Below, one piece after another: positions 1 through 64,000 of a stretch of 64,000 bases of DNA. This stretch comes from a virus (lineage: Duplodnaviria; Caudoviricetes), in IMG/VR virus record IMGVR_UViG_3300042013_000103; one strand, written 5' to 3'. Positions within the stretch are counted from its first letter, which is position 1, and every line of letters begins with the position of its first letter. The notes under the pieces were generated by a model. It saw only the letters and a list, made by a program, of their open reading frames with translations. It made no database searches and was not told the origin of the DNA. A program made the position numbers and the translations under genes.

Positions 1-80
1 CTCCCCGCTCTTTCCAAACCTCCACATTGTGCGGGGTAGCACGGTACAGAAATTTCATAATGCCTCCACAGGCTATACTG

Positions 81-98
81 CCTCTCCCGAAGGAGAGG
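81..98 (-). terminator. intrinsic terminator, UUCG loop
   Basis: cctctcc-cgaa-ggagagg hairpin just after the stop at 112. Confidence 0.75.
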
Positions 99-111
99 CC
101 GTTATGACGTT

Positions 112-618
112 TTACAAGGTGGGTTCTTCGGCCGAGATGGGGTACTTGGCGTCGAAGCCTTCCACACCCACGGCTTTCAGCCATTCGCGGAATTCGGCTT
201 TGGTGCCTGGGCGTGGACCCTGTTTCGGATCTTCAGGCACAACCATAAAGCCATGCGTCGATGCGATGGAGTATTCGCACAGCAAGTCGTCTTCACCGAC
301 CGATACGGTCCAGAAGTTTTCCCCTTCCTTGCGCACGCCGTAGCACAGGCTTTTGCTGGGGTCGAACTGCATGACCTGCACCCGGTCACCGCGAACACCG
401 TACTGCACTTTACCCACGATGCCTTGCTTGGTGATCTGCACTTCTCGCGAAAGCCGTGCCCAATGCCCAGTGTCGTGCTTGCGGTTGTTCATGCGCGAGT
501 TAATGTTGTCCGCTTGCACCACACGGCGTTCACCCTCCGCTGGGATCAGCCCATCGGTCAACGACGGTTTGGCCGGGTGAGTGGGGTCGTAGGTGCTTGC
601 TGGATTAGCCTTGGCCAT
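112..618 (-). CDS. hypothetical protein
   Basis: ORF; start moved to ATG 618 (MAKANP), which overlaps the upstream stop. Confidence 0.6.
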   Translation of the reverse strand: MAKANPASTYDPTHPAKPSLTDGLIPAEGERRVVQADNINSRMNNRKHDTGHWARLSREVQITKQGIVGKVQYGVRGDRVQVMQFDPSKSLCYGVRKEGENFWTVSVGEDDLLCEYSIASTHGFMVVPEDPKQGPRPGTKAEFREWLKAVGVEGFDAKYPISAEEPTL

Positions 619-1105
619 TAGAGAGTTCCTTTTTGGTGGTGACGTAAGTTTGCATGGCCACACCGGCCACGTCGATTTGCAGCATTTCCGAGTTACGGTA
701 GTCGAACATATCGCGGTTGTTGTGGCCGTAGCCCCAGTAGAACTCTTCCACGTCCACCGGCCGGACATGCACCCGAGCGGTCAAGCCATGAAGGTCTATC
801 CCGTTGATCTTGCGCAGCCGTGAAGTCACGTCGCCCAACGGCGGTTCACCCCGCACCCGCATCAACCACAACACCCCGGCAATCAAGGTCCGTTGTTGGA
901 TCTGGGGAATGGTGGCACAGACCGCAAGGTTGGGCATGCCGAAGCGTTCCAGCCCGTGCGTGTAGATAGCCTGTGGGATGTTCTGTATCCCCGGTTCCCC
1001 GTCGCTGGTGGTTGCGATCAGCGTGTATTCGGCATACCGCGTGTCCTGGCGAATTTGTGCGTTGGCCTGTTTGACCGTGCGGTAATAGTCCCCTTTGGCG
1101 TACAC
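605..1105 (-). CDS. hypothetical protein
   Basis: ORF; GTG 1105 preceded by AGGAGG. Confidence 0.6.
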   Translation of the reverse strand: MYAKGDYYRTVKQANAQIRQDTRYAEYTLIATTSDGEPGIQNIPQAIYTHGLERFGMPNLAVCATIPQIQQRTLIAGVLWLMRVRGEPPLGDVTSRLRKINGIDLHGLTARVHVRPVDVEEFYWGYGHNNRDMFDYRNSEMLQIDVAGVAMQTYVTTKKELSNGQG

Positions 1106-1119
1106 TTGAAGTCCTCCTG

Positions 1120-1455
1120 TTAATTGAGTAGCAAGTACTTCGGGTAACACGTTGACCGGATGCGGGCGAGGATTTGTTTCGCCGACATGCCAGTACTGGG
1201 ATACTCGAGCAACCGTAAGTCACGGTCCATACTCACCAGTTTGACAAATTTCTTGTTGGGGTGGGTGCCGTCCAATAACTTCTGGATGTGTTTATCCACG
1301 TCCGCCGACACCGTTTTAGAGATCCCCGTGATGAACTTACCGGTAGGCAAATGTTCTACCACGTACACGCCGCTGCCCACCAAATGAGCGCGTTTGCCTC
1401 GACCGTGGATCGTGCACGACCATGTGTTACATTGCGCTTCTGCTTCAAATGTCAT
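1120..1455 (-). CDS. GIY-YIG-like small nuclease-fold protein (degenerate)
   Basis: SGVYVVEHLPTGKFITGIS...H..L..G.HPN resembles the GIY-YIG N-terminal pattern. Confidence 0.45.
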   Translation of the reverse strand: MTFEAEAQCNTWSCTIHGRGKRAHLVGSGVYVVEHLPTGKFITGISKTVSADVDKHIQKLLDGTHPNKKFVKLVSMDRDLRLLEYPSTGMSAKQILARIRSTCYPKYLLLN

Positions 1456-1521
1456 GATCGAACCTATTACAAATCCATACCTATTCGATTAGGTGCCTAG
1501 GTAGATTTGCCCCAGCCCCGC

Positions 1522-1755
1522 TTATCGAATCTGCCCTGAGGTCACGGAGAACGGCGTGCGTTCGCCAACCTTGACCACGGTGTAAGTGTCAGCGCCAGAA
1601 TCGTAATCCTGGACCACCAGCTCGTCGCCGGGCTCGGCCAAGATCATCGGGTCCGTTGCGCCAGTCATCCACAGCTCCACACGGGCAATGGCTTGTACAG
1701 TACAGTTAGTAGAAAACATGGTTAAACCCTCAGTTGGAATATTCGCCATAGGCAT
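1522..1755 (-). CDS. small beta-rich hypothetical protein (AEPGDELVV motif)
   Basis: ORF; motif shared with 1730..2050 and 33068..33382. Confidence 0.55.
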   Translation of the reverse strand: MPMANIPTEGLTMFSTNCTVQAIARVELWMTGATDPMILAEPGDELVVQDYDSGADTYTVVKVGERTPFSVTSGQIR

Positions 1756-2050
1756 CGTCTAGGTCATGGGCCGAGACGCTGTCGATTTGGTCATGGTTGT
1801 CGGTGTTCTTTACCCGGTGCAATGCTCCAAAGGAAGCACTGTCCAGTTCAAGGACGCTCAGTTCATCGCCTTCTTGTGCAAACTTGGTTTCAATAAACCC
1901 TCGGTCACGGTCATACCGCGTGATGTGAATGTCTCGGGCCGCGAGGAAGGTACGACCCGGTTGAACCATCCGTGGATGAACCCCAGCAAAGAGTTCACTG
2001 GCCAGCTCCATGAGTCCCAACAAAGGGATGGTTCTAAAGATTTCCCACAT
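1730..2050 (-). CDS. small hypothetical protein (AQEGDELSV motif)
   Basis: ORF directly downstream of an early promoter; resembles its neighbour. Confidence 0.55.
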   Translation of the reverse strand: MWEIFRTIPLLGLMELASELFAGVHPRMVQPGRTFLAARDIHITRYDRDRGFIETKFAQEGDELSVLELDSASFGALHRVKNTDNHDQIDSVSAHDLDDAYGEYSN

Positions 2051-2093
2051 ACAACACCTTTCTTATAAATTGCAACAGTCTTATTGCAAGTCA

Positions 2094-2124
2094 GTAATAT
2101 AGTTTTGAGTTACGCTCGAGTGCA
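2094..2124 (-). promoter_or_regulatory. phiKZ-type early promoter (ACTATATTAC core)
   Basis: minus-strand TGCACTCGA-N12-ACTATATTAC. Confidence 0.75.
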
Positions 2125-2168
2125 GACGGCATAGTGCCCTCCCGGTGTGAGCCAGGAAGGCGCTGGGC

Positions 2169-2600
2169 TTATTGCAGTTTGAACCTAACCCCCAAGATCG
2201 GAGATTCGATGTCCGTGCGCAGGGTCGACCAACCCGTTTTCAGGTCGATGTCGAACTGGATCCCCCACTTCAAACCTTCCAGCTTGGTGGTGAAATGCCG
2301 CGTGGTGGTGGAACGGTCGTTGTCGATCGGCACCAGTTTGGTCATGGGGTGGACCTGGGCCATGTCGCCCGCATCGGCGTACAACATTTCCACCAGCACG
2401 ATCTGTTTCGGTGGGGTGGTGGCTTGGCAGAGGTCGTACAGATTGAACTTGCCCTTGTCCACGGCCACAAACCCGGTGTTGACGAAACTGCCGTCCGACA
2501 GCATTACCCGTTCTGGGCGCACGCGCCAGTGGGCCGCAAATTGATGGGTGGTGTCAGCCGCGATGATGGGGATGGTCCCCTTATGAATCGGTTCGCTCAT
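2169..2600 (-). CDS. hypothetical protein
   Basis: 143 aa ORF, start overlaps the upstream stop. Confidence 0.65.
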   Translation of the reverse strand: MSEPIHKGTIPIIAADTTHQFAAHWRVRPERVMLSDGSFVNTGFVAVDKGKFNLYDLCQATTPPKQIVLVEMLYADAGDMAQVHPMTKLVPIDNDRSTTTRHFTTKLEGLKWGIQFDIDLKTGWSTLRTDIESPILGVRFKLQ

Positions 2601-2992
2601 TTAAGAGGCTCCTGATACGTGTAAGCCAGTTGAGGAAGGATCGGGGCGTTGTCGTCCAAGCGCCACGTGTTTCCCTCTAAATTCGTTTTCACCGCAAACA
2701 CCAGATTGCGATCAGTGACTAGATCTGCTCGTTCTCGGGTATCCAACACGGCGAAGTTTTCGAACGCGTAAACATAAAATGGGGTGTCATGGCACGGAAC
2801 CCATAACAGATTGGAACGGGTGGGGTGGGTGTTCAACCAGTTCGTAAACGAAAAGGAGCACAGTTCCACCGACACCCGGTCTGTTCGTTTGAAGCGTTGT
2901 CCAATGTGGATCCAGATCGCCAGCCCCGCTACAATGAGGCACAGAAGGGCAGTGGCAATGAGTTCCGCGATCGGTGCACCTGTGTAGTACAT
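2597..2992 (-). CDS. hypothetical membrane-anchored protein
   Basis: N-terminal hydrophobic helix. Confidence 0.65.
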   Translation of the reverse strand: MYYTGAPIAELIATALLCLIVAGLAIWIHIGQRFKRTDRVSVELCSFSFTNWLNTHPTRSNLLWVPCHDTPFYVYAFENFAVLDTRERADLVTDRNLVFAVKTNLEGNTWRLDDNAPILPQLAYTYQEPLK

Positions 2993-3051
2993 GGCATGTC
3001 CTTATTGTTATTCCATGGCACAGGTGGGAACTAGAACGCCCCTCCCGTGGT

Positions 3052-3459
3052 TTAACCTGCTTCTTTTACGTACTCGTGAATGCGCAGGTCCATTTGTCGA
3101 GGACCGGCCAATTGCAAGACGTTCAACATCCGCACCCCCCGGCCGTACTTGGTGAGCACGACTTGGTGCAGCCATTCGTCCCTGCCGTCGTCGATCTGCT
3201 CGGGCGGCTCGTACATGAACTTGGAACGGTTGGCGTGGGTGTGGACGTAAATGTGTTTGTGGAACTGCCCCACGATGACCGAGACTTCCGGTACGTTGTC
3301 CATGGGCATGACGTTGGCAGCGGCATAATTGCCGTTAGGCCCTCTGTGGATGTGCTGTACCAAGGTGAGTTTCACAACCTCCCCAATGAACAGCTTGTAC
3401 CCAATCAAGAGCAAAAAGCAAATCAACCCAGCGGTAACGATGGATTCAGCGAGTGACAT
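3052..3459 (-). CDS. hypothetical membrane-anchored protein
   Basis: MSLAESIVTAGLICFLLLIGY hydrophobic N-terminus. Confidence 0.6.
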   Translation of the reverse strand: MSLAESIVTAGLICFLLLIGYKLFIGEVVKLTLVQHIHRGPNGNYAAANVMPMDNVPEVSVIVGQFHKHIYVHTHANRSKFMYEPPEQIDDGRDEWLHQVVLTKYGRGVRMLNVLQLAGPRQMDLRIHEYVKEAG

Positions 3460-3518
3460 TACGCACCTCCCCGTGCAAGAAAGGGACCCCAGCAAAACGC
3501 CGGAGTCCCCGCAGTGGT

Positions 3519-3797
3519 TTAAGCAGCCACGGTGAACGGTTTGGTGACCGTCAGGCTCCGAAACAGGCTGTGGTTCTTAGGGATCTCCAATTGCGTCAGA
3601 GCATCCCCAGTGGAGCGCATGTAGATCTTTTCCACCACACCCTGGGGCGTGGCGTGGATTTCCACTGCGCCGTCGGGATGGACCCCCAGAGAGGTCCACA
3701 CCAGGTCTTCAATTTCAAAGCGGAACTGATGCAGGTGCCCCATCCATTCCGTGACCCACGTACCCTGCTCCAACCGAATGACTGCTTTCATCTGCAC
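3519..3797 (-). CDS. hypothetical protein
   Basis: ORF in the minus-strand gene chain. Confidence 0.55.
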   Translation of the reverse strand: MQMKAVIRLEQGTWVTEWMGHLHQFRFEIEDLVWTSLGVHPDGAVEIHATPQGVVEKIYMRSTGDALTQLEIPKNHSLFRSLTVTKPFTVAA

Positions 3798-4182
3798 TCG
3801 CCTCCAGCAAGCTGCCGTATAAAGGCAGCGGTGCTAACACCATGGAATAGTTTTGGTGGTCCAGTTTGAAATGCACGTGGACCGCTTCGTCGTAAGCGTC
3901 AATGTCAGTGACGCGACCCTTCTCTTGTACTTGAACCAGGAAGGCTTTCGCCCACACCAATTCTTCGTCCACCAGATTAGCCAAGTACGGACCTGTACGG
4001 TCGAAGATCTCTTTAGAGCACAGATGACCTTTACGGCCGACTGCTACCGGAGAAGTTACCATCAGATCTGGTATATTACGCCATTCGTACTTAGGTTCCA
4101 GGTTGGACACCACGTTGTACAAAATCCCCGCTGGAGAAGGAACCAGCTTATAAGCGTTAAACTTCATCGTTATTTTTCTCAT
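3715..4182 (-). CDS. hypothetical protein
   Basis: ORF in the minus-strand gene chain. Confidence 0.6.
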   Translation of the reverse strand: MRKITMKFNAYKLVPSPAGILYNVVSNLEPKYEWRNIPDLMVTSPVAVGRKGHLCSKEIFDRTGPYLANLVDEELVWAKAFLVQVQEKGRVTDIDAYDEAVHVHFKLDHQNYSMVLAPLPLYGSLLEASADESSHSVGAGYVGHGMDGAPASVPL

Positions 4183-4621
4183 TAAGAGTAAGTAGGTAGA
4201 GATCAGCCTGTGGCGCGTGCACTTTCAGCACGTGCTCCGCCACCGTAACCTCGCTGAGTCTCTTACCGCTGGTGTGGGTCAAGAAATATTCCGCCACACG
4301 AATGTGCAGATCCTCATAGCAATTACTGACGTAAGTTAAAGCCCGTTTAATGAGCTTGTAACCCAAGTCAGTGGGTCGCCATGAGTACGGTGCAAACTCA
4401 ACCAGCTCATAGCATTCTACGGTGATCTGGTAGTAATGTGTGGTGCACAGCGCGTAGCGTCGTTTGGCTTCTTCCGGGTCTACGTAAATCAAGTTCGAGT
4501 GTGTACAACAATACATCGAGTTGACTTGAGAGTAGGTGGTCACGCCGAACAATTGGTGCATTCCCGCTTCACTTTGCACGGCGTGTTCCTGCAGTACCGA
4601 CATCGCCTCCGCGAGGTTCAT
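4157..4621 (-). CDS. hypothetical protein
   Basis: ATG 4621 (MNLAEAM) in an ATGA overlap with the upstream stop. Confidence 0.6.
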   Translation of the reverse strand: MNLAEAMSVLQEHAVQSEAGMHQLFGVTTYSQVNSMYCCTHSNLIYVDPEEAKRRYALCTTHYYQITVECYELVEFAPYSWRPTDLGYKLIKRALTYVSNCYEDLHIRVAEYFLTHTSGKRLSEVTVAEHVLKVHAPQADLYLLTLNEKNNDEV

Positions 4622-5214
4622 TGGTTCATCACTGTGCACAAGTCTTGGAAGTACGGCACGTCCAGCATCTCGATGTAGATGACGTCGCCTTCCCCGGTGC
4701 GGATGCATGCCTGCAGGAACTCCGTCGGGGTTGCGTTGGCAGCCCGGGCCATTGGGGCGGACCAATCGGGGTGGATTATCGTCACAGACCCATCAAACAA
4801 GGCTGCCCGTTCGTACAGGATGCCGAGCTGCTCTTTCAGTAAGTTACCTTCCTCCAACAACCGCGCGGCGTAGTACAACATCATGGGACGGCTGGCCAAA
4901 GGTTTCTCCATCAGGGAATACCGCTTGCCCTGCTGTGCCCCGAAGTAACCCGAGTTGATGTCCGGGGAACCAAACAACATGTTGGCCCACAGATGGTACT
5001 GGTACAACATGTCCGGGTTGTCCGAGGGGTACGATCGGACGTACTGTTTTTCGTCCACCAGGGTCGAGTACACAATCCGGCCGGTGGCCGGGTCGAGCAT
5101 CATGCCAATGTTATCCAGCGTGTGTTCCACAAACGGAACGTCGGTAAAGAGCCGGGCAATCAGCGCACAGGCATCTTGCAGTTTAGCGGAGTAGTAATTA
5201 ACAGCTACTGACAT
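4618..5214 (-). CDS. hypothetical protein
   Basis: 198 aa ORF directly downstream of an early promoter. Confidence 0.7.
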   Translation of the reverse strand: MSVAVNYYSAKLQDACALIARLFTDVPFVEHTLDNIGMMLDPATGRIVYSTLVDEKQYVRSYPSDNPDMLYQYHLWANMLFGSPDINSGYFGAQQGKRYSLMEKPLASRPMMLYYAARLLEEGNLLKEQLGILYERAALFDGSVTIIHPDWSAPMARAANATPTEFLQACIRTGEGDVIYIEMLDVPYFQDLCTVMNQ

Positions 5215-5246
5215 TTGGAGTCGCCTCTTAGGTAATTAGCACAGAC

Positions 5247-5277
5247 GTAATATAGTCGTTTAAACGGTTTGAATACA
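5247..5277 (-). promoter_or_regulatory. early promoter
   Basis: TGTATTCAA-N12-ACTATATTAC. Confidence 0.75.
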
Positions 5278-5293
5278 AAAAGAAATGGCATAA

Positions 5294-5315
5294 AGCCCCA
5301 CCCGAAGGTGAGGCT
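5294..5315 (-). terminator. intrinsic terminator
   Basis: imperfect hairpin with cgaa (UUCG) loop, followed by a T-tract on the minus strand. Confidence 0.6.
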
Positions 5316-5335
5316 CAAAAACACACGCGGTGCTG

Positions 5336-5647
5336 TTATGGCGTTACTGGCTTCGGTTCGACCGAGAACTTGACGTCCAGACGCTGAGCAGCGGCGTCGT
5401 ACGTGACGACAGCTTCTACCCAACCCTTGGCTTGGATAGCGGCAATCAGCGCCGCCGTGGCCGCGGCCGACAGTGGCGGGACTTTGCCCGGGCGACGGTA
5501 GTGGATCAGGTGGTAGTCGATCTCGGTTTCGGCACAGTAGTCCACGATCTGCGGGGACGCCAGGTACTCGTTGATACCGATCAGGGTGGAACGCAGTTCA
5601 GCGTCGACCAGTACGGCAGCGGCCTGGGCTTTAGTCAGAACATCCAT
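5336..5647 (-). CDS. hypothetical protein
   Basis: 103 aa ORF. Confidence 0.65.
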   Translation of the reverse strand: MDVLTKAQAAAVLVDAELRSTLIGINEYLASPQIVDYCAETEIDYHLIHYRRPGKVPPLSAAATAALIAAIQAKGWVEAVVTYDAAAQRLDVKFSVEPKPVTP

Positions 5648-5730
5648 TGGTGCAACTCCTTCAATTGATCAATTAGACCCAAAGGTCATATCATATCCAT
5701 CAATCCGGAGTAAAAAGAAAAAAGTGAAAA

Positions 5731-5752
5731 GGACCCCACCGAAGCAGGGTCC
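5731..5752 (-). terminator. intrinsic terminator
   Basis: ggaccc...gggtcc hairpin followed by a T-tract on the minus strand. Confidence 0.6.
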
Positions 5753-5760
5753 TATAAGGC

Positions 5761-6015
5761 TTAGGTGTTGACCAGGTCCATGTACGCAGCCGACACGCAA
5801 CCGGGATTTTCGGTGACGTACGTGAGTACTTCCTCTTCTTCCACCAGGGCTAGGGTGCCCCCGATGATTTGGTCGCCGAGTTGTTGGAGCTGTTCCAGGT
5901 TCTCCGGTTCATCACCGAAGAGTTCTGTAATGGCCCCGTCACGGATTTCTTGCAACGATTTAGCGGTAAGGTCGAGAAAACTATCGCCAAGATCGAGCGT
6001 AGCTTCTTTAGGCAT
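5761..6015 (-). CDS. acidic hypothetical protein
   Basis: 84 aa ORF with SD. Confidence 0.65.
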   Translation of the reverse strand: MPKEATLDLGDSFLDLTAKSLQEIRDGAITELFGDEPENLEQLQQLGDQIIGGTLALVEEEEVLTYVTENPGCVSAAYMDLVNT

Positions 6016-6027
6016 GATGGAGGTTTC

Positions 6028-6690
6028 CTATCTGTTGATTTTCGGTTCTTTCGGGGCTGCGTTCACGTCGTTGATCAACAGCGTGGTGTTGCGCAGCTTT
6101 GGAAGGGCCAGGTCAATCGCTTCCCGCGGCCACTTGGTCGCTTTGTCGAGGTAGTCCCCTTCCATGCACCGGACATCAATGTCGGTGATCCCGTAATTCC
6201 GTAGGGCCTCGGCGAAGATTAAAGCCAACGCCGTTTTGCCGACGTTGACTAGGTTAGAGTTGATGTCCACTTGGATGAACCCCAAGTCCGGGTTGACTCC
6301 GCGTGGTGGGTACTGCCAGGTGTCGAGCGTGCCCTGTTCCGTGAAGTACGCCGTGTATTCGGTGCCAGGGACCATCTGGTCGTCCACCAAATCGTACACG
6401 TAAAAATCCACCCCACAGAAGTCTACCCGTTTGAACAGGTTGACCAGCGTGATGTACATGCGCGGGCCGTAGCCGGTTTGGTTACTGAACCACGTCCACA
6501 GGTGATTGTTCGCCCGCGCCAAGCTGGGGTGACCCATCAGGCTAGAAGGCAATTCCACGTAGGTGTCGTAAACCGGGGGCACGTATTCTGGCACAGCGCC
6601 GCCTTCACCCGCATCAGTGACGCCACAGCTGTCACGGTGTTCGGCGAGAGAACCTTCTGACACAATCGTTGCACGTAATTCATAACGCAT
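6028..6690 (-). CDS. hypothetical protein
   Basis: ATG 6690 after AAGGAA. Confidence 0.65.
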   Translation of the reverse strand: MRYELRATIVSEGSLAEHRDSCGVTDAGEGGAVPEYVPPVYDTYVELPSSLMGHPSLARANNHLWTWFSNQTGYGPRMYITLVNLFKRVDFCGVDFYVYDLVDDQMVPGTEYTAYFTEQGTLDTWQYPPRGVNPDLGFIQVDINSNLVNVGKTALALIFAEALRNYGITDIDVRCMEGDYLDKATKWPREAIDLALPKLRNTTLLINDVNAAPKEPKINR

Positions 6691-6750
6691 GGGTATTTCC
6701 TTTGATGGGGATGGCCCTAACACATGCTAGGGCCGGGGTGTTGCTGGGGG

Positions 6751-7971
6751 TTACGCCTTTTTGGGTGTTACCAAATCGCCATCGCCATCGACGGACAGTT
6801 TGATGCTACCGCGCTTTTCACCGTCCACCGTGGTGACGTAACGGATACGAAGTGACAGACGAATCTGGTCTTCCGTAGGGGTTTCCACCACCGGTGCCGC
6901 ATCCGACGCAGTGAAACCTTCGGGCAACGCCGCAGGACGGTTATACGGGATGTGTTCGCCTCGCAGGTAAATGCTGGTCTTGCACGCCGATTCGCCGCTG
7001 GCGGTGCCGACTTTGCCTTGGTCCACACGACGGTCTTTCTCGATGTCGAAGTGGATGTCCCGCACGTGTTCCCCGTCCGGAGCAAACAGTTTGATCGTGC
7101 CCTGCGAACCGTTCTGTTCCCAGACTTGATCACCCACGAACAGTTCGTTGTTGATGTGCACCGACAATGGCACCATTGCCCAGGTCCACGGCGATGGAAC
7201 GTTGAGGACGTGGAACATGTCGTACAGGTCACGTTTGGTCGGGCAGTTCATGGCGTAGCGGGCCATCGTGATCACCATGTCGTAGGACAGGGTGTTGATC
7301 GCACAGTAGATCTCCAGGTACGCACGAATGTCCGAAGGCAGTTCGTAGTCGTCGAGGATGGTGTGGATGTCCGCGTCGGTCAGGCCACCGTAAGCCAGAC
7401 GGTATTTGAAACGACCTGGGCGGTCGATCATGTTCGTGTCGATTTCGCTCACGGTGTTGGCCGTGACCACGTTCAACACGTTGCCCAACGAACTGTCGGA
7501 GAAGAACGTCAACAGCCCTTCACGGCGGTTTTTGTCTTCGGTGGCGGTGTACACCTTGCCGAACTCGTCGAACAGGAACATGCACGGAGCACACAACCGA
7601 GCGATCGCGGTCAGCAGTTCGCCAGACAGGGGCGAGTCAACGATGAACACGGGGATGTCGCGTTCCAGGACTTTGTTCGCCAGCATTTCAGCCAGCAACG
7701 TTTTGCCCGAACCTTTCAACCCTTCGAGGATCACCCCGGTGGATTGGGTTTTGCGTTCGGTGAAATCTTTCACCACCAGATCACGGTACATCTCGGACTT
7801 GCCAAAGACTTTCTCGGGCAGGTCATACTTGGCACGGTCTTTGATCAGATTCAACCCAGCCTCGGTGATGGCGATTTTGTACACGGCTGCCGGGATGTGG
7901 TCAATACGTGCTGCATCGTTCACGGAGCGGATTGCGATGTTGCCGTCGATGTTAAACAGTGCGGTGGTCAT
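6751..7971 (-). CDS. AAA+ family ATPase
   Basis: Walker A GLKGSGKT, Walker B LFLFDE, sensor TAN, DRPGRF arginine finger. Confidence 0.9.
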   Translation of the reverse strand: MTTALFNIDGNIAIRSVNDAARIDHIPAAVYKIAITEAGLNLIKDRAKYDLPEKVFGKSEMYRDLVVKDFTERKTQSTGVILEGLKGSGKTLLAEMLANKVLERDIPVFIVDSPLSGELLTAIARLCAPCMFLFDEFGKVYTATEDKNRREGLLTFFSDSSLGNVLNVVTANTVSEIDTNMIDRPGRFKYRLAYGGLTDADIHTILDDYELPSDIRAYLEIYCAINTLSYDMVITMARYAMNCPTKRDLYDMFHVLNVPSPWTWAMVPLSVHINNELFVGDQVWEQNGSQGTIKLFAPDGEHVRDIHFDIEKDRRVDQGKVGTASGESACKTSIYLRGEHIPYNRPAALPEGFTASDAAPVVETPTEDQIRLSLRIRYVTTVDGEKRGSIKLSVDGDGDLVTPKKA

Positions 7972-8042
7972 CTAGAAGTATTCCTATTGGTTGGGTAAAG
8001 GTGTGTTCGACTCACCTGAGCAGAACAGGGTGTTATTGGATT

Positions 8043-8384
8043 TTAGATTTCCCCTTGGGGTTTCGGAAGTTCCACCCCGTCGGTGAAAGTATAATGTGTG
8101 ATCAAGCGAACGCTCCAATGCACACCGTTAGAGGTGGCTTGAAGCATAAAAGCCAAGAGTTCCGGTGGGCGGTTGCCGCAGAGAATCATGTCGCGCATAA
8201 CCGCTTCGGGTACGTTAGTCATCGACTCCATTGCCGTCCCGGCTGAACTGAAATCTTTAAACGAGTGGGCCCAATGAGCATCTTCAGTCAGGGTGAATGC
8301 GCCCACACTGGCTTTCATGTAATACGTTTTATTGTAGTCGTCACTGGGGATAGCAATGACCCGGTAACTGGCTTCGCTGTACAT
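8043..8384 (-). CDS. hypothetical protein
   Basis: ORF directly downstream of an early promoter. Confidence 0.65.
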   Translation of the reverse strand: MYSEASYRVIAIPSDDYNKTYYMKASVGAFTLTEDAHWAHSFKDFSSAGTAMESMTNVPEAVMRDMILCGNRPPELLAFMLQATSNGVHWSVRLITHYTFTDGVELPKPQGEI

Positions 8385-8408
8385 AGCTAATCTCCATTAT
8401 GCACTGAC

Positions 8409-8439
8409 GTAATATAGCTCTGTTTTTTCGTTCAATGCA
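8409..8439 (-). promoter_or_regulatory. early promoter
   Basis: TGCATTGAA-N12-GCTATATTAC. Confidence 0.75.
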
Positions 8440-8797
8440 GATCAGTGAGCACCAGTTTGTACATTGCGTGCACGCCGCTCAACGCTGGGCGGTAATGCAG
8501 ATTCTCCAAGAAGTATTGTTGGCTGAGATCCAACCCCGCTTCCTGAGCAAATTCCTTAACCGTGAGTTTGCGCTGTTGTCGGATCAACCGTTTGACCTTC
8601 ATGCCCATGTGCACCAACAACCGTTGGATCGGTTTGGCAATCGGAGGCAAGTGCGCAACCCGCACGATGGTGTGCACTTCTTCGTCGTGTTTGTCCAAGG
8701 TGACGTGCACCACGAGATCAAACCCGTTACCCCGCCAATCGAACTCGACGCGGTTGTACTGCCGTTGTACCTGTGCCTTTGCCATGCGAATCCCCAT
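8432..8797 (-). CDS. hypothetical protein
   Basis: 121 aa ORF. Confidence 0.6.
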   Translation of the reverse strand: MGIRMAKAQVQRQYNRVEFDWRGNGFDLVVHVTLDKHDEEVHTIVRVAHLPPIAKPIQRLLVHMGMKVKRLIRQQRKLTVKEFAQEAGLDLSQQYFLENLHYRPALSGVHAMYKLVLTDLH

Positions 8798-8799
8798 AA

Positions 8800-8819
8800 G
8801 CTCCTCCCGAAGGAGGAGC
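8800..8819 (-). terminator. intrinsic terminator, UUCG loop
   Basis: gctcctcc-cgaa-ggaggagc after phaZ. Confidence 0.7.
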
Positions 8820-8838
8820 CGTTATTAATCCAGTGCGA

Positions 8839-9705
8839 TCATGGTTCGGTCAGGAACGTTGTCACCAAAGGCACGATCACGTCGGCTTGGGTGAGTAGAA
8901 ACAAATGCCCATCGTTGATGATGTGCAACTGAGCATTCGGAATTCGGTTTGCCAGCACCCGCATGTTGGTCAGAGGGATGAGTGGATCGTCATCCCCGGC
9001 CAATACCAGAGTGGGTTGTTTAATCGCCGGCAACCAATGCCAACTGGTCCACCAGTACACTGCCATCATCTGGTGGTAATACCCAATCTCGACCCCATTG
9101 GAGGATTTCATTTTATTGAAATGCTCTTTGGCCAATGTCGGGTTGGTGCGGAACATGCCCCCGTAGATCGAGGGTGCAATTTTCTCGCCGTAGGCTTTGT
9201 CCGTGTAGCGTCGAGGACTGGCCATCATCAACAGCACCCAAGGGGACGGTGGAATGCTCAGTAACCCGGCCGAGGTGGCGGCCAAGATCAACTTGTTGCA
9301 ACGTGTCGGGTGATCGCGAGCAAACTGCTGGGCTAAGAACCCACCCCACGAAATCCCTGCCACGTTTACTTTGTCATAACCCATTTTGGTGAGCAAGCGT
9401 GCGACCAACTTGGCCAAGCTCCCAAAACGGTACGGAATCAGTGGGGTTGAAGAACCCCCAATACCAGGAACGTCAAAGGTAATGACTTCCTGCGCTGGAT
9501 CCAGTTCTTTTACGAACGGGAACAGGAGTTCCAGGTTGGCCCCAATGCCATTAAAAATTAACAAGGGGGTTAGGTGAGATTCACCCTTTCGAACGCAGGT
9601 ACGCATGGTCTGACCGCCGACGTTGATCGTGCGGTATACAAACTCTTTGTACATGGGATCAGCACGCTCGGTTCCCCGGCGGTCAAACGTTTCTGCTTGC
9701 GTCAT
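8839..9705 (-). CDS. phaZ: poly(3-hydroxyalkanoate) depolymerase (intracellular mcl-PHA type, alpha/beta hydrolase)
   Basis: TPLLIFNGIGANLEL, FDVPGIGGSSTP, lipase box GISWG, LAGDDDPLIP and DGHLFL match Pseudomonas PhaZ; the start may be ATG 9654. Confidence 0.92.
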   Translation of the reverse strand: MTQAETFDRRGTERADPMYKEFVYRTINVGGQTMRTCVRKGESHLTPLLIFNGIGANLELLFPFVKELDPAQEVITFDVPGIGGSSTPLIPYRFGSLAKLVARLLTKMGYDKVNVAGISWGGFLAQQFARDHPTRCNKLILAATSAGLLSIPPSPWVLLMMASPRRYTDKAYGEKIAPSIYGGMFRTNPTLAKEHFNKMKSSNGVEIGYYHQMMAVYWWTSWHWLPAIKQPTLVLAGDDDPLIPLTNMRVLANRIPNAQLHIINDGHLFLLTQADVIVPLVTTFLTEP

Positions 9706-9804
9706 TCCAGCACCCTTAAGATCTTTTAATTATGGGGACAACGGTTTATACCTCATTATATTTTAACAGTAAGTTTTACTTCGACTACCCTTACCGTCCC
9801 CATA

Positions 9805-9826
9805 GGCCCCTCCCGAAGGAGGAGCC
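9805..9826 (-). terminator. intrinsic terminator, UUCG loop
   Basis: cctcc-cgaa-ggagg hairpin. Confidence 0.65.
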
Positions 9827-9837
9827 GTTATGCCGGT

Positions 9838-10941
9838 TTAGGCTTCTTTCACGGTGAGCTGGTGCAAGAATGGCCATTCCCGCACGAACTGGTTTATTTT
9901 GGCGTCTTCTACTTGCTGCACCAGGGTGTACCCGTTATTAACGAAGAACCGGACGGTATCACTGATTTTGCCTTGGTTCACAATCACCGTCGGATACTGT
10001 GGCAGGTGATCCATGTGCACGTGAATCGACTTCGTCACCAACCACTCGATGCGGGCCAGTGTGGCGTCTTCATTCATCTTGATGTTACTGTTCGCCGGGA
10101 TCTGGTTAATGATGGCGTCTGGGAAATCCCATTCCAACAACCAGCGCTTGAGCAGGTTGTTGAAGTACTCGACATGCGTGGGGGTGATGACTTCTTTCTG
10201 ACGTTTTCGAGGGGACATGATGTTTTCATGTATCTCGACCACCTTGTCGATCGGGTCCACAAACCAACTCTTCAGTTCACTGTCTACTGCCCGGGTTAAG
10301 GCAGCGACGTCCACATTGGAATTACGGACGTACCACTGCGGTACCACAGACGGGTCTTTGCGAATGCACCCCAGCACCACGCTGATGAAACTGTTCTCGA
10401 GACGGACCATGGCGTCCAGCACTTCCAATAAATGCTTGGCTTCGAGGTTAGTGGCCTGTTGGCACGCTTCGAACGTGGTGAACTTCCCGGCGGTGGCAAA
10501 CGGCATCAGATAGGCGAGGAGTTGACAGGTCTTATGGCGCATGAAATAGGGTGGTGTCTCCATGCCCCGAGGAGCATAGGTTTCGATCAACTTGGCTTGT
10601 AACGACTGCTTCGCCAACACAATGGCATCCGCTGACAACAGCGCCTTCAACCGTTGTGGTTTCACGTCGGGGTATTCGTTATCCGCAATGCACGCCACCA
10701 TCAGTTCGTTTTGGGTGTAGCGCTTTAATTCGGGAATCCCCGCAAGCTGTTTTAGGATGGATTCCTCCCCTTCCCAAATGGCGTGCAGGACGTCACGGAT
10801 CCATTCCAGCGAGTACCCGACCTTCGCTTCGGACAGGCTAACCCGTTTTTGTCCGATCACGAGGCAGGTAAAGAGTTGGTTGTAGATTTTTACGATGGCG
10901 TTCAGTTGTTCTGCGTTGAATGGTTGGTGAAAACGTGTCAT
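9838..10941 (-). CDS. hypothetical protein
   Basis: 367 aa ORF. Confidence 0.75.
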   Translation of the reverse strand: MTRFHQPFNAEQLNAIVKIYNQLFTCLVIGQKRVSLSEAKVGYSLEWIRDVLHAIWEGEESILKQLAGIPELKRYTQNELMVACIADNEYPDVKPQRLKALLSADAIVLAKQSLQAKLIETYAPRGMETPPYFMRHKTCQLLAYLMPFATAGKFTTFEACQQATNLEAKHLLEVLDAMVRLENSFISVVLGCIRKDPSVVPQWYVRNSNVDVAALTRAVDSELKSWFVDPIDKVVEIHENIMSPRKRQKEVITPTHVEYFNNLLKRWLLEWDFPDAIINQIPANSNIKMNEDATLARIEWLVTKSIHVHMDHLPQYPTVIVNQGKISDTVRFFVNNGYTLVQQVEDAKINQFVREWPFLHQLTVKEA

Positions 10942-11046
10942 GTGAAACTCCTGCTCGGCTTGAGCATTGAATGAACCTTTAACCCGACTTGGACTAAAGG
11001 TGGGGAAGGTTCCAGGTCGACTTGACCTAAAACCAATTACCGTTAT

Positions 11047-11502
11047 TTAGAACTCGATTACTTCTAATAACTCAACGGAACCCGGGGGTTCCATCTCGAA
11101 CGTTAGGATTGGCATGCCTTCTACCATAATAGCCTTGGGGAGAGGGTGCTCCCCACGGAGCGCACAGGCATACGCGTGGATAGGACGCAAACAATCTAAC
11201 AGTACTTCTTCCATGAGCAGTGGATGACTGCCGGGTGCTTGATTCCTGTTCAATGTAGGCGTCGCTTCCAACCCATTCAGACCAACATCCAAGGCAAAGG
11301 CGACGGTGGTTCGAATCCAAGTGTTTTCGTTAAACACATTAAACACCACCTCGAACGCGCCTCGACCTTGGAGTGGTTTGTAAAACCGCATGGTCGCGTT
11401 CTTGTACTCCACCGCCTTGGACGGCATACCGAGGTTATCCCGGATGATGGCGCTCAACAGTCCGGTAATCAATTTGGTGGTTATTCGTTGTGATTCGCTC
11501 AT
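11047..11502 (-). CDS. hypothetical protein
   Basis: 151 aa ORF. Confidence 0.65.
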   Translation of the reverse strand: MSESQRITTKLITGLLSAIIRDNLGMPSKAVEYKNATMRFYKPLQGRGAFEVVFNVFNENTWIRTTVAFALDVGLNGLEATPTLNRNQAPGSHPLLMEEVLLDCLRPIHAYACALRGEHPLPKAIMVEGMPILTFEMEPPGSVELLEVIEF

Positions 11503-11870
11503 TCTGACCTCCGGGCCGCTAGATCAGACCGTCTGATCACGTCGATAACAGTTTCATCACCACACCAGCCTTCGGTCAGTACTTTCGCGTGTTCTTTGGC
11601 ATAAGCTTTTTTCCAACGTTCCCACAAGATCCACACCGTCATAGGAATGAAGTCAATGGTGACCGTAGAGTTCTGTTCCCTCTTTGCAAATTCCCGCATG
11701 CCCAACCGCTGCATTACCACGGACAGCTGAGCCAAGTCTGACTTGCCGGGTGCGTGAAAGACCAGAGTTTGTTTCTTCTCATGTAGTTCGGTTAACACAT
11801 TGCTGACGTAGGTCATGTAGATTCCTATTGGTAAAAGACGATATAAGCAGGCACCCCGAAGGGCACCCAC
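11499..11870 (-). CDS. hypothetical protein
   Basis: ORF; the real start is probably MTYVSN. Confidence 0.6.
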   Translation of the reverse strand: MGALRGACLYRLLPIGIYMTYVSNVLTELHEKKQTLVFHAPGKSDLAQLSVVMQRLGMREFAKREQNSTVTIDFIPMTVWILWERWKKAYAKEHAKVLTEGWCGDETVIDVIRRSDLAARRSE

Positions 11871-11905
11871 CTTACTGTGCTTTGAAGCGTTTCCACAACC
11901 GGGGT

Positions 11906-12241
11906 TCAGATCCAGTTTTCTTCACGGGTAACCCCACCCATGTCCACCCCGATTTCCTCGCAACCGATGCCTTCGCCGACACCACTACCTGCGCCAGTAC
12001 CCCAATTCACATCGTTCATCTTTAAAGCCTCATTCGCTTTCAGTTCAGCCAACGTTAAGCTGCCCCAACGACGGCGCGGATTACCACATAACATGCAACG
12101 AGGACGCCCGCAGTTCAAAGGATTCTGCTTGCGCAGTTTCCCCGGCGACCCAAAGATCGGCTGGTGGTAAATGTCCAGGTGCAGTTTGAGGTACTTAGCA
12201 ATGATCCGCTGGTCGTGGTGACGCCGTTCTGACAGTGACAT
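11906..12241 (-). CDS. small basic protein with a C-x4-C-x2-C putative Zn site
   Basis: NCGRPRCMLCGNPRR. Confidence 0.6.
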   Translation of the reverse strand: MSLSERRHHDQRIIAKYLKLHLDIYHQPIFGSPGKLRKQNPLNCGRPRCMLCGNPRRRWGSLTLAELKANEALKMNDVNWGTGAGSGVGEGIGCEEIGVDMGGVTREENWI

Positions 12242-12332
12242 GGTGCAACTCCGATCGGACGCGCCCACCTCGAAATGAGATGGGCTGACGCATGATCGGA
12301 TTGGTACGGGTTTGCATGGTTATGCCCTTAGA

Positions 12333-12701
12333 TCAGTTATTGACCAAGGTGAAGTACTCTGCCAGGTTGCCGCTGACGTCGATGGCTTGCTTGAGGTCAT
12401 CGGCGGGGGGCACCCAATTGCCCTTGGCCATGATAGCTTCGTCGAGTTCTTCTTGAGTGGTTTCCGGGATGAGGCGGAATGAAGGGCAGTCGGGGTGATC
12501 CCCGTCCAACACAACCAACACCGAATGGATCGCGGCATTCACCAACGCCCGGTCGCGTTCCGGGCCAGAGTCCATGTCAATGAACACCGGGTTCTGCAGG
12601 ATCTCTTCCCGACGGTTGCGGAGAGTGTCCATCAACAGATCCCGTACTTCGTCATACGTTGCAGCGCGCGGATTACCATCCCCTTCAAAATAAACGGTCA
12701 T
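12333..12701 (-). CDS. hypothetical protein
   Basis: 122 aa ORF with SD. Confidence 0.65.
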   Translation of the reverse strand: MTVYFEGDGNPRAATYDEVRDLLMDTLRNRREEILQNPVFIDMDSGPERDRALVNAAIHSVLVVLDGDHPDCPSFRLIPETTQEELDEAIMAKGNWVPPADDLKQAIDVSGNLAEYFTLVNN

Positions 12702-12825
12702 CTATTACTCCTTTTGGGTTTTGTTGGTTAGCCCATGGTCAACAGAATGGGCTCCCACATGTAAGTGCTGTAAAACCAAACCATGCCACCGGCGATGCAG
12801 GCCACTAGGATGTAAAATAAGCTCT

Positions 12826-13242
12826 TCATTCGCACCGCGCCCCTTTGCGTTCCATCCTGCGAAGCGTTCTCAGGATCTCTTGAGTAAAACCTTTCTGGAA
12901 CTCATCTGATATATCGTCCAGTAAATAATACCCACGGCGAGAGAGCTCGACACGCTGTGTGTCTGCCAGAACGACGCTGTCCAGTAAACAGTACGTTTGG
13001 ATGGGGGAGTCCCACAACGTGTACTGACCGAGGTTACAGAAGGTCTTGGTCTGTGCCTGCGGTGGTGTGGTGGGGGAAACGGGTGGAATCCAGCTGGTCA
13101 AGGACACCCGTTGGTGCAGCAAGAACCGACTGTACGGACCACCCGCCAAATACCCCACTTCCACCACTGGATCCACCAACAGCGAGAGCCCAGAAGGGCC
13201 ACACTGCCACCCTCCGTAGAGCACTGCTGTGAACTGGGCCAT
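12826..13242 (-). CDS. hypothetical protein
   Basis: TAATG overlap with the GNAT gene. Confidence 0.55.
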   Translation of the reverse strand: MAQFTAVLYGGWQCGPSGLSLLVDPVVEVGYLAGGPYSRFLLHQRVSLTSWIPPVSPTTPPQAQTKTFCNLGQYTLWDSPIQTYCLLDSVVLADTQRVELSRRGYYLLDDISDEFQKGFTQEILRTLRRMERKGARCE

Positions 13243-13595
13243 TACATGCTAGCTCCCATCTTGTTGTAGAACGCCGCGGCACCGTCATCGGGGGGCATGG
13301 CCCACCACATGTCCGTGCCGTTAGGTCCAACCTTGGCTTCGAGGTCGCGGTAGAGCTGGGCACCTATGCCTTGGCGTCGGTGACTGGGTTTGACGTAGAA
13401 CATCAACAACCGGTCTTCCTTCACCAAGGCTGCTCCGATGGGATTCTCCCCGTCGTAAGCCAACACGACGGGGTAATCCACCACCCCCATTGCCACGTAG
13501 GTCAACGTGGGGCCCATTACCCAATTGCGTCCCGGTTCAGGGGAGTTATGGAGTTCGTGCATCATCGCTAGGCGCGCGAGTTGTTGGTTGGTCAT
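13242..13595 (-). CDS. GNAT family acetyltransferase
   Basis: YVKPSHRRQGIG acetyl-CoA motif, AAAFYNKMG. Confidence 0.85.
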   Translation of the reverse strand: MTNQQLARLAMMHELHNSPEPGRNWVMGPTLTYVAMGVVDYPVVLAYDGENPIGAALVKEDRLLMFYVKPSHRRQGIGAQLYRDLEAKVGPNGTDMWWAMPPDDGAAAFYNKMGASM

Positions 13596-14341
13596 TTGCA
13601 GAAAGCATCCATCTTGAGGGTTTGGACTTCGTTGGGGTAGACAAACGTGATGAAGTCCGCATCGCCCAACGGCTCCATGCCCACCGCCCCGGTAGAAACG
13701 GTTCGACTCCAGTTTGTGCCGTCCAGGTTCAACCCCACCACCACGACCGGATCACCCGTGACCTTCAGGAACGTTTTCTTCTCGACGTCTTTTTGCTGGT
13801 GGAAGCGGAACCCCAGGATTTCAGTGAACGGGTAGGAGTACTCGCGTTTGCCTTCGATGGTGCGTTTCTTGCCCTCGAGCAAGCAGCTGCGGGTGTCGGT
13901 GACGTACCCGGTCTTTTTGCTGGTGTACGCCGTGTACCCACCGATGCCGATGAACAGGAGCAACAACAACATGAACCCGGCAAACGCTTTCACCACAAAG
14001 CTACGGAACTTCACCCCGGCCGACCGCGTGCGCAGGTATTGAGCGGCCACGGCGCCTTTGTCTTCTTCTTCGAGCCACTGCCAGTACTTGGCTTTGGTCT
14101 GACCCGCGTTAAGCCGTTGTAGGTATTTGGTAAAACTCGCTGAGCGCCATTCTGCCGGAATGGGCTTCGGTGCGGCCAACCATTCTTGGAACGTGCCCAT
14201 GAAACCTTGATCGGCGGCTTCGTTGTAAGCGGCCATCCAGTCCACCACTTGGGGACGGTGAAGTACTTCCGATTCCCCTTGTTCTGAATAACGGGCGGCG
14301 TTGTCTACGTCAGCGTGAATTTCGTCTTGGAGTGAGCTCAT
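13592..14341 (-). CDS. membrane-anchored hypothetical protein
   Basis: central transmembrane helix FAGFMLLLLLFIGIGGY. Confidence 0.7.
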   Translation of the reverse strand: MSSLQDEIHADVDNAARYSEQGESEVLHRPQVVDWMAAYNEAADQGFMGTFQEWLAAPKPIPAEWRSASFTKYLQRLNAGQTKAKYWQWLEEEDKGAVAAQYLRTRSAGVKFRSFVVKAFAGFMLLLLLFIGIGGYTAYTSKKTGYVTDTRSCLLEGKKRTIEGKREYSYPFTEILGFRFHQQKDVEKKTFLKVTGDPVVVVGLNLDGTNWSRTVSTGAVGMEPLGDADFITFVYPNEVQTLKMDAFCK

Positions 14342-14354
14342 TGTAAATCCCTAT

Positions 14355-14732
14355 TTAGAGTTGGTTTTTTATTTGTCCGGAAATGTCCACTGCGTGATCC
14401 GCAGTCATGGTGCCCATGAGCACCGCCGATTCCACGTTACCGAATCGGTCAAACAACACCTCACAGCGGTTGTTGCGGTCACCGTCCAGGATGTAAGTGA
14501 ACTGTTCCCCTGCGCCGTCTACCCGAGGTACTGCAATCACCGTGGCGACACCTTTGAAATCGCTGAAGGTTTGCATGCCTTGGTCAGCGATCTTCGTCCC
14601 GTTGATTTGTGCCGCCTCCCGGTAGGAGATGGCCATTTCATACGGCGCATCCACCCCGGTTTCTTTTAACTGCTGGTAATCTTGGGCCAAGATAACTTGG
14701 TCTCCGATGTCCAGTTCCATCACTGGTTCCAA
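14355..14732 (-). CDS. hypothetical protein
   Basis: 125 aa ORF. Confidence 0.65.
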   Translation of the reverse strand: MEPVMELDIGDQVILAQDYQQLKETGVDAPYEMAISYREAAQINGTKIADQGMQTFSDFKGVATVIAVPRVDGAGEQFTYILDGDRNNRCEVLFDRFGNVESAVLMGTMTADHAVDISGQIKNQL

Positions 14733-15271
14733 GGCAATACCGCGGCGCGGTTCACGTTGGCTTCCAGAAAGGTGATCTTGGTGTTGTGCAAGTGATCGAG
14801 GTCAGCCCCTACCAAACGGTTTTGGTGTTCCAAGGGTTTGGTCAGCACCACCTGAACGTCCAACAGGTTGTTCTCCGTCAACTGCATGGCTTCGTCCAGA
14901 ATGTTCTGCAGGTCAGCCATGAGGGTGGATTTCCCGGAATAGATTGGACCGATCACCGAGATCGTAATCATGTCTTCCACCACGGGTGGTTTAGGACGCA
15001 CATTGTACAACGGCGCCACATTTGGGATGGCTGGGTCCAGATTAATGTACCGGTCCAGGCGGTGTTCGGATAACAGGAACTTGGTCTCGTGGAAACTGTA
15101 AATCGAAGTGGCCATGCCTTTCAACCCCAGCCGGATTTCTTTCTCCAGTCCGGGGGAATTGAAGTTGTTATAGCCACGCAGGTCCAGTCCATCCCGTAGA
15201 GTAATCCCCACGTCGGTTTTACCACAACCCACCGCACCATTAATCAAGATAACAATTTCTTTATCGTTCAC
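14720..15271 (-). CDS. protein with two tandem Walker A (P-loop) modules
   Basis: GAVGCGKT and GPIYSGKS, each after a hydrophobic strand. Confidence 0.65.
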   Translation of the reverse strand: MNDKEIVILINGAVGCGKTDVGITLRDGLDLRGYNNFNSPGLEKEIRLGLKGMATSIYSFHETKFLLSEHRLDRYINLDPAIPNVAPLYNVRPKPPVVEDMITISVIGPIYSGKSTLMADLQNILDEAMQLTENNLLDVQVVLTKPLEHQNRLVGADLDHLHNTKITFLEANVNRAAVLPWNQ

Positions 15272-15298
15272 GGGTATTTCCTTTTTCGTTATTTGAAT

Positions 15299-15544
15299 TT
15301 AGAGGGGCGTAAGCGCTTCGCACGCCAACACGTAGTTATCGTTGAAGCCGAAAATCTCATCTTCCAGCACCCAGCGTTTTTCGGTCTTGGTGGAGAAGAC
15401 CGGTTCCCTGAGGGTGCGGACAAAAGCGTCACGGGCCGCATAACAGGTTTCCATGGAACTGACCACGGTGACAGAACGCGATCCAGTGGAATCGTTACCG
15501 GTCCCGTGACTGAACGCGACGACAAACAGTGCTTTAAGCAGCAT
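15299..15544 (-). CDS. putative exported small protein
   Basis: signal-peptide-like start, two Cys, directly downstream of an early promoter. Confidence 0.6.
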   Translation of the reverse strand: MLLKALFVVAFSHGTGNDSTGSRSVTVVSSMETCYAARDAFVRTLREPVFSTKTEKRWVLEDEIFGFNDNYVLACEALTPL

Positions 15545-15568
15545 GAAAAATCCTTGGTTAATACAAAA

Positions 15569-15599
15569 GTGATATAGTCACTTAATCCACTGGGATATA
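15569..15599 (-). promoter_or_regulatory. early promoter (TATATCAC variant)
   Basis: TATATCCCA-N12-ACTATATCAC. Confidence 0.65.
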
Positions 15600-15600
15600 A

Positions 15601-15630
15601 AGCCTCCCCTGGCGTGAACCAAGGGAGGCT
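15601..15630 (-). terminator. intrinsic terminator; 21 bp core identical to 51160..51180
   Basis: agcctccc...gggaggct hairpin. Confidence 0.7.
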
Positions 15631-15639
15631 TTTATGCCG

Positions 15640-15978
15640 TTAACCGCGACGCTGTACTTTCAGCAGCACTTTGGCCGCGGCGGCCAACACCACAGTCGGT
15701 TGGTCGTTCTTCGGTCCGACAAAGATCACGTAATCCCCAGGTCCCACACGCACCGGTTCACGAGCGTCGCCCAGATAGATGACCCACTGGGCGAATTCAG
15801 CATCGGTGGTTTCCAAGCCCTTGATCCGGTCTTCGGCGGCCAGGTGGTCCATCAGTTCTTTGGCGTGCTTGGTGCACTCGAACGCGTCTGCCGAAAACAC
15901 TCGATCGTCCGTCACGATGGGGGTGATCACAAACCCTTCCAAACAGAAGTTACAACCAACGTCTTGAATAACCAGCAT
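15640..15978 (-). CDS. hypothetical protein (PGDYVIF motif)
   Basis: resembles the adjacent gene 15981..16280. Confidence 0.65.
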   Translation of the reverse strand: MLVIQDVGCNFCLEGFVITPIVTDDRVFSADAFECTKHAKELMDHLAAEDRIKGLETTDAEFAQWVIYLGDAREPVRVGPGDYVIFVGPKNDQPTVVLAAAAKVLLKVQRRG

Positions 15979-15980
15979 TG

Positions 15981-16280
15981 TTACACCTCGTCTAAGGTTT
16001 CAAAGGTAAGAAATTTGTCCACGGCCCACCCTTGCAATACGGTGGGGTTCCCGTCAAAGTCAAACAACAGCACATCGCCCGGATAACACGCTTGCCATCG
16101 ATCCGGGAGTTTCACCGACACGAACTGTCCATGGACAGGGTTCATTTGAACTTTTGCCAGCAGCGGTTTCACGTTTTCCGTGAACTCGAACTGTACATCG
16201 CCAAGTGTAGTGAAAGGCAGGAAACGGATGCCTTCCAAGTACACGTCGAAACTTCCATCAAACGGAGCGATTGTGATCAT
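15981..16280 (-). CDS. hypothetical protein (PGDVLLF motif)
   Basis: ATG 16280 just after the thyA stop. Confidence 0.65.
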   Translation of the reverse strand: MITIAPFDGSFDVYLEGIRFLPFTTLGDVQFEFTENVKPLLAKVQMNPVHGQFVSVKLPDRWQACYPGDVLLFDFDGNPTVLQGWAVDKFLTFETLDEV

Positions 16281-16284
16281 GGCG

Positions 16285-17625
16285 TTACACCGCGATTGGG
16301 TAATCGATGTGGGGGAGGGACCCGTAGTCGCGAATGTCGAAATCTTCGAGTTTGAAATCGGTGATCTCGGTGACCGACGGGTTGAGGTACAGCACGGTGG
16401 TTTCTTCCAGCGGTTCACGTGCCAGTTGTTCTTTCACTTTATCCACTTGGTCGAGGTAGATGTGGCTATCGCCGGTGCAGTGGATGAACTCTTTCGGTTC
16501 CAGGTTGCCCACCACTTGGGCCAGCATCATGGTGAGCGTCGAATACCAGGCGATGTTATACGGCACGCCGACTGGGTAGTCTGCTGAACGCTGCGTGAGC
16601 ATACACGAAATCCAACGGGTTGGAATGCCATGGTTGGTGGCGTAGTCGTGTAGCATCTGGGCCGCTTTGGTAGAAGGATGACAGTGTGGATTCGCCAGCA
16701 TTTCGCGCCATGGGGTTAACATACCAGGGAAAGCCCCGGTGGTGTCGAAGTCACGGTCCATCCATTCGCTGAACAGGTTCCAGTGTCCGCCCTTACCGAA
16801 TTTCAGGGCCTCTACCAAGTCTTTGACCGATTTGTCGGTGATGTCGAACTGGAAGAATGCATGGCACGGCGGCAATGCCATGTCATCCAGCATGCCTGGG
16901 TTCCAGGCCGTGATGATGTGGCGACGGCTGTCAGGGTTGGTGCGCAGCGAGTTCACCAGCTCGGACAGCTGATCGGTGTTGCGGTACAGCACCACTTCAC
17001 CCGGGGTGTTGGCTTCGCCGACAATAGCAAACCCTTTACCCAACCACTTCTGGCAGTCCGCAGAATCCCGGGCCACAATCTTGAAGGTGTCCCAGTAACG
17101 GTACTGGTGACCATACACGGCACCAAGTTCACCGTCCATCAAGACTTCAGTGCGCACGCCCCGAATGTCCATCCAGTCGATAATGGCTTGGACGTCTTTG
17201 GGTTTGCACCAGAGCTTACCGTATTGCACGGTGGTGGCGTCTTGGTAAGTCTTGTGCAAACGGTGGGCGAAATGTTTGTTCCATTCGTCCAGGTGTTCCA
17301 TGGCGTCTTTCTGTACAAACTGAACGCGCTCGTCCCATGAATAAGTGCGGTAGACTTCGGTGCCTTTCTTGACCCACTTGTTCCAGAAGGTCACACCGCG
17401 GTCAATCAACCCTTTCAGGTGCGTGTCGCCGGTCAGGTACCACAGGCCTTCACGGACCGCATGCAACAACGGAATGTACCGCGTGGTCACCGCCGGGAGG
17501 TTGTTGCGTTTCAGGTTATACCGGGTTTGCATCCCGAACGTCGAGATCGTGCCGGTACCGGTACGGTCACCTTTGACGGAACCGTTGTCCAGAATGTATT
17601 GCAACGCTGCAAGATATTGTTTCAT
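16285..17625 (-). CDS. thyA: thymidylate synthase with large insertions
   Basis: GDRTGTGT, ELGAVYGHQYR, DSRRHIITAWNP, catalytic LPPCH, QRSADYPVGVPYN, GDSHIY. Confidence 0.95.
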   Translation of the reverse strand: MKQYLAALQYILDNGSVKGDRTGTGTISTFGMQTRYNLKRNNLPAVTTRYIPLLHAVREGLWYLTGDTHLKGLIDRGVTFWNKWVKKGTEVYRTYSWDERVQFVQKDAMEHLDEWNKHFAHRLHKTYQDATTVQYGKLWCKPKDVQAIIDWMDIRGVRTEVLMDGELGAVYGHQYRYWDTFKIVARDSADCQKWLGKGFAIVGEANTPGEVVLYRNTDQLSELVNSLRTNPDSRRHIITAWNPGMLDDMALPPCHAFFQFDITDKSVKDLVEALKFGKGGHWNLFSEWMDRDFDTTGAFPGMLTPWREMLANPHCHPSTKAAQMLHDYATNHGIPTRWISCMLTQRSADYPVGVPYNIAWYSTLTMMLAQVVGNLEPKEFIHCTGDSHIYLDQVDKVKEQLAREPLEETTVLYLNPSVTEITDFKLEDFDIRDYGSLPHIDYPIAV

Positions 17626-17680
17626 TGAGCAGAACCTTTTAGGGAGTACAAATAGTTAGACGGGGGAGTAATTTTACTCA

Positions 17681-18046
17681 TTAAGGCCAGGCCGTGACAG
17701 TAGTTGCATATTGGAAGCTTGGGTTGTTGTACTGCTCGATCATCTGGTTGATGCACACCATGCGATCCATCTGTGTGGGCTGTGTGATAATGCCTTTCAT
17801 CGCCCAGTAGATTTCGCTGTTGGTCAGGTGCTCGGTCATCGCCGGGATGATCTGGCACAGGTAGTACCATTCGTATTGACCGTGCCATGGTTTTAGCCAC
17901 CAGAACTTTGAAGGGTAATCCGGGTGATTCGTCACTTGCCAAGCATTGTCGATCACACTGGCCGGTACGCCCAAGGACTTCGGTAACCGTGACCATTCAC
18001 GTTTGGCTCGCCAAGCTTTATAGCGCTTGGTCCATTGGGTAAACAT
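17681..18046 (-). CDS. hypothetical protein
   Basis: ATG 18046 after AAGGAA. Confidence 0.6.
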   Translation of the reverse strand: MFTQWTKRYKAWRAKREWSRLPKSLGVPASVIDNAWQVTNHPDYPSKFWWLKPWHGQYEWYYLCQIIPAMTEHLTNSEIYWAMKGIITQPTQMDRMVCINQMIEQYNNPSFQYATTVTAWP

Positions 18047-18151
18047 GACAGATTCCTTTTTGCGCAGAACGGCATAACGGGAGTCCCTTGCGGAACCCCC
18101 AAGTGGACGTCGGCTTGCGCTAACGTAGAACACTCATATAATTACACAAAC

Positions 18152-18859
18152 CTAGTGACTTAATTTCAACAATCGGAACAAGCCATTTTCACGTAAGTGC
18201 TTGATAAACTTAGTGTTACTTTCAATCCTAACCCCTGGTTCATCCAGCACTTCTAAACCGTTCAGTTCGATGGTATCGGCCAACCCGTGCAACTCGGTGA
18301 AGGTGCTGGTGCCATACCAATCCACCAAAAACTCCGGGCGCACGTAGGCTGACACTTGGAACCCGACGTGCACCGTCAACCATGTCACGGTGGCGTCTTG
18401 GTCCAAGGTCACACCCAACACCTGCCCATCGCCTGGACTGCGAATGCGTTCCAAAGGCAAGATGTTGCCTTCCCCTTTTACTCCAAGGTTGACGTTCACT
18501 CGCAGGTTGTTGGTACTGAATTCGGCTTCGACTTCTTTAAGGATCGTTTCCAGCGGGTCGTGCAGGTCGTCCAGGAACAACGTGCCGGTGTTGGCCAGGA
18601 ACAGGTTGGTGTACGCTTCACCCAACGCCAGCAAATGGAAAGTACGTTCCCTGGTGATCGGGTGGATTTCCCGTTGGTACGCCGTGACCGCAAACCGCAG
18701 GGCCACTTGGTCTGGCAACTGTTCGGCAATCGATTGGCGGACGATGCTGATGTTGTTGCGCAGCAGTTCTTCCACCTGAGCAAACGACAACGGGTTAAAC
18801 ACGGCCGGGTCAACCCATTCGAGTTTTGGACGGGGGACCATCAGGTACGGGTGGTTCAT
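18152..18859 (-). CDS. hypothetical protein
   Basis: 235 aa ORF. Confidence 0.7.
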   Translation of the reverse strand: MNHPYLMVPRPKLEWVDPAVFNPLSFAQVEELLRNNISIVRQSIAEQLPDQVALRFAVTAYQREIHPITRERTFHLLALGEAYTNLFLANTGTLFLDDLHDPLETILKEVEAEFSTNNLRVNVNLGVKGEGNILPLERIRSPGDGQVLGVTLDQDATVTWLTVHVGFQVSAYVRPEFLVDWYGTSTFTELHGLADTIELNGLEVLDEPGVRIESNTKFIKHLRENGLFRLLKLSH

Positions 18860-19446
18860 GTTGGAATCTCCTCTTTTTTCTGTTTACGGAAGGTGGCCAG
18901 GCACACCAGTTCACCCGGTTTGCGTTTCTTAACGGCAGGGAACTTGACTGCCGAAGGCGGGGTGGGTTCGGAAGTCTTGCCGGGGTAGTGGCCGAAATTC
19001 AGCAACGGCTTTGAGGCATTGGGCACCCCGATGGGTGAAGTCTTGGCCCCGGTGATCTTGCTGTTTTCCAGGGTTACCCCGTACTCTTCGGTCGGCAGGT
19101 CATCGTCGGTCAGGTTGTCCTGCTGCGGCCAGTCCATCATGTACGAACCGTTGGGCATGGTGGGGACGTAGATGTTGGCAATGGCGTTGAACGGCACCAC
19201 GATCTGGTGCACCCGCCCCATGAACGTCATGGTGAAGTGCAACTTACCGGTGGGCAAGTACGTCAGCTGCATCACTGCGCTGGTGGGGTGCAGGTTCAAG
19301 GTAACGTGTCCGTGCGTCGCCCGCTTGTACAGCTCGGGCCACTTCTTTAACTCCTCGGCCTTGAACCGAATGTTGAGTTCTTTGAGGTCGTTTTCGATGA
19401 CCCATTGCATCAGGGCGTCGAACAGGTGGAACTGTAGCGAGGTCAT
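18856..19446 (-). CDS. SspB-like (ClpXP adaptor fold) protein
   Basis: LFDALMQWVIEND...VTLNL.P.SAV.QL...F.M.F.G..H.I.VP..AI..IY follows the SspB core pattern, then a low-complexity tail. Confidence 0.65.
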   Translation of the reverse strand: MTSLQFHLFDALMQWVIENDLKELNIRFKAEELKKWPELYKRATHGHVTLNLHPTSAVMQLTYLPTGKLHFTMTFMGRVHQIVVPFNAIANIYVPTMPNGSYMMDWPQQDNLTDDDLPTEEYGVTLENSKITGAKTSPIGVPNASKPLLNFGHYPGKTSEPTPPSAVKFPAVKKRKPGELVCLATFRKQKKEEIPT

Positions 19447-19455
19447 GGGTACACC

Positions 19456-19665
19456 TTAGGTAAGGGAGTTGATACTGTCTTTGGCCAAGTAAAGAAGGGA
19501 GCTCACTAAACGGATACCGAAGAACAACATGCTGCAAATGCCGATGGCAATGAAGACACTGTACAACACCACAAACGGTTGCGGGGTTTTATTGCAGCAC
19601 CACGCACCGTAGTAGGTAAGACCCAGGCCCACCAAGAACATGATGATTTCAATTCCGATGCTCAT
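19456..19665 (-). CDS. small two-TM membrane protein
   Basis: two hydrophobic helices; directly downstream of an early promoter. Confidence 0.65.
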   Translation of the reverse strand: MSIGIEIIMFLVGLGLTYYGAWCCNKTPQPFVVLYSVFIAIGICSMLFFGIRLVSSLLYLAKDSINSLT

Positions 19666-19687
19666 AAGGACTCCTGTTAGCTTAGAC

Positions 19688-19718
19688 GTAATATAGTTCT
19701 GACTTATTTTAAAATCTT
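19688..19718 (-). promoter_or_regulatory. early promoter
   Basis: ACTATATTAC core. Confidence 0.7.
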
Positions 19719-19902
19719 AGAGTTTGTAGCTCAACAAATCGTTGACGAACAGGCTGGCGAAGATCATAATGATCGCCACACAGAATATATTCAATGTCCA
19801 GTTTAACGGCCAACTGTCGACATAGTGGCGCTGACGGCGTTCCACCCACCGCATGATACCGACTGCGAGGAGTATCATGATCACGTCTCTTAGAAGTTCC
19901 AT
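19717..19902 (-). CDS. small two-TM membrane protein
   Basis: MELLRDVIMILLAVGIM; second hydrophobic helix. Confidence 0.6.
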   Translation of the reverse strand: MELLRDVIMILLAVGIMRWVERRQRHYVDSWPLNWTLNIFCVAIIMIFASLFVNDLLSYKL

Positions 19903-19931
19903 TTGAATTCCTTTAAAAGAAAAAGTCATAA

Positions 19932-19951
19932 GCCTTCCCCGAAGGGAAGGC
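19932..19951 (-). terminator. intrinsic terminator, UUCG loop
   Basis: gccttccc-cgaa-gggaaggc. Confidence 0.75.
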
Positions 19952-19957
19952 GAACGA

Positions 19958-20326
19958 TTATTCATTAACGGCCACAATGCCGCCAAAGTCATATTTCATG
20001 CAGTGATTGTACGAGTTGATGTATTGGTCTACGGGAGGACTAGAATCCTTGTAGACTTTATCCGCGTCGCGAATCACCTCTGGCAGCACGATGTACAGTA
20101 CCCCAGTTTTGTCCTTCACCAGTTGATCTCGTTGAGAGAGTAGGTCGGCTTTCCATGCTTCCAGCGGTTCTCGGCGCATGTGCGCTTCGGTGGTCGCTTT
20201 GTTCATTAAGGCCAGGCCGTGACAATAATTGTCATCGACTTGAACTACTGTGGCTGAAACCGCCGGCGCTACTAGAAGTAACACCAAGGCGATCACAAGC
20301 CGCATTACGGGTGTAATACATTGCAT
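19958..20326 (-). CDS. putative secreted protein
   Basis: signal peptide MRLVIALVLLLVAPAVSA. Confidence 0.65.
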   Translation of the reverse strand: MQCITPVMRLVIALVLLLVAPAVSATVVQVDDNYCHGLALMNKATTEAHMRREPLEAWKADLLSQRDQLVKDKTGVLYIVLPEVIRDADKVYKDSSPPVDQYINSYNHCMKYDFGGIVAVNE

Positions 20327-20411
20327 GCGGTATACCTGGGTTAATGGGTCAGAATATTAAGCAACTCCAGTATCCTTATTCACACCCCAGGTTTCCAGGC
20401 TACCCGCCGCA

Positions 20412-20978
20412 TCAGCGACGAGCACCCAGTTTCAACGACATGGTTTCCACCACAATAGGGAAGTGGACTTCCATGTATGCGTTGTTACCCGATTGGTAAA
20501 ACCGGTACTGTTGGCCTTGTCGTTGGCGGATCGTGATCTCGTACTTTTCCATGCGTTTTTGCACCAGCTTACGGGCAAAGGATTCAATACCGTCCCACGC
20601 TGACATGGCCGCCCATCGGGTAACTACCCCTACTTCGGTGGGTTTGTCCGGGAGAGTGAAACTCGTATCGCCCGGAGAGAGTGTGTAGGAAACACCGGCT
20701 TCGATCAGGATCAGTTCATGGCGTTGGCACGACGCTAGAATATCCTCGACGGTGGTGGGAATGCCGAACGCGTGTTTCACCACAGTGCGTTGGAGCAAGC
20801 CGTACTGATCTGAGACACCGGAGATGACCAAGCCGTCCAAGGCGTGGGGGTCTAGGCCCACGTCCAAGAACGCTTTCTTTTTGATCACTAGGTACTGTTT
20901 CTTCAATGACAAGCCACGGTGGCTCAGGTTAGGGTGTTCCGAAGAGAAATCCTCTACGTCTTCTTGGGTCAGTTTCAT
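20412..20978 (-). CDS. hypothetical protein
   Basis: 188 aa ORF. Confidence 0.65.
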   Translation of the reverse strand: MKLTQEDVEDFSSEHPNLSHRGLSLKKQYLVIKKKAFLDVGLDPHALDGLVISGVSDQYGLLQRTVVKHAFGIPTTVEDILASCQRHELILIEAGVSYTLSPGDTSFTLPDKPTEVGVVTRWAAMSAWDGIESFARKLVQKRMEKYEITIRQRQGQQYRFYQSGNNAYMEVHFPIVVETMSLKLGARR

Positions 20979-21039
20979 TGTAAGCGGTCCTATTGGGTAC
21001 AGGGTTTAACAACGTACTGCAGGCAATGGGGCCAGGTGT

Positions 21040-21558
21040 TTATGGCCAAACGCCAATGCAGTCCACTGTGTATTTAGGGCAGAAGATCACCATGTCAATC
21101 ACGATCACCCGTTGGTCCAGTAACGAACCGTAGCTATCGGCCACCTTCGCCCCAATGCCTCGTTCGGCCAACGAGGTGACTTTGTCGGTCGTGATGCCGA
21201 CGTGAGGTATGTCACCTCGCTCCGCTTTATCACAGAGAAACTGGACCGTGTGTCGTACGCCCTGTTGGAAGAAATCCAGACCGTTTACTTCATCAACGTG
21301 CACCAAGCAACTGCGCACGCTTTTCCCCCACCCTAGGCTTTCGGGTTCAAAGGTGATCTGAATCACCACGGGAACTTCTTGCCGACGGTCCAGTTCCGTT
21401 TGCAGGGTGGCTTTGGAATGGTGACTGGGGTGAGCATTCGCGTTCAGCCACGTCACAGCCCCGGCCACGTCATGCAATTGCAGCGCACCCACGGTTTGTA
21501 GGTGGTCGTCCAGCTTAGCCGCCGGGACTACCAGTATATACGCGTCACTATCGGTCAT
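21040..21558 (-). CDS. hypothetical protein
   Basis: ATG 21558 overlaps the upstream stop. Confidence 0.6.
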   Translation of the reverse strand: MTDSDAYILVVPAAKLDDHLQTVGALQLHDVAGAVTWLNANAHPSHHSKATLQTELDRRQEVPVVIQITFEPESLGWGKSVRSCLVHVDEVNGLDFFQQGVRHTVQFLCDKAERGDIPHVGITTDKVTSLAERGIGAKVADSYGSLLDQRVIVIDMVIFCPKYTVDCIGVWP

Positions 21559-21994
21559 AGAGTTCTGCCTTGATAAACGTTTGGAGGGTGATCTTGCCCA
21601 CTTGGCCACGCAGGTCCACCAAGGCCAGGTTAATGTGGTTGTCAATGCGGTGGGCACGGCGAGAACGGGCTTCGTGCACCACTGCTTGCACAAATGCATT
21701 GTGTCGGTGGAGATCCCGGCGGGTGTTGATCAACCGTGAGTGGTTGCTCTGCACGTACCAATCGTTGACACTACTGAGTTCACTGCGGTCTTCTTTGCGC
21801 ACGTACGTGACGGCCTGTTCCAGTAACATTCGCCCTGGGATTTGTTCCCCCGGCAGTTGGTAGCGTCCGTACCGAGTAGCCAGCACGATCAGTTCCGCCG
21901 TCTGCGCCGTGCTCAAGGTGTATTCCTCGTACTCCCCTGACACCAACCCAGGGAAAGCCGCTGCCAGTTGTTCCTTCGTTACATACAAAGCCAT
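21548..21994 (-). CDS. hypothetical protein
   Basis: 148 aa ORF with SD. Confidence 0.65.
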   Translation of the reverse strand: MALYVTKEQLAAAFPGLVSGEYEEYTLSTAQTAELIVLATRYGRYQLPGEQIPGRMLLEQAVTYVRKEDRSELSSVNDWYVQSNHSRLINTRRDLHRHNAFVQAVVHEARSRRAHRIDNHINLALVDLRGQVGKITLQTFIKAELYDR

Positions 21995-22049
21995 TTGTAT
22001 TTCCTATTTGCGGTATAAGAGCCCCTGAGAGGGCTCGTGTGGAGTTTCG

Positions 22050-22232
22050 TTATTGTCCGTGGGTCATTGAGGCTTTATACTCGCTCAACTCCCGCCTGCA
22101 CGCTTGTAGGGCGTCCAGGATTTCTTTGTTCTGGTTCAACGCCGTCTCGAGCTGGTCTTCCAGTTCCACAATACGGGTACCATGGTCCAACACCACCGAA
22201 GAGAGGTCTTCGAGTTTCTTTTTCTTGGGCAT
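22050..22232 (-). CDS. small coiled-coil protein
   Basis: MPKKKKLEDL...heptad pattern; SD upstream. Confidence 0.5.
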   Translation of the reverse strand: MPKKKKLEDLSSVVLDHGTRIVELEDQLETALNQNKEILDALQACRRELSEYKASMTHGQ

Positions 22233-22323
22233 CCTCTTTTTCCTCGGGATAGAGAGTTGACAGAAAGGAAGGGAGGCCGACAACCCGGCCAAGCGTTTGT
22301 CCAGCAAGTTGTTCCATAACTGC

Positions 22324-22737
22324 TTAAAGGTCACGGTAATTCCAATCTCCATCCGGGGTGTTGTTGTAGTAAGCCCAACTGGGGTCGGGAATGCGATTCG
22401 GCAGGTGGGCTTCCAACCAGAACACCAACCGACGCCGCATGTAACGTTCGGAGAGCTCGACCCGGTATTCCGCAGTATTAGCATCAATGTGCAGCGTGGC
22501 CACCCACTTCTTGGGGGACTGGTACAGCTTGTCCCAGATCTCGAAAGCAAACTGCCCCTCGTACCGGTGCACCGTTGGGGAAATCCGTAAGGCAAACACG
22601 TTAATGCCATCGGCTTCCGACACCGCCCCGGGCGTGATCCACACCGGGTTCAATTCCGTGATGCGTTCGCCCGTGGTGCGCACCGTTTCAAATAAGTTCC
22701 CCGTACAACCGGCGTACAACGGAATAAAGAATTTCAT
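22324..22737 (-). CDS. hypothetical protein
   Basis: 137 aa ORF. Confidence 0.65.
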   Translation of the reverse strand: MKFFIPLYAGCTGNLFETVRTTGERITELNPVWITPGAVSEADGINVFALRISPTVHRYEGQFAFEIWDKLYQSPKKWVATLHIDANTAEYRVELSERYMRRRLVFWLEAHLPNRIPDPSWAYYNNTPDGDWNYRDL

Positions 22738-22746
22738 AACCCACCC

Positions 22747-23172
22747 CTAAACCTGAGAACTCGGCACCCATTTCTGTAGCATAGTATCTTGGGTGACCTC
22801 AAACTCGATCTCAAAGCGAATCATGTTCTTCGCCGTACCAACACGCAGGTTGCTCGGGCCGTCCGCGGAGTTTAGCGGGTAACGCATGCCAATGCCCCGG
22901 GTCCAGCGACCGCGCAACGTATCCAAGCGCACCACCAACTGGGTCAAAGCCACATTGAGTTCTTTCAAGTAGAAGGTGTAAGTCCACTCGGCCGGTTCCC
23001 CGACGGACCCTTCTTTGTAAAACCCAATCTCTTCCCCGACGTACAACGAGTGGTGAACGACGTTGATCACGTCCAGGGTTTGCCACGGGTGGCGCTCGAG
23101 CCCAAAGGGAGCTAAATCAAACCATCGGCCGGTGTGCAGGCCGTCTAACACGAAGCGGTGTTTGGTAATCAC
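22747..23172 (-). CDS. hypothetical protein
   Basis: 141 aa ORF. Confidence 0.65.
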   Translation of the reverse strand: MITKHRFVLDGLHTGRWFDLAPFGLERHPWQTLDVINVVHHSLYVGEEIGFYKEGSVGEPAEWTYTFYLKELNVALTQLVVRLDTLRGRWTRGIGMRYPLNSADGPSNLRVGTAKNMIRFEIEFEVTQDTMLQKWVPSSQV

Positions 23173-23331
23173 AGTGCGTCTCCCTGCGGGGGTAGATCAA
23201 AAGCAGATCACAATCAAGAGCGTAGGATGTATTGCTGATCGCAATACCTTACAAAATAAAACCCCCTCCTTGTTCTTAGTCCACATTAGATTGGGTAAGC
23301 GGAGTAGATTAATGTAAAAAACAAATAGAAA

Positions 23332-23353
23332 GCTATCCCCCGAAGAGGATAGC
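23332..23353 (-). terminator. intrinsic terminator
   Basis: gctatcc...ggatagc hairpin followed by a T-tract. Confidence 0.7.
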
Positions 23354-23365
23354 CCCTTAACCAGA

Positions 23366-23713
23366 TCACGACCCCAGGTTGTACTGGACGATTCCCACCA
23401 AGTCTTCGTCAGTTTGCGGAGTGTCGAGGTAGACCTCGTAATTCCCATTGGTGGGGTTGAGGTACAGTCGACCATCGATGCGGTGGACGCCATCGTAGTC
23501 GTACTGCAGGTAAAACAGGATCGTCTCAGGACGAGTAGGGTCCACACCTCGCACCAGATTGTAACCGGTGGAGGGAAGCCCCGTGGAACCGATCACCACC
23601 TGTTTCGGTGTATGGTCCTTAGTAGGGCCTACCCAGTTACCGAAGACACCGTAACCGCGGACCAGAGGGATGCGGGTTTCCATGTCACCGGTGGGGGTCA
23701 ATTGCGCACTCAT
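23366..23713 (-). CDS. hypothetical protein
   Basis: 115 aa ORF with GAGGA SD. Confidence 0.65.
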   Translation of the reverse strand: MSAQLTPTGDMETRIPLVRGYGVFGNWVGPTKDHTPKQVVIGSTGLPSTGYNLVRGVDPTRPETILFYLQYDYDGVHRIDGRLYLNPTNGNYEVYLDTPQTDEDLVGIVQYNLGS

Positions 23714-23777
23714 GGTAAATCCTCAGGATTACGCTCCCCTTGCATGTAGCCAAGGGAGCCGTTGATGGTAGGTAAAG

Positions 23778-24125
23778 TCACAGCTTCACCCGTTTGTGGT
23801 TCACGGTGTTGAACACATCGCACCCTAGGTAGGTCTGATCCCCTTGGAACCGGTCATCCGCTTTATGGGTCAAGGCACCCGCGAGTTGAGCAAGTGGCCA
23901 CGTGGCGTCGCCTAAATGAGGTTCAAAATCCTGCAGGAGCAACTCGCACTGAGTGAGGGCTTGCTGATTACGCAGGATCTCGCCTTGTTCATTTACCAAG
24001 CAGAGGGACAACCGATACTGGTCGAAGGTGATCTGTACCCGAAACCGCGTACCTGAATGCCCCCTGCCTTTAAGCTTACGCGCCAACCGCCCATGGGCGG
24101 CATCGTGTGCGGTTTGGGTTTTCAT
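23778..24125 (-). CDS. hypothetical protein
   Basis: 115 aa ORF with GAGGAG SD. Confidence 0.65.
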   Translation of the reverse strand: MKTQTAHDAAHGRLARKLKGRGHSGTRFRVQITFDQYRLSLCLVNEQGEILRNQQALTQCELLLQDFEPHLGDATWPLAQLAGALTHKADDRFQGDQTYLGCDVFNTVNHKRVKL

Positions 24126-24141
24126 GGTGTCCTCCTCTACC

Positions 24142-24744
24142 TTAGAATTGATTCACGGCCATCGGAGGAGCGGGTGTAAACGGGAGGTCGAGCGCAACCA
24201 AACCCGGCACCCAGTCCAATAACCGCACGTCCACGTTCAGGTACTCCAGTTCGGCCAAGGTATCACCGAGGTACATGGCCCCCTCACGCGTCCACTGGGT
24301 AGTCCCCACCATGACGATCTTCTTCTCTCCGGCGTGCCCTAGGGTGGTGAGTGTTTCGGCGGGAACGCCGTAAGCGAAACGGATCGCTTTCGCCTCGTCC
24401 ATCAGTTTGTTCCACACCGAACGGGTCCCCGGGTAGACGTACTTGACTTCAGTAGCCCACGACAGGTCTTGGTAGAGAGCGGTGTCCAATGGTTGGGTAA
24501 GGCCACGGGCCCCGTGAGCGACCAGGTCCTCGAACGTCAAGTAATTGCCCACCACGTTACTGCCATCCCAGTGAAACAGCACGACCCCACCACCGATACA
24601 CCGCAACAGCACAAACTCGGCCCGCTCTACTTCCACCACGTGGGTCAACTGAGCCGTGATGCTGGCCAAGGTGATCCAGGGTTGTTTAACGGGGGTGGTT
24701 GCAGGTTTCGATTTACCGAAGAGTTGCTTAATTGGATTCCACAT
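24142..24744 (-). CDS. hypothetical protein
   Basis: ORF, MWNPIKQLFG start. Confidence 0.65.
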   Translation of the reverse strand: MWNPIKQLFGKSKPATTPVKQPWITLASITAQLTHVVEVERAEFVLLRCIGGGVVLFHWDGSNVVGNYLTFEDLVAHGARGLTQPLDTALYQDLSWATEVKYVYPGTRSVWNKLMDEAKAIRFAYGVPAETLTTLGHAGEKKIVMVGTTQWTREGAMYLGDTLAELEYLNVDVRLLDWVPGLVALDLPFTPAPPMAVNQF

Positions 24745-25090
24745 ATTGGTACCTTTTGAGTTGTTCATCTAAGTAGTGGCCCATCACGCGATAAGCCTTG
24801 GGTAAGTCTTTGGAGCGATTACAGCCCTGAAACAACACCCCGTGCGCTTCCACCTTAGTTCGGCGCCAAGCATTCAGTTGCCATTTCGGGTTACACATCA
24901 CGCGGGCAAGTTGACTGTGATCACGGCATTCGCGGTGGTAGTCCCGCAACACCGCACGAATGCGGCGCTGGGTGTTTTGTCGCACGCACCAATCGTGGAC
25001 CGTGGGATACAAGTACCGCAGGGTGTCCTGCACTAGCCAGCCGATCCAGAGCACCAACAACACTCCGGTCAAAAAGGTAACGGGGTTCAT
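24728..25090 (-). CDS. membrane-anchored hypothetical protein
   Basis: N-terminal transmembrane helix. Confidence 0.6.
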   Translation of the reverse strand: MNPVTFLTGVLLVLWIGWLVQDTLRYLYPTVHDWCVRQNTQRRIRAVLRDYHRECRDHSQLARVMCNPKWQLNAWRRTKVEAHGVLFQGCNRSKDLPKAYRVMGHYLDEQLKRYQYVESN

Positions 25091-25560
25091 GTGGACAGTC
25101 CATGGTTAGCGCAGAAGTAATGCATTTCAGCAGTTTCACGGATCTCGTCATCCCATTCAGACAAGTCCATCACCGCGTACTCATGCAGCCGTGTAGCTTT
25201 ACGGTACCGGTTACCGCGGGTAGCCCGTTTAAACGCCGCCTTGGCCCTTGTACGGCCTTGAGGACTGGGGTCCACCCGCAAGTTCTGCTGATAACTGTAA
25301 ATGGCCAAGTGCAGGTCCTGCTCTTGCAAGAACCAAAGCCACCGTCCGTCTTGTTGCGGGGAGCGATACTTGAAGTCCTCGAGTTGTTCCACTTCCTCGG
25401 GGACGATCTCCGGATAGACAGCATTGCGTTTCGAAAACGCTAACAATACATCTTCCCGTGGAATCTCAACGTCCAGACTGAGGGCTCGCCCCATCATGGC
25501 CCCTAGACCGTACCCCATGCTTCCACCCCCGAAGACCAGGATGCGTTTTCCAATGTTCAT
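25087..25560 (-). CDS. hypothetical protein
   Basis: 157 aa ORF. Confidence 0.65.
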   Translation of the reverse strand: MNIGKRILVFGGGSMGYGLGAMMGRALSLDVEIPREDVLLAFSKRNAVYPEIVPEEVEQLEDFKYRSPQQDGRWLWFLQEQDLHLAIYSYQQNLRVDPSPQGRTRAKAAFKRATRGNRYRKATRLHEYAVMDLSEWDDEIRETAEMHYFCANHGLST

Positions 25561-25569
25561 AAAAACCCC

Positions 25570-25839
25570 TTAGTCGGCTTTGACCACGTTAGACCAATCG
25601 CTTTTGAGGTACCCGTTTATTTTGTTGTGGCGGTACACGGGGTTGTAACGCAAGGTGCGTTTGACCCAGTTCCGAACTTGTTGAACCTCGGCTGGGTTTT
25701 CGGCATCAGCCAAGGCCAACTGCGCCTGGTACATGATCCCGATCACTTCCTTTTCATGGGCGTGGTAATCAATCAGTTTCTTTTCCAGGCGAACGGAATG
25801 ACGGGCTGCTTTTGGGTTGATTGCGATATCGACAGTCAT
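25570..25839 (-). CDS. hypothetical protein
   Basis: 89 aa ORF. Confidence 0.65.
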   Translation of the reverse strand: MTVDIAINPKAARHSVRLEKKLIDYHAHEKEVIGIMYQAQLALADAENPAEVQQVRNWVKRTLRYNPVYRHNKINGYLKSDWSNVVKAD

Positions 25840-25856
25840 TGGAGCGTTCCTATTAA

Positions 25857-26798
25857 TTAAATGCAGTTAATGCTACTGCCGGGGACGGACCGGCACTGGA
25901 TACGTTTGTCGTACTCGGTGGCGGCAAGCGTGTCGAACTCACACATCCAGTCTTTAGACACACACAACACGGCCGACAAATTAAAATCGGCTGAACCAAA
26001 CACATACGCCGGGTAGTAGTCAGTGAGCTTTTCCATCACCGTTTCCAGGGTGGAGTGCAGGTCGATTTCTAACCACCTGACGGTGTCCAGGAAACTGGGG
26101 TCCAGCATGACATCGAACTTAGCGCGGATGCTTACACCTTCAGCGAGAGGGCCGCCGTTAGTGGGAAGAGCGTTACACTGCAAAGCAGCGTCCGATTCGC
26201 TGGTCGCCTGCACACGAATCCACTCAGGGAGGTCCAGGGGCAAAGCGCCTTTGGTCACGTGATCCCATTTGGAAAAGTCCTTGGCCCGCGTCACACAGCC
26301 ACGCAAATAACACATGTTGTCGTAAAACGCCGGCGTGAGTAGTTCCCGGGGAATGAACCGGTCCTCGCCAATCGGTTGACCATTAGCATCCAACTGATTC
26401 CAGCGCATCCTTCCGTTATAATCACCGACATCATAGGCCTTGACGCCCCAGAGGTGGAAATGGTTATTGATCACCGGCACCCACACGTCCGACGGCATGC
26501 GGCGGGCTTCTACGGCTAACTCTTTCAGTAACCGATCGATGGTTGCGTTTTCGATGCGCAGGGCTGCCCCGCTGTACAGGTGTAATAGGTTTTTGTCAAA
26601 CCAACTTTTCATTTTATCGGTGCGCGGACCAGCGAAAACGTCCACCCCGTACCGCACCAACTCGCCGTGTTCCAACATCAAGTAACCGGGGTTCACTCCG
26701 GAATAACGGTAATAAGCCCCAGGATTCTTACGTAGAGTCCGGACGATCGCGCCGCGAGTAACATGACGAAACGGGTTAAACCAATTGGAAAAGAACAT
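25857..26798 (-). CDS. hypothetical protein
   Basis: 313 aa ORF directly downstream of an early promoter. Confidence 0.75.
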   Translation of the reverse strand: MFFSNWFNPFRHVTRGAIVRTLRKNPGAYYRYSGVNPGYLMLEHGELVRYGVDVFAGPRTDKMKSWFDKNLLHLYSGAALRIENATIDRLLKELAVEARRMPSDVWVPVINNHFHLWGVKAYDVGDYNGRMRWNQLDANGQPIGEDRFIPRELLTPAFYDNMCYLRGCVTRAKDFSKWDHVTKGALPLDLPEWIRVQATSESDAALQCNALPTNGGPLAEGVSIRAKFDVMLDPSFLDTVRWLEIDLHSTLETVMEKLTDYYPAYVFGSADFNLSAVLCVSKDWMCEFDTLAATEYDKRIQCRSVPGSSINCI

Positions 26799-26838
26799 GC
26801 ACGTATCCTTAGGGTAAGTTCAGGTAATGATCATTAAC

Positions 26839-26869
26839 GTAATATAGTTCTTTATCTGGGTTAAATGCA
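26839..26869 (-). promoter_or_regulatory. early promoter
   Basis: TGCATTTAA-N12-ACTATATTAC. Confidence 0.8.
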
Positions 26870-26886
26870 AAAAGAAAAGGCATAAG

Positions 26887-26906
26887 CCCTCCCCCGAAGG
26901 AGAGGG
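26887..26906 (-). terminator. intrinsic terminator, UUCG loop
   Basis: ccctcccc-cgaa-ggagaggg followed by a T-tract. Confidence 0.75.
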
Positions 26907-26913
26907 GTTATGG

Positions 26914-28140
26914 TTAACCGAGGTGGAACGGGTGCACTGAGATGTAGCGCCACTTCCACCCTTCGTAGTCCTTCAGGGCTTGGCAGAACAGGTGCTGTTG
27001 ATTGATGCCACGCATCGCAATGAACATGCCGTACGGAAGTTCTTCGGCTGACTCTTCCATGGCCCAGCTGTAGTTGATGTACTCACTCATGCGGGTGACT
27101 TTGAACAGCTTCAATTTACGCCCGACCGTTTTGTACGCCGCGATAATGGCCTTGCGTTCCGCCGGGTCGGTCACATCCCGCAGTTCAATGGCAAACGCCA
27201 TCATCCACTCCAGCATGTCGGACTGGTCTTGGTTCAACTGCTGTCGCTTGCGGTCCGCCCGTGTGGCAGTCAGCGACAACCCCACCAGCTGGTGTTCGAG
27301 CTCCGGCACACGGTTAGGGTCAATGGGTTGGAATGCCTGAGGGTAGCTACCCAACACGTCCATGTTCGTGATGTGGTCGTGCAGCGTTTCGCCGAACAAC
27401 AGGTTAGGTTGGGCAACAGCCCCTTCCGGGAGGATACCCAATTCAGAACTGAAGCCAAACACCGCACGGTCGATCTGCTCAGGCGTTAACGCGTCCTTGA
27501 ACATCTTGACCAAGGCATCGGCGTCGTCGGTGGAATCCAGCAGCAACGGCAAAGAATCGCCCTTAGCATCGCGTAGGTCATCCATCGTGGCACCACTGAG
27601 CCATTCTCGTCCGGCGGGTAAGTCTACCCACATCCCCGGGCTCTCCCCCACCAGTTGCGTAGGGATTTGTGTCTCGGCATGGCGTGCTTGACTTTCTTCA
27701 GACATTAGTTTGATCCAATTGCGTTTAGACATGGGTTCGTGTAAAATGTTAGAGCCGTGACACAAAGGACCAGGGGGCATGGGAACACAGAAGTCTTTCT
27801 CCCCGCTCTTTTTCACCCAGCGCCATTGGATCTCGTTACAGTCCAGATAGGAGCAGTTACTGACCGTACCGGTGATTACCCCGTGGCGAACGTCGATGAC
27901 TTCGCCGAGGTCGGCGAGATCCCGTTTAACCATGAGGTACTCCTCCTCCTGGGTTTCGCTGAACAAGCAACCCCACTCCTCCGTGACGTGCAAGGGTCCG
28001 AAACGGATGTAGTGAGGTTCGTAAAAACCATTTTTGTGACGCAGTACCGCATACGACACCACTTCCCCGGGCGCAGGGAAATTCTCAAGGTCATACCAAA
28101 ACGCTGAATCGGGGGGTGACCACAGTTTAGTGGGGGACAT
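26914..28140 (-). CDS. hypothetical protein, last gene of the EI-array operon
   Basis: 408 aa ORF; TAATG overlap with the last array ORF. Confidence 0.8.
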   Translation of the reverse strand: MSPTKLWSPPDSAFWYDLENFPAPGEVVSYAVLRHKNGFYEPHYIRFGPLHVTEEWGCLFSETQEEEYLMVKRDLADLGEVIDVRHGVITGTVSNCSYLDCNEIQWRWVKKSGEKDFCVPMPPGPLCHGSNILHEPMSKRNWIKLMSEESQARHAETQIPTQLVGESPGMWVDLPAGREWLSGATMDDLRDAKGDSLPLLLDSTDDADALVKMFKDALTPEQIDRAVFGFSSELGILPEGAVAQPNLLFGETLHDHITNMDVLGSYPQAFQPIDPNRVPELEHQLVGLSLTATRADRKRQQLNQDQSDMLEWMMAFAIELRDVTDPAERKAIIAAYKTVGRKLKLFKVTRMSEYINYSWAMEESAEELPYGMFIAMRGINQQHLFCQALKDYEGWKWRYISVHPFHLG

Positions 28141-28382
28141 TAGTCACTTCCTATTTCATGCTGCGCTTTGCGGTTAATGAGGACCCTGGATGCCATACGT
28201 CCAACGTACGTGGGTTGTGTATGAACGACCGAAGGGTCAATCGTTGTCCCCGGTACCCGGGCGGCTTTGAAGGCTTGGCGATCCTGCAACAATTGCCGCG
28301 CGTAGTCTGCTAGCCCTTTGGCCATCACTGTACCGGCGCGCTGCATGTATTCGTCAGAATTAGCCACGATTTCATGGCTCAT
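28140..28382 (-). CDS. EI-array microprotein (MSHEIVA...HEIGSD), 80 aa
   Basis: ORF track plus shared motifs. Confidence 0.75.
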   Translation of the reverse strand: MSHEIVANSDEYMQRAGTVMAKGLADYARQLLQDRQAFKAARVPGTTIDPSVVHTQPTYVGRMASRVLINRKAQHEIGSD

Positions 28383-28683
28383 CGATGCCCCCTATTTCAT
28401 TCAGGTGCGGAGCGGAGCCGTATTGCCTAAACGTTTGGGTAGAACCCTCAGGGTCACCGATCTCCGGCTTCAATGTGAGCCGTCCTTGAGCGACGGCAAA
28501 AAGGTCCACGAACTGACGTAACCCACCGGAATTAGGTACGGCGTCGGGTATCTCCCTGCTCCCGGGCGGTTGCATGCTGAACCCGGCGTGTTTACCGGAC
28601 ATCAGGCTTTGTTCTCTCCGGAAAGGAATCGCCCCGTGGGCGGAATCGATGTTGTTGGAATCCGGTACTATCTCATGACTCAT
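28372..28683 (-). CDS. EI-array microprotein (MSHEIVP...NEIGGIDEP), 103 aa
   Basis: ORF track; GAGGA SD; internal REIP and PEIG. Confidence 0.75.
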   Translation of the reverse strand: MSHEIVPDSNNIDSAHGAIPFRREQSLMSGKHAGFSMQPPGSREIPDAVPNSGGLRQFVDLFAVAQGRLTLKPEIGDPEGSTQTFRQYGSAPHLNEIGGIDEP

Positions 28684-28754
28684 TGGAAGGTCCTCTTGGT
28701 AATGATGCGGTGATATAGTTGTTTATTCAGATGGAACGCAAGCGGGAATTTCAT
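28680..28754 (-). CDS. possible 24 aa linker peptide MKFPLAFHLNKQLYHRIITKRTFQ
   Basis: starts at an ATGAAAT junction with GGAG SD; ends in an ATGA overlap with 28683. Confidence 0.35.
   Translation of the reverse strand: MKFPLAFHLNKQLYHRIITKRTFQ
28710..28740 (-). promoter_or_regulatory. early promoter inside the EI array
   Basis: TGCGTTCCA-N12-ACTATATCAC. Confidence 0.65.
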
Positions 28755-28902
28755 TGGTCTCCGGACCGGACCTGGTGAGGTATTGCATCCAGCGTTCCAT
28801 AAACTCGGTTTCGGCTTTACTGACTTTGACTTGATAAGTGATCACCAAGTCCGGCACGGGTTCACGCACAACCGTCTCACCAATCTCAGCTGCCAATTTC
28901 AT
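28723..28902 (-). CDS. EI-array microprotein (MKLAAEIG...NEIPACVPSE), 59 aa, not in track
   Basis: translated by hand. Confidence 0.7.
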   Translation of the reverse strand: MKLAAEIGETVVREPVPDLVITYQVKVSKAETEFMERWMQYLTRSGPETNEIPACVPSE

Positions 28903-29071
28903 GCTGTTCTTTCCCGGTAGGAAATATGGTGAATTCTTCCGGCCTCCATTTGAGGCTGGGTTTATGCAGATGGGCGCTTAAATCCATTATGCCAAAAGAG
29001 ATGGACATGGGTTCGGTACTGGAACTAAAATTCTCCCGGTCAGCGGGGACGATCTCTTGGTCAGATTTCAT
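28886..29071 (-). CDS. EI-array microprotein (MKSDQEIV...HEIGS), 61 aa
   Basis: ORF track plus motifs. Confidence 0.75.
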   Translation of the reverse strand: MKSDQEIVPADRENFSSSTEPMSISFGIMDLSAHLHKPSLKWRPEEFTIFPTGKEQHEIGS

Positions 29072-29342
29072 TGCGAGGTTTCACCATAGCGCCGTATATC
29101 CAGAAATTGCCTTCGGCGTCGATGTCGCCATCAAAGTCCAGCGCCATACCGCCCACCCCGTAGGCGGCGCATAGGTTGGGCAGGGTCCCGTTAACGCCGA
29201 TTTCGGTGGCCAATGGCTTACGTGAAGTGCGCCCCACTATTTGGAGGTTGCTTACGTCGTCAGGCGTATAGGACATGGACCCAAACGACAGGACATCAAA
29301 TTCATCCGAAGGGTGATCCCCGATCTCACCATTAGATTTCAT
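29061..29342 (-). CDS. EI-array microprotein (MKSNGEIG...NEI), 93 aa
   Basis: ORF track plus motifs; internal TEIG. Confidence 0.75.
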   Translation of the reverse strand: MKSNGEIGDHPSDEFDVLSFGSMSYTPDDVSNLQIVGRTSRKPLATEIGVNGTLPNLCAAYGVGGMALDFDGDIDAEGNFWIYGAMVKPRNEI

Positions 29343-29544
29343 TGTCTGTCCCCTTGACCAACCGACGCATCCAGTCCGCGCTATGCAGTTTCAGTTTAGG
29401 CGAACACAAAACAAAATCCAACCCACTGGGGTTGTTGTGGAAGGTTTCGCAATCCTTACTGGATATGTCGGAAATGCCGTTAAACCGCACACGCGGTGCA
29501 CAGTTCCCAACGGGGGACCCACCGATTTCCTGGTCAGATTTCAT
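29332..29544 (-). CDS. EI-array microprotein (MKSDQEIG...NEI), 70 aa
   Basis: start placed at the junction ATG. Confidence 0.75.
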   Translation of the reverse strand: MKSDQEIGGSPVGNCAPRVRFNGISDISSKDCETFHNNPSGLDFVLCSPKLKLHSADWMRRLVKGTDNEI

Positions 29545-29722
29545 TGCCATCTTGTTTCTCCTTGGTCGTGGCGACTAGGACAGATTCGGAATAATACCGC
29601 CCCACACCGCCGCGTGACATGACAACGCCATTTTCGTCAAACATCAAAAACCCAGGCTGCCATGAAGGTGCCGGGTTTTCAGGCGTACCAATTTCCCGGG
29701 GTTGGCCCTTACTGGATTTCAT
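29534..29722 (-). CDS. EI-array microprotein (MKSSKGQPREIG...NEI), 62 aa
   Basis: start placed at the junction ATG 29722. Confidence 0.75.
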   Translation of the reverse strand: MKSSKGQPREIGTPENPAPSWQPGFLMFDENGVVMSRGGVGRYYSESVLVATTKEKQDGNEI

Positions 29723-29942
29723 TGGAGTCCACCAGCAACGCGTCCATGGGGTGGTTCGGTCGGTGAGTGTGAGCAAAAACCATACCGAGCTCACCGCGGC
29801 GGAGTCCACCCGACAAGGCGCGGTTCAGAAAACTCGCCCCAGCCGGCATGCGGGCATTAAGGTCCGGTGATGGCGAGCTGACCAAAGCAATCAGTTCGGA
29901 CATGCCATCAGATGCGCTACCGATTTCAGTATTAGATTTCAT
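29709..29942 (-). CDS. EI-array microprotein (MKSNTEIG...NEIQ), 77 aa, with a DnaB-like segment
   Basis: contains FLNRALSGGLRRGELGMVFA. Confidence 0.75.
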   Translation of the reverse strand: MKSNTEIGSASDGMSELIALVSSPSPDLNARMPAGASFLNRALSGGLRRGELGMVFAHTHRPNHPMDALLVDSNEIQ

Positions 29943-30099
29943 GGGGGTCCTCTTTCCGCTTCACGGGTTTGTGGTTGGAGTTCAGCTCTAACAAAGCAAA
30001 TAACTTGACAATAGCCGGACTGACATTACGGGGCCGGGTCCAACTGGGTTGCCACTCTGGTTCGCTTTGGGAGTCACCTATTTCACGATCCGATTTCAT
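29932..30099 (-). CDS. EI-array microprotein (MKSDREIG...HEI), 55 aa, not in track
   Basis: translated by hand. Confidence 0.7.
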   Translation of the reverse strand: MKSDREIGDSQSEPEWQPSWTRPRNVSPAIVKLFALLELNSNHKPVKRKEDPHEI

Positions 30100-30283
30100 T
30101 CGTGGGCTTCCCTAACGTATTTTGGTAATACTTCGTCTTCAAACCCAAACCCTTAGTTAGCAGGTTACTTAAGAGGTCTTTATAATAGATGTCCTTCAAT
30201 TGATCATCCAGACGTACCTGCAGCGCAAATAGGTTATCCAGATGCGGTGGCGGAGGGTCACCAATCTCGTTGTCAGATTTCAT
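30083..30283 (-). CDS. EI-array microprotein (MKSDNEIG...NEIGS), 66 aa
   Basis: ORF track plus motifs. Confidence 0.75.
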   Translation of the reverse strand: MKSDNEIGDPPPPHLDNLFALQVRLDDQLKDIYYKDLLSNLLTKGLGLKTKYYQNTLGKPTNEIGS

Positions 30284-30461
30284 TTTCAGTCACCGGGCGA
30301 GGCGGAAACATGACACTGCGTGATGGCGTGGTCATGAAGTAGGGTGGCTGAAAGACCGCATCCGCCCACAAACGTTCCCGTTCCACGGCATCCTGCATAA
30401 CCTCGGAAAATGTCTTGGGGGGAGGCGGTTGGACTGAAGGAATTTCGTTATCCGATTTCAT
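30273..30461 (-). CDS. EI-array microprotein (MKSDNEIP...NEI), 62 aa
   Basis: ORF track plus motifs. Confidence 0.75.
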   Translation of the reverse strand: MKSDNEIPSVQPPPPKTFSEVMQDAVERERLWADAVFQPPYFMTTPSRSVMFPPRPVTENEI

Positions 30462-30660
30462 TCTGTTCCAACCCTTTAAGGTTATACGAAAGTAGTTTCA
30501 TTGGCCTAGTCCACCGTTGGAAGTAGTCCACCCCAGAACAGTCAGAGAGCGTTTTAGATTTCAGCCGCGCGGACATTTCTTCTTGGACCAGTTGTTGGTA
30601 ACGGTCTGTCAGTTCCTCGACACTTAGGTTGTCCGAAGGAATCTCGCAATTAGATTTCAT
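30448..30660 (-). CDS. EI-array microprotein (MKSNCEIP...NEIG), 70 aa
   Basis: start placed at the junction ATG 30660. Confidence 0.75.
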   Translation of the reverse strand: MKSNCEIPSDNLSVEELTDRYQQLVQEEMSARLKSKTLSDCSGVDYFQRWTRPMKLLSYNLKGLEQNEIG

Positions 30661-30796
30661 TAGGATTCTCCCGTCGGCGACGTTTCTCAGCGGCAATGGC
30701 CAAGCGGTCTTTAAGCCACCGCTGATATCGCAGGTCGAACTCTTCCGAAGTTTCCGGACGATCCCGAGGAATCGTCGTGTGCTTAGTGGATTTCAT
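30650..30796 (-). CDS. EI-array microprotein (MKSTKHTTIP...NEI), 48 aa, not in track
   Basis: translated by hand. Confidence 0.7.
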   Translation of the reverse strand: MKSTKHTTIPRDRPETSEEFDLRYQRWLKDRLAIAAEKRRRRENPNEI

Positions 30797-30953
30797 TTTG
30801 ATCCCCCGTGGGTTCCCACCCTTTCCAGCTCTCCATATGGGCAGCGATGCATTGCCTCGTAAATTCCGCGAGTTTCAGCGTGTTTTCATCCACCGTCGGA
30901 ACTCGATTGGGTGGAATCTCCAACAACGGTTTAGTTTTGTTTGAAGTGTCCAT
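30783..30953 (-). CDS. first EI-array microprotein (MDTSNKTKPLLEIP...NEIH), 56 aa, not in track
   Basis: translated by hand. Confidence 0.65.
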   Translation of the reverse strand: MDTSNKTKPLLEIPPNRVPTVDENTLKLAEFTRQCIAAHMESWKGWEPTGDQNEIH

Positions 30954-30956
30954 GAA

Positions 30957-31133
30957 TTAACCCAGTGTATTGAGAATAATCTGTGGTTCTTCCAGTGGTT
31001 GAAGGGTGGTGCATTTCCACCAGTCATGGATTTCTTTGGTGTGGTCTACTGACTGCAAGCCCGTCGCGCGCCCAGCCCGTTTCCGGGCAGTCTTATGAAT
31101 TCCTTGGTACAACCGCAATACTCCGCGCTTCAT
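30957..31133 (-). CDS. small basic hypothetical protein, 58 aa, not in track
   Basis: AAGGA SD plus ATG; fills the gap between genes. Confidence 0.45.
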   Translation of the reverse strand: MKRGVLRLYQGIHKTARKRAGRATGLQSVDHTKEIHDWWKCTTLQPLEEPQIILNTLG

Positions 31134-31142
31134 TGCTTGTCC

Positions 31143-31604
31143 TTAATAGAGGTGTTCCGAAAAGAGTTCTTTGGTGCTGCGACCCTCTTCTAATAAAGGA
31201 CGCCCTTGCCACTTACACAAGTCCATGGCTTCCCGCCGTCCCCAGAACCCACCGTACTGGTCGATGAACCCCTGTTGATAACCGGACTCGTTGTTTTCTT
31301 CTGGGTCATCATCGGCATTGGCATACGCATTCAAGGCATCAATACCCACGAGGTTGATCATCGACCACATCGGTACGCTGTAATGGCGGGTACCCGTGAT
31401 AATAAAATCTTTGTAACGGTTGGCCGCACAGACGATTACTAACGTCACGTTGAACTTGTCCCATCGCCAACCAGTGAACCCGTCTTCGTCGGTTTCGATC
31501 CAACACCGTTCCATGTATAGCGCCCGAGATGCAGCTGCCGCTTCGGCAATGATTTGCAAACGGGTTTCCAAAGGAATGCTCTTTACAGTAGGCAACTCAA
31601 ACAT
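31143..31604 (-). CDS. conserved-type phage hypothetical protein
   Basis: IITGTRHY...QQGFIDQYGGFWGRREA, a pattern recalled from many phage proteins. Confidence 0.7.
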   Translation of the reverse strand: MFELPTVKSIPLETRLQIIAEAAAASRALYMERCWIETDEDGFTGWRWDKFNVTLVIVCAANRYKDFIITGTRHYSVPMWSMINLVGIDALNAYANADDDPEENNESGYQQGFIDQYGGFWGRREAMDLCKWQGRPLLEEGRSTKELFSEHLY

Positions 31605-31794
31605 TAGACATTCCTGTAACGTTGATAAAGACCACTGGCCATGATCGCCTTGGCTTGAACAATGGCGCGCCGATGCGTTTGCTGGTGAGTCGCCATAACA
31701 GACACGAGGTCGATTAGGTGCCGGCGTTTCCCCTGGGTAAGTTTCTTGGCCACTAGAACACCGCTCCATTAAAAAGGTTTTTTGCTTCGGTAAC

Positions 31795-31820
31795 GTAATA
31801 TATTCCCAAAAATAAATGCA
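31795..31820 (-). promoter_or_regulatory. early promoter upstream of the EI-array operon
   Basis: TGCATTTAT...ATATATTAC. Confidence 0.65.
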
Positions 31821-31826
31821 ACATAA

Positions 31827-31846
31827 GCCTCCCCCGAAGGAGAGGC
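31827..31846 (-). terminator. intrinsic terminator, UUCG loop
   Basis: gcctcccc-cgaa-ggagaggc. Confidence 0.7.
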
Positions 31847-31856
31847 CATTATGCCG

Positions 31857-32018
31857 TTACAGCTGCTGCAGCTCTTGGTGGATAAGCTGGCGTGCTTGGG
31901 TGCGTTCCACCCCATGAGTCAGCTTCTTGGTGATCCGTCCAGGACTGGCGCAGGAGATCCCGCGCTTACCCCAGTACTCGAACCCACCTGCCTTTCCACC
32001 GCGAATCGAACGTGCCAT
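31857..32018 (-). CDS. small basic protein MARSIRGGKAGGFEYWGKRG..., 53 aa, not in track
   Basis: translated by hand; AGGGG SD. Confidence 0.6.
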   Translation of the reverse strand: MARSIRGGKAGGFEYWGKRGISCASPGRITKKLTHGVERTQARQLIHQELQQL

Positions 32019-32081
32019 GCGAATTACCCCTTTGGGTTGTCTGTGATAATCGCAGCCAAACTTGGTGGTATACGGGCATAC

Positions 32082-32270
32082 TTACTCCCATTCTTCTCGG
32101 TCAGCAATCTCTTGCGCGTTATCACGCAGAGCTTTACGTTGTTCCAAGGTGAAGGACAGCCACATGGTTTTCAACGGATCGTTGATGTAGTTGCGCCAGT
32201 TGTGTACCCGGCCCCCGTCTAGCCAGTTCGGATGAACCCACTCCGGGAGCTCGCCGTACTTATCCATCAC
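32082..32270 (-). CDS. Trp-rich small phage protein
   Basis: VHNWRNYI...W..F..EQR.A. Confidence 0.65.
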   Translation of the reverse strand: MMDKYGELPEWVHPNWLDGGRVHNWRNYINDPLKTMWLSFTLEQRKALRDNAQEIADREEWE

Positions 32271-32424
32271 TGGACCAGCGTGTTGGACGGTCCAAAAAGG
32301 CTTTCAGTTTGGCCGTTTGTTCCGGTGTGGGTTCGGCTTCCACGATTTCAGTGATCCGATCAAATGCAGCATCGGACACCAGGATCTTTTCCGGGATCAA
32401 CCCGGCCAGTTCGGTATCAGGCAT
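32260..32424 (-). CDS. 54 aa protein resembling the C-terminal half of DUF1778/TacA antitoxins, not in track
   Basis: AGGAG SD; EKILVSDAAFDRITEIVEAEPTPEQTAKLKAFL. Confidence 0.55.
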   Translation of the reverse strand: MPDTELAGLIPEKILVSDAAFDRITEIVEAEPTPEQTAKLKAFLDRPTRWSSDG

Positions 32425-32433
32425 GATTAACTC

Positions 32434-32778
32434 CTAAGTGTTAACTTGGGCGTAAAGTTCAGAACACAGGCTGACCAGATAGACCGCTTTGCCGTCAGCG
32501 TCATGTTCCAAGCCATTGGGGTGGTTGCCAGGGTAGAACGGAATGAAGTTCCCTGCGCCATCGGTTAAACGAAACTTGGCATCGGCCCCGTCCCGTGAGT
32601 CGGTTAGCGACAGCATGATGTTGAGCCCCATTGTCATGCCTTGTTCGTAGAACGACAGTTCCCGTGCGGACCAACCAAATTGTTCCGCCACACCGGCTTG
32701 AAATTCCATTCGTTGCTTACGCCATTCTCGAATGTCATCGATAAGGGCTTGACGGGTTTCGTCACTTGCCGGGGTCAT
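32434..32778 (-). CDS. hypothetical protein
   Basis: ATGA overlap at 32778. Confidence 0.6.
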   Translation of the reverse strand: MTPASDETRQALIDDIREWRKQRMEFQAGVAEQFGWSARELSFYEQGMTMGLNIMLSLTDSRDGADAKFRLTDGAGNFIPFYPGNHPNGLEHDADGKAVYLVSLCSELYAQVNT

Positions 32779-33071
32779 GGATGTGTCACCTCGATGGGGT
32801 TGTCCAGGTGTAGCTGGATGTGTCGATCGCTCCAACCCAGGGCTTTGAGGCGCCGGGTTTCAGTGGCGGTGTTGATGCGGCTCAACAGGACTTTGTCCGC
32901 GTCATCGTAAACACCCTTCTTGCTCAACAGATACGCCACGTCCGCCACTGTGGGTTCGTTGTTCGGGTTGGGGTCTATGCGCGTATGTAGTGCTTGGCGC
33001 CATTCCTCTTCCGTCCCTTTGAACTTACATTGCACTGCGGCTTCATAAGCCGACTTGCCGACATCGGTCAT
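32775..33071 (-). CDS. hypothetical protein
   Basis: ATGA overlap at 33071. Confidence 0.6.
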   Translation of the reverse strand: MTDVGKSAYEAAVQCKFKGTEEEWRQALHTRIDPNPNNEPTVADVAYLLSKKGVYDDADKVLLSRINTATETRRLKALGWSDRHIQLHLDNPIEVTHP

Positions 33072-33368
33072 AAGTAGAAACTCCTGTCGTCTTTCGGACG
33101 GTCCCGATACGGCAACCAGCTGGACGGTACGTTGTGAGGGAAATGGCGCATGTGCGAGATCTCGTGGGAGCGTACGTAGAACCCACATTCGGTCTGTCGG
33201 TCCTCGTGTGTCACCACATACGCCATGTGCCCTCCGACAGTGCGGGTTTTATGTGCTTCCTTGATGATCAACTTGTCGCCGAACCAACAAAACACCCCGC
33301 CCGGTGAATGGTCATTGGGTCCTTCCGCGATTAGGCGAATGGCGTAGACCGTGTCTTTCACTTGGAAA

Positions 33369-33382
<14 letters not shown>
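33068..33382 (-). CDS. small beta-rich hypothetical protein (FGDKLII motif)
   Basis: 104 aa ORF. Confidence 0.6.
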
Positions 33383-35900
<2,518 letters not shown>

Positions 35901-35915
35901 GCTTGACTCCGGGGG

Positions 35916-36551
35916 TTAAATGACACCACTAAACTCCGAAGACGGGAGTGCACTGGCTTTCACCTCGGCACACTCGATGTTAAATGCCTTGCGGAGGATG
36001 TCCATGGAAAGGTTTTCCCGCAGGTCCGGTCCAAACTGAGTCACCCGAATGTCCTCGGTGACCGACGCTTGGGCGCATTTCAACAACGCCCGTTGTGTGT
36101 CGGTCAGTCCGTAAGGGGTGGCCTTGAAGAAGCGATGACTGGGTATGTGGTTCGCGCGTTCAGTGGAAATCACCACCGAACCTTCTGTCGTTCCCCGGAT
36201 GTCCCAGGTCAACCCACTGTTGGTGATGTGTATCACCGAACCGCTCTTCGAGATGAAATGGAACTCGAAGTTGGGACACTCTGCCTGGAGGTCGTGGAGA
36301 CGCGTTAACACCTTAGGGTTCCGGTAGTGGATCATTTCCCCGATCGCGCCTCCTACGCTGCTCAGGAGGGCTGGACCACCCCGTAATACCACCCAATCTA
36401 TGTCAAAACTCCAATCGCGCTGTTTGTTCGGGTGCGGGAGCACAAAGTCCATCAACGTCGTCTTGATCAACATGAACTTGACGGGGGCGTTGAGGTCTTC
36501 ACACAATAAGAACCCATCCTCGGTTTTTAACAAAAAAGAAATCATACCCAT
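35916..36551 (-). CDS. hypothetical protein
   Basis: 211 aa ORF. Confidence 0.65.
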   Translation of the reverse strand: MGMISFLLKTEDGFLLCEDLNAPVKFMLIKTTLMDFVLPHPNKQRDWSFDIDWVVLRGGPALLSSVGGAIGEMIHYRNPKVLTRLHDLQAECPNFEFHFISKSGSVIHITNSGLTWDIRGTTEGSVVISTERANHIPSHRFFKATPYGLTDTQRALLKCAQASVTEDIRVTQFGPDLRENLSMDILRKAFNIECAEVKASALPSSEFSGVI

Positions 36552-36560
36552 GCCTCATAA

Positions 36561-36580
36561 AGCTTCCCCGAAGGGAAGCT
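36561..36580 (-). terminator. intrinsic terminator, UUCG loop
   Basis: agcttccc-cgaa-gggaagct. Confidence 0.7.
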
Positions 36581-36585
36581 AGGGA

Positions 36586-37119
36586 TTAGAATTCGAAGCC
36601 CCGTACTCGGTCAAAGAGTTTGGTGGTTTCCGGGGGACCGAGCAGCGTGTCGTTATCCGTGGTTTTGAGGGCATCATCCCGCAACAGTTCTTCACGACGC
36701 TTCAGCTCTTGGCGAATGAGCGCACAAGCGGACAGGGTGGGCAGATCCAACGTGTCCCAGAACACCCAGTAGTTACTGAACCCGTGGCGGTTGCTCCACA
36801 CCCCATGGGGCAGGCGTAAACAAATCCAACCGTCCAAGGCGTCCACCAACCCCACCAACTTCGACAGGTTACCGTCACTGACTTGCCCCACCATTTCTCG
36901 CAACAGGCCTTGGGCTTCTGGGTTGGCGGTGATTGAATCGCTTCCCACAATGGTGATGCTTAACACATCGAACGCATTACCTGCCACCAACCAAGTATAG
37001 TCACTGGGTTTAATGGGGGTGAAGTGTAGAAAGAATCGCGCTACTGCTGGATCCACCCAATGCAGTTCTTCGGTAGCTGACACCAAAATGCGGTGTTGCA
37101 CCGGGTTTAGAGTTACCAT
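36586..37119 (-). CDS. hypothetical protein
   Basis: 177 aa ORF. Confidence 0.65.
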   Translation of the reverse strand: MVTLNPVQHRILVSATEELHWVDPAVARFFLHFTPIKPSDYTWLVAGNAFDVLSITIVGSDSITANPEAQGLLREMVGQVSDGNLSKLVGLVDALDGWICLRLPHGVWSNRHGFSNYWVFWDTLDLPTLSACALIRQELKRREELLRDDALKTTDNDTLLGPPETTKLFDRVRGFEF

Positions 37120-37199
37120 AACGTGGGCCTCGTGTAAGGTGCCGCTTCATCGGCTTTGAATTTGATATAACCGCGAGACGCAGTCCATCAAAACACCTA

Positions 37200-37460
37200 T
37201 TAGTTGTTGACTGTGTTGAACAGCCGCAAGGAAAACTTTAGTGATCCGCCGGTAGGCAGCACCAACTCATTCACGCAGTCTTTGTCCACCACGTGAACTT
37301 CCAAGGAAGCCAACGCGTGAAAAGCCAGTTGCACGCCTGTGGCGACACCTGCGTCGTATGCGTTTTCTTCCGATTCACTCGCCGCGGTGTTTTTTGCCAC
37401 GTACGCTTCAGTGGCTGCGTACTGTAAACTTTTGAGTAACACTTGGAGATCAATGTTCAT
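37200..37460 (-). CDS. hypothetical protein
   Basis: 86 aa ORF. Confidence 0.6.
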   Translation of the reverse strand: MNIDLQVLLKSLQYAATEAYVAKNTAASESEENAYDAGVATGVQLAFHALASLEVHVVDKDCVNELVLPTGGSLKFSLRLFNTVNN

Positions 37461-37503
37461 CAGTTCACCTTCTTCAGTGGAGGACGTACCTGGCCGGTTT
37501 AGG

Positions 37504-38133
37504 TTATACCCGTGGCGTGATGATCTCTGCGCCTTGGTTCAAATACTTGCCACCTCGGTCGGCGTAAGAGGTTTCGCATTCTTGATCCAACCGATGGAAG
37601 ACCAGTTGCAAACACCCTTCATTGGCGTAGAACCGGTTGGTGCGGCAGGTGGTGTTCTGGAACTCCAGGGTTACGTAACCTGGCCATCCGCATTCCAGTG
37701 GGGTGCACAAGCAATTCCAGCCCGCCCGGGCGATGGTCGACTTACCGATGCACACCGCCAACACGTCACGGGGCATGGCAATGCGTTCCACGCTGCGGGT
37801 CAGCAGAAAGCCACCCGGAGGGACGTCGATGTAATCCCCGAAGTGATCCGAGAACATCTCCGCGGGAATGTTTTTGTAATCGATGATCGACTGTTCCGGT
37901 TCATGCCCGGTGAACAACCACTGCAGTCGCTGCCAGAAGGTCAGCTTGGTCGGAGGGATGAATAATTTAAACTCACCCGCCGCCCGGATGTCGTACCCAC
38001 CGGACGACAGGCCGTAGGACGCAATCTTCTTACCGGTAGGGTCGACTTTAACGGATTGCCCAACAAAGGGCGAAATCATGGGGTTTTCACCCGTGCACAA
38101 GTCACGAATGGTTTTGTCGGACAATACGCTCAT
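37504..38133 (-). CDS. dcd: dCTP deaminase
   Basis: SYGLSSGGYDIR, GKSTIARAG, TPLECGWPGYVTLE, YANEGCLQL, SYADRGGKY. Confidence 0.95.
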   Translation of the reverse strand: MSVLSDKTIRDLCTGENPMISPFVGQSVKVDPTGKKIASYGLSSGGYDIRAAGEFKLFIPPTKLTFWQRLQWLFTGHEPEQSIIDYKNIPAEMFSDHFGDYIDVPPGGFLLTRSVERIAMPRDVLAVCIGKSTIARAGWNCLCTPLECGWPGYVTLEFQNTTCRTNRFYANEGCLQLVFHRLDQECETSYADRGGKYLNQGAEIITPRV

Positions 38134-38196
38134 TTCAAACCTGCTTATAAAGGAAAGGACTCTAACAGAATAGGGACTTCCGTAGAATTACGTGGC

Positions 38197-38655
38197 TTAT
38201 TGGCCTGTCGCAAGAAAGATCATGTCCAAGGACCGGTTGACCGCATCGGGACCGTTGGCAACCAACAGATGATGACTGCTCAGGCCCGAATTGGCAGGGA
38301 TGCCAGCGGGGTCGGTCAGTTGTTCCACGGTGCCCGTGATAAAGAAGCACCGTCCGTGCATGGGGGACAGTCGCAATGCATCCACCACTGCTTGGGTACA
38401 AGGGAACACCACGTGGGTATCGTGTACCTTATCGGCTTCGGCCAAAATGTCAGTCACCCCTTCCACGTAATCCACAAAGTGAATCCGCGGATCGTTTTCT
38501 TTGACGTAGGTCCCAGGACAAGCCACGATCAACGACGTGATGGGGCGTTGCTCAATCGGCGGAAACGGTGATGCACAAGCTGACGCATTCATTTCAACAT
38601 CCTTAAAATTCAGTGAGTCGAGGGTCACGGGGGTCATGAATCTGTCGCCAGTCAA
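38197..38655 (-). CDS. hypothetical protein
   Basis: 152 aa ORF. Confidence 0.6.
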   Translation of the reverse strand: MTGDRFMTPVTLDSLNFKDVEMNASACASPFPPIEQRPITSLIVACPGTYVKENDPRIHFVDYVEGVTDILAEADKVHDTHVVFPCTQAVVDALRLSPMHGRCFFITGTVEQLTDPAGIPANSGLSSHHLLVANGPDAVNRSLDMIFLATGQ

Positions 38656-39280
38656 TCTCCTCGTAAGGTTCCTCGGATTCGTTGGCTTTTAACCAATCGT
38701 CGAGTAAACGAATGGAGTCCTCAAAGTACAGGTTTACCCGTACAGGCACCCCTGCGTCGACTGCCAGCCTGACGGCGGTGTTAGTGCCGCCGTGGACGCG
38801 TTCGTTCTCACGCTTACCGATGGGTTCAGCGTAATACCAAAGCTCTTTAACGAGCTCCTGGAGCGTGTGACCGTGTATCTGAAAGGCATTTCGTGTGTGT
38901 TGCCGAATACCCCACTCCCCTAAGCCACCCCAACCGCCACGCGCAAGGCTGGCCAACGCGCGTGCAGTGCTGTAGGTGTCTTCGAAAGCCAGGGCATCGT
39001 AGAAGAACGGCATGTCCTTGACCCGACGACGGTTGTTGCCGTCTTCCGCTAGGTAAATGCGTGCTCCGATTTCGTTGCAGCGTTCCGATTGTTTCGCCCC
39101 GTACCAAAAAGCACGGTCAGACCCGTACGCGTCGCCCGATGACCACGCATACCCCAGGTCGGTTTTGGTCCGACCCAACCGGATCATGTATTCAAGGATG
39201 TGCTCGGGGACTTTTCGGGAACCAACCCCGGCGACGTAGCCGAGGAACGGGCTGTCTGGTTCGATGAGTTCGGTTGCCAT
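38603..39280 (-). CDS. SLOG/DprA-like nucleotide-binding protein
   Basis: AGVGSRK, SGDAYGSD and HGGT..AV.LA are SLOG-superfamily patterns. Confidence 0.7.
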   Translation of the reverse strand: MATELIEPDSPFLGYVAGVGSRKVPEHILEYMIRLGRTKTDLGYAWSSGDAYGSDRAFWYGAKQSERCNEIGARIYLAEDGNNRRRVKDMPFFYDALAFEDTYSTARALASLARGGWGGLGEWGIRQHTRNAFQIHGHTLQELVKELWYYAEPIGKRENERVHGGTNTAVRLAVDAGVPVRVNLYFEDSIRLLDDWLKANESEEPYEEIDWRQIHDPRDPRLTEF

Positions 39281-39588
39281 GGGCGAGTAGCCTCCACGTA
39301 CATTTTGGTGTTGCCTTTGCTGTCCAGCTGGAGTTGGATATCGCCCCAGCCTTCTTGACGCATCAGCTTCTTAAACTGGATGGTTTGTTCCATGGTCAGT
39401 TTACGCGGCATCAACATCTCGAATGACCAGACCTCCAGTTGGTGAGCGTTGTTGCGCGTCACCTTCACCAGCGACTGCCGGTACTCGACGTTGGACATGG
39501 CAGTGTTAAAGAACCGTACCCACGTGTCGAGTTGGTTGATCACGATGGGTTCCACGGGCATCGCACTGAACGGGATCAACGTTTCCAT
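39184..39588 (-). CDS. hypothetical protein
   Basis: TAATG overlap at 39588. Confidence 0.55.
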   Translation of the reverse strand: METLIPFSAMPVEPIVINQLDTWVRFFNTAMSNVEYRQSLVKVTRNNAHQLEVWSFEMLMPRKLTMEQTIQFKKLMRQEGWGDIQLQLDSKGNTKMYVEATRPWQPNSSNQTARSSATSPGLVPEKSPSTSLNT

Positions 39589-39995
39589 TAACGAGTCTCC
39601 ATGGGAATCCAGTACACCTGACGGTCCACCGTCGAACGCATCGGACGGTACCGATGTCCGTAGATGGACATGTTGGACCAAGGGTTACCGTTTTCTTTCG
39701 CGTTGGTGAACTCCAACGACACGGACTCGGCCGAGACGTAACCCTCCACTTGGGCCTGGGGCAACAGCTTAGCGATGAACGCGTTTAACTCGTAACGGTC
39801 CATCGGTTGCAGGACGTTGTAGGTCGAGCCCACCAACACGTTGCGCAGGACGTAGAACTTGTTACCCTTCAAGTCCAAGTAACTGAGCTTGACCATAGGC
39901 AGGTTCATTTCCAGGTCAATAGCTGACAGAAAAATACGTCGATCGCTGTGGTGTTTGATGTAGCGCTCTTCCTTTAGCGGAATGTGCTTTTGCAT
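39588..39995 (-). CDS. hypothetical protein
   Basis: 135 aa ORF. Confidence 0.65.
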   Translation of the reverse strand: MQKHIPLKEERYIKHHSDRRIFLSAIDLEMNLPMVKLSYLDLKGNKFYVLRNVLVGSTYNVLQPMDRYELNAFIAKLLPQAQVEGYVSAESVSLEFTNAKENGNPWSNMSIYGHRYRPMRSTVDRQVYWIPMETR

Positions 39996-40012
39996 TGTTA
40001 ACCTCTGGTTGC

Positions 40013-40489
40013 TTAGAAGCCGAAGACGATGCGTTCCACGCCTTGGTCTTTCAGCTCTTGCATGTATTCGATGAATGGGTTGCCGACGTAATCACGGATG
40101 GTGATCTGCTCTTTGCAATCCCGGTACACTCGATCGAAATCGTAGTCCAGGATTTCCGAGAGCAACAGCCAACTGTTTTCGTTGTTGTCTTCGTCCAGAC
40201 AATACCCGTGCTTACCTGGAACCGGCGCGGGGACCACCAAGTCGTCCGGTAAGCCGCGGCAATTGGATGGGCCGATCTCCTTGTACCGCAGGAAATCAAA
40301 CGCCCAGCGCCCCATGCGCCCCCGTTTGTGTTGGCGCGGCTCCGTGACCCCGTAAGAGTTTTGATAATAGTACGGACCATTATCGTGCCGTGTTCCCTGA
40401 ATCGGAATATCCAAGGTCACCCAGATCCCGTCCGGGTGTTCTTCATCGACCACTCGACGCTGACCAATGGCTGTTAGGTAGAGTCCCAT
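40013..40489 (-). CDS. conserved-type phage hypothetical protein
   Basis: RGLP.D...SWLLLSEILDYD pattern. Confidence 0.7.
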   Translation of the reverse strand: MGLYLTAIGQRRVVDEEHPDGIWVTLDIPIQGTRHDNGPYYYQNSYGVTEPRQHKRGRMGRWAFDFLRYKEIGPSNCRGLPDDLVVPAPVPGKHGYCLDEDNNENSWLLLSEILDYDFDRVYRDCKEQITIRDYVGNPFIEYMQELKDQGVERIVFGF

Positions 40490-40518
40490 ACCATCCCCCT
40501 ATTGAACCATACCGGTCC

Positions 40519-41832
40519 TTAGCTAGCGAAACCAAAAGCGGCTTTCTTGTTCTGGATCGGTTCCGGACGGAAGTTGATCACTTCGGCCAAGGTCACGTCG
40601 TTGGTCGCGAATTCAGCCAGCTCCAGGCCCATCATGGCACGCACGTCGTTGCCCTGCTCGTACGTCATGGTGCCGAACTTCAGAATGTCGAAGCAACGAC
40701 CCGGACGCACCAAGGCTTCATCCACCGAGGCGATGGTAGGCAGGTTGGTGGAGATGATGATCTTCACGTCACGCGACACAATCCCGGCGGTGGTGTTCAG
40801 CAACGCCGACATGGCACTGTTGCCTTCGGTACGTTTCATCACGAGTTTGTCGGAGTCTTCGGTGATCATTACCGAACCCGCTTGGCAATCGCGGATGTAG
40901 TCCGACAGGCCCTGGTGCAACAGCACGTCTTCACGGTCCGCCAAGTGAATCTTCTCGTCCCAGCCACGGGCTTCCATCATCTGCAGAATGAAGTTGGATT
41001 TACCCGTACCCGGAGGACCAATCAACAACATCACATTGGCGTTAGACGCCGCGAACTCGGCCCAGACCTGCGCCGGGGATTTGTTCATGTACGGGTAGAA
41101 CCGGGTGATGTCGCTGTACTCTTTGACCGGCGGAATGGTTTCCACCACCTGGGTCAGTTCGCCTTGCGCGGTCAACCGCAGGCGGGTCAGGAACGCAGTC
41201 GGTTTGGAGTTGGCCAGTTCGTTGAAACCTTTCTCAATGTACTCGGCCAGGGCCGGCACGGCGATCAGGTCCATGCTTGACTTGGTGGCGCTCGAATCCG
41301 GAATCACCAGCGCCCCCAGGATCTGGGTTTCGTTCACGATCAGTCGACCCATCAGCGTACGGATATAACGCAGGCCGATCGGTTTCAACAGCGCGCTGTC
41401 GATCTGCGCGATCAGTGCCTTATCGTGGTCTTCCGGTTTGGCGGCATGGGGCACGTCGGACCTCAGCCCCACCATGGCTTGGTCAAACCCTTTCGATGAA
41501 AAGTAGATCCGCGACACGTCATAAATGTTATCGCCGCGCAGCAGCGCCAGGCACTGGTTCCATTTATTGATTTCTTCCAACAGTGCAGGAGTTGCGGCTT
41601 CAGGCAGAAAATTCATAGTGTTCGTTCCATTTGTGTGGGTAAAGGTAGTGTGTTCGTATTCATCTGGGCGTTTTAAATCGGGTATGTACAAACAACGAAA
41701 GCGGAAGAACCAATCGGTGGTGGTACGAATGTTGAATTCAGCTGAATCGAATACAATCGCTGGGTCCAGGGATCGGGTATCTCGGTTGTCGGTGGGGTAG
41801 TAATCCTTTTTACGGTTAATATCGTGGATCAC
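40519..41832 (-). CDS. AAA+ ATPase with an in-frame N-terminal RKK module (alternative start ATG 41616)
   Basis: GPPGTGKS, ITEDSD, STN, LVRPGRCFD. Confidence 0.9.
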   Translation of the reverse strand: MIHDINRKKDYYPTDNRDTRSLDPAIVFDSAEFNIRTTTDWFFRFRCLYIPDLKRPDEYEHTTFTHTNGTNTMNFLPEAATPALLEEINKWNQCLALLRGDNIYDVSRIYFSSKGFDQAMVGLRSDVPHAAKPEDHDKALIAQIDSALLKPIGLRYIRTLMGRLIVNETQILGALVIPDSSATKSSMDLIAVPALAEYIEKGFNELANSKPTAFLTRLRLTAQGELTQVVETIPPVKEYSDITRFYPYMNKSPAQVWAEFAASNANVMLLIGPPGTGKSNFILQMMEARGWDEKIHLADREDVLLHQGLSDYIRDCQAGSVMITEDSDKLVMKRTEGNSAMSALLNTTAGIVSRDVKIIISTNLPTIASVDEALVRPGRCFDILKFGTMTYEQGNDVRAMMGLELAEFATNDVTLAEVINFRPEPIQNKKAAFGFAS

Positions 41833-42041
41833 CAGGTTTCCCCGTACCTACGGATGGCCATCGATTCCCGATCGCCCGGCACCAGATAATCGGGTCGGTA
41901 ACATTCCAGCACAGGTCCGTGTTCAACCACCGATTGATGGATGTACCGTTCATCCCCTTTCGACGTGGGAAACATGTCTTGCCGTTGGAAGGTGATTTGT
42001 CGGTACCAGTTCAACCATTTCTTGCGATCAATCGCGTGCAT
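41829..42041 (-). CDS. RKK microprotein (MHAIDRKKWL), 70 aa
   Basis: GGAGG SD at ATG 42041. Confidence 0.75.
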   Translation of the reverse strand: MHAIDRKKWLNWYRQITFQRQDMFPTSKGDERYIHQSVVEHGPVLECYRPDYLVPGDRESMAIRRYGETW

Positions 42042-42241
42042 GGGACCTCCTGCAAGAACGTTGTATAATCCACGGGGTAAGGGCACCACCGGGGAGCAGC
42101 AGGAGCGACACCGTGCTTCTCTGGGTTTTGTGGCTTTCGACAAGGATCACCACCGTGGTTGTAATCGTGTTCCGTGCACAGGTCCTTGTTGGGGTCGTCC
42201 GAACTACGCCAGATGAACCCCTTCTTTCGGTTGTACTCCAT
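42011..42241 (-). CDS. RKK microprotein (MEYNRKKGF), 76 aa
   Basis: ORF track plus motif. Confidence 0.7.
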   Translation of the reverse strand: MEYNRKKGFIWRSSDDPNKDLCTEHDYNHGGDPCRKPQNPEKHGVAPAAPRWCPYPVDYTTFLQEVPCTRLIARNG

Positions 42242-42434
42242 GGTGCGGCCCTAGGAAAGTTTGATGGTCGTTCGGGTATCGATAGAGGTAAGGTTCAAGT
42301 CGTTGGTGTGCCCACTGCTCCGGATCACAACCGACCTGCTTCTCCTCCATGGGTTTACCCTCATGAAAACTACGCAACCCTTTATGCACCCAGAACCCCC
42401 CGAAACACCGATTCTTTTTACGACAGACGTTCAT
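42204..42434 (-). CDS. RKK microprotein (MNVCRKKNR), 76 aa
   Basis: ATGA overlap plus motif. Confidence 0.7.
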   Translation of the reverse strand: MNVCRKKNRCFGGFWVHKGLRSFHEGKPMEEKQVGCDPEQWAHQRLEPYLYRYPNDHQTFLGPHHGVQPKEGVHLA

Positions 42435-42637
42435 GGTCGATAATCCTTCTCCAGCCTAAACACGGCATTGTTGTCAGGGTAGCCCGTGGGAGTTTCTCGA
42501 AGACACCCATATTCGTCCGGATTATCATTGTCGTCGAATTCACGGGCCGTGCGGGTGCCGTAATCGCACGTACGCGTACGGCTGTCCTTCCACCGACTGT
42601 ATTTCCGGGGATGTTTCTTACGCATGGTATCCAGCAT
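42431..42637 (-). CDS. RKK microprotein (MLDTMRKKHP), 68 aa
   Basis: ORF track plus motif. Confidence 0.7.
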   Translation of the reverse strand: MLDTMRKKHPRKYSRWKDSRTRTCDYGTRTAREFDDNDNPDEYGCLRETPTGYPDNNAVFRLEKDYRP

Positions 42638-42640
42638 CGA

Positions 42641-42853
42641 CTAGGTCTCCGGAAGAAAGGTAGTCTGACAGTGGCGGTCATCCCGGCGTAACTTGGTTTC
42701 TTTGTCCTCGAGGATGACCCACTCTTCTTGGTTTTCAGCCAAGTGGCTGTTGTAGTCAGTTACATGGACGGGATCGGCGTGCAAGGTACGTTGTCCATCT
42801 TGCCTAAAGGACCGTCGGGGAAAACCTTTCTTCCGGTAGACGTCTATAATCAA
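42641..42853 (-). CDS. RKK microprotein (MIIDVYRKKGF), 70 aa
   Basis: TTG start plus motif. Confidence 0.7.
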   Translation of the reverse strand: MIIDVYRKKGFPRRSFRQDGQRTLHADPVHVTDYNSHLAENQEEWVILEDKETKLRRDDRHCQTTFLPET

Positions 42854-42856
42854 AAC

Positions 42857-43075
42857 CTATACCCCACCTTTTACTCTGGGCATGTGTCCGTCGTTGTTAT
42901 CGGGATGCATGGTAACGGTATCCAAACAATCAAACTCGATGTCAGGGTCTTCTGGTCCGGACAAATCTATCGAATGCCAATCTGACCAATTAGCCGATCT
43001 CGACATGCGTTCACCACACATCCCCAACCCAGGATTACGGTGCAATTGTTTCTTACGGGTGAGTTCATGGGACAT
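42857..43075 (-). CDS. RKK microprotein (MSHELTRKKQL), 72 aa
   Basis: start moved to ATG 43075. Confidence 0.7.
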   Translation of the reverse strand: MSHELTRKKQLHRNPGLGMCGERMSRSANWSDWHSIDLSGPEDPDIEFDCLDTVTMHPDNNDGHMPRVKGGV

Positions 43076-43106
43076 CGGTGGGCTGCCCTTCTTTCCATCC
43101 ATAACC

Positions 43107-43319
43107 TTACCTGCGGGTGATAAGACGACTTTGTCCCGTGTCCAAGGACTGGGTGTACGTTCTGTGTGCCCGACGAAAATCCGAGTTAGCCCAACCCATC
43201 TGGTCTTCCCGGGCAGTGTCGTAGAAATCACCCGTTTCCATGGCTTCCACCGAAACATGCGCGCGGCCAGGATGACGGTCCGCTTTCTTGCGCCAGAACT
43301 CTACGTCAACGCAGTTCAC
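43107..43319 (-). CDS. RKK microprotein (MNCVDVEFWRKKAD), 70 aa
   Basis: GTG 43319 after GGGA. Confidence 0.65.
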   Translation of the reverse strand: MNCVDVEFWRKKADRHPGRAHVSVEAMETGDFYDTAREDQMGWANSDFRRAHRTYTQSLDTGQSRLITRR

Positions 43320-43476
43320 GGCGGTTCCCAGGTTTTCGCTGAGCGGTGGAGTTAGGGACCAACGCTTCTGACCGGAACACCAGTCGCGAGGAGCGTTGCA
43401 TCTCGATGTCGAGCAACCAATGAGCGTACAACATCTCATCGTCGAGACGAGGGATGGGGGCCTGCTTATTCGGCAT
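43306..43476 (-). CDS. 56 aa leader gene of the RKK operon, not in track
   Basis: GAGGA SD; MPNKQAPIPRLDDEMLYAHW. Confidence 0.6.
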   Translation of the reverse strand: MPNKQAPIPRLDDEMLYAHWLLDIEMQRSSRLVFRSEALVPNSTAQRKPGNRRELR

Positions 43477-43515
43477 AGTAAAGGTCCTCGTAAAATCGAT
43501 GGGGCTAGCATAAAG

Positions 43516-43546
43516 GTAATATAGTCTTGACTTTTTCTAAAATGCG
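43516..43546 (-). promoter_or_regulatory. early promoter upstream of the RKK array
   Basis: CGCATTTTA-N12-ACTATATTAC. Confidence 0.8.
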
Positions 43547-43551
43547 ACATA

Positions 43552-43573
43552 CTGCCTCCCAGCCGGGAGGCAG
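43552..43573. terminator. hairpin/terminator
   Basis: ctgcctccc-agcc-gggaggcag. Confidence 0.6.
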
Positions 43574-43803
43574 ATATGCTTTTTGCCAAGACCTCTTTGC
43601 AGAGGCTATAGAACAAGGCGCCGTTGAACACCAGCGATATCTCACGACAAGGCCTTAAGGCGTTCGCTAGGTTATGGACTGGATCACCCCCTTAAAGTGC
43701 AGCGCTTAACGCAAACTGCCTCGCTCTATATAACATGATACAGCGGGTAGTTATTTACGAAATGGACAATCTTATGACCTTTCCCCATCCCCTTTAAACA
43801 GGA

Positions 43804-45912
43804 TTGCCCGCAATGTTCGATTTCTATCGGAAAAAGACGGACGTAGTACAGGCCAAGGAAAACGATACCGAAATCTTCTTGTCGGGCATCGATGGCCACG
43901 CCCTCATCCGGGACATCAACAAACACTGGAAAACCACCAAGATCACCAGCTACATGTTTAACAAGATCGAACGCACGGGGGTCAGCTTCTACAAGTTCTG
44001 GGCCGTGGAAGTGCTGTACATGGTTGCCGAAATCAAGAACTACCGCAACCGTTACACCTCGGTCCGCACCATGAATGCTATTAAGGAAGCGTTGCTCAAA
44101 GACACATGGCTGAAGTCCACGTTGCCCGAGAACACGTTGAACAAAGCAGGACGGTTGAACTTCGATAACCTCAAACGTTTGAAGTTCACGCCCGAGCCGT
44201 ACCAGATGGATTACTTCAAGGACTACGCCCACCGGTTAGACCAGTACGGGTTGAACGGGGACTTGATGGCTGCCGCCGCCGGTACCGGGAAAACTTTTTT
44301 GTCCACCGCCATTGCAGAAATGCTCGATGCCAAATATTTTGTGGTGGTAGCCCCGAAAGTAGCGATTGAGACGGTGTGGATTACATCCATCCCCGATATG
44401 TACCATAAAGAACCAACCACCTGGAACACCATCAGTGGCGACCCCTATAAAGGTGAGAGGGTATTGTTGGTACATTACGAGGCATTGGACCGTTTGTTGG
44501 AAATCACCGACCGCTTGGGGACCACAGATGTGGTGGTGTACCTGGACGAGTCGCACAACCTGAACACCCCCGACAGCTTACGGACCACGTTGTTTGCGCA
44601 AGCGTGCCGTGCGGTGAAATGCCGGAACATCCTGGAAGGGTCAGGCACGGCGTTGAAAGCGATGGGCGCGGAACTGATTCCCTTGTACCGGTTGATCGAC
44701 CCTCTGTTCACGGACAAGGTGGAATTCCGGTTCAAGAAGATCTACGGCAAAGAAGCCAAGAAAGGGTTGGACATCATTCAACACCGCTTGTCCATCTCTT
44801 CGTACAAGATCGAGAAAGCCGAACTGGCGTTGGCCCCACCGATCATGCGTGCTCACCCGATCAAAATCCCCAATGGGGACATGTTCACGTTGGACGCGAT
44901 CAAGGTCGATGCCCATAAGTTCATCAAAGAACGCTGGGTCTATTACGACAAACGCCGGAAGGCCGATGAAGCGTTCTGGGCCAGGTGCATGGACATGTTG
45001 CACAACACCCAGAAAGGCGGCACCAAGGAAGCGGAACTCAAGACCTACCTCCGGAACTTAAAGGTGGTGGTCAACGCAGGCATGGTCTGGGAAATCCCAG
45101 ATGAACTGAAAGCCTGCACCAAGTACGAGAAAGAAGTCTTTGAGAAGTGTTTGCCAGCGACGTGGGTAAAACAGTTCCGGGACGTGAAGTCCGTGATCAA
45201 GTACACCAATTTGAAGATACAGGGAGAGTGTCTTGGACGTATCCTCGGCGGTAAGAGAATTGAAGCTCACGTGGCAATGGTCCCGTTCGTGGACTGGGTT
45301 GGCATTGTGGAGTCTACGGAAAAGAAAACAATTATGTTTACTTCGTTTGTCGAAGCGCTTGAGGCAGCCGAGAGCCACACGCAGAAGTTAGGGTTTAAAC
45401 CGATCGTTGTCTATGGGAAGACTTCCAATGACTTGGCCACTAGCGTGGATCGTTTTGATACTGATGCTCAACTCAACCCCCTTATTGCTACTTTTGCCAC
45501 GTTGTCGACAGCGGTTCGCTTGACGATGGCCGACACCATGATCATGCTGAACTCCCCGTTCCGGCAATACATCATGGAGCAAGCGATTTCACGTATCTAC
45601 CGGATGGGCCAGGACTCGCAAACCTACGTGTACCAGGTCTCGCTCGACACCGGAGACAAACCGAACATCTCCACACGTTCTGCAGACATTCTGGCGTGGT
45701 CAACCGAAATGGTGGAGGCCATGCTTGGGGTAAAATCTCCATTCATCGTAGGCGAGGCTTTAGAGGCCTTTGAGCACTGCCAGTTCGATGAAGACCGTGC
45801 CTTGCACTATCAGCTGTCCAAAGCGTACGAACCGTTGGGCATTGACATTGCCCTTGAGCAATTCCTGATGCCTTCCCCTATTGCAAACAAACCAGCGTAC
45901 ATGAGCTGGTAA
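43804..45912 (+). CDS. SNF2/SF2-type helicase
   Basis: AAAGTGKT, LDESHN, SGT, EQAISRIYRMGQ; the start may be ATG 43813. Confidence 0.9.
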   Translation: MPAMFDFYRKKTDVVQAKENDTEIFLSGIDGHALIRDINKHWKTTKITSYMFNKIERTGVSFYKFWAVEVLYMVAEIKNYRNRYTSVRTMNAIKEALLKDTWLKSTLPENTLNKAGRLNFDNLKRLKFTPEPYQMDYFKDYAHRLDQYGLNGDLMAAAAGTGKTFLSTAIAEMLDAKYFVVVAPKVAIETVWITSIPDMYHKEPTTWNTISGDPYKGERVLLVHYEALDRLLEITDRLGTTDVVVYLDESHNLNTPDSLRTTLFAQACRAVKCRNILEGSGTALKAMGAELIPLYRLIDPLFTDKVEFRFKKIYGKEAKKGLDIIQHRLSISSYKIEKAELALAPPIMRAHPIKIPNGDMFTLDAIKVDAHKFIKERWVYYDKRRKADEAFWARCMDMLHNTQKGGTKEAELKTYLRNLKVVVNAGMVWEIPDELKACTKYEKEVFEKCLPATWVKQFRDVKSVIKYTNLKIQGECLGRILGGKRIEAHVAMVPFVDWVGIVESTEKKTIMFTSFVEALEAAESHTQKLGFKPIVVYGKTSNDLATSVDRFDTDAQLNPLIATFATLSTAVRLTMADTMIMLNSPFRQYIMEQAISRIYRMGQDSQTYVYQVSLDTGDKPNISTRSADILAWSTEMVEAMLGVKSPFIVGEALEAFEHCQFDEDRALHYQLSKAYEPLGIDIALEQFLMPSPIANKPAYMSW

Positions 45913-45927
45913 CACTGGAGTATACCC

Positions 45928-46281
45928 ATGCCCTCGGCTACTAAAACTTTCATGATCACCGAGATCAATCGGTTTCTGAACAAATTAATCGGCGCTACTC
46001 CCAAGGCGATCTACGTGACCAACACCTTGGCCGCAGGCGCGAGCGTGGTACTGGACGTTCCTGTTTTGTTGGGTTTTGTGGCGGCGAATTACCACGTCTA
46101 CACGACCTACCTGGATTTTAAGGTGGATGACCCGGATTCGGCAGCCAACCCTAAACCGGTAATTGCTTCGTACTTTGCACTGGACTATTCCATTGCAGCC
46201 GACGGCAAGGTCACCCTCACCAACCGTCACACCTCGCCAGTGGTTTACCACGGGCGGATCCAGACCCCAGTCAAGCAGTAA
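45928..46281 (+). CDS. putative virion structural/tail-associated protein
   Basis: beta-rich 117 aa ORF co-oriented with the tail-fibre-like gene. Confidence 0.5.
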   Translation: MPSATKTFMITEINRFLNKLIGATPKAIYVTNTLAAGASVVLDVPVLLGFVAANYHVYTTYLDFKVDDPDSAANPKPVIASYFALDYSIAADGKVTLTNRHTSPVVYHGRIQTPVKQ

Positions 46282-46290
46282 GGAAATCCC

Positions 46291-48156
46291 ATGGTAGATA
46301 TCATCTCGGACAAAGTACCGGGATGGTACGGGGGCACCCTCGACGTAACCGTGACTTTTCCTGGCAACGTACGGAAAGCATTGGTAACCCGGGGTGAAGT
46401 TGCACCTGTACTGTCTGAAATCATCGCATACGACAAAGACCCGACCACCCAAGCACCGCGTCCATTTTTGGCCGTGACGCAAGACGGCCGGGGCAACGTG
46501 GTCTACGACGGAGGATTTCCCAAGTACTACAACGATAACGTAGTGGGCACCCCAACCACCTTTGCCCAACTGAGTGGGTCCTGTAAGTTCTTTCACAACG
46601 CCTTGAAGTTCTGTGCCAACCCGATCAAGGTAGCCCAAGGCAATAACAAAGTCCTTATTGTCGGGAACACCTTGGCCACGGAGTCGTTCAACCACAAGTT
46701 CAGCGTGGTCAACAACATCGGACCGTCTGCGCTGCAAGCACACGGTATGGCAGACGCTTGGTTACCCGCCGCGCAGATCGCGGGGTTTGTGGTCACCCAG
46801 AAAGACGCTTCGGATTTCCCGGGCGGTATCGTGGATCTCACGTTCGCGATGCTTGACCAATACTGCATGGTGGTGTTCTTGGCCTCGGTGAACTTGGCCC
46901 AAGGGACCACGCGGTTGACGCCCAGCACACCCACGGAACTGGCAACCTACCGGGCATCGGGGAACGGGATCTTTTTGATCACCGACCATTGTGGGGACGT
47001 CTACACTTCCGCGGCCGATGCGTTTGCTCGACGGAGTGTGTTTGCGGCCGATGCGATTTACATCGCAGCCCAGTACGGGACGTACTTCTCAGGGAACTAC
47101 GACCGCACCAACGTGCGCGTGGGGGACATTCGGGCAGAGAATGGGGACCATCCGTTGTTCGCCAACATTGGGGACAACGAAGAGCTCATTGGTATGGTGT
47201 CGGAGTCGATCGTGTACGTCGACGATCATGCAGCGGATGAAGTCTCGCCCCTCGCACCCATCACGTACAACCTCACCACCCCCGGGGTGAACCGTATCAA
47301 CGCCATGGTACAGCTGAATGACGGCACCATCATTTCCAGACCGATGCGGTTTGATTTGATCAACGTGTCCGACATTAAGATCCGGGATTCTCGCGTCCGG
47401 AACTTGAACGCTGGGATCACCACATCGAAGCGAGCGTTTGACCTGTCCTTGGCCTACCCCATTGCGTCACCGCCCACCCTGACGGGCAACGTGCGTAGCA
47501 ATGGGGTGTTTCAAGGCACGTTCAGCATCAGTGCTGGCGTAATGACTTACGTGCCCCGAACCGGTAACAACTCAACATTTGCGTTGAACAACACGGACAT
47601 CGTGACCTTCGAGATCCTGTTACCGTTTATCTACAACGTCAACATTACCATTACCACGGCCAACATGTCCACTTTGGTGGCTGGCTGGAAAAGCCCTGCG
47701 CAATTCAGCGGTGAATTGATCAAGACGTTTGATTACAACGGCATGTCCCGCATGGACGGGTTGAAGATGCATTGGGAGTTTGCCAACAAGCATTTCCGCA
47801 ATAAGCCATACACCTTGGGCAACGCTTGGGGCTATTGGCCTCGAATCTTGCCACGGATGCTGCGCACGCTCTCGGGAGTGTTGTCCTCCATTGACGTTTG
47901 GATTGTCACCAACGCAGCTCAATGGGCGACCACCAAACCCGCCAACCCATTCATTGGACAGACCTGCATCGTGGCCAACGACAACAGCCTGTACACGTGG
48001 TGGGACCGAGACAACAACGGACTGGTGGCGTGGTACCCCAATGCAGGCGCTTCTGACAACGCTGCAGCGGTGTTCCAAGTCGGACGAACGGCTTACAACC
48101 TGAGGGATGGATTGCCTTGGGTGATTAACTCTACCAACACCGTGCTGGCCCCGTAA
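46291..48156 (+). CDS. putative virion structural (tail fibre/tip) protein
   Basis: 621 aa, rich in T/N/G and beta strands; YDGGFPKYYN pattern recalled from phiKZ-like virion proteins. Confidence 0.55.
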   Translation: MVDIISDKVPGWYGGTLDVTVTFPGNVRKALVTRGEVAPVLSEIIAYDKDPTTQAPRPFLAVTQDGRGNVVYDGGFPKYYNDNVVGTPTTFAQLSGSCKFFHNALKFCANPIKVAQGNNKVLIVGNTLATESFNHKFSVVNNIGPSALQAHGMADAWLPAAQIAGFVVTQKDASDFPGGIVDLTFAMLDQYCMVVFLASVNLAQGTTRLTPSTPTELATYRASGNGIFLITDHCGDVYTSAADAFARRSVFAADAIYIAAQYGTYFSGNYDRTNVRVGDIRAENGDHPLFANIGDNEELIGMVSESIVYVDDHAADEVSPLAPITYNLTTPGVNRINAMVQLNDGTIISRPMRFDLINVSDIKIRDSRVRNLNAGITTSKRAFDLSLAYPIASPPTLTGNVRSNGVFQGTFSISAGVMTYVPRTGNNSTFALNNTDIVTFEILLPFIYNVNITITTANMSTLVAGWKSPAQFSGELIKTFDYNGMSRMDGLKMHWEFANKHFRNKPYTLGNAWGYWPRILPRMLRTLSGVLSSIDVWIVTNAAQWATTKPANPFIGQTCIVANDNSLYTWWDRDNNGLVAWYPNAGASDNAAAVFQVGRTAYNLRDGLPWVINSTNTVLAP

Positions 48157-48165
48157 TGCGGCATA

Positions 48166-48191
48166 AGGCCTCTCCTTGACGGGAGAGGCCT
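48166..48191. terminator. bidirectional terminator between convergent genes
   Basis: aggcctctcc-ttgacg-ggagaggcct. Confidence 0.75.
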
Positions 48192-48201
48192 TTATGTCGT
48201 C

Positions 48202-48885
48202 TCAAATGGCACTGCCCCACATCCGACGTTGCTGATCTAGAAGCAAAATCGTGTTCTGGGTCAAGAGCATTCGGAAAGAAGCTTTGGACAAACTGTGGGC
48301 AACGTACTCCACTGCGTTCTGAAAGTCCATCAGGGAGTCCTCTGCGGGGGCTAGGCGATTCGACAGCTTCGCAGTCTTACCCATGGGCCCCTTTCGCTCA
48401 CGCACCGTCCAGGTCGTCTTACGGATGTCTCGCTTGGTCTCGGTCGGTTTGATCTGGCAGTAGTAATACACTCCCAGCACGTACTCGCTCAATACCCGCA
48501 CGTCTTTCAGGGACTTGTCGGTGGGGTCCAGGTGGATCGTAATGGACGCCATGAATTCTTGTTTATCGGGTCGATCGTTTATATCCCGTGCATCCGGTTC
48601 GAAGTCCAACCGCTTTATCGTGATCGTGATGCTGCCGTCTTTACGTTTGATGTCAATGCAACGCACGAAGTCAAACATATCGAAGTGGCGCTCGGTCCCG
48701 ATAATGGCGGCCTCTAATGCAGCGCGTTGTTCTGCATTGTACGTTCCCGAATGAATACTAAAAGCGGTGGCCAAATCCCCGAGGGCGGTCTGGGGATAAC
48801 TACTGGATATGAGAAGGCGTAATAGGATCTCCGGGCGGGACTTGCGACTCGGTCGGCCCGCCGTAGGACAGTAGGCTTGGGTCAT
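48202..48885 (-). CDS. hypothetical protein
   Basis: long ORF; start uncertain. Confidence 0.65.
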   Translation of the reverse strand: MTQAYCPTAGRPSRKSRPEILLRLLISSSYPQTALGDLATAFSIHSGTYNAEQRAALEAAIIGTERHFDMFDFVRCIDIKRKDGSITITIKRLDFEPDARDINDRPDKQEFMASITIHLDPTDKSLKDVRVLSEYVLGVYYYCQIKPTETKRDIRKTTWTVRERKGPMGKTAKLSNRLAPAEDSLMDFQNAVEYVAHSLSKASFRMLLTQNTILLLDQQRRMWGSAI

Positions 48886-48905
48886 GGTAAACCACCATGG
48901 TGAGG

Positions 48906-49337
48906 TTAAACGAGTCCGTGCTTCTTCAGCCAAGACTCACGTGTAGCCCGCGTGTCCGCTAGCGCATTATGGAGTAACTCAGATCCCTTACCCGAGAGGT
49001 CGTCATCGATTTCAAACGTCAGCGGTTGCACCATGATCCACTTGCCCATCACTTGACGCAAGGCCAAGCAATAAAAGAACACGTCGTTCGGGTGGTTGCA
49101 AATCACGTGCATGCCAGCAAACTGCTGCGTGAACTTAGCCAACCGCTCTTGAAACTCTTCGTGGGAGATTGGCTTCTTTTGCAGAATGGGGATGACGTTG
49201 GCCAAGACCCATTCGTCGGTGACTTGAGAATAGTCCAACACCTCGTAAAATTCCTTCTCGCCATCTTCCGTCACAATGGCCAGCGAAATCAAGGTGTTGC
49301 TTTTCTCCTCGAACTCAGCATCAATAAACACGTTCAT
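48906..49337 (-). CDS. DEDD 3'-5' exo(ribo)nuclease (Rv2179c-like)
   Basis: FIDAEF...LISLAIV...EFY, HNALAD. Confidence 0.8.
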   Translation of the reverse strand: MNVFIDAEFEEKSNTLISLAIVTEDGEKEFYEVLDYSQVTDEWVLANVIPILQKKPISHEEFQERLAKFTQQFAGMHVICNHPNDVFFYCLALRQVMGKWIMVQPLTFEIDDDLSGKGSELLHNALADTRATRESWLKKHGLV

Positions 49338-49446
49338 AAGGGGAGGAATCCTTCGTTAAAAGTTAATCATAAAGATAAAGGGCTGTGACGATATAAAAAA
49401 TAAAAGAGTACAGGCGAAGGCGTCCCTTCACCCATACCGAATCCTT

Positions 49447-49950
49447 CTAATCCATCGCTTTACGTTTCGCGAGGTCTAGGAGGTTGCGAACGATCTGGCA
49501 TCCCGCCACGAGGTTTGCTCGGGTGGTATGTAAACTGACGCCATAGTCATCTGCGGTGCGACGTGGTTGCTTACTGGACAGAATGCGATTCAGCACATAT
49601 TCGTCAATCTGTCGGTTGTCAAACACAAAGCTGGCCACGCTGTGATCCCAGCGCTGTTTTACGGTATTACTTGCGCGGATATAAAGATCAGCCAACTCAT
49701 ACGAATACCCAATACCAGCCAACCAAGACCGACGGCCTCGGGTGTAGATGATCCGCGTACGCGTATTTGATGGCACGGCAATGATGTAACCGGTGCCTGG
49801 GCACTTCCGTTCTTCAATAGGACGAATGTTCCAGTCGGCGATGTTCCGTGGGATTTCTCTCACGTCAGTTTCCTTGCCGTAGCTGCCAATGGGCAACCCT
49901 TTGGTTACTTGTTCATCTATCTCACGTGCAGTGCTAAACGTAATAACCAT
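49447..49950 (-). CDS. hypothetical protein
   Basis: ATG 49950 after GGAGAGG. Confidence 0.7.
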   Translation of the reverse strand: MVITFSTAREIDEQVTKGLPIGSYGKETDVREIPRNIADWNIRPIEERKCPGTGYIIAVPSNTRTRIIYTRGRRSWLAGIGYSYELADLYIRASNTVKQRWDHSVASFVFDNRQIDEYVLNRILSSKQPRRTADDYGVSLHTTRANLVAGCQIVRNLLDLAKRKAMD

Positions 49951-50046
49951 TATGTTTTCCCTCTCCATGAGGTTTTATTCTACTGACGGCCAAGCACCCC
50001 GACCTTCACAACATAAGGCAACATGGTCAAAAAAAGAAGGCAGAAA

Positions 50047-50066
50047 GCCTCTCCCGAAGGAGAGGC
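50047..50066 (-). terminator. intrinsic terminator, UUCG loop
   Basis: gcctctcc-cgaa-ggagaggc followed by a T-tract. Confidence 0.75.
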
Positions 50067-50072
50067 GATCGC

Positions 50073-50414
50073 TTAGACTTCGTTCAGGTACCCGGCCAGT
50101 GCATCGAACCAAAGTTGCAACAGCAGACCCCAGTCGATCACTTCGTCAGCGTCAGGTCGCGTTTGGATCTGGAAGTTATTTTCCACAGTGCCAAACTCCA
50201 GGATGAAGTCGCCCTGTTCCAAGTTAAACACAAGGGTGGTGGTGTATTCCCCAACGGACAACCGGAGGGTGTTTGCACCATGTTGATAACACAGCGGAGC
50301 ACCAGCGCTGATGACGGTGGTTAACCCATCGAGCCGTTGGAGCGACGTTTCAAACATCGAAATAGCCAACATCGCCCGGATTTTGTCGACCGAAGATTTG
50401 TATTCCTGAAGCAT
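50073..50414 (-). CDS. hypothetical protein
   Basis: ATG 50414 (MLQEY) after AGGA. Confidence 0.6.
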   Translation of the reverse strand: MLQEYKSSVDKIRAMLAISMFETSLQRLDGLTTVISAGAPLCYQHGANTLRLSVGEYTTTLVFNLEQGDFILEFGTVENNFQIQTRPDADEVIDWGLLLQLWFDALAGYLNEV

Positions 50415-50627
50415 TGGTAGCGTCCTATTAGGATTAATCGTTGAATTCCGTGATCGCCAATTCGTAGTCGCCGAGGATGACGTAACGAAAACCAAACCGA
50501 GCGGGATTGCCTCGGATGTAATCGCGGCATTGCGCGGCTTTGGCAGCACTGATACGGAAGTTGTCGGTGTGTACTTTTCCGTTGTACTCGGCGTAATGCC
50601 CGAAGGCGGAGGCGATGGGTAAGTGGC

Positions 50628-51134
50628 CTATTGGACGATGTTGCTGTCCACCAACCCGAGGGTACGGTGGTCCAAAATGACGTACGATGCGGGACGGCGA
50701 TCAGGGTGTTTAAGGCTTTCCATCAACAACGTCAACAACTTCATGGGGTCCACGATGAATTGCTCAGTGGCCTGGGTCTGGGTGTACAGTTCAAACTCCG
50801 CGGTGAGGCGGTTGTACACGTAGTAGTCGCCGTTCTCCAAGTACCCCACGGCACGTTTCAGGACGTTAGGTGTAACGGGCAATGTTGCCAGTTGATCAGG
50901 CTTGGCCAACCGGTAATGCCTTACCCCGGCTTCGTCCATCGTGATCACGTAGTACTTGACCACCACCCCGGGTAAGGCCGCCAACAACTCACGCGCCGTC
51001 TGTAGGTCCAGTTTGGTCAAAACGAAGTCGTAGAAACTACCTTCGGCAAACGGAATGAAGGCATTGACCTTACCCGAATAACGCCGGGAAGTGCCAAGGT
51101 CATCGGTGTAACCAATCGAAACAATACGAGTCAT
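50628..51134 (-). CDS. hypothetical protein
   Basis: 168 aa ORF with SD. Confidence 0.65.
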   Translation of the reverse strand: MTRIVSIGYTDDLGTSRRYSGKVNAFIPFAEGSFYDFVLTKLDLQTARELLAALPGVVVKYYVITMDEAGVRHYRLAKPDQLATLPVTPNVLKRAVGYLENGDYYVYNRLTAEFELYTQTQATEQFIVDPMKLLTLLMESLKHPDRRPASYVILDHRTLGLVDSNIVQ

Positions 51135-51159
51135 TAGATATTCCTTTTATGTCATAAAC

Positions 51160-51186
51160 CCTCCCCTGGCGTGAACCAAGAGAGGG
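51160..51186 (-). terminator. intrinsic terminator; 21 bp core identical to 15603..15623
   Basis: cctcccctggcgtgaaccaag. Confidence 0.65.
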
Positions 51187-51199
51187 GGTGTTTATGGGG

Positions 51200-52255
51200 T
51201 TAACCGCGAAAACGCATGTTCAGGTCATACCCCACGGCAGTTACTTCATCTGTGAATCGGTCGTATAACCAAAGGCCAGTGCCCACGTCCATCTTCACCT
51301 GGTCACCCAATTGATTCTGGATGGACACCAGCTTCAGTGGGGTCGTGGTCAGCTTCCCCGAATAATGCTCTAGGTAAATCAAACCACTGGTGGTGTATTC
51401 GAACGTCAAAGCCAGGTCACTACAGTCCATGTCCCCCAGATCAGCCAACAGGTCCAATGGGCTCCCGTCAACAGTCCGGGTCAAGTGATTGATGGTGAAT
51501 GTATGCTTCAACTGCAACGTGGAATTACAGCGGTTCTCCGGGGAACATGACCCCCTCGAATAAGGACGGTGCCCGACTGCAAGTTTCACCACCTGCGTCC
51601 CCACTTGGAAGTAGAGGTTTTCCACCCACCATGACGGGTCTATTGTGGCGCGCGGGTCCAGCATCTTATTGGCCACCAGTTTAGGGAACAAACTAATGCC
51701 CGCTAAGTCAATCGCAACACCCATGCGCAACGGCGCAGTGTAGTGACGGTTCCAAAAGAAATCAAAAAACTCCTTTGCAGGAATGTCCGTTACGAAACAG
51801 TCCTTATTTTCAGGCGATAGGATCGGCATGAACTTGGTGCGGGCGTCTTCTTCTGTAAAGGTGTCCCTCGGTGGAACACCCTCCGGTGCGGCAGGACGCT
51901 GTTCCAAGGCTTTCCGTTCGTTGTAGATCCGGCGTTGGTTTGCTTGATGCGTTCCGATGTGGCAAGGGTGAGTCTCCGCATCGATTTTATCACCCCCAAA
52001 CCAATCCATGATCTCGATGTGACCCAGGGGTTCTTCCAGCAACAGCCCCTCAGCTAACAACACCGCCAAAGCGTGGCTACAGTCGCTTCCGCTTTGCAGT
52101 TGATGCTCCGCCACCGGAAAGTCCTGCAGCACCCGGTAAGTGCCTTTCAGCGTGCGCCCTTCTTCCGTGTGATGGTTTTGTCCCCAGACCAGGATGATCG
52201 ACCCGGCCTTATGGACATGTTCCGACGTGATGATGCGTTGGTGGTCTGGTGTCAT
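51200..52255 (-). CDS. protein whose C-terminal ~190 aa resemble an internal region of phiKZ-like major capsid proteins
   Basis: PLRMGVAIDLAGIS...LD....IDP....ENLYFQV...DGS...AVGYDL recalled from phiKZ-type MCP; not searched. Confidence 0.45.
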   Translation of the reverse strand: MTPDHQRIITSEHVHKAGSIILVWGQNHHTEEGRTLKGTYRVLQDFPVAEHQLQSGSDCSHALAVLLAEGLLLEEPLGHIEIMDWFGGDKIDAETHPCHIGTHQANQRRIYNERKALEQRPAAPEGVPPRDTFTEEDARTKFMPILSPENKDCFVTDIPAKEFFDFFWNRHYTAPLRMGVAIDLAGISLFPKLVANKMLDPRATIDPSWWVENLYFQVGTQVVKLAVGHRPYSRGSCSPENRCNSTLQLKHTFTINHLTRTVDGSPLDLLADLGDMDCSDLALTFEYTTSGLIYLEHYSGKLTTTPLKLVSIQNQLGDQVKMDVGTGLWLYDRFTDEVTAVGYDLNMRFRG

Positions 52256-53130
52256 ACCGGCGACCCCAGTTCTTCGATGTGCTCCTCACGCGACAGTTCC
52301 ATGACTTCATGAACGCCACCTGCGGTCGGAGTGACCAAATCACCGAAAGGGTGATCCGGCGTTTCATCACCTTTGTCGAACAACGGATCAACGTTGTCTT
52401 CGGTCGGGGTGAGTTTGTACGCCCCATCAGTGCCTGCTAGAAACTCGTCTTTGGAAACAGCCCGTAGTTCCGAGTTATGTTTGGTGGGGTGGTACGCCAA
52501 ACACGTTTGTTCCGCCGCCACTGGTTGCAACTCGCGTTGGCGCTCGGTGTGTTTGTCCGACAACGCGGACGAAGTGATTTCATCCATCTGCAGCTCGGCT
52601 TCTTGCAGGGGTGTGTGTTCTTCCACGAACAGTTTTTCGCCGGCTTTGGCGGCAGCCATGGTTTGTTGGTAAGCGGAAGCCGCCTTGGTGGCTTTTGGCA
52701 GGTCCAGGAACAGGGTCTGGAAGACGCCGTCTTTGGTGGTCAGTTTGTACGGAGTGAGGTAAAAGCCGATAGACAGGAACGCTTGCATTGCACGCTCGTC
52801 ACCTTCTTTCACCAACGCACGGCCTTTCTTGCCTGCGAAGAAATTGCGGAAGAACTCACCGGCCAAATCCGTATCCCGGAAGGATTCCTTCAGGTACACG
52901 TTGCTGCAGTGCCAGCGGCCATCGGCATCTTTACGCGGGCAAGCATAACCGGCCATCTCGCCGTCCCAGTGAAGACCGTAGAAGAACTTCAGGTCACGTT
53001 TCGGGTTGACCCCCGCCAAGGCGCCTTCGTCCATCGACTGTTTGATGAGCGCCGCGGTTTCCGGGTCACGGAAGTTAACCGGTTGAATCGAGAAACCAGC
53101 GTCCAGTTGTGCAGGGCGAGTTACCATCAT
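52252..53130 (-). CDS. GNAT-fold protein with an acidic C-terminal tail
   Basis: MAGYAC...CSNVYLKESFRDTDLA...RAMQAFLSIGF. Confidence 0.65.
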   Translation of the reverse strand: MMVTRPAQLDAGFSIQPVNFRDPETAALIKQSMDEGALAGVNPKRDLKFFYGLHWDGEMAGYACPRKDADGRWHCSNVYLKESFRDTDLAGEFFRNFFAGKKGRALVKEGDERAMQAFLSIGFYLTPYKLTTKDGVFQTLFLDLPKATKAASAYQQTMAAAKAGEKLFVEEHTPLQEAELQMDEITSSALSDKHTERQRELQPVAAEQTCLAYHPTKHNSELRAVSKDEFLAGTDGAYKLTPTEDNVDPLFDKGDETPDHPFGDLVTPTAGGVHEVMELSREEHIEELGSPV

Positions 53131-53174
53131 GATGCGTTTTCCTTTTGATTAAAGTAAAGTATAAACTGAGAAGA

Positions 53175-53795
53175 TTAGTCTTCGTTGATTCTGTCGATCG
53201 CGGCTTGGGTTATTGTCCGCAGCGCGTAGCCTTTGTGGGTTAATTCAAGGTCAGTGCCGTATCCCCGGAGGTATTCGTCTTTAATTAACATGGATAGAAC
53301 CAACGATTCCACCGCAGGGTCTAGGCTTAATGCCACCAAGCACGTCCCCAACATCGTCGACAGGGTTCCCCCAACCAGCTTGATCATGGAGTTTGGTGCG
53401 GGACCGTGTTTCAGTCCGGTATAACCCATCCAGGCTTTAACCCAGAAACGTTTAACGGCACAGAACAGCGGGTCGGCCTCGGGAGACGGATGAATGAAGT
53501 TGTCAATCTGGCCGCCGCCTAACAAGGCCAAGCATCCCAACGCAGCACTTTGGTAAGTGACGGCTTCTTCCATCAAGCGCCGACGGGCAACTGCGCCCAC
53601 GGCATTTCGCGTGGTGCCGTCCATGAACGAGTTGAAATTGTCTTGGTCATCATCGGTGGGAGTATCGTTGCCGGTTACCTGCACCCATACCTCCATGGGT
53701 GCACCGGTGGGTGTGCAGAACGAGTACAGTTTGAGTTCGTTTTCAGTGTCGCCTAACCAACCGGGTGGGCGAACCAACACATCGTAACGGTTCAT
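53175..53795 (-). CDS. hypothetical protein, paralog A
   Basis: clear similarity to 53813..54454. Confidence 0.75.
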   Translation of the reverse strand: MNRYDVLVRPPGWLGDTENELKLYSFCTPTGAPMEVWVQVTGNDTPTDDDQDNFNSFMDGTTRNAVGAVARRRLMEEAVTYQSAALGCLALLGGGQIDNFIHPSPEADPLFCAVKRFWVKAWMGYTGLKHGPAPNSMIKLVGGTLSTMLGTCLVALSLDPAVESLVLSMLIKDEYLRGYGTDLELTHKGYALRTITQAAIDRINED

Positions 53796-53812
53796 TGCAT
53801 TGTTCCTATTGG

Positions 53813-54454
53813 TTATTCGGCCACGGCGGCCCGTGTCAATTCACGGAACGCAAAACCTTTTTGGGTTAAGTTACCCGGGGGAGCAGAACCGTAATCGGCA
53901 TACTCCTTTTGAATCAACCACAGGTAGATGAAGTACGCCGCCGCGTCGGTGATCTTTGCTTCTAACGCGGTGAACTTCTCACGGCCTGGGCCAGGTTGGA
54001 ATGCCTCTAACACTTCCCCCACCAGTTCCAGCGTTTCACCCGGCAGGCCGCAGGAAGTAAATTCCAGCAGGCTGTACCAAAGGTCCAGATAAAAGTCGGC
54101 GGCACCTTCCCTCTGTTCCCCACCGCGGGAACTGGAAAAGATGTAGTCACCCGCCATGCCGCCACCGAGCAACGCTAAACACCCCAGCGCACCGTTCTGT
54201 TCAGCAATGGCGTGGGCCATCAACGTGTGACGTTCATCTTCCGTGGTGTAGAACCGATGGTCGGGGATGTCACCCTTGCGAAACAAATAGTGATCGAAGT
54301 TATCGGTGGTAAGTCCTTGGACGGGTGCGGTCATTCTGCACCAGACGGTTTTGGAAATTCCGTAACCGTCCACGTAGGACCACAGCTTGACTTCGGTATC
54401 GGTGTCCCCGAAGTAACCGTGGGTATGTTCTGCCACTTCGTAACGGAATGTCAT
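53813..54454 (-). CDS. hypothetical protein, paralog B
   Basis: GDT..E.KL.S, ALGCLALLGGG and LT.KG shared with paralog A. Confidence 0.75.
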   Translation of the reverse strand: MTFRYEVAEHTHGYFGDTDTEVKLWSYVDGYGISKTVWCRMTAPVQGLTTDNFDHYLFRKGDIPDHRFYTTEDERHTLMAHAIAEQNGALGCLALLGGGMAGDYIFSSSRGGEQREGAADFYLDLWYSLLEFTSCGLPGETLELVGEVLEAFQPGPGREKFTALEAKITDAAAYFIYLWLIQKEYADYGSAPPGNLTQKGFAFRELTRAAVAE

Positions 54455-54810
54455 GCCTGTGCCTTTTCGTAGTGTTGGTCAATGAAGAATTCAGTGGCGT
54501 CATACCAGAACGACAGCAAACGACCGACATCACGCCATTGTTCGCCGGTGTACGTCAGGTTCAGGGAATCGATATAAATCTTGCCGTGAACATCCGGCCT
54601 GAAGTGCAACGTGGTTTTCACCTCATCGATCAAAAACGACAGGCGAATACCATCGACTTCCCAATCGACCAGTACAACGTCTTGGCCTTCTTGGTACTTT
54701 CCATGGCTGTACGGATGCATTACTTGAAGACCGATCAGTTCCGTTATGGAGGCGTTGATCATCCGAAGACCGACTTCCAGTTTTCGCTCTTGCAGTAGTT
54801 GAGCGGACAT
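54451..54810 (-). CDS. hypothetical protein
   Basis: 119 aa ORF. Confidence 0.65.
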   Translation of the reverse strand: MSAQLLQERKLEVGLRMINASITELIGLQVMHPYSHGKYQEGQDVVLVDWEVDGIRLSFLIDEVKTTLHFRPDVHGKIYIDSLNLTYTGEQWRDVGRLLSFWYDATEFFIDQHYEKAQA

Positions 54811-54819
54811 TGTAGGTTC

Positions 54820-55566
54820 CTATTCTTCTTCGTCAACCATTTCAGTGATCAACGATTGGATGTTGTCGGGATGATTGAGGTTGGCAATCACATCGTGGTG
54901 CATCAACATGCGCATGTGAGGGTATTCCGGATAGCCCAAGGTGTTGGCGATCTGTCGGTAGCACTCATGTACTTTTAACTGCTTGCCTTCCACCACCCGC
55001 ATTTGGTGGACCACCCGTTTTAAGGTGTCTTGGTGCAAATAGCGTTCGGCGTGCACACACAACAACAATTCATCGATGCTGGTGGAGTCAGGAAACGCCA
55101 CCAACTTGATCGCTTGTTTCTCGGCCAAGGATAGTTTGCGCAGCAAGCACAAGCCCACTGCCGCCGCTCGGGTTTGGGAACGAATGCCTTCCCCGTCGTG
55201 CTTGGCCCGATAGACTTGGGTATTCTTGAGCCCCCGTTCCCAGTCGGTAACAAACACCTCGGTATTAGGGAACCGGTTACGGCACCGAGAGAACCTTACC
55301 CCGATGGCCATTTGTACCAGTACCCGAGCCCGTGTTTGGGTGATCACCCCTTGCGACAAGGCCATCAGGTGCGCCGCCCGTTCTTTCAGTTGGGCACCCG
55401 TGTGTTGCGGTTCCATGGCAATCAACAGTAAGGTACCCCCCACCGTAGTGTCATCAATGACGGCGTCTTCGTTGTGCAGAAAACCCGACAGGTTGTTGAC
55501 CGCCATGAACGCCAGGAAATGTTCCCCTAGGTTTTGGATAGCGGCCCGTGCTGTGATCTTAGTCAT
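54820..55566 (-). CDS. hypothetical protein with two similar helical modules
   Basis: ATG 55566 after AGGAA; directly downstream of an early promoter. Confidence 0.65.
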   Translation of the reverse strand: MTKITARAAIQNLGEHFLAFMAVNNLSGFLHNEDAVIDDTTVGGTLLLIAMEPQHTGAQLKERAAHLMALSQGVITQTRARVLVQMAIGVRFSRCRNRFPNTEVFVTDWERGLKNTQVYRAKHDGEGIRSQTRAAAVGLCLLRKLSLAEKQAIKLVAFPDSTSIDELLLCVHAERYLHQDTLKRVVHQMRVVEGKQLKVHECYRQIANTLGYPEYPHMRMLMHHDVIANLNHPDNIQSLITEMVDEEE

Positions 55567-55603
55567 TGCATCGTTCCTATTGACTGCGTTAATTACCAAC
55601 ACC

Positions 55604-55634
55604 GTGATATAGTTTCATACCCCGTTTAAATGCA
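55604..55634 (-). promoter_or_regulatory. early promoter (TATATCAC variant)
   Basis: TGCATTTAA-N12-ACTATATCAC. Confidence 0.75.
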
Positions 55635-55653
55635 AAATAAAAAGGCATACCGA

Positions 55654-55669
55654 GGAGCCCGAAGGCTCC
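55654..55669 (-). terminator. intrinsic terminator, UUCG loop
   Basis: ggagcc-cgaa-ggctcc. Confidence 0.65.
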
Positions 55670-55686
55670 CCGATATTTGGTCTTGC

Positions 55687-55938
55687 TTAATCCACCAAAC
55701 GGTAGAGCTCACCGAACTTAGCCCGACTCAACGAGAATTTGTCAACCCGGTCGCCAGTGTAGCTCAACTGGACATCGCGACGAGTCAACGAGTCTAGCTT
55801 CACATACGTGGTCTTGTGGTTCTTTTGCGACATGAAGGCACGGCCCTCATAGTCTGCCAGGTTTAACGTACTGGCTTTTACCAGATCTTCAAACGATTTC
55901 TTTTTGGTCTTTTGAGTCACTTCAGCTACGGCGGTCAT
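55687..55938 (-). CDS. small basic hypothetical protein
   Basis: 83 aa ORF. Confidence 0.65.
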   Translation of the reverse strand: MTAVAEVTQKTKKKSFEDLVKASTLNLADYEGRAFMSQKNHKTTYVKLDSLTRRDVQLSYTGDRVDKFSLSRAKFGELYRLVD

Positions 55939-55949
55939 TCACGAATACC

Positions 55950-57152
55950 TTATTCGGCTGTTTGGGTGGTTTGAGTTTCAGCAAGTTCTGGCAGGAGTTC
56001 GCCTTCTGGCGCGGACAGTTCTTCACCGTCCAAGTTAGGGAATGGACGACCGGCTTCTTCCGCTTCACGACGCACCTGATCGATCGGCTTGGCCAGGTTC
56101 AGCTCGGCTTGGTCCAACAGGTTCTTGTAGTAAAACATCGATTGGATCTTGCCCACGAAATCTTGCTGCGCTGGCGGGAAGAAGAATGCATGTTCACCGA
56201 TCAGTTCCATCGTGCGCTGGGCCATGCGCAGGGCAAACTCACGGATGGTCGGGATGTCTGCTTCGTTGCCGGTGATTTCTTTGACCGCGATGGTGTCCAG
56301 CAGTGCGTCGAGTTTTTGCTCGGTGGTCAGTTCCACGATCGGTTCTGGCGCGGCTGTTACCGGATCGGCGTCGGTCGGTGGGTTATCGGACGTAGCATTG
56401 CCTTCGGCTTGGGCCAACTCAGCTTCCGCTTCGGCCTTCTGCTCGTTCATTTGGCGGGCTTGTTCGATCTGCTTAACGCGCTGCGCGTCGATCGATTCAA
56501 CCACGATGGCCACCAGCTCTTCCACCGGACGGAGAGCGTCCAGCACGATGGTGTTGGGCGCGTTGGTGTACTGCTCGTAGGTCTTGCGGACCGACTCCAG
56601 GTACTCCGGGGACTGGTCTTCGTAACGGTCCAGCACACGGCCTTCCAGACGCTGTTTGCGCACGTCTTCCGGCAGGTGCAGCATGAACACCACCGGTTCG
56701 AACACGACACCTTCCAGCACCGGAGGGATCAGACCCATGAACAGGTTGGCCAGTGGGTCGGACGCCATGCCGTTGCCGTGGGGGACCACGTTCAGGGCGT
56801 AGGTGGACAGCATGAAACGTTCCGACAGCACCACTTCACCGCGCAGCAGCGCCGGGGTGATGGTGTTCATGACGTTCTGGCGACGGTACGCCATGTGGAT
56901 CAAAATGTCGGTGACCGGGGAGACGGCTTCCGGACGGTCTTTCTTCAACAGCACCGCGCGCAGTTCTTCGGCCATCGAACCACTATCCTTGATGCCACCG
57001 GGTTCACGTTGGTGCACGTGGGCCACGCCTTGGGCCGCGTAGTGCGCTGCCACGGCCTTTGCCACGGTGGATTTACCAGTACCTTCATTGCCTTCGAAGA
57101 CGGCCATCACACCTTGTGGGTTGGCTGGGATATTATCTGGCAGTGCGAACAT
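55950..57152 (-). CDS. tmk: thymidylate kinase with a long acidic C-terminal extension
   Basis: FEGNEGTGKST, REPGG, ERFMLSTYA, LDRYE. Confidence 0.9.
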   Translation of the reverse strand: MFALPDNIPANPQGVMAVFEGNEGTGKSTVAKAVAAHYAAQGVAHVHQREPGGIKDSGSMAEELRAVLLKKDRPEAVSPVTDILIHMAYRRQNVMNTITPALLRGEVVLSERFMLSTYALNVVPHGNGMASDPLANLFMGLIPPVLEGVVFEPVVFMLHLPEDVRKQRLEGRVLDRYEDQSPEYLESVRKTYEQYTNAPNTIVLDALRPVEELVAIVVESIDAQRVKQIEQARQMNEQKAEAEAELAQAEGNATSDNPPTDADPVTAAPEPIVELTTEQKLDALLDTIAVKEITGNEADIPTIREFALRMAQRTMELIGEHAFFFPPAQQDFVGKIQSMFYYKNLLDQAELNLAKPIDQVRREAEEAGRPFPNLDGEELSAPEGELLPELAETQTTQTAE

Positions 57153-57224
57153 GTAGGTTACCTTAATAACGAATAAAGAAAAGTGGTGCTGGAGCAGCCT
57201 GTGGCCACCCCAGTTACAGCAGAA

Positions 57225-57476
57225 TCAGTTGTTCACTTCAGCCCAGAGCTGAGTAGACACCAGTGGACTTTCGGCGGCGCCGATCACCACGACCACGGTG
57301 CCTTCTTCGGCAGCCGGTTCATGCACGATGTAGCCATTGCTTTCCAGGGTCTCGACGGCGACTTTGGCGCCAGCCTTGAGGTAAGCCAGGTTGGCTTCGT
57401 AGCCTTCGGCATCCAGAGCACCAGCTTTCTCAACAACAGCGGTTTCCAGCAGCGACACGAGTTTGGCTTGAGACAT
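57225..57476 (-). CDS. small acidic protein, paralog A
   Basis: closely resembles 57557..57805. Confidence 0.75.
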   Translation of the reverse strand: MSQAKLVSLLETAVVEKAGALDAEGYEANLAYLKAGAKVAVETLESNGYIVHEPAAEEGTVVVVIGAAESPLVSTQLWAEVNN

Positions 57477-57556
57477 GTGTAGAGCACCTTAAACAGAAAA
57501 GAAGACGGGACAAAATAAGTAGGGGGCAGTTGGCCTACCCCCGAGGTGTTACTGGA

Positions 57557-57805
57557 TCAGCTATTGACCACGGCCCACAGTTGCTCGGACAGCAGTGGTA
57601 CACCAGCGCCGATGACCGCAACCAGGTCGTCTTTCCCGGCTTCGTCGATGTGCACAACCTGCACGCCGTAGTCGCCTGCTTCCAGGGTTTCCACGGTCAG
57701 CTTGACGCCGGCTTTCACGCCATCGAGGTAAGTTGCTTCAGCTGGGGTTTCCAGAGCGGCAACAGCGGTTTCGAGTTTGGTAACGAGGCTAGCTTGAGCA
57801 GACAT
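57557..57805 (-). CDS. small acidic protein, paralog B
   Basis: LET...YL..KAG.K..VETLE...QLWA.VN shared with paralog A. Confidence 0.75.
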   Translation of the reverse strand: MSAQASLVTKLETAVAALETPAEATYLDGVKAGVKLTVETLEAGDYGVQVVHIDEAGKDDLVAVIGAGVPLLSEQLWAVVNS

Positions 57806-57874
57806 GGGTGATTCCTTGTGTGTTTTATGGATGTTGCGGTAGAACTGCTATTAGATGGGGTGCCTGAGTAGATC

Positions 57875-58300
57875 TTAGGCGAGCTCAGCTTCGACCAAGA
57901 TGTCCCATTGGGCTTCAGTGCCCGTGAACCCTTGGCGTTGGGCCAACTGGAACACCGACGGTTCATCTTGGACTTCGAGGGCCTGGGGTTCATCGAACCC
58001 GTAACGCACCAACAACGTCAGTTCTTCGGCGCACAGCGGATTGGAGATCACATAGCGCCCTGTGTTGAAATCACACACGATCGAACAGAGCAACTGTCCA
58101 TTACCATTGTAAAGGGACGTGATGGCCTGGTTGTTGGCGTGCACCTGTTGGATCTTGACGCCCTCGAGGAACTCGCCTTCGTTTAAATAAGCTGCTGTCA
58201 CTTCAAAACTGGTCAGCCAGTCGGTATTCGGCAAAGTGGCGATGACTTCACGACACATGCCACGGGCAGGGCTTCGGACCAAACGAGATGTACACTCCAT
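57875..58300 (-). CDS. hypothetical protein
   Basis: 141 aa ORF. Confidence 0.6.
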   Translation of the reverse strand: MECTSRLVRSPARGMCREVIATLPNTDWLTSFEVTAAYLNEGEFLEGVKIQQVHANNQAITSLYNGNGQLLCSIVCDFNTGRYVISNPLCAEELTLLVRYGFDEPQALEVQDEPSVFQLAQRQGFTGTEAQWDILVEAELA

Positions 58301-58722
58301 CAGTTGTTGACCTCGTCGAACAACACCTGGGCGTGTTTCACGACACGGCTGTATTCCGCAGTGTCGTGCTTGTAGTTGACCTGGCCCATGATCGAACCCT
58401 TGCCTTCTTCGGTACGGTTGAACAGGAACGACGCGGTGGACGAACCGCCGATGCCGTAGGACAGGCCCACTTCAGCGATTTCCGGTTTCTTGGCCCAGAG
58501 TTTGGCCACTTGTTCGGAACCCACCAGCGCCACGGCGGTGAACAGGTTGCTTTCCTGACGCTGCATCTTTTTATGCTGCTCAGGGGTGATGCCGACTTCG
58601 TCGAGCACGACGGTTTTGTAGAGGTCATCCAACGCTGGGAAAGCCCCGGCGTCGTCGATCAGCAGTTTCTCGCGCAGGGCGAACTGATCAGCGAATTGAC
58701 TGGATTTGAGTTCTTTGGACAT
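58300..58722 (-). CDS. hypothetical protein
   Basis: 140 aa ORF, AAGGAA SD. Confidence 0.75.
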   Translation of the reverse strand: MSKELKSSQFADQFALREKLLIDDAGAFPALDDLYKTVVLDEVGITPEQHKKMQRQESNLFTAVALVGSEQVAKLWAKKPEIAEVGLSYGIGGSSTASFLFNRTEEGKGSIMGQVNYKHDTAEYSRVVKHAQVLFDEVNN

Positions 58723-58782
58723 GATGGTATTTCCTTTTGATTAACGGGTTTAACCTAACCGCACGGCCGCGGGTAGGTGCAT

Positions 58783-59424
58783 TTATTTAGGGGTGTCGTT
58801 ACCCGCCGGCAGGATGGAACGGCAGTTGTAAACACCCCATAAGTCTTGCGTGTCACATTGCGGTACAATCCCCACGGTAAAAGAGGGGGCGATGTCAGAG
58901 CGCGACTTCAGGCGCGTAATGAGCCCGGTGTCGTCACTCAGCACCACGCCGGTGTCGCAGTTGATGGTAAAGATGAGTAGCCACGAATTCGGGTTTATCA
59001 CACCGCGGTAATCCTCGAAGTCACCGAGGTCTACCACTCTACGGTCATGATGAACCCCCACGACTTGACGCCGCTTATACATGCCATCGAAGTAGACAAC
59101 AATGTCCGATTCGAACGATGGGTAGTTGAGGGTGATCCACTCATTACCTTGTTTGAACTCGATGTGAGTCATCACGTAGCGGAACGTGGGATCGCCGCAT
59201 TCGTGCAGGTCGTTGGCCATTACCCAACCGCTGTCGGTTTCAGCCAAGACAGTTTCGCCTAGGACATACTGAGCGAAGATGTCCTCAGGTTGCACCGGAT
59301 CGCCCTCCAACGAATTGAAGAAGGTCAGGTTCAAACTGGGAACGTCGAACATCTGCCACTGGCCGGTTCGACCGTTGAGCATTTGGGAATGGATACGACT
59401 CTGTGTAGCCAAGGGTTCCGTCAT
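58783..59424 (-). CDS. hypothetical protein
   Basis: ATG 59424 after AGGAA. Confidence 0.65.
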   Translation of the reverse strand: MTEPLATQSRIHSQMLNGRTGQWQMFDVPSLNLTFFNSLEGDPVQPEDIFAQYVLGETVLAETDSGWVMANDLHECGDPTFRYVMTHIEFKQGNEWITLNYPSFESDIVVYFDGMYKRRQVVGVHHDRRVVDLGDFEDYRGVINPNSWLLIFTINCDTGVVLSDDTGLITRLKSRSDIAPSFTVGIVPQCDTQDLWGVYNCRSILPAGNDTPK

Positions 59425-59444
59425 AACAGTTCCTGTATCGGGGG

Positions 59445-59708
59445 TTACAAGTAACCATGTGCAGCCAACCACCGTCGCATGGTCACTTCGAACTCGTCGT
59501 CGACCAGTTGCTTGACTTTCGTCGCGATGGTGCCGTTGGTGATCCCGGCCTGCAACTCTTCTGAGGTGAGGCCGGAGCAGACCCGAGCGTAACAGTCGAT
59601 GGCTTGGGTGGACATGTGCAGGGTGAGTTCTTTCAGATCGTCAGCATTGGTCATACCACGCAGGATACGTTCGAGGGGATCAGCCTCGTTCAGATAATCG
59701 TCGTTCAT
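59445..59708 (-). CDS. hypothetical protein
   Basis: 87 aa ORF with GAGG SD. Confidence 0.65.
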   Translation of the reverse strand: MNDDYLNEADPLERILRGMTNADDLKELTLHMSTQAIDCYARVCSGLTSEELQAGITNGTIATKVKQLVDDEFEVTMRRWLAAHGYL

Positions 59709-59799
59709 TTTTAGTTACCTCTATCTACCAAAATAAAAACGCGTAAAGTTACATGGCGTTATCCTCTAAGTAAGTAGCTTCACTTTAAAATACACCTCA

Positions 59800-59830
59800 G
59801 TAATATAGTCTTGAGTTATTTTGGAATATA
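59800..59830 (-). promoter_or_regulatory. early promoter
   Basis: TATATTCCA-N12-ACTATATTAC. Confidence 0.75.
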
Positions 59831-59840
59831 ACGACATAAC

Positions 59841-59860
59841 GCTTCTCCCGGAGGAGAAGC
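59841..59860 (-). terminator. intrinsic terminator
   Basis: gcttctcc-cgga-ggagaagc. Confidence 0.7.
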
Positions 59861-59870
59861 TATTATGGTG

Positions 59871-60548
59871 TCAATTCCCTTGATGGGTACCTTCCGTTCC
59901 TTCTGCTTGACGGCGCGCGGTTCGCGCTTTCGACAGGGCCAGGATTGCCCGTACATGAAACAGCATCTTCTCGTTTTCGGCACAGGCAAAACGCCCTTCC
60001 TGAAAACCTTCCAACACAATCTCTTGCACTTTGGCCAGGTCTTCCAACGTGACCCCGTTCAACCCTACCTCCGGCACCGCCCCGTTCTGCAGGACAATCA
60101 CCAATTGCGTGGCGATACTGTCCGCATCCTGTTCTTCCCGGGCCGGGTTGTCGGTGGCGTCAAACCCCGAGATCACAATGCGCTTCGGCGAACCCGAGGC
60201 GGCATCGGGGTACATAGCGTCGAACGTCTTGGCGCGGGTGGAGTCATTGCCTTGGACGGCGTCAAACTCTTCAAACCCGTAGATGCCCTGACGGCTCACC
60301 CACTGGCCTTTAACCCAAACCCAGGTGACGTTACGGACTTGGAACGCTTCGTCCTCCTTGGGGTGCTTGGGGAGGTCTGCGGTGCTATCCAGGGCCCGGA
60401 TCGTTGCCACGGTCTCCAAAGCCACCGTAATGTCCGCGGCCGTGACTTCTTCGTGGGTGCCGGCTTCATCCTTCACCACCCCGTCGTCACCGGCGGTAGT
60501 CTCGGGCAAATCTTTGGGGGTGATCACAGCTAACGGTGTCTCGGACAT
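59871..60548 (-). CDS. Tad1-like (Thoeris/CBASS signal sponge) protein with an N-terminal extension
   Basis: C-terminal LQNG..PEVGLNGVTLEDL...LEGFQEGRFACAEN..ML.HV..IL.....R..RR...G.EGT matches the Tad1 family pattern. Confidence 0.7.
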   Translation of the reverse strand: MSETPLAVITPKDLPETTAGDDGVVKDEAGTHEEVTAADITVALETVATIRALDSTADLPKHPKEDEAFQVRNVTWVWVKGQWVSRQGIYGFEEFDAVQGNDSTRAKTFDAMYPDAASGSPKRIVISGFDATDNPAREEQDADSIATQLVIVLQNGAVPEVGLNGVTLEDLAKVQEIVLEGFQEGRFACAENEKMLFHVRAILALSKARTARRQAEGTEGTHQGN

Positions 60549-60552
60549 AGTC

Positions 60553-61047
60553 TTAATCCACGTGGTTCATGGCCAGCTGAACCAGCAGGCGTTGAATAGG
60601 GGCCGGCAAATCAGCCGCTTCGGTTTTCACGACACTGAGGATCGCCGCGTTGCGCTTGAGCAGGTTCTTTTCCACCTTGCTGGTTTCCGCCGCTTCCAAG
60701 ATGGCGAACATCCCGGACCACGTGGTGTGGTGGTGGAACATGAGACTCTCCACCAAACCAATGTAGAGCGGGTCCTTTAACAGAGGGAACACCGTTTCGT
60801 GCACGCCGTGGTAATGGATCACGTTGGCCAACATCGCAGGGGACATGTCATGACCCACCTGCAAACGCATGTCGTTAGAAAGTAACCCGGAGACCAGTGA
60901 CGGGGCACCGTTCTGTAGGTACTCGTTAAACATCGCTTGTCGTCCATCAATGTTCAACAAGCGATAACCCAGCCGCTGTAACCAGTTCAACTTGAGCATC
61001 TGCCTTTCCTCGTGAATTAAGTGGGTACTAATACATACAGTACCCAC
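60553..61047 (-). CDS. hypothetical protein
   Basis: ORF; the real start may be MLKLNW. Confidence 0.6.
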   Translation of the reverse strand: MGTVCISTHLIHEERQMLKLNWLQRLGYRLLNIDGRQAMFNEYLQNGAPSLVSGLLSNDMRLQVGHDMSPAMLANVIHYHGVHETVFPLLKDPLYIGLVESLMFHHHTTWSGMFAILEAAETSKVEKNLLKRNAAILSVVKTEAADLPAPIQRLLVQLAMNHVD

Positions 61048-61057
61048 TCGAGTAGAT

Positions 61058-63112
61058 TTAGAAACGGTCGGTGGTTTGGGCGAACGCCGACAGGGTACGG
61101 GCGATGTCCCCGTCCAAGCCCCACGACATCAGGTTGGTGGGCGAACGCCAGCTGCGGAAGTTCTGCACGGCTCGGGTCAGGTTGAGGTTCAACCGTTTCC
61201 CAGCGTAATAGAAGTCCGCCCAGGTTTGTGACGTCAAGGTGCCCACGTAATCCTGGAACAACGACTGTTCATCCCACACGGCCCCTTCCGACAACGCGAT
61301 GCCCGTGGCCAAACCTGCTTCAGCGTTGCCCAAGGCCCCACCTATTTGTTCCGACGCCAACGCAGTGCCTGCCCGAGCCGCCGTGCCCAACCAGCTGTTC
61401 GAGGCAAAGCCGCCTTTCAACGGCATGTACATCAACTTTGACAGGTCTTTGAAGCTGATGCTGACTTCCAGGCCCAGCATGTCGTGGTCCGCGTTCCAAC
61501 CGATGTTACCGGTACCACGGCGTACGGTGATGTTGTCCACAATCCCCAGCTGCCGTTGTACGCGCCCTTGGTGGTAGATCTGTACAATGAACGGGGCGGT
61601 GTACGCCGACCGTCCAGCGGCCTTTGGGAGGCCCAAAGGCAGGATCATCGCCAAGGGGATGTACAGGTTCATGAACCGGGAGATCTTGTTCCCGTACGGC
61701 GACACCAAGGGAATGGTGTAACTCGCCGTCGGCAGTTGCGCTGTGGCCGATTCCCAGTATTCCGGCACGTCCACAAACGCCGAACCGGTCAGTGTGGCCA
61801 AGCCCGACATGTTCACCGAGTCGGCAGCACCCCCGATCACGCCTTTCACCATCGCAATGGCTTGCCCCACGCCTTCCGTGACGTTACCGCCCATGAAGTT
61901 GAACGACGCAGCGCGCCCTTCCTTGACCTTAGTGTCCAGTTGTGAAGCCACCCCCACTTCGGTGGTGGAGTTGCTGAACGATTCCGACACTTCCCCCGTG
62001 TAGTCCACCCGGAAAGTCACGAACTGCGAACCGTCCCGTTGTGCACCGATAATGAAATCGTACGACTGGGACAAGTCCGACCAGCTCGAGAAAGACTCCG
62101 TGTCGATGATCCCGCTGTCGCCGGACTTGTTGGTTTTGGCCAAATAGTCCAGGGCATACTGCCTCGCTGAAACCCCCGGGTTCGGGTCTTCTTGACTGGT
62201 CTTCTGCAGTGCCAACACCCCGGCCTTCAGTTCCGCGATCGTGGTGGCTTTCTCTTGGAGGGATCGCATGGCTTTTTGAGCCGCGTCTGATTTACGTTGA
62301 GTACGACCAGCAAGAGCCATAACATCGACACCACCTTCCTCGCGAAAGAAACCGGGGAAGATGCGGTGGAGTTCTTTGACGTCTTCATGGGTCACCTGCT
62401 GTCCTGGGTCTTCCATTGGTGCGGGCGTGTTGGCGTCCCCCATGATGCGGGGAGTGATGCCCAGACCAATCGCGAATTCATTGGCCAGTAGGTTCACGGC
62501 AGACCAGTACGCGTGCATGTTCGGTTTGAAGTAAAACCACTTCGAGGGGTTGGTTTTCTGCAGGAACGACATCACCCGGCTCGCCCCGGTCAGGCCGATG
62601 ATAAACGGTTGCAAGGGCAACGTAACAATGAAGCCCCCCACGTTCCCCAGGTTGTACCAGAGGCTCGACACTTGCCCGCTGTTGGCAAAGGCTGCCGCGG
62701 AACGGTCGTAGAAGTTCACGAAGAACCCCGACCAGCTGGAGAACCGAGGGTCCCCCACGGAAATGTGAATCTGTTGCCGTGTGTCATCGTGCGCTTCGGA
62801 ATAGTAACGTCCCATGCCCATGATGGCGTCTTTGTCTTCCCGACCGCGCCCGGGTAACCGGATGTCACAGTAACGGGTGTACTGCGGCAGGTTGTTGATG
62901 GTGTAGTTGCCGCCTAAGGTCGTGTTGGTGAACTTAAAGGCCGCGGACGTAGCGTTGCGTCGTCCGGTCTCGGAACCGAAAGACCCTTTCTCAAAGCTGG
63001 TGGGCACGAGGAAAGCTTGGCGCATGTTGATGGGCGTTGGAATCGTCGCCATAGCAATGCTCCTGTCTGGAAAATGCGAAATAAGAGACCTCCCCCGAAG
63101 GGAAGGCCTCAT
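61058..63112 (-). CDS. virion structural protein (phiKZ-like baseplate/tail tip)
   Basis: 684 aa, downstream of the lytic tail protein as in phiKZ-like gene order; start probably MATIPT. Confidence 0.6.
63089..63106 (-). terminator. hairpin with UUCG loop
   Basis: cctcccc-cgaa-gggaagg after the stop at 63119. Confidence 0.55.
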
Positions 63113-63118
63113 TCAAGG

Positions 63119-64000
63119 TCAGCTCAAAGATACAGGTGGTGCGGTCTGCTGTGCAGATCTGCCTGTCGGAGCCGGACTAGTAGAGGACATACTATTGTCC
63201 CGCTGCTGGGTCAGGGTCTCTAACAAGACAACCATCCGTTGTTGGGCTGCTAATTGCAGGGCGCCGTTGTCCAGCATTTGCTGCTGGATGTTGATTTGCT
63301 CACCCACGTCCTTGGTCCGTAGTTGGTCTCTCGCTTTGGCCGCTTGGTACGCCGGGCTCAACCCCGCTGGGGCTGCAGGAGCAGCGTCCATTGGAGCAGG
63401 AGCGTCCGGGGCTTTCAGCATCCCAACCGGTCCGGTCGGGGCTTGGGCCTGTGGTGCTCCGCCACTGGTGTTGGTCGGGGTGGAACCCGATGGACCCGTG
63501 GTCGATGCGGCGGCTTTGGAGACGTTGTAGGCTTTGGCTTCGTCCAAGGCTTTCTGCCCAGCGTCCGTTTCGGGAGCTTTGGCTTCGGCCACCACGTCCT
63601 TCATCTGGCCTTCCATTGCCTTCGCCTTGGCCGCTTGTGCTTCCTCTGGCGTGGTCTCTTTGCCTTCCTGGGCTTTGTTGACCGAACTGTTGGCGCCCGT
63701 CCGGTGAGGTTTGATCTTCGCATCGAACAACGCGTAGACTTCCCCGATGGTGCGGGCTTGGCCGGCTCTGAAGTAGAAGATCGACTTGTTGGCCTGGGCT
63801 TGCGCCGGGAACAACTGCGCAGCAACGGCCCCTTGATCGGCCATCAAGAATCGACGTGCCGTTTCAGGACCAAAGAAGTGGGCACAGTACATGTCCACGT
63901 CCGTCGGTTCACGGCCCAACTTACCCGCCAGGAAGCGGTAGTTGTCGAGCATGAACAAACCACCCATCAGGGCGTTGATCCGAGGGTCCAGTCGCTGTTG
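63119..64000 (-). CDS. C-terminal part of a large tail protein with a soluble lytic transglycosylase domain (starts beyond the window)
   Basis: DPRINALMGG...MYCAHFFGP..A..F...FP.QA.AN..IFY; the frame stays open to the window edge. Confidence 0.75.
   Translation of the reverse strand, partial: QQRLDPRINALMGGLFMLDNYRFLAGKLGREPTDVDMYCAHFFGPETARRFLMADQGAVAAQLFPAQAQANKSIFYFRAGQARTIGEVYALFDAKIKPHRTGANSSVNKAQEGKETTPEEAQAAKAKAMEGQMKDVVAEAKAPETDAGQKALDEAKAYNVSKAAASTTGPSGSTPTNTSGGAPQAQAPTGPVGMLKAPDAPAPMDAAPAAPAGLSPAYQAAKARDQLRTKDVGEQINIQQQMLDNGALQLAAQQRMVVLLETLTQQRDNSMSSTSPAPTGRSAQQTAPPVSLS

Follow-up and report, generated by a model that had tools for sequence, protein, structure and literature searches.

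Pseudomonads, whose nutrition in soil and wastewater is usually unbalanced, rely under such conditions on poly(3-hydroxyalkanoates) (PHA) as their chief reserve of carbon and energy. A PhaZ-like gene found in a 64-kb stretch of viral DNA (64,000 nucleotides, referred to here as the window) raises the question of what a phage would do with an enzyme for this polyester, whether the enzyme is still a PHA depolymerase, and how it came to reside in a viral genome. On the evidence of its sequence, the gene probably encodes a functional intracellular PHA depolymerase that would mobilize the polyester store of the host during infection. The features on which this reading is based, the alternatives to it and the history of the gene in phages are described below.

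The enzyme, its active site and its lid

The 288-residue product of the gene is recognized by the NCBIfam family TIGR02240, an equivalog family of poly(3-hydroxyalkanoate) depolymerases, with a score of 395.3 bits (E 1.4e-118) over profile positions 2–265 of 276, above the curated equivalog cut-off of 250.6 bits; the second-best NCBIfam family reaches 112 bits only. Bacterial members of TIGR02240 score about 607–614 bits, compared with the 395.3 bits of the window's protein, and Pfam assigns the latter to the generic alpha/beta-hydrolase family alone (Abhydrolase_1, 118.7 bits). The original prediction of a full-length Pseudomonas-type PhaZ with its triad motifs in place is borne out by this family assignment and by the motifs GISWG (residues 117–121), GDDDP (237–241) and DGHL (265–268). 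Ser119, Asp240 and His267, whose columns are invariant in a 47-sequence alignment, align with Ser102, Asp221 and His248 of the PhaZ of Pseudomonas putida KT2440 (PhaZKT; triad numbering from PMC12504323). An FNGIG loop is present at residues 51–55, its Asn52 corresponding to Asn35 of PhaZKT, and Ser201 aligns with the lid-hinge Ser184 of that enzyme; in PhaZKT, mutation of Asn35 (cited to de Eugenio 2008) or the change Ser184Phe abolishes depolymerase activity or nearly so (PMC12504323). In the sequence as read, no hydrophobic signal is present at the N-terminus, which is charged, and a cytoplasmic location is therefore expected. Taken by these features, it is apparently a full-length and catalytically competent member of the mcl-PHA depolymerase family.

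An AlphaFold2 model built on the alignment has a mean pLDDT of 91.9, with disorder in residues 1–13 only. When compared with the Swiss-Prot models, it matches the PhaZ of P. oleovorans (P26495) with a TM score of 0.92 and an rmsd of 0.8 Å over 269 residues, lid included; this is the sole near-complete fold match, the remaining Swiss-Prot matches having TM scores of 0.78 or lower. The best matches in the PDB (18–28% identity) are generic esterases, phospholipase A, enol-lactonase and a Bacillus PHB depolymerase, with an enzyme degrading acyl-homoserine lactones also among the nearest, and no solved structure for a PhaZ of the TIGR02240 family was found in that database.

The lid lies over the alpha/beta-hydrolase core at about residues 150–211, is helical in the model at 155–216 and is the most diverged part of the protein (50% identity to PhaZKT over residues 150–211 vs. 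64–68% in the two halves of the core). The substrate specificity of PhaZKT is governed by its lid and is highly sensitive to changes there, to the extent that S184F, a single change at the lid hinge, leaves almost no PHA hydrolysis and increases esterase activity (PMC12504323).

The two ends of the protein also have features of their own. Residues 1–19 form an N-terminal extension, predicted to be disordered, that carries the motif DRRGTERADPMY. Extensions of 17–30 residues with the pattern (E/D)RRxxx(E/D/N)R, often followed by DPxY, occur in 12 distinct sequences of the phage clade described below and in none of the bacterial sequences. The long start of the window's phaZ is supported by the conservation of this extension across unrelated phages and by an AGGG Shine-Dalgarno sequence about 8 nt ahead of the first ATG. 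At the other end, most phage versions stop 22–25 residues past the DGH motif, compared with 36–41 residues in the bacterial enzymes, and therefore lack the bacterial tail ERxRAVMHPRP, in which the activity-enhancing mutation G286R maps (PMC12504323).

With a diverged lid, a missing C-terminal tail and the precedent of S184F, activity on PHA cannot be assumed for the window's enzyme. An unlikely alternative is that the fold and triad have been kept while the ester that is cut has changed (PHA oligomers only, 3-(3-hydroxyalkanoyloxy)alkanoic acids, membrane or other lipids, or acyl-homoserine lactones), the enzyme then serving signalling, lysis or counter-defence. The divergence of the lid, on which the specificity of PhaZKT depends so closely, keeps this alternative alive, although the lid backbone motifs MASPRRY, IAPxIYGGxFR and GYY are common to the phage and bacterial clades and the model superposes on PhaZ at 0.8 Å with the lid included. 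An extension peculiar to the clade, the loss of the tail and the generic esterases, phospholipase A and lactone-degrading esterase among the nearest solved structures would also agree with a changed substrate; the full-length identity of 61–65% to bacterial PhaZ and the equivalog-level score argue against it. A homologue in the Ralstonia phage RP12 that is annotated as an esterase/lipase can be added to the points in its favour, the Ralstonia host of RP12 and of the phage RP31 being one that stores short-chain PHB.

Relatives, phylogeny and selection

In a collection of 5.8 billion proteins, the closest relatives of the window's PhaZ are metagenome sequences without names (66–73% identity), and named PhaZ proteins of Pseudomonas, Halopseudomonas and Atopomonas are 61–65% identical to it. 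The best 80 matches in species-representative genomes (60–64%) all belong to Pseudomonadaceae by title, with the exception of one unclassified gammaproteobacterium. Six contigs of the metagenomic relatives were inspected and all six are phage-like, their respective marker genes being ERF, YqaJ and HNH; a terminase with an intein and RtcB; a fragment of a T7-type RNA polymerase and thymidylate synthase; DHFR amid runs of small same-strand ORFs; NAPRTase, RNase H and Ro60; and an S24 repressor, primase and NinX. A single-protein scan of IMG/VR confirmed nothing, and an alignment-driven scan of the same resource gave 54 viral contigs (5–283 kb) with PhaZ relatives at 37–67% identity. The large ORFs beside the IMG/VR phaZ genes matched PHROG families in 7 of 10 cases scanned, including RecE-type exonuclease, tail fibre, minor head, lytic tail, DNA-transfer and jumbo virion proteins. 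No pha operon genes (PhaC, PhaD or phasins) were detected by tblastn within 8 kb of the phage phaZ loci; the P. aeruginosa locus has the canonical order phaC1-phaZ-phaC2-phaD-phaF-phaI.

A rooted tree was built by a quick IQ-TREE search (LG+C20) with non-pseudomonad bacterial outgroups, the bacterial rows being taken from tblastn segments. The outgroups are weaker scorers from 401 Pseudomonadota genomes sampled with the family profile, which gave 10 scores at about 610 bits, one at 303 and 12 at 177–239. In this tree a stem with an SH-aLRT of 99 joins two sister groups: 30 rows of Pseudomonadaceae PhaZ (support 97) and 76 rows that comprise only phage-context and unnamed metagenome sequences, for which an SH-aLRT of 80 in a quick search represents moderate support for monophyly. 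Eight rows, among them the window's PhaZ and the lambda-like, intein-terminase and RNA-polymerase contigs, make up a subclade with support 97. When rows of known origin alone are considered, one label change parts the phage rows from the bacterial ones, and an AU test rejects the joining of the window's PhaZ to the bacterial rows (p 0.005, delta lnL 97). A nesting of the bacterial clade within phage diversity, seen in a first tree with a distant viral root, was discarded since that rooting was unsafe; with the non-pseudomonad outgroups the two groups are sisters.

The window's PhaZ is a member of an old, phage-borne clade that has diversified and whose sister group comprises all Pseudomonadaceae PhaZ. 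Comparison with host PhaZ, which had been proposed as a check on the gene, thus upholds its assignment to a Pseudomonas-type family and does not fit a simple pickup of a host gene, in view of the sister position in the rooted tree and the AU result. The phage lineage parted from the Pseudomonadaceae enzymes long ago and then moved among many kinds of phage; most of its carriers are not jumbo phages, lambda-like phages and phages of roughly 40–100 kb being among them. The sequences from Ralstonia phage RP12 and from one IMG/VR contig do not belong to the joint clade; they branch beside non-pseudomonad homologues and represent separate captures.

The dN/dS ratio (Nei-Gojobori counting) between the window's phaZ and its closest DNA relative is 0.10, a value to be read as an upper bound (about 0.1 or lower) because dS is about 2 and near saturation. 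Between other phage copies the ratio is 0.13–0.21 (overall range 0.08–0.21), and between two bacterial phaZ genes it is 0.12. The GC content of the gene (53.0%) is close to that of the window (54.0%), that of Pseudomonas phaZ genes being 58–68%. The low dN/dS together with the phage-like GC content argues for long residence in phage genomes under purifying selection.

The carrier phage and the repeats around phaZ

Judging from its genes, the carrier of the window is an uncultured phiKZ-like jumbo phage. The large ORFs of the window match PHROG families of phiKZ-type virion proteins, NAD-dependent ligase, helicase, thymidylate synthase and thymidylate kinase, and a virion protein of 684 residues encoded at 61058–63112 is 63–68% identical to its counterparts in PhiPA3, PA1C, PS119XW, 201phi2-1, Psa21 and Phabio. 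The contig for which the window's PhaZ protein is recorded spans 308,580 bp. The phage setting originally proposed for the gene is well founded, since virion genes of phiKZ type and genes for replication and nucleotide metabolism occur throughout the window and, at a distance, on both sides of phaZ; the reported lack of phaC neighbours also holds, as tblastn with P. aeruginosa PhaC1, PhaC2, PhaD, PhaF and PhaI gave zero matches in the whole 64-kb window. Megablast of window positions 7000–12000 against 50,697 phage records gave zero matches, and at the nucleotide level the carrier is therefore a new species-level or genus-level relative. As to the host, the proposal of Pseudomonas is reasonable, Pseudomonas or a close relative being suggested by the similarity of the virion protein and by the position of Pseudomonadaceae PhaZ as sister; these are not proof, and the Ralstonia phages RP12 and RP31 also have a member of the family (47% identity).

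One of the IMG/VR carriers, a complete genome of 283,622 bp with terminal repeats, encodes a homologue of the window's virion protein at 61% identity, and this phage is therefore also phiKZ-like. Its PhaZ is 59% identical to that of the window, belongs to another subclade and has no flanking gene in common with it, so that PhaZ was gained independently by two related phiKZ-like phages; a 228-kb phage and RP12/RP31 add to these separate gains. Synteny of the window with the PhaZ-carrying phage loci was not detected for any of them besides generic matches of thymidylate synthase and dCTP deaminase. Additional synteny matches at 8905–9264 on the plus strand were rejected as antisense shadow ORFs of phaZ, that is, artefacts of its conservation.

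The recurrence of PhaZ in large phages bears on a second alternative, in which the enzyme removes bulky PHA granules that would stand in the way of nucleus centring, of capsid transport or of assembly in the crowded cytoplasm of the infected cell, and the monomers are a by-product. Its enzymology is identical to that of polyester mobilization, and both the location of phaZ in a phiKZ-like phage and the independent gains by the second phiKZ-like phage and the 228-kb phage are consistent with it. We consider it improbable, nevertheless, because most carriers are not jumbo phages, so that a need specific to the phage nucleus cannot explain the family, and because whole granules are not known to be eroded enzymatically in the course of a single latent period.

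The immediate neighbours of phaZ (Table 1) are orphan genes without homologues in the phage records. The upstream one has neither a PHROG nor a Pfam family and the downstream one has no Pfam family; tblastn against the phage records (50,697 for the downstream gene) gave no match to either.

Table 1. Features of the phaZ locus and their positions in the window.
Feature	Position	Strand	Details
PhaZ-like mcl-PHA depolymerase gene, 288 aa	8839..9705	-	TIGR02240 395 bits; Pfam Abhydrolase_1; AF2 model
Upstream orphan gene, 367 aa	9838..10941	-	Stops 6 nt before the upstream repeat copy
Downstream orphan gene, 121 aa	8432..8797	-	First 7 nt inside the downstream repeat copy
Upstream repeat copy	9797..9831	-	Hairpin -22.2 kcal/mol, z -3.07
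Downstream repeat copy	8791..8825	-	Hairpin -17.5 kcal/mol, z -2.25; next gene starts at its ATG (8797-8795)
Intergenic region 5' of phaZ, 132 nt	9706..9837	-	Upstream repeat, mini-ORF, AT-rich stretch and Shine-Dalgarno, in that order

On either side of phaZ stands one copy of a 35-nt direct repeat, the two copies being identical at 33 of 35 positions, in which ATAAC is followed by a 9-bp GC stem with a TTCG loop and then by YTATGGGGA. A third and looser copy of the hairpin is found at positions 80–100. In the upstream copy the duplicated ATGGGGA opens a mini-ORF of 15 codons (9803–9756), and the 20-mer of the AT-rich stretch at 9745–9764 is unique within the window. The claim that phaZ has a terminator of its own stands in part: a 9-bp GC stem with a UUCG loop (8800–8820) is located 18 nt past the stop codon, but there is no T-run on the strand of the gene, the next start codon follows directly, and a terminator scanner flagged this hairpin on the opposite strand only.

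None of 165 fetched loci contains the hairpin module, which therefore belongs to the window's phage and did not travel with phaZ. From this arrangement we infer that a phaZ unit of roughly 1 kb may have entered, or been fixed, between the phage's own hairpin modules, duplicating one of them; the insertion is read from the repeat itself, as tblastn with both flanking orphans turned up no relative with an empty site. With regard to transcription signals, the element TATG of phiKZ late promoters (PMC7598289) is present in both repeat copies, lying at 9804–9801 in the upstream one, and is too short to serve as evidence by itself. Eight exact copies of the early-promoter-like core CTATATTAC occur on the minus strand of the window, none of them between phaZ and its upstream neighbour, and no recognizable early promoter was found upstream of the gene; a sigma-70 promoter scan gave two weak sites, a count not above that of shuffled sequences.

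A variable region amid orphan genes and bracketing repeats typical of cassette exchange would suit captured host DNA that is a neutral passenger with no role in infection, a notion made hardly credible by the intact frame and triad, the dN/dS of about 0.1, a GC content adjusted to that of the phage and the persistence of the clade, acquired repeatedly, in dozens of unrelated phages.

Proposed role during infection and comparison with known systems

For the window's phaZ, the interpretation best matched by the genomic data is still that of an auxiliary metabolic gene acting on host PHA: it is a metabolic gene located inside a viral genome, and it is maintained by selection in viruses. Substrate, expression timing and benefit can be framed as follows. 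The infected cell would produce the enzyme outside the phage nucleus, where it would bind host PHA granules and hydrolyze the polyester to (R)-3-hydroxyacyl monomers; the acyl-CoA synthetase and beta-oxidation of the host would then convert these monomers to acetyl-CoA, reducing power and ATP. The gain to the phage would be that the synthesis of its DNA and proteins could be sustained in nutrient-limited soil hosts which store carbon as PHA. Because the phage phaZ is detached from the phaC-phaZ-phaD-phasin control of the host, a balanced PHA cycle would shift to net mobilization. Such a nutritional benefit is suggested by the established biochemistry of PhaZ and by a precedent from the bacterial predator Bdellovibrio (PMC7174725).

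A more far-reaching proposal, which we regard as doubtful, is that phages hold a long-established PhaZ re-tooled for hostile use. The N-terminal extension and the loss of the tail would let the enzyme reach phasin-coated granules and escape PhaD/PhaF-linked control, thereby making the PHA cycle a one-way mobilization; stored polyester would then decide phage yield in starved pseudomonads of soil and wastewater, and this function would have been taken up on at least two independent occasions by nucleus-forming jumbo phages.

If phages do hydrolyze PHA, a large intracellular carbon pool enters the viral reprogramming of host metabolism. This would help to account for the replication of giant phages, whose biosynthetic demands are heavy, in starved hosts, and it would matter for how stable PHA fermentations are in industry. 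The bacterial mcl-PHA depolymerase is described as nearly restricted to one genus and hard to engineer (PMC12504323), and for this reason the phage clade, as a panel of diverged mcl-PHA depolymerases with lid and terminal variants, would be of practical value for bioplastic recycling.

About 8.4 million papers and preprints were searched for a phage-encoded mcl-type PHA depolymerase and no description was found. Cases that touch on the subject include phaC, phbB and fadD, reported as candidate viral auxiliary metabolic genes from PHA-enrichment reactors (PMC12013262), and a candidate PHB depolymerase in a Gloeobacter prophage (PMC13317609); the former concern PHA synthesis genes and the latter a short-chain PHB depolymerase, and neither study describes the phage clade of mcl-type TIGR02240 enzymes or its spread. 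In Bdellovibrio bacteriovorus, the mcl-PHA depolymerase PhaZBd of the predator digests the PHA of its prey and predator fitness rises (PMC7174725). This is a functional analogy: PhaZBd, produced by a predator that is itself a bacterium, is of the extracellular type, lies outside the TIGR02240 family and is not viral.

The closest parallels in enzymatic terms are the PhaZ of P. putida KT2440/KT2442 and that of P. oleovorans (P26495), with which the window's protein shares 61–65% identity, the full catalytic domain with its triad, the FNGIG loop, the architecture of the lid and a cytoplasmic location. Unlike these enzymes, whose genes lie between phaC1 and phaC2, it is encoded by a phage, belongs to the sister clade (395 vs. 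about 610 bits), has an N-terminal extension of 17–20 residues, lacks a C-terminal tail of roughly 15 residues and has a lid that is 50% identical. ORF269 of the Ralstonia phages RP12 and RP31, annotated as an esterase/lipase, is likewise carried by jumbo phages with their own RNA polymerase, belongs to the same branch of the superfamily and is 47% identical over 91% of the length; it differs in being a separate capture, placed near non-pseudomonad homologues and outside the clade formed by the Pseudomonadaceae and phage sequences. With the other phage PhaZ genes, from IMG/VR and Logan contigs, the window's gene has in common its clade, a self-contained length of about 1 kb, phage neighbours and purifying selection. 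In contrast to them, it is carried by a phiKZ-like, nucleus-forming jumbo phage, its nearest relatives (73%) being on small non-jumbo phage contigs, and it is bracketed by a 35-nt hairpin repeat that is the jumbo phage's own. The jumbo-phage carrier, the outgroup-rooted sister relation to the bacterial enzymes, the independent acquisition by two phiKZ-like phages and the proposed repeat-bracketed insertion are new here.

PhaZ relatives in other phages

The product annotated as an esterase/lipase in Ralstonia phage RP12, whose host stores PHB, is a homolog of the PhaZ family sharing 47% identity with the window's protein. Its branch falls outside the clade that joins the Pseudomonadaceae and phage PhaZ sequences, and the RP12 gene is a separate capture. 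In a jumbo phage represented by an IMG/VR contig of 228,597 bp (L046), the PhaZ gene is immediately followed downstream by a series of ORFs of very similar lengths which looks like a paralogous gene array. On L003, another phage contig with a close relative of PhaZ, an 863-aa gene probably encodes a large terminase with an intein.

Genes and hairpins of the window

The coordinates of the features described here are listed in the Table below. A gene for an AAA/STAND-like ATPase lies ~900 bp downstream of phaZ, with two small orphan genes in between. The PHROG match of the thymidylate synthase is limited to profile positions 33–308 of 335, and this enzyme seems to carry an insertion of ~130 aa. 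The ORF antisense to phaZ was rejected as a real gene, as its apparent conservation in ~50 phage loci simply reflects that of the phaZ reading frame.

A family of GC hairpins, each with a TTCG loop, is located at gene ends; on the coding strand, no T-run follows any of them. They may represent a terminator or RNA-stability module of this phage as well as a recombination point for accessory cassettes.

Features of the window and of related phage loci
Feature	Location	Strand	Remarks
GC hairpins, GGCYYCTCC-TTCG-GGAGRRGC	window 80-100, 8800-8820, 9806-9826
AAA/STAND-like ATPase, 406 aa	window 6751-7971	-	phrog_2376; Pfam AAA and nSTAND3
Antisense ORF within phaZ, 119 aa	window 8905-9264	+
Thymidylate synthase, 446 aa	window 16285-17625	-	PHROG match
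CTATATTAC sites and near-matches	window 2094-59808: 2102, 5255, 8417, 19696, 26847, 43524, 59808	-
Eight tandem ORFs, 307-331 aa	L046:8877-16571	-
863-aa gene	L003:784-3375	+	Hint and LAGLIDADG matches; adjoins small terminase
RP12 esterase/lipase	L001, record 256412-257227

A putative early promoter

The 9-mer CTATATTAC occurs 13 times in the window with at most one mismatch (3.8 expected) and is strongly biased to the minus strand, on which 11 of these occurrences and all eight exact copies are located. It probably marks early operons and is similar to the AT-rich core of early promoters in phiKZ-like phages.

What the first reader, a model, noticed from the sequence alone, without database searches (positions are those of the whole stretch)
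28140..30953. Chain of 14 overlapping microprotein genes stitched by one dual-frame ATGAAAT junction repeat
Seen: 14 consecutive minus-strand ORFs of 48-103 aa overlap end to start. At most junctions the same 22-24 nt element, SD-(A/C)ATGAAATC-N7-GA(A/G)AT(T/C)(G/C), ends the upstream ORF as (N/H)EI and starts the next as MKSxxEI(G/P/V). The element is itself an internal direct repeat (GAAAT twice, 13 nt apart, in different frames), so most peptides carry an EI motif at both ends. The 130-290 nt between junctions are largely unrelated. Four members are absent from the ORF track. An early promoter lies upstream (31795) and another inside (28710). Inference: a repeat-spacer cassette array with translated spacers, possibly built or shuffled by recombination at the junction. 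It could act as a translationally coupled library of diversified early peptides for anti-defence or host takeover. I know no named system with this layout.
Basis: partly seen in the sequence, partly recalled or inferred. Interest (0 to 1): 0.93.

Follow-up and report, generated by a model that had tools for sequence, protein, structure and literature searches.

The report
Chained microgene array in jumbo phage
An uncultured soil jumbo phage carries an early operon of about fifteen tiny, mutually unrelated genes whose ends and starts overlap in one conserved 24-base junction; the array is real, but its function is unknown and it resembles small-gene arrays seen in other giant phages.

Summary
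ATGAAATC occurs 11 times in the 2.8-kb stretch, against 1.7 expected in the whole 64-kb window. The full junction ATGAAATY-N7-GARATH occurs 9 times against 0 expected. The downstream frame is +1 wherever the junction core is used.

Each start has a Shine-Dalgarno site, and all bodies score as coding only in the annotated frame. A second metagenome holds a collinear strain about 99.6% identical over the array, with 6 synonymous and 5 non-synonymous changes. The bodies show no similarity to each other or to any database entry.

The chain lies between a phiKZ-type early promoter and a terminator in a new chimallivirus-like phage of 308.6 kb.

My best reading is an old, lineage-specific tandem expansion of a small early gene. 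Only the ribosome-binding site, the start and the N-terminal MKSxxEI(G/P) motif stay fixed, and translation is coupled.

Cassette shuffling at the junction is not supported: the strains seen are collinear. Function is unknown; host-directed early effectors are plausible. This scan has noted comparable junction-chained microgene arrays in other jumbo phages, so I class it as a new variant of a recurring kind.

The parts
31828..31843 (-). Terminator-like hairpin that closes the preceding transcription unit
   Evidence: The same short sequence recurs elsewhere in the genome (X1 record 4).
31795..31802 (-). Early promoter core TATATTAC (phiKZ-type, virion RNA polymerase)
   Evidence: 9 exact sites in the window against 0.25 expected, with extended consensus TTG.ATT-N16/17-ACTATATTACGT. 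The core is listed for phiKZ and 201phi2-1 in PMC7058600 Table 2. The same core sits at the head of the syntenic operon in relatives.
31143..31604 (-). First gene of the operon, T4_Y16D / Arn.3-like (PF26092, phrog_839)
30957..31133 (-). 58-aa ORF with no family
30783..30953 (-). u01, 56 aa. EIP at residues 12-14; ends DQNEIH
30650..30796 (-). u02, 48 aa. Starts MKS but lacks the second EI
30448..30660 (-). u03, 70 aa counted from the MKS start
30273..30461 (-). u04, 62 aa
30083..30283 (-). u05, 66 aa. AF2 gives one low-confidence helix with disordered ends
29932..30099 (-). u06, 55 aa
29709..29942 (-). u07, 77 aa. Weak, non-significant ankyrin-like and DnaB-like resemblance
29534..29722 (-). 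u08, 62 aa. A 4-codon in-frame insertion lies before EIG
29332..29544 (-). u09, 70 aa from MKS (72 from the upstream ATG)
29061..29342 (-). u10, 93 aa. An internal TEIG suggests two fused units
28886..29071 (-). u11, 61 aa
28723..28902 (-). u12, 59 aa. Its tail past NEI runs over the -30 element of the internal promoter-like site
28680..28754 (-). u12b, a 24-codon bridging ORF. It starts at a canonical junction core with an SD, and its TGA overlaps the u13 ATG (ATGA)
28710..28717 (-). Internal early-promoter-like site TATATCAC, with TTGCGTT 16 nt upstream
   Evidence: PWM score 20.0, 11th best in the window.
28372..28683 (-). u13, 103 aa. Starts MSHEIV; internal REIP and PEIGDP suggest three fused units
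28140..28382 (-). u14, 80 aa. Starts MSHEIV and ends QHEIGSD; its stop overlaps the next start (TAATG)
26914..28140 (-). 408-aa orphan gene at the end of the chain
   Evidence: The only relative is a 349-aa protein of another chimallivirus-like contig, 36% identical over residues 4-145. AF2 pLDDT is 32.
26872..26895 (-). Terminator-like hairpin that ends the operon; the next early promoter follows at 26839-26846

Best explanation
The stretch is the middle of a roughly 4.9-kb early operon of a new chimallivirus-like jumbo phage. Its layout is: promoter, Y16D-like gene, a 58-aa ORF, 15 chained small cistrons, a 408-aa orphan gene, terminator.

The small cistrons are real protein-coding genes of one lineage-specific family. 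I infer that the family grew by tandem duplication of a small gene together with its gene boundary.

What has stayed fixed is the boundary: an SD inside the upstream gene, ATG-AAA-TCN, and an N-terminal peptide MKS(D/N)xEI(G/P). The next gene starts 8-17 nt before the previous stop, always in the +1 frame. The previous protein is therefore forced to end in (N/H)EI, and ribosomes that terminate can re-initiate on the spot. This is translational coupling along the whole chain.

The bodies are short and probably consist of one helix plus disordered tails. They have diverged beyond recognition. I infer that they are early-made, host-directed small proteins that share a short N-terminal motif of unknown role.

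Shown here: the anatomy, the coding frames, the SDs, the overlaps, and strain collinearity.
Inferred: early timing, coupling, origin by duplication, and function.
For: Anatomy and statistics.

SD sites: mean SD-antiSD energy is -5.9 kcal/mol at the 15 starts, against -2.5 at control positions; Mann-Whitney p = 8e-7.

Coding potential: the score is positive in the annotated frame and negative in both other frames for 14 of 15 small ORFs; u02 scores about zero (+0.02) in its +1 frame, still below its annotated frame. With stops excluded, scores run 0.05-0.31, against -0.27 +/- 0.29 for spurious open frames and 0.42 +/- 0.16 for real genes.

Strain variation: 11 substitutions between the two near-identical strains inside the array are 6 synonymous and 5 non-synonymous in the annotated frames. 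None falls in a junction core. My arithmetic gives p about 0.03 if a quarter of random changes are synonymous.

Protein-level selection on the motif: the second motif copy varies only at third codon positions (GAA/GAG, ATT/ATC/ATA, GGT/GGG/GGC). It stays in frame when its distance from the ATG changes in u01, u08, u13 and u14.

Diverged strain: its fragments keep MSHEI.PD.N and ..NEIGG while the neighbouring residues change (loose ends).

Operon frame: promoter and terminators bracket the operon. The TATATTAC core is cited in PMC7058600.

Genomic habit: the same genome has at least one more tandem microprotein family behind an early promoter (note e1-5377144).
Against: - There is no expression data. 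No RNA run clearly holds the locus.
- Coding scores are lower than for ordinary genes.
- If the units share ancestry, no trace remains in the bodies at DNA or protein level. Duplication is therefore inferred only from the boundary and a few weak N-terminal extensions, such as u04/u05 and u06/u11.
- Dual coding alone does not explain conservation of EI(G/P) downstream of the overlap, and I cannot say what the motif does.
- The junction-like cores at the ends of u12, u13 and u14 persist without starting a full unit.
- No homologue, fold or partner was found for any unit.
Confidence: 0.6

Rival explanations
1. The junction is mainly a recombination site. Whole cassettes are gained, lost, swapped or captured by exchange within the 8-24 nt core. 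The bodies are unrelated because they have separate origins. This is the first reader's reading, and it would work like PeSL-mediated shuffling in T4-type phages.
For: The bodies show no detectable common ancestry. The junction is the only shared DNA. u10 and u13 look like in-frame fusions at junctions. Notes from this scan report such turnover at dual-coded junctions in other jumbo phages (not checked here). PeSL precedent: PMC2839356.
Against: The two or three strains seen are collinear, with no cassette gain, loss or indel. Fragments of the diverged strain are orthologous to the same units. No source for any body exists elsewhere in the window or in databases. No second array with this junction was found in IMG/VR, JGI metagenomes or GTDB genomes. 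The core is very short for homologous exchange.
Confidence: 0.17
2. The conserved N-terminal MKSxxEI(G/P) is a shared address or processing tag on otherwise unrelated cargo proteins. It would work like the 10-residue capsid targeting sequence of the T4 internal proteins. Possible roles are targeting to the virion, the phage nucleus or a common partner, or cleavage at E|I. This reading concerns function and can coexist with the best explanation.
For: The motif is selected at protein level and kept in frame, and is also kept in the diverged strain. It recurs at internal unit boundaries of u10 and u13. The bodies are unrelated, as in the T4 internal proteins, which share only the CTS (PMC3012670).
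Against: The operon has an early-type promoter, not a late one. P3-P1 before the putative cut do not fit the S/A/G-X-E rule of the phiKZ head protease (my knowledge of Thomas et al. 2012; residues). EI(G/P) is neither avoided nor enriched in other proteins of the window. No partner is known, and the 408-aa neighbour could not be modelled.
Confidence: 0.15
3. The junction is a recoding or fusion switch. The two GARATH hexamers lie exactly 13 nt apart, so skipping 13 nt joins neighbouring units in frame as ...NEIG.... The skip could be a ribosome hop from AUC to AUY, or a slipped-strand deletion. The locus would then yield both single units and fused multi-unit proteins.
For: The geometry holds at 9 of 11 split junctions. 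A stop follows the first Ile codon directly at 6 junctions. Take-off and landing Ile codons can be read by one tRNA at 9 of 10 junctions. u10 and u13 look like fixed fusion products.
Against: Every junction has its own SD and ATG, which makes separate initiation the simpler reading. No conserved take-off hairpin exists. One landing codon is ATA. The codon before internal EI is not N/H. About 2.6 internal EI are expected by chance and 3 are seen. No 13-nt indel separates the strains.
Confidence: 0.04
4. The ORFs are not functional proteins. The repeated element would serve the DNA or RNA, for example as a protein-binding site, or as a ribosome relay that merely keeps the long early mRNA translated up to the 408-aa gene.
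For: Coding scores are intermediate. There are no homologues. The chain is unbroken down to the 408-aa gene, including a 24-codon bridging ORF that looks like a pure connector.
Against: All 15 frames score as coding, and 14 of 15 have negative scores in both alternative frames. Strain changes lean synonymous. Variation in the motif sits at third codon positions. In-frame length changes occur in the diverged strain: 149 nt replaced by 140.
Confidence: 0.04

Closest known systems
Translationally coupled overlapping cistrons (termination-reinitiation at ATGA/TAATG-type overlaps) in phage and bacterial operons
   Same: The SD lies inside the upstream gene and the stop lies within a few nt of the next start. 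The chain covers the whole operon.
   Different: Here one identical 11-17 nt overlap with a fixed +1 offset is repeated 11-12 times. It is tied to a conserved N-terminal peptide, and the genes it joins are otherwise unrelated.
T4 internal proteins (IPI, IPII, IPIII and their polymorphic relatives) with the conserved capsid targeting sequence (PMC3012670)
   Same: A short conserved N-terminal peptide heads small proteins whose remaining sequence is unrelated. The proteins are host-directed (anti-restriction) in T4.
   Different: There is no sequence relation. Packaging and cleavage are untested. The promoter here is early-type. T4 genes are not chained by overlapping junctions.
[quoted passage not shown]
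   Same: Short conserved elements separate small ORFan genes in a variable early region of a large phage.
   Different: PeSLs are intergenic promoter-plus-terminator units. This junction is coding on both sides, has no promoter or hairpin, and shows no shuffling between the strains seen.
Junction-chained microgene arrays noted by this scan in other jumbo phages (e1-5340944, e1-5318884, e1-163366, e1-309527; AI notes, not checked here)
   Same: Rows of 7-30 tiny genes in jumbo phages are joined by a conserved stop/SD/start junction that also encodes the protein ends. They are probably early and their function is unknown.
   Different: Those arrays use other junction sequences and families, and several have recognisable paralogy or documented cassette turnover. 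This array has a different junction (NEI/MKS with a second EI 13 nt on), no detectable body paralogy, and no turnover seen.
Programmed translational bypassing (T4 gene 60; byp elements of Magnusiomyces mitochondria)
   Same: Matched codons flank a short untranslated gap with a stop right after the first one. Skipping the gap restores one frame.
   Different: The gap is only 13 nt and carries a functional-looking SD/ATG context. No take-off hairpin is present and there is no evidence of hopping.
Gene-amplification 'accordions' of counter-defence genes (T4 tifA, bioRxiv 10.1101/2022.04.14.488369; poxvirus K3L, from my own knowledge)
   Same: Tandem expansion of a small early phage gene through short homologies is a plausible origin.
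   Different: Accordion copies are near-identical and recent. Here the copies share only the boundary.

Membership tests
Translationally coupled overlapping operon | Upstream stop within a few nt of, or overlapping, the downstream start | tested here: met
   All 15 boundaries from u01 to the 408-aa gene overlap by 1-32 nt.
Translationally coupled overlapping operon | SD for the downstream gene embedded in the upstream coding sequence | tested here: met
   Mean -5.9 kcal/mol against -2.5 for controls, p = 8e-7.
Translationally coupled overlapping operon | Downstream translation depends on upstream translation | not testable with these tools
   This needs reporter or polarity experiments. Predicted RNA structure does not consistently mask the starts.
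Tandem paralogue family | Members align over their length | tested here: not met
   Only M1, E6, I7 and the C-terminal E-I are (nearly) invariant. Bodies do not differ from shuffles.
T4-type internal proteins with CTS | Conserved N-terminal tag of about 10 residues on unrelated bodies | tested here: met
   MKS(D/N)xEI(G/P) occurs in 11-13 of 14 units. The likeness is by analogy only, with no sequence relation.
T4-type internal proteins with CTS | Cleavage by the head protease and packaging into the capsid | not testable with these tools
   No proteomics is available. The residues before E do not fit S/A/G-X-E (the rule is from my own knowledge).
T4-type internal proteins with CTS | Expression compatible with head assembly | tested here: inconclusive
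   Only early-type promoter motifs are seen.
PeSL modular shuffling | Repeat unit made of a promoter plus a terminator stem-loop between genes | tested here: not met
   No promoter or terminator lies at the junctions, and the junction is coding in two frames.
PeSL modular shuffling | Insertions, deletions or replacements between relatives with break points at the repeat | tested here: not met
   The X2 major strain is collinear with no indel. Fragments of the minor strain are collinear. Sampling is thin.
Programmed translational bypass | Matched take-off and landing codons with a stop after take-off | tested here: inconclusive
   The codons are identical at 5 of 10 junctions and readable by the same tRNA at 9 of 10. 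The stop is adjacent at 6.
Programmed translational bypass | Take-off stem-loop and no independent initiation signal in the gap | tested here: not met
   No conserved hairpin exists. An SD plus ATG is present at each junction.
CRISPR-like repeat-spacer array | Non-coding identical repeats, short spacers of foreign origin, and cas genes | tested here: not met
   The repeats are gene boundaries and the 'spacers' score as coding. There are no cas families among the neighbours and no Rfam hit.

The most novel reading that the evidence does not exclude
The array is a two-state library. The 13-nt spacing of the two GARATH hexamers lets units be made either singly or joined in frame, by ribosome hopping or by frequent +/-13-nt slippage. 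One early operon would then yield a combinatorial set of EI(G/P)-tagged effector proteins delivered to a common partner. The fused units in u10 and u13 would be frozen examples.
Probability: 0.06. Interest if true: 0.9.

Novelty: new variant of a known kind. Interest (0 to 1): 0.5.

Why it matters
Nucleus-forming jumbo phages make many tiny early proteins, and almost none has a known role. A chain of fifteen unrelated microproteins that share one short N-terminal motif and are translated as a coupled relay gives a compact, testable panel. If they act on host functions or defences, the shared motif points to a common route or partner. The fast-changing bodies would then mark an arms race. The locus also shows cleanly how a gene boundary can be the only conserved part of a gene family. 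That matters for annotation, because such genes are often missed, and for ideas on how phages create new small genes. If similar arrays in other jumbo phages are confirmed, this would be a general feature of their early regions.

Tried and rejected
Similar DNA in GenBank phages: none.
tblastn of u05 and of the 408-aa protein against phages: none.

Family searches for the units:
- PHROG and Pfam gave nothing significant.
- The ESM Atlas gave nothing usable for u10 or the 408-aa protein.
- Word-indexed homologue search of u14 and of the 408-aa protein found only themselves.

Exhaustive HMMER search of the 408-aa protein gave one distant relative. Its contig has no array.

Syntenic regions next to the Y16D gene in Psa21 and four metagenomic relatives have no array and no motif.

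Motif scans found only satellites, plain tandem duplications or single chance hits:
- IMG/VR, three patterns
- JGI metagenomes, one pattern
- GTDB genomes, one pattern
.

Structure prediction:
- AF2 of the 408-aa protein gave pLDDT 32, so no fold search was run.
- AF2 of u05 with the 14-unit alignment gave pLDDT 59 and a single helix.

Origin of the units:
- Derivation from the 104-aa/90-aa family that carries (N/H)EIS, from the 408-aa N-terminus, from orf58 or from Y16D is not above chance.
- No paralogues or source fragments lie elsewhere in the window.

Other checks:
- A conserved RNA hairpin at the junction was not found, and there is no Rfam family.
- u07 as a captured DnaB fragment (note e1-5377134): only phrog_19 at E = 0.18. 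An alternative ankyrin-like match has an E-value inflated by repeats. Neither is significant.
- The late-promoter reading of (A/C)ATG was rejected. The junctions do not carry the TATG motif (my recollection of Ceyssens et al. 2014), and the SD context explains them.
- No complex prediction was run, because no binding claim is made.

Full report
**What the window is.**
Long genes in the window match chimallivirus (phiKZ-like) families. These include an NAD-dependent ligase, thymidylate synthase and kinase, an SNF2-type helicase and virion structural proteins. The closest isolates are Pseudomonas phages 201phi2-1, Phabio and D6, at only 31-37% protein identity for a virion protein. The array DNA matches no GenBank phage record. 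Its proteins are on record from a 308,580-bp contig. Two rhizosphere metagenomes from different studies hold the stretch. It is therefore an uncultured soil jumbo phage, and its host is not established.

**The observation.**
ATGAAATC occurs 14 times in 64 kb, against 1.72 expected. Eleven of the hits lie on the minus strand between 28368 and 30796. The full element ATGAAATY-N7-GARATH occurs 9 times, all in the array, against 0.00 expected.

Aligned junctions are conserved only at:
- an SD-like G..G.A at -11 to -6;
- A at -1;
- ATGAAATC;
- GA.AT at +15 to +19.

All 31 EI dipeptides in the 964 residues sit at unit boundaries. Other proteins of the window have EI exactly as often as composition predicts, 48 against 48.3. 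After the junction parts are removed, the bodies are no more alike than shuffled sequences, at DNA level or at protein level in any frame pair. No copies or source fragments of the bodies lie elsewhere in the window.

**Additions and corrections.**
u12 and u13 do not overlap. A 24-codon ORF (28680-28754) starts at a canonical junction core inside u12 and has an SD. It ends with a TGA that overlaps the ATG of u13. The result is an unbroken chain of 15 small cistrons plus the 408-aa gene, with every boundary overlapping by 1-32 nt. Wherever the junction core is used, the downstream frame is +1.

Given that offset, ATG-AAA-TCN forces the upstream protein to end in (N/H)EI. The C-terminal motif is therefore a by-product of the overlap, or the reverse.

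At the ends of u13 and u14 the core reads ATGAAATAG. That is a two-codon dead end, and it is followed directly by the SD of the next gene.

**Are they genes?**
- The score is positive in the annotated frame for all 15 small ORFs and negative in both other frames for 14 of them (u02: about zero in +1).
- With stop codons excluded, the scores (0.05-0.31) lie between spurious open frames (-0.27 +/- 0.29) and real 60-codon chunks (0.42 +/- 0.16).
- SD-antiSD pairing upstream of the 15 starts is much stronger than at control positions, -5.9 against -2.5 kcal/mol, p = 8e-7.
- Run X2 holds a collinear strain with no indel. Its 11 substitutions inside the array are 6 synonymous and 5 non-synonymous, and none falls in a junction core.
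- The same run holds low-depth fragments of a more diverged strain. These are collinear over u11 to the u13 start, 81-92% identical where alignable. One 70-nt patch has the same length but is diverged, and a 149-nt patch is replaced by 140 nt, a difference that keeps the frame.
- Loose ends of these contigs, read in the unit frames, give orthologous but much-changed peptides. MSHEI.PD.N is kept at the start of u13 and ..NEIGG at its end, with most residues between replaced.

**Level of selection on the motif.**
The second copy varies at third codon positions only (GAA/GAG; ATT/ATC/ATA; GGT/GGG/GGC, CCT/CCC). It stays in frame when its distance from the ATG changes: residues 4-5 in u13 and u14, 6-7 in most units, 10-11 in u08 and 12-13 in u01. 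This points to a peptide motif EI(G/P/V), not an RNA or DNA site. The predicted RNA structure at the junctions is not conserved.

**Transcription context.**
TATATTAC is the core listed for phiKZ and 201phi2-1 early promoters (PMC7058600). It occurs 9 times in the window against 0.25 expected. The extended consensus is TTG.ATT-N16/17-ACTATATTACGT.

- One site (31795-31802) follows a terminator hairpin (31828-31843) and heads the operon.
- The next site (26839-26846) follows a hairpin at 26872-26895, just after the 408-aa gene.
- A weaker site (TATATCAC, 28710-28717) lies between u12 and u13, with the same spacing to a TTGCGTT element.
- The same core heads the syntenic operon in relatives.

Early timing is inferred from these motifs only.

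**Relatives.**
The first gene of the operon is a T4_Y16D/Arn.3-like protein. Its closest relatives are 60-66% identical. They occur in Psa21 and in metagenomic jumbo phages whose operons hold no array and no junction motif.

The 408-aa protein has one distant relative, 36% identical over residues 4-145. That relative sits in the early operon of another chimallivirus-like contig, again without an array.

Pattern scans of IMG/VR, JGI metagenomes and GTDB genomes returned only satellites or chance hits. No unit has a family, a homologue or a confident fold.

**Interpretation.**
The most economical reading is an old, lineage-specific tandem expansion of a small early gene together with its boundary. 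Purifying selection then acted on the boundary (SD, start, AAA second codon, N-terminal motif), while the short bodies diverged very fast. Translation is probably coupled along the chain.

The same genome has at least one further tandem microprotein family behind an early promoter. Notes from this scan describe comparable junction-chained microgene arrays in other jumbo phages (not checked here). The layout therefore looks like a recurring habit of giant phages.

The shuffling idea is not supported by the few strains available. A shared-tag function, like the T4 capsid targeting sequence (PMC3012670), is attractive but untested.

The 13-nt geometry would allow in-frame fusion, and it may explain the internal EIG/EIP of u10 and u13. 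However, about 2.6 internal EI are expected by chance. Independent SD/ATG signals also make programmed hopping unlikely.

**Verdict.**
The locus is a new variant of a known kind, and its function is unknown. Interest is moderate.

Noticed in passing
window 41617-43319 (-): A second tandem family of about eight microproteins of roughly 70 codons, with an N-terminal xxxxRKK motif, lies behind the early promoter at 43516-43523. The last unit runs into the AAA ATPase gene (40519-41832). One member starts MSHEL, like the MSHEI start of u13 and u14.
   Followed up: partly
window 29709-29942 (-), u07: Residues 9-46 resemble one ankyrin repeat; the PDB E-value of 4.5e-6 is inflated by repeated targets, and the per-repeat match is not significant. 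The same stretch gives phrog_19 (DnaB-like) at E = 0.18. The 'captured helicase fragment' idea is not supported.
   Followed up: partly
L040 9754-11050; window 33068-33382 (-): In another chimallivirus-like contig, the homologue of the 408-aa gene directly follows a 90-aa gene. That gene's homologue in the window (104 aa, 45% identity) lies upstream of the operon. Both carry a conserved (N/H)EIS(R/H)M.HF near the C-terminus. In L040 the codons happen to spell AATGAAATC in frame with the downstream gene. No unit is significantly similar to this family, so this is probably coincidence.
   Followed up: partly
window 28388-28401 and 28150-28160 (-): At the ends of u13 and u14 the junction core reads ATGAAATAG, a start-Lys-stop mini-ORF, followed at once by the SD (GGGGG, GGAAG) of the next gene. 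This may be a decayed junction reused as a ribosome-binding region.
   Followed up: no
window 28681-28700 (-): The 20-nt SD-to-ATG region of u13 (ACCAAGAGGACCTTCCAATG) is identical to a site on another contig of the same phage sample (run X1, record 4). The terminator regions at 26879-26906 and 31833-31858 are shared in the same way.
   Followed up: no
window 16285-17625 (-): The thymidylate synthase is 446 aa, and the Pfam match is split into two stretches. This suggests a large insertion inside the enzyme.
   Followed up: no
window 28236-28582: A wastewater run labelled as metagenomic RNA-Seq (X3) holds two 150-nt contigs on u14 (9 differences) and u13 (0 differences), and nothing else of the array. 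It cannot be told whether this is RNA.
   Followed up: no
window, 9 sites (2101, 4072, 5254, 8416, 19695, 26846, 31802, 43523, 59807): The early-promoter cores share an extended consensus TTG.ATT-N16/17-ACTATATTACGT...TG, often just after a terminator hairpin. Eight of the nine are on the minus strand.
   Followed up: partly

Follow-up and report, generated by a model that had tools for sequence, protein, structure and literature searches.

Tandem small proteins that share an N-terminal RKK motif upstream of a gp208-type AAA+ ATPase in a sub-clade of nucleus-forming jumbo phages

What connects eight neighbouring phage genes whose products, of some 70 residues each, have little in common apart from an arginine and two lysines close to the N-terminus? 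The question is raised by a 64-kb stretch of viral DNA (hereafter: the window) from a phage that is known from metagenomes alone and belongs to the Chimalliviridae, with Phabio as its nearest named relative. Nucleus-forming jumbo phages are a model of compartmentalised infection, and few of their small early genes have been explained. A first-pass annotation of the window had proposed a rapidly diversifying paralog family with a conserved docking or targeting tag and variable effector surfaces, and we followed up this proposal computationally.

The array consists of eight consecutive ORFs of 68-76 codons at 43319-41617 on the minus strand, all with R-K-K at residues 5-12. The N-terminal strings quoted in the annotation (VEFWRKK, ELTRKK, DVYRKK, DTMRKK, NVCRKK, EYNRKK, AIDRKK and DINRKK) were all recovered in place on that strand, as was the 56-codon leader ORF (43306-43476, minus strand), which lacks RKK, is not a member of the family and is identical in the relative L003. 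The modules, numbered in the direction of reading, are: W1 (43107-43319; 70 codons), with a GTG start, the sequence ..VDVEFWRKK.. and RKK at residues 10-12; W2 (42857-43075; 72 codons, MSHELTRKK), for which the ATG at 43102 is an alternative start that gives 81 codons; W3 (42641-42853; 70 codons, MIIDVYRKK), with a TTG start; W4 (42431-42637; 68 codons, MLDTMRKK); W5 (42204-42434; 76 codons, MNVCRKK), which has an ATGA overlap with W4 and shares 38 nt at its 3' end with W6; W6 (42011-42241; 76 codons, MEYNRKK), which overlaps both W5 and W7 in other frames; W7 (41829-42041; 70 codons, MHAIDRKK), with a GGAGG Shine-Dalgarno; and W8 (41617-41832; 72 codons, MIHDINRKK), which starts at the GTG of a GTGA overlap with W7, has no stop and is in frame with the ATPase gene that follows. 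Initiation of every module is provided for by a Shine-Dalgarno or by stop/start coupling, and the array is a set of translationally coupled tandem genes directly upstream of a gp208-type AAA+ ATPase. Six-frame translation of the window gives 24 RKK in total, of which nine lie inside 2 kb (41814-43828), each 4-9 codons downstream of a start codon; this clustering is far above chance.

Selection on the reading frames was assessed with two near-identical metagenomic relatives of the window. Between the window and L003 the substitutions in W1-W7 are divided 6/5/29 over codon positions 1/2/3 (28 synonymous, 12 non-synonymous), and this preponderance of third-position changes argues that the proposed module frames are under purifying selection and hence translated. 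The synonymous and non-synonymous counts of the individual modules were 5 and 1 for W1, 3 and 0 for W2, 8 and 3 for W5 and 6 and 2 for W7; those of W6 (1 and 4) give weak substitution support for its frame, and W8 (11 and 12) is the most variable part of the comparison with L003. The changes in W5 of L004 are clustered at residues 9-11 and 29-35. Judged by these substitution patterns, the array is a real, translated protein family of about 70-90 residues.

Arrays of 5-8 such ORFs with an N-terminal [DN]-x-x-R-K-K were found in five further metagenomic lineages, whose ATPases are 42-57% identical to that of the window. These distant arrays were reached solely via the flanking ATPase and not by profile searches with the modules; the array lies directly upstream of the phiKZ gp208-type AAA+ ATPase in every lineage that has one (RKK arrays 5' of the ATPase in L005/L009, L017, L006/L010, L012, L018, L020 and L021). 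As aligned, residues about 3-12 follow the pattern h-[D/N]-h-x-R-K-K, which is nearly invariant across lineages at the amino-acid level and bears out the view of RKK as a conserved element; the motif has outlived all other sequence similarity over at least six phage lineages. Position -3 of the tag is Asp or Glu in 23 of 40 aligned modules and Asn in six more, aromatic residues and Pro are slightly enriched at positions +3 to +10, and no hydrophobic segment follows. The array family is specific to one sub-clade of the nucleus-forming jumbo phages (Chimalliviridae). Phabio (gp299-gp306) as well as L013-L015 and L019 have small ORFs that are like the array in place, size (61-96 aa) and hydrophilicity, with the same ATPase downstream, but the tag occurs there in degenerate versions such as RK, RNK or KQRKD. 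In the ATPase tree the lineages with such a tag group together as a single clade, and their ATPases have a longer N-terminal extension, a correlation that represents one evolutionary transition alone. Retention of the tag and repetition of the same arrangement before the ATPase in distant relatives point to a conserved handle. A literature search for RKK in combination with jumbo phages returned no paper, and the family with its three-residue N-terminal motif is undescribed.

The conservation could in principle act on the peptide or on the nucleic acid. Within the window the RKK codons vary as the annotation had described (CGC, CGT, CGG or CGA with AAG and AAA), and over 26 RKK modules the Arg is encoded 16 times by CGN and ten times by AGA. 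The use of both codon families, also in the distant homologous arrays, argues for selection at the protein level, in line with the earlier suggestion. Alternatively, the conserved element might work in the RNA, as an A-rich initiation enhancer or a regulator site after the start codon, with peptides that are themselves unimportant. The fixed distance from the start codons would agree with this, as would the Lys pair, which is AAG AAA in 21 of the 26 modules. However, AAA AAG and AAA AAA were seen only behind CGT and never behind AGA, and avoiding slippery runs of the type A AAA AAG accounts for the preference. In addition, CGT, CGC, CGG, CGA and AGA are all used, the flanking nucleotides are not conserved (no nucleotide motif was found around the tag beyond the RKK codons themselves), and the third-position bias implies that the peptides are constrained over their whole length. 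We therefore consider an RNA-level element extremely improbable.

Behind the tag, the module bodies turn over fast, at 2-60 times the rate of the ATPase, and this includes apparent allele replacement in the sequences compared. The ATPases of L010 and L012 are 98% identical and their modules from 97% down to 39%, whereas for L009 and L017 these values are 82% and 41-65%. Orthologues are 74% identical over their first 12 residues, 60% over the central part and 78% over the last eight residues. A C-terminal D-Y-T-R-E was considered as a second tag and rejected as independent evidence, because the Shine-Dalgarno of the ORF that follows is contained in its codons. The weak downstream motifs reported earlier are visible (DP[DE] in the middle, an aromatic-T near the C-terminus) but are statistically inseparable from composition, and the C-terminal one for the most part coincides with the Shine-Dalgarno of the following ORF.

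The fast divergence that the annotation proposed is borne out, and paralogy is clear in the L010/L012 lineage (B1/B2, E 6e-16, plus a web of weak links), but outside the tag the modules of the window show no significant similarity to one another. With leave-one-out HMMs of the eight window modules the left-out module was not recovered after removal of the tag, and a cross-lineage HMM without the tag gave no signal; the top cross-lineage HMM score among the window modules was that of W3 (E 0.0026). Likeness in size, composition, position and tag speaks for common descent, although common ancestry across lineages cannot be demonstrated from sequence without the tag. None of the eight modules had a match better than E 0.02 in Pfam-A or PHROGs. 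The HMM search that had been proposed, run with the eight modules against 1.84 billion representatives, yielded their own lineage and two repeat-protein artefacts alone and did not recover the distant arrays. The best feature score among Atlas clusters was 0.82, which is under the useful range, and megablast of the region against 50,697 phage records gave no match.

Do the modules nevertheless share a fold? They are very hydrophilic: their GRAVY ranges from -0.5 to -1.7 (about -1.1, against -0.25 for the large proteins of the window), Leu and Ala are halved, Asp reaches 11.8% and Arg 9.6%, and the charge is near-neutral. For W5, modelled by AF2 from a family alignment of 41 rows, the pLDDT was 54 and the pTM 0.13, and no secondary structure was seen; the input was shallow and poorly alignable, so that the modules may still adopt a fold. 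W8 modelled by AF2 inside the ATPase fusion (pLDDT about 30) and W7 modelled by ESMFold2 (pLDDT 29-33) likewise showed no fold. In hydrophobicity, composition, lack of a confident fold and confinement of conservation to a motif, the modules agree with intrinsically disordered proteins that carry short linear motifs, and going by these models they are apparently unfolded. The structure predictions suggested in the annotation as a check for a common fold thus gave none for W5, W7 and W8, and its 'variable effector surfaces', which presuppose a fold, find no counterpart in these three modules.

The gene directly downstream (40519-41616, minus strand; Pfam AAA, phrog_14322) encodes an AAA+ ATPase that is the orthologue of PHIKZ208 (phiKZ gp208) and has a conserved ATG of its own (MNFLPE..); by tblastn it is 53% identical to its counterpart in Phabio and 41% to those of phiKZ-like phages. 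Among solved structures Bcs1 is the best match by sequence (E 3e-5), and a Foldseek search with the model ranked Bcs1/YjoB best, with weak values (E 5e-3, TM about 0.2). With the Bcs1/YjoB-type AAA+ ATPases it shares its overall layout, a mixed alpha/beta domain at the N-terminus and a single AAA module behind it, but it has no transmembrane segment and the matches are weak. W8 and the ATPase constitute one ORF of 437 codons (41832-40519), in which W8 is an in-frame N-terminal extension, and gene callers give a 438-aa W8-ATPase fusion in L003. Of the eight separate genes in the annotation, W1-W7 are indeed free ORFs, whereas W8, without a stop, is fused in frame to the ATPase. Such a fusion of the last module occurs both in the P0011-P0013 clade and in the lineage of the window, two groups that do not pair as sisters in the ATPase tree. 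The fused lineages keep the ATG of the ATPase and its Shine-Dalgarno internally, and a long tagged and a short isoform, in the window of 437 and 365 aa, are therefore both expected; ribosome-binding site and start are canonical in the L009 lineage, and the Shine-Dalgarno before the window ATG is weak. In the AF2 model of the fusion W8 was not docked on the ATPase, which counts against docking to it, and a complex prediction of the ATPase with W7 scored 0.00, which was counted neither for nor against binding.

The array is thus tied to a conserved, uncharacterised AAA+ ATPase by position, and by gene fusion twice. We tentatively favour, at somewhat less than even confidence, that the modules dock through the RKK peptide as a short linear motif and that the co-transcribed ATPase is the most likely common partner of a translated, disordered and fast-evolving array. 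All modules would engage this one partner, a classical-clade, Bcs1-like enzyme that might remodel or translocate, via the RKK peptide and would serve it as interchangeable disordered adaptors, substrates or decoys; the variable bodies would probably track host targets, in host take-over or counter-defence. The hypothesis is testable: the tag should bind the ATPase and the variable tails should choose the targets. The oomycete RxLR and Plasmodium PEXEL effectors are also large, fast-evolving families with a very short conserved N-terminal motif and a variable rest, but these belong to other organisms, have a signal peptide and use known trafficking machinery, and the analogy is one of logic alone. 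PhiKZ208 was found by sedimentation in large complexes early in infection (PMC10914614). The phiKZ gp206-216 cluster is like the window in having the orthologous ATPase gp208 (41% identity), with the helicase gp203 divergent on the far side; phiKZ and HPP-Temi differ in having larger unrelated genes before the ATPase and no array of small RKK proteins. This cluster is non-essential (bioRxiv 10.1101/2025.11.23.690004), and its dispensability in the laboratory fits an accessory, host-specific role. The adjacency of array and ATPase may also reflect a mere permissive insertion site in an island of accessory genes. Should the modules serve in counter-defence or host take-over, the array would be a ready-made natural variant library.

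A bolder version of docking, which we regard as very unlikely, is that D-x-x-R-K-K acts as a terminal linear signal by which the Bcs1-like gp208-type ATPase sorts or engages its clients; the ATPase would deliver, translocate or unfold these disordered proteins, for instance across or onto a phage-built compartment; if true, nucleus-forming phages would have a signal-peptide-like pathway beside the surface-patch-based PicA import. Sorting could also proceed without the ATPase, the tag directing the modules to a cellular compartment during infection, for example the phage nucleus, the early-infection vesicle or the inner membrane. The strictly conserved terminal position and the membership of a nucleus-forming family agree with this, and a basic triplet followed by slightly enriched aromatics and Pro recalls interfacial or basic targeting peptides. 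It is nevertheless improbable, as the tag has no hydrophobic segment after it, other nuclear-type proteins of the window, e.g. the ligase, start without RKK, and nuclear import reads surface residues of folded cargo rather than a terminal signal (reviewed in PMC12908238). The triplet may also be the active site itself, a basic anchor for RNA, DNA or ribosomes that is modulated by the disordered bodies. It does lie near the free N-terminus of otherwise acidic or neutral disordered chains, and other small early phiKZ proteins bind ribosomes (PMC10914614); but three basic residues bind nucleic acid weakly, the fixed R-K-K order with an acidic residue at -3 suggests specific protein recognition, and the presence of 6-8 divergent copies is left unexplained, which makes such an anchor decidedly improbable.

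Docking to the ATPase has, finally, to be weighed against packaging. The RKK peptide might be a virion (capsid or inner-body) targeting sequence, by which the modules are taken into the virion, leave it together with the DNA and act on the host from the very start of infection. The architecture equals that of the T4 IP locus, which encodes small, poorly conserved proteins: IPI, IPII and IPIII share solely a 10-19-residue N-terminal capsid targeting sequence (CTS) as a common handle (PMC9026906), are non-essential and, like the array, stem from a locus that is polymorphic between related phages. If the RKK tag is a similarly portable handle, it could become a tool for directing cargo in such phages, as the T4 CTS did. 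The modules differ from the T4 proteins in having an unrelated motif, no conserved protease site behind the tag and an early-looking operon: [SAG]-x-E, the phiKZ-protease-type site, follows the tag in 17 modules, which is no enrichment over shuffles (12.9 +/- 3.2). They are, moreover, near-neutral, unlike the basic IPII and IPIII, and seem disordered, whereas IPI is folded. The adjoining gene might speak for packaging: it encodes a divergent SNF2-type helicase (43813-45912, plus strand) whose N-terminus, MFDFYRKK, is similar to the tag; its phiKZ orthologue, gp203, undergoes processing and becomes packaged into the head. However, this N-terminus, M-h-D-x-[FY]-R-[KRS], is common to all Chimalliviridae, including phages without arrays, has RS or RR as frequently as RK, and is a likeness so short that it may be due to chance; the helicase therefore probably stands outside the module family. 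Taking these points together we hold virion targeting to be unlikely. The helicase RKK was also considered as a ninth member of the family and rejected, probably being a local variant of the universal helicase N-terminus.

The early-type octamer at the start of the operon argues against packaging as well. TATATTAC (43516-43523, minus strand), which we take to be the phiKZ early-promoter core, is a candidate promoter of the array operon by over-representation: the window has nine copies against 0.25 expected (36-fold), eight of the nine on the gene strand. The early promoter of the annotation coincides with this octamer. The octamer is absent from the homologous loci of other lineages, and a literature search for it returned nothing relevant. 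The early motif described for Chimalliviridae is AT-rich and located about 10 bp upstream of start sites (PMC11512511). Among sequencing runs the region was found solely in DNA-type rhizosphere metagenomes, apart from one wastewater run labelled RNA-Seq, in which short contigs of 95-99% identity cover W2, W4, the leader and the ATPase and are no proof of transcription. A terminator-like scan and the sequence itself reveal a perfect 9-bp GC-rich palindromic hairpin (43552-43573) a short way upstream of the octamer, in the interval that separates the array operon from the divergent helicase gene.

The safest statement on the eight small RKK-bearing ORFs (modules W1-W8) is that they belong to an undescribed, fast-evolving family of small accessory proteins, probably disordered, in a Chimalliviridae sub-clade, and that two features define this family: a D-x-x-R-K-K peptide strictly conserved at the N-terminus and a location in front of a gp208-type ATPase. 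Hypervariable small phage proteins that share an N-terminal handle are of a familiar kind, but the RKK family itself is new. The window comes from a phiKZ-like jumbo phage of the nucleus-forming kind, recovered from rhizosphere metagenomes; a megablast search of 50,697 phage records found nothing closely related. In tblastn the AAA+ ATPase encoded directly downstream of the array (40519-41616, minus strand) matched Pseudomonas phage Phabio (53%) and phiKZ-type phages (41%), and both Phabio and phiKZ are syntenic with the locus: a divergent SNF2 helicase (phiKZ gp203), a run of small genes and the ATPase (phiKZ gp208). A wastewater run (X3, labelled RNA-Seq) yielded short contigs with 95-99% identity to 40519-44000, covering parts of the ATPase, W4, W2 and the leader/promoter region; wastewater thus harbours a close relative too, and the array region is possibly transcribed, DNA carry-over being an alternative source of these contigs.

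The modules are eight consecutive ORFs of 68-76 codons on the minus strand (43319-41617), all of which carry R-K-K (the tag) at residues 5-12, mostly with Asp, Glu or Asn three residues before. A six-frame count gave 24 RKK in the 64 kb, nine of them within 2 kb at the array and each a few codons past a start. The N-terminal strings, module lengths and codon variants listed in the first-pass annotation were all correct; its eighth module is not a separate gene, as 41832-41617 has no stop codon and runs in frame into the ATPase to form a 437-codon ORF. The array is preceded by a 56-codon leader ORF on the same strand and, before that, by the octamer TATATTAC (43516-43523, minus strand). This octamer is a candidate early-promoter core of the phage: the window has 9 copies (2094, 4072, 5247, 8409, 19688, 26839, 31795, 43516 and 59800) versus 0.25 expected, 8 of the 9 on the minus (gene) strand, and an ORF usually starts a few tens of bases further downstream. 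The octamer was not found at the homologous loci of other RKK lineages, and a six-frame scan of 28140-30953 (minus strand), which has the copy at 31795-31802 upstream, found no RKK. The gap that separates the array operon from the divergent helicase gene holds a perfect palindrome, rich in GC, with a 9-bp stem and a 4-nt loop (43552-43573), that could terminate transcription in both directions.

Two relatives from other metagenomes, L003 (98.2% identity over 5.3 kb) and L004 (96.7% over 1 kb), were used to assess coding. The differences between W1-W7 and L003 fall 6/5/29 on codon positions 1/2/3 (28 synonymous, 12 non-synonymous), and this excess at third positions and of synonymous changes argues for purifying selection in exactly the proposed frames. 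W6 is the sole module without such support from the substitutions (1 synonymous, 4 non-synonymous), but both of its ends overlap a neighbouring module. All module starts have a Shine-Dalgarno sequence or a coupled stop/start (such as ATGA or GTGA). Variation in the region is highest in the array, whose 1.7 kb contain about 63 of the 92 differences from L003. Dense patches of substitutions, many non-synonymous, in W8 (41680-41790) and in the W5 orthologue (L004 157-387) have the appearance of short tracts of recombination or of local diversification, the surrounding genomes being otherwise 97-98% identical.

Sequence searches seeded with the modules found nothing beyond the same lineage and distant arrays were therefore reached through the ATPase, by alignment-guided scans and protein look-ups. 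Five further lineages (L005/L009 with L017; L006/L010 with L012; L018; L020; L021), with ATPases 42-57% identical to that of the window, share the N-terminal motif, carried there by 5-8 small ORFs (63-116 aa) that immediately precede the ATPase, for example in MADIDRKK, MDVLRKK, MAADVYRKK, MSIDQHRKK, MLDITRKK, MTYDPSRKK, MSDINRKK and DLANRKK. Conservation of RKK in homologues, on which the proposal of a tagged family had been staked beforehand, is thus borne out. A conserved element acting at the RNA level is largely excluded by the codons: in the 26 exact-RKK modules Arg is encoded by CGN (16) or AGA (10), unconnected codon families, and the constraint therefore acts on the amino acid. The preference for AAG AAA is explained by the avoidance of slippery A-runs: AAA AAG and AAA AAA never follow AGA and are confined to modules with CGT; past the RKK codons no nucleotide conservation was found. 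Position-specific counts extend the motif to hydrophobic, D/N, V/I, x, R, K, K, behind which aromatic residues and Pro are slightly enriched, followed by acidic residues and finally Gly.

The divergent helicase starts with MFDFYRKK (43813-43836, plus strand), which was considered as a ninth tag and rejected: it is probably a local variant of a separate motif, M-[FIL]-[DSQ]-x-[FY]-R-[SRK]-h-h-G, that is universal among the 120 helicase homologues surveyed, and the nearest relatives have RKM and RRI at the place of RKK. In phiKZ the orthologous gp203 is processed and packaged in the head, and the N-terminus that all Chimalliviridae helicases share (M-h-D-x-[FY]-R-[SKR]-h-h-G) may serve this protein as a propeptide or for head targeting. 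The packaging of gp203 keeps alive a reading of the tag as a T4-CTS-like virion targeting signal, against which it counts that a protease-type site is not enriched after the tag of the modules. Many helicase orthologues (e.g. P0090, P0091, P0103) are ~1050 aa long and contain a LAGLIDADG_3 insert (PF14528; intein-like or homing endonuclease) that the window helicase (699 aa) does not have.

Beyond the tag the modules appear to have very little in common. Leave-one-out HMMs within the window did not recover the omitted module, and an HMM trained on the other lineages did not recover the window modules once the tag was removed. Paralogy, as claimed in the first-pass annotation, is clear in one lineage (modules B1/B2 of L010/L012, E 6e-16) and many other modules are joined by weak links. 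A family-wide alignment (41 gappy rows) suggests, but does not establish, a Gly ~15 residues past the tag and a central D-P-[D/E]; several lineages have a C-terminal motif of the D-Y-T-R-E type, whose codons overlap the Shine-Dalgarno sequence of the next ORF (as in CGG GAG TAA, a few bases, ATG). The modules have a GRAVY of about -1.1 versus -0.25 for the large proteins of the phage, and are composed of 11.8% Asp and 9.6% Arg with Leu and Ala halved. Variable surfaces on a common fold, as had been envisaged, were not recovered: AF2 gave no secondary structure for W5 (41-row alignment; pLDDT 54, pTM 0.13) and no fold for W8 within the ATPase fusion (pLDDT ~30), and ESMFold2 none for W7 (pLDDT 29-33). 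The modules are probably largely disordered chains with short motifs, although shallow alignments also depress the confidence of such predictions.

Between L010 and L012 the ATPases are 98% identical (dN 0.010, dS 0.33) and identity in the six module pairs lies between 97% and 39%; dS far exceeds that of the ATPase in three of them, which indicates allele replacement and not simply rapid drift. For L009 versus L017 the values are 82% for the ATPase and 41-65% for the modules. Where measurable, module dN/dS (0.04-0.42) is relaxed but purifying, and identity of orthologue pairs is 74% in the first 12 residues, 60% in the middle and 78% in the last 8.

The adjacency of array and ATPase is invariant. 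Two lineages have an in-frame fusion of the last module to the ATPase, that of the window and the P0011-P0013 clade (L009, L017), the module part being strongly diverged in the latter; the two are not sisters on the ATPase tree. L009 and L017 keep a canonical AGGAG and ATG at the ATPase start used by unfused relatives, from which a long tagged and a short isoform are predicted; the Shine-Dalgarno sequence at the internal start is weaker in the window. Lineages with degenerate tags (RK, RNK, KQRKD and similar) all belong to a single, well-supported clade of 32 ATPases (Phabio gp299-306, L013-L015, L019), with 34-62 residues before the LLRGDN motif versus 23-32 in the RKK lineages; a coupling of tag degeneration to a longer ATPase N-terminus is only suggestive, because it represents a single evolutionary event. 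On the grounds of recurrent fusion, invariant adjacency and this single co-transition, we favour the proposal that D-x-x-R-K-K would be a docking motif for one partner common to all modules, most likely the ATPase. The earlier observation thus holds and reaches further lineages, and its interpretation is partly supported. The tag might instead be another sorting signal; according to the current literature phage-nucleus import does not use terminal signals (PMC12908238), and such a role would therefore be new; a further rival is that RKK anchors the modules directly to nucleic acid or the ribosome. The putative partner is a classical AAA protein with Bcs1 (sequence, E 3e-5) and Bcs1/YjoB (fold, E 5e-3, low TM) as best solved relatives, a weak assignment. 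By sedimentation phiKZ gp208 is found in large complexes early in infection (PMC10914614), and transposon insertions are tolerated in the phiKZ gp206-216 cluster (bioRxiv 10.1101/2025.11.23.690004).

Two genes outside the array were observed in passing. In L017 a 146-aa gene (5065-5505) that lies two genes further downstream than the ATPase weakly matches Peptidase_S80, the family of the phiKZ prohead protease. The ORF for thymidylate synthase is of unusual length, 446 aa in the window (16285-17625, minus strand) and 549 aa in L006 (24-1673), and this length together with a Pfam match split in two separate stretches suggests an inserted segment.
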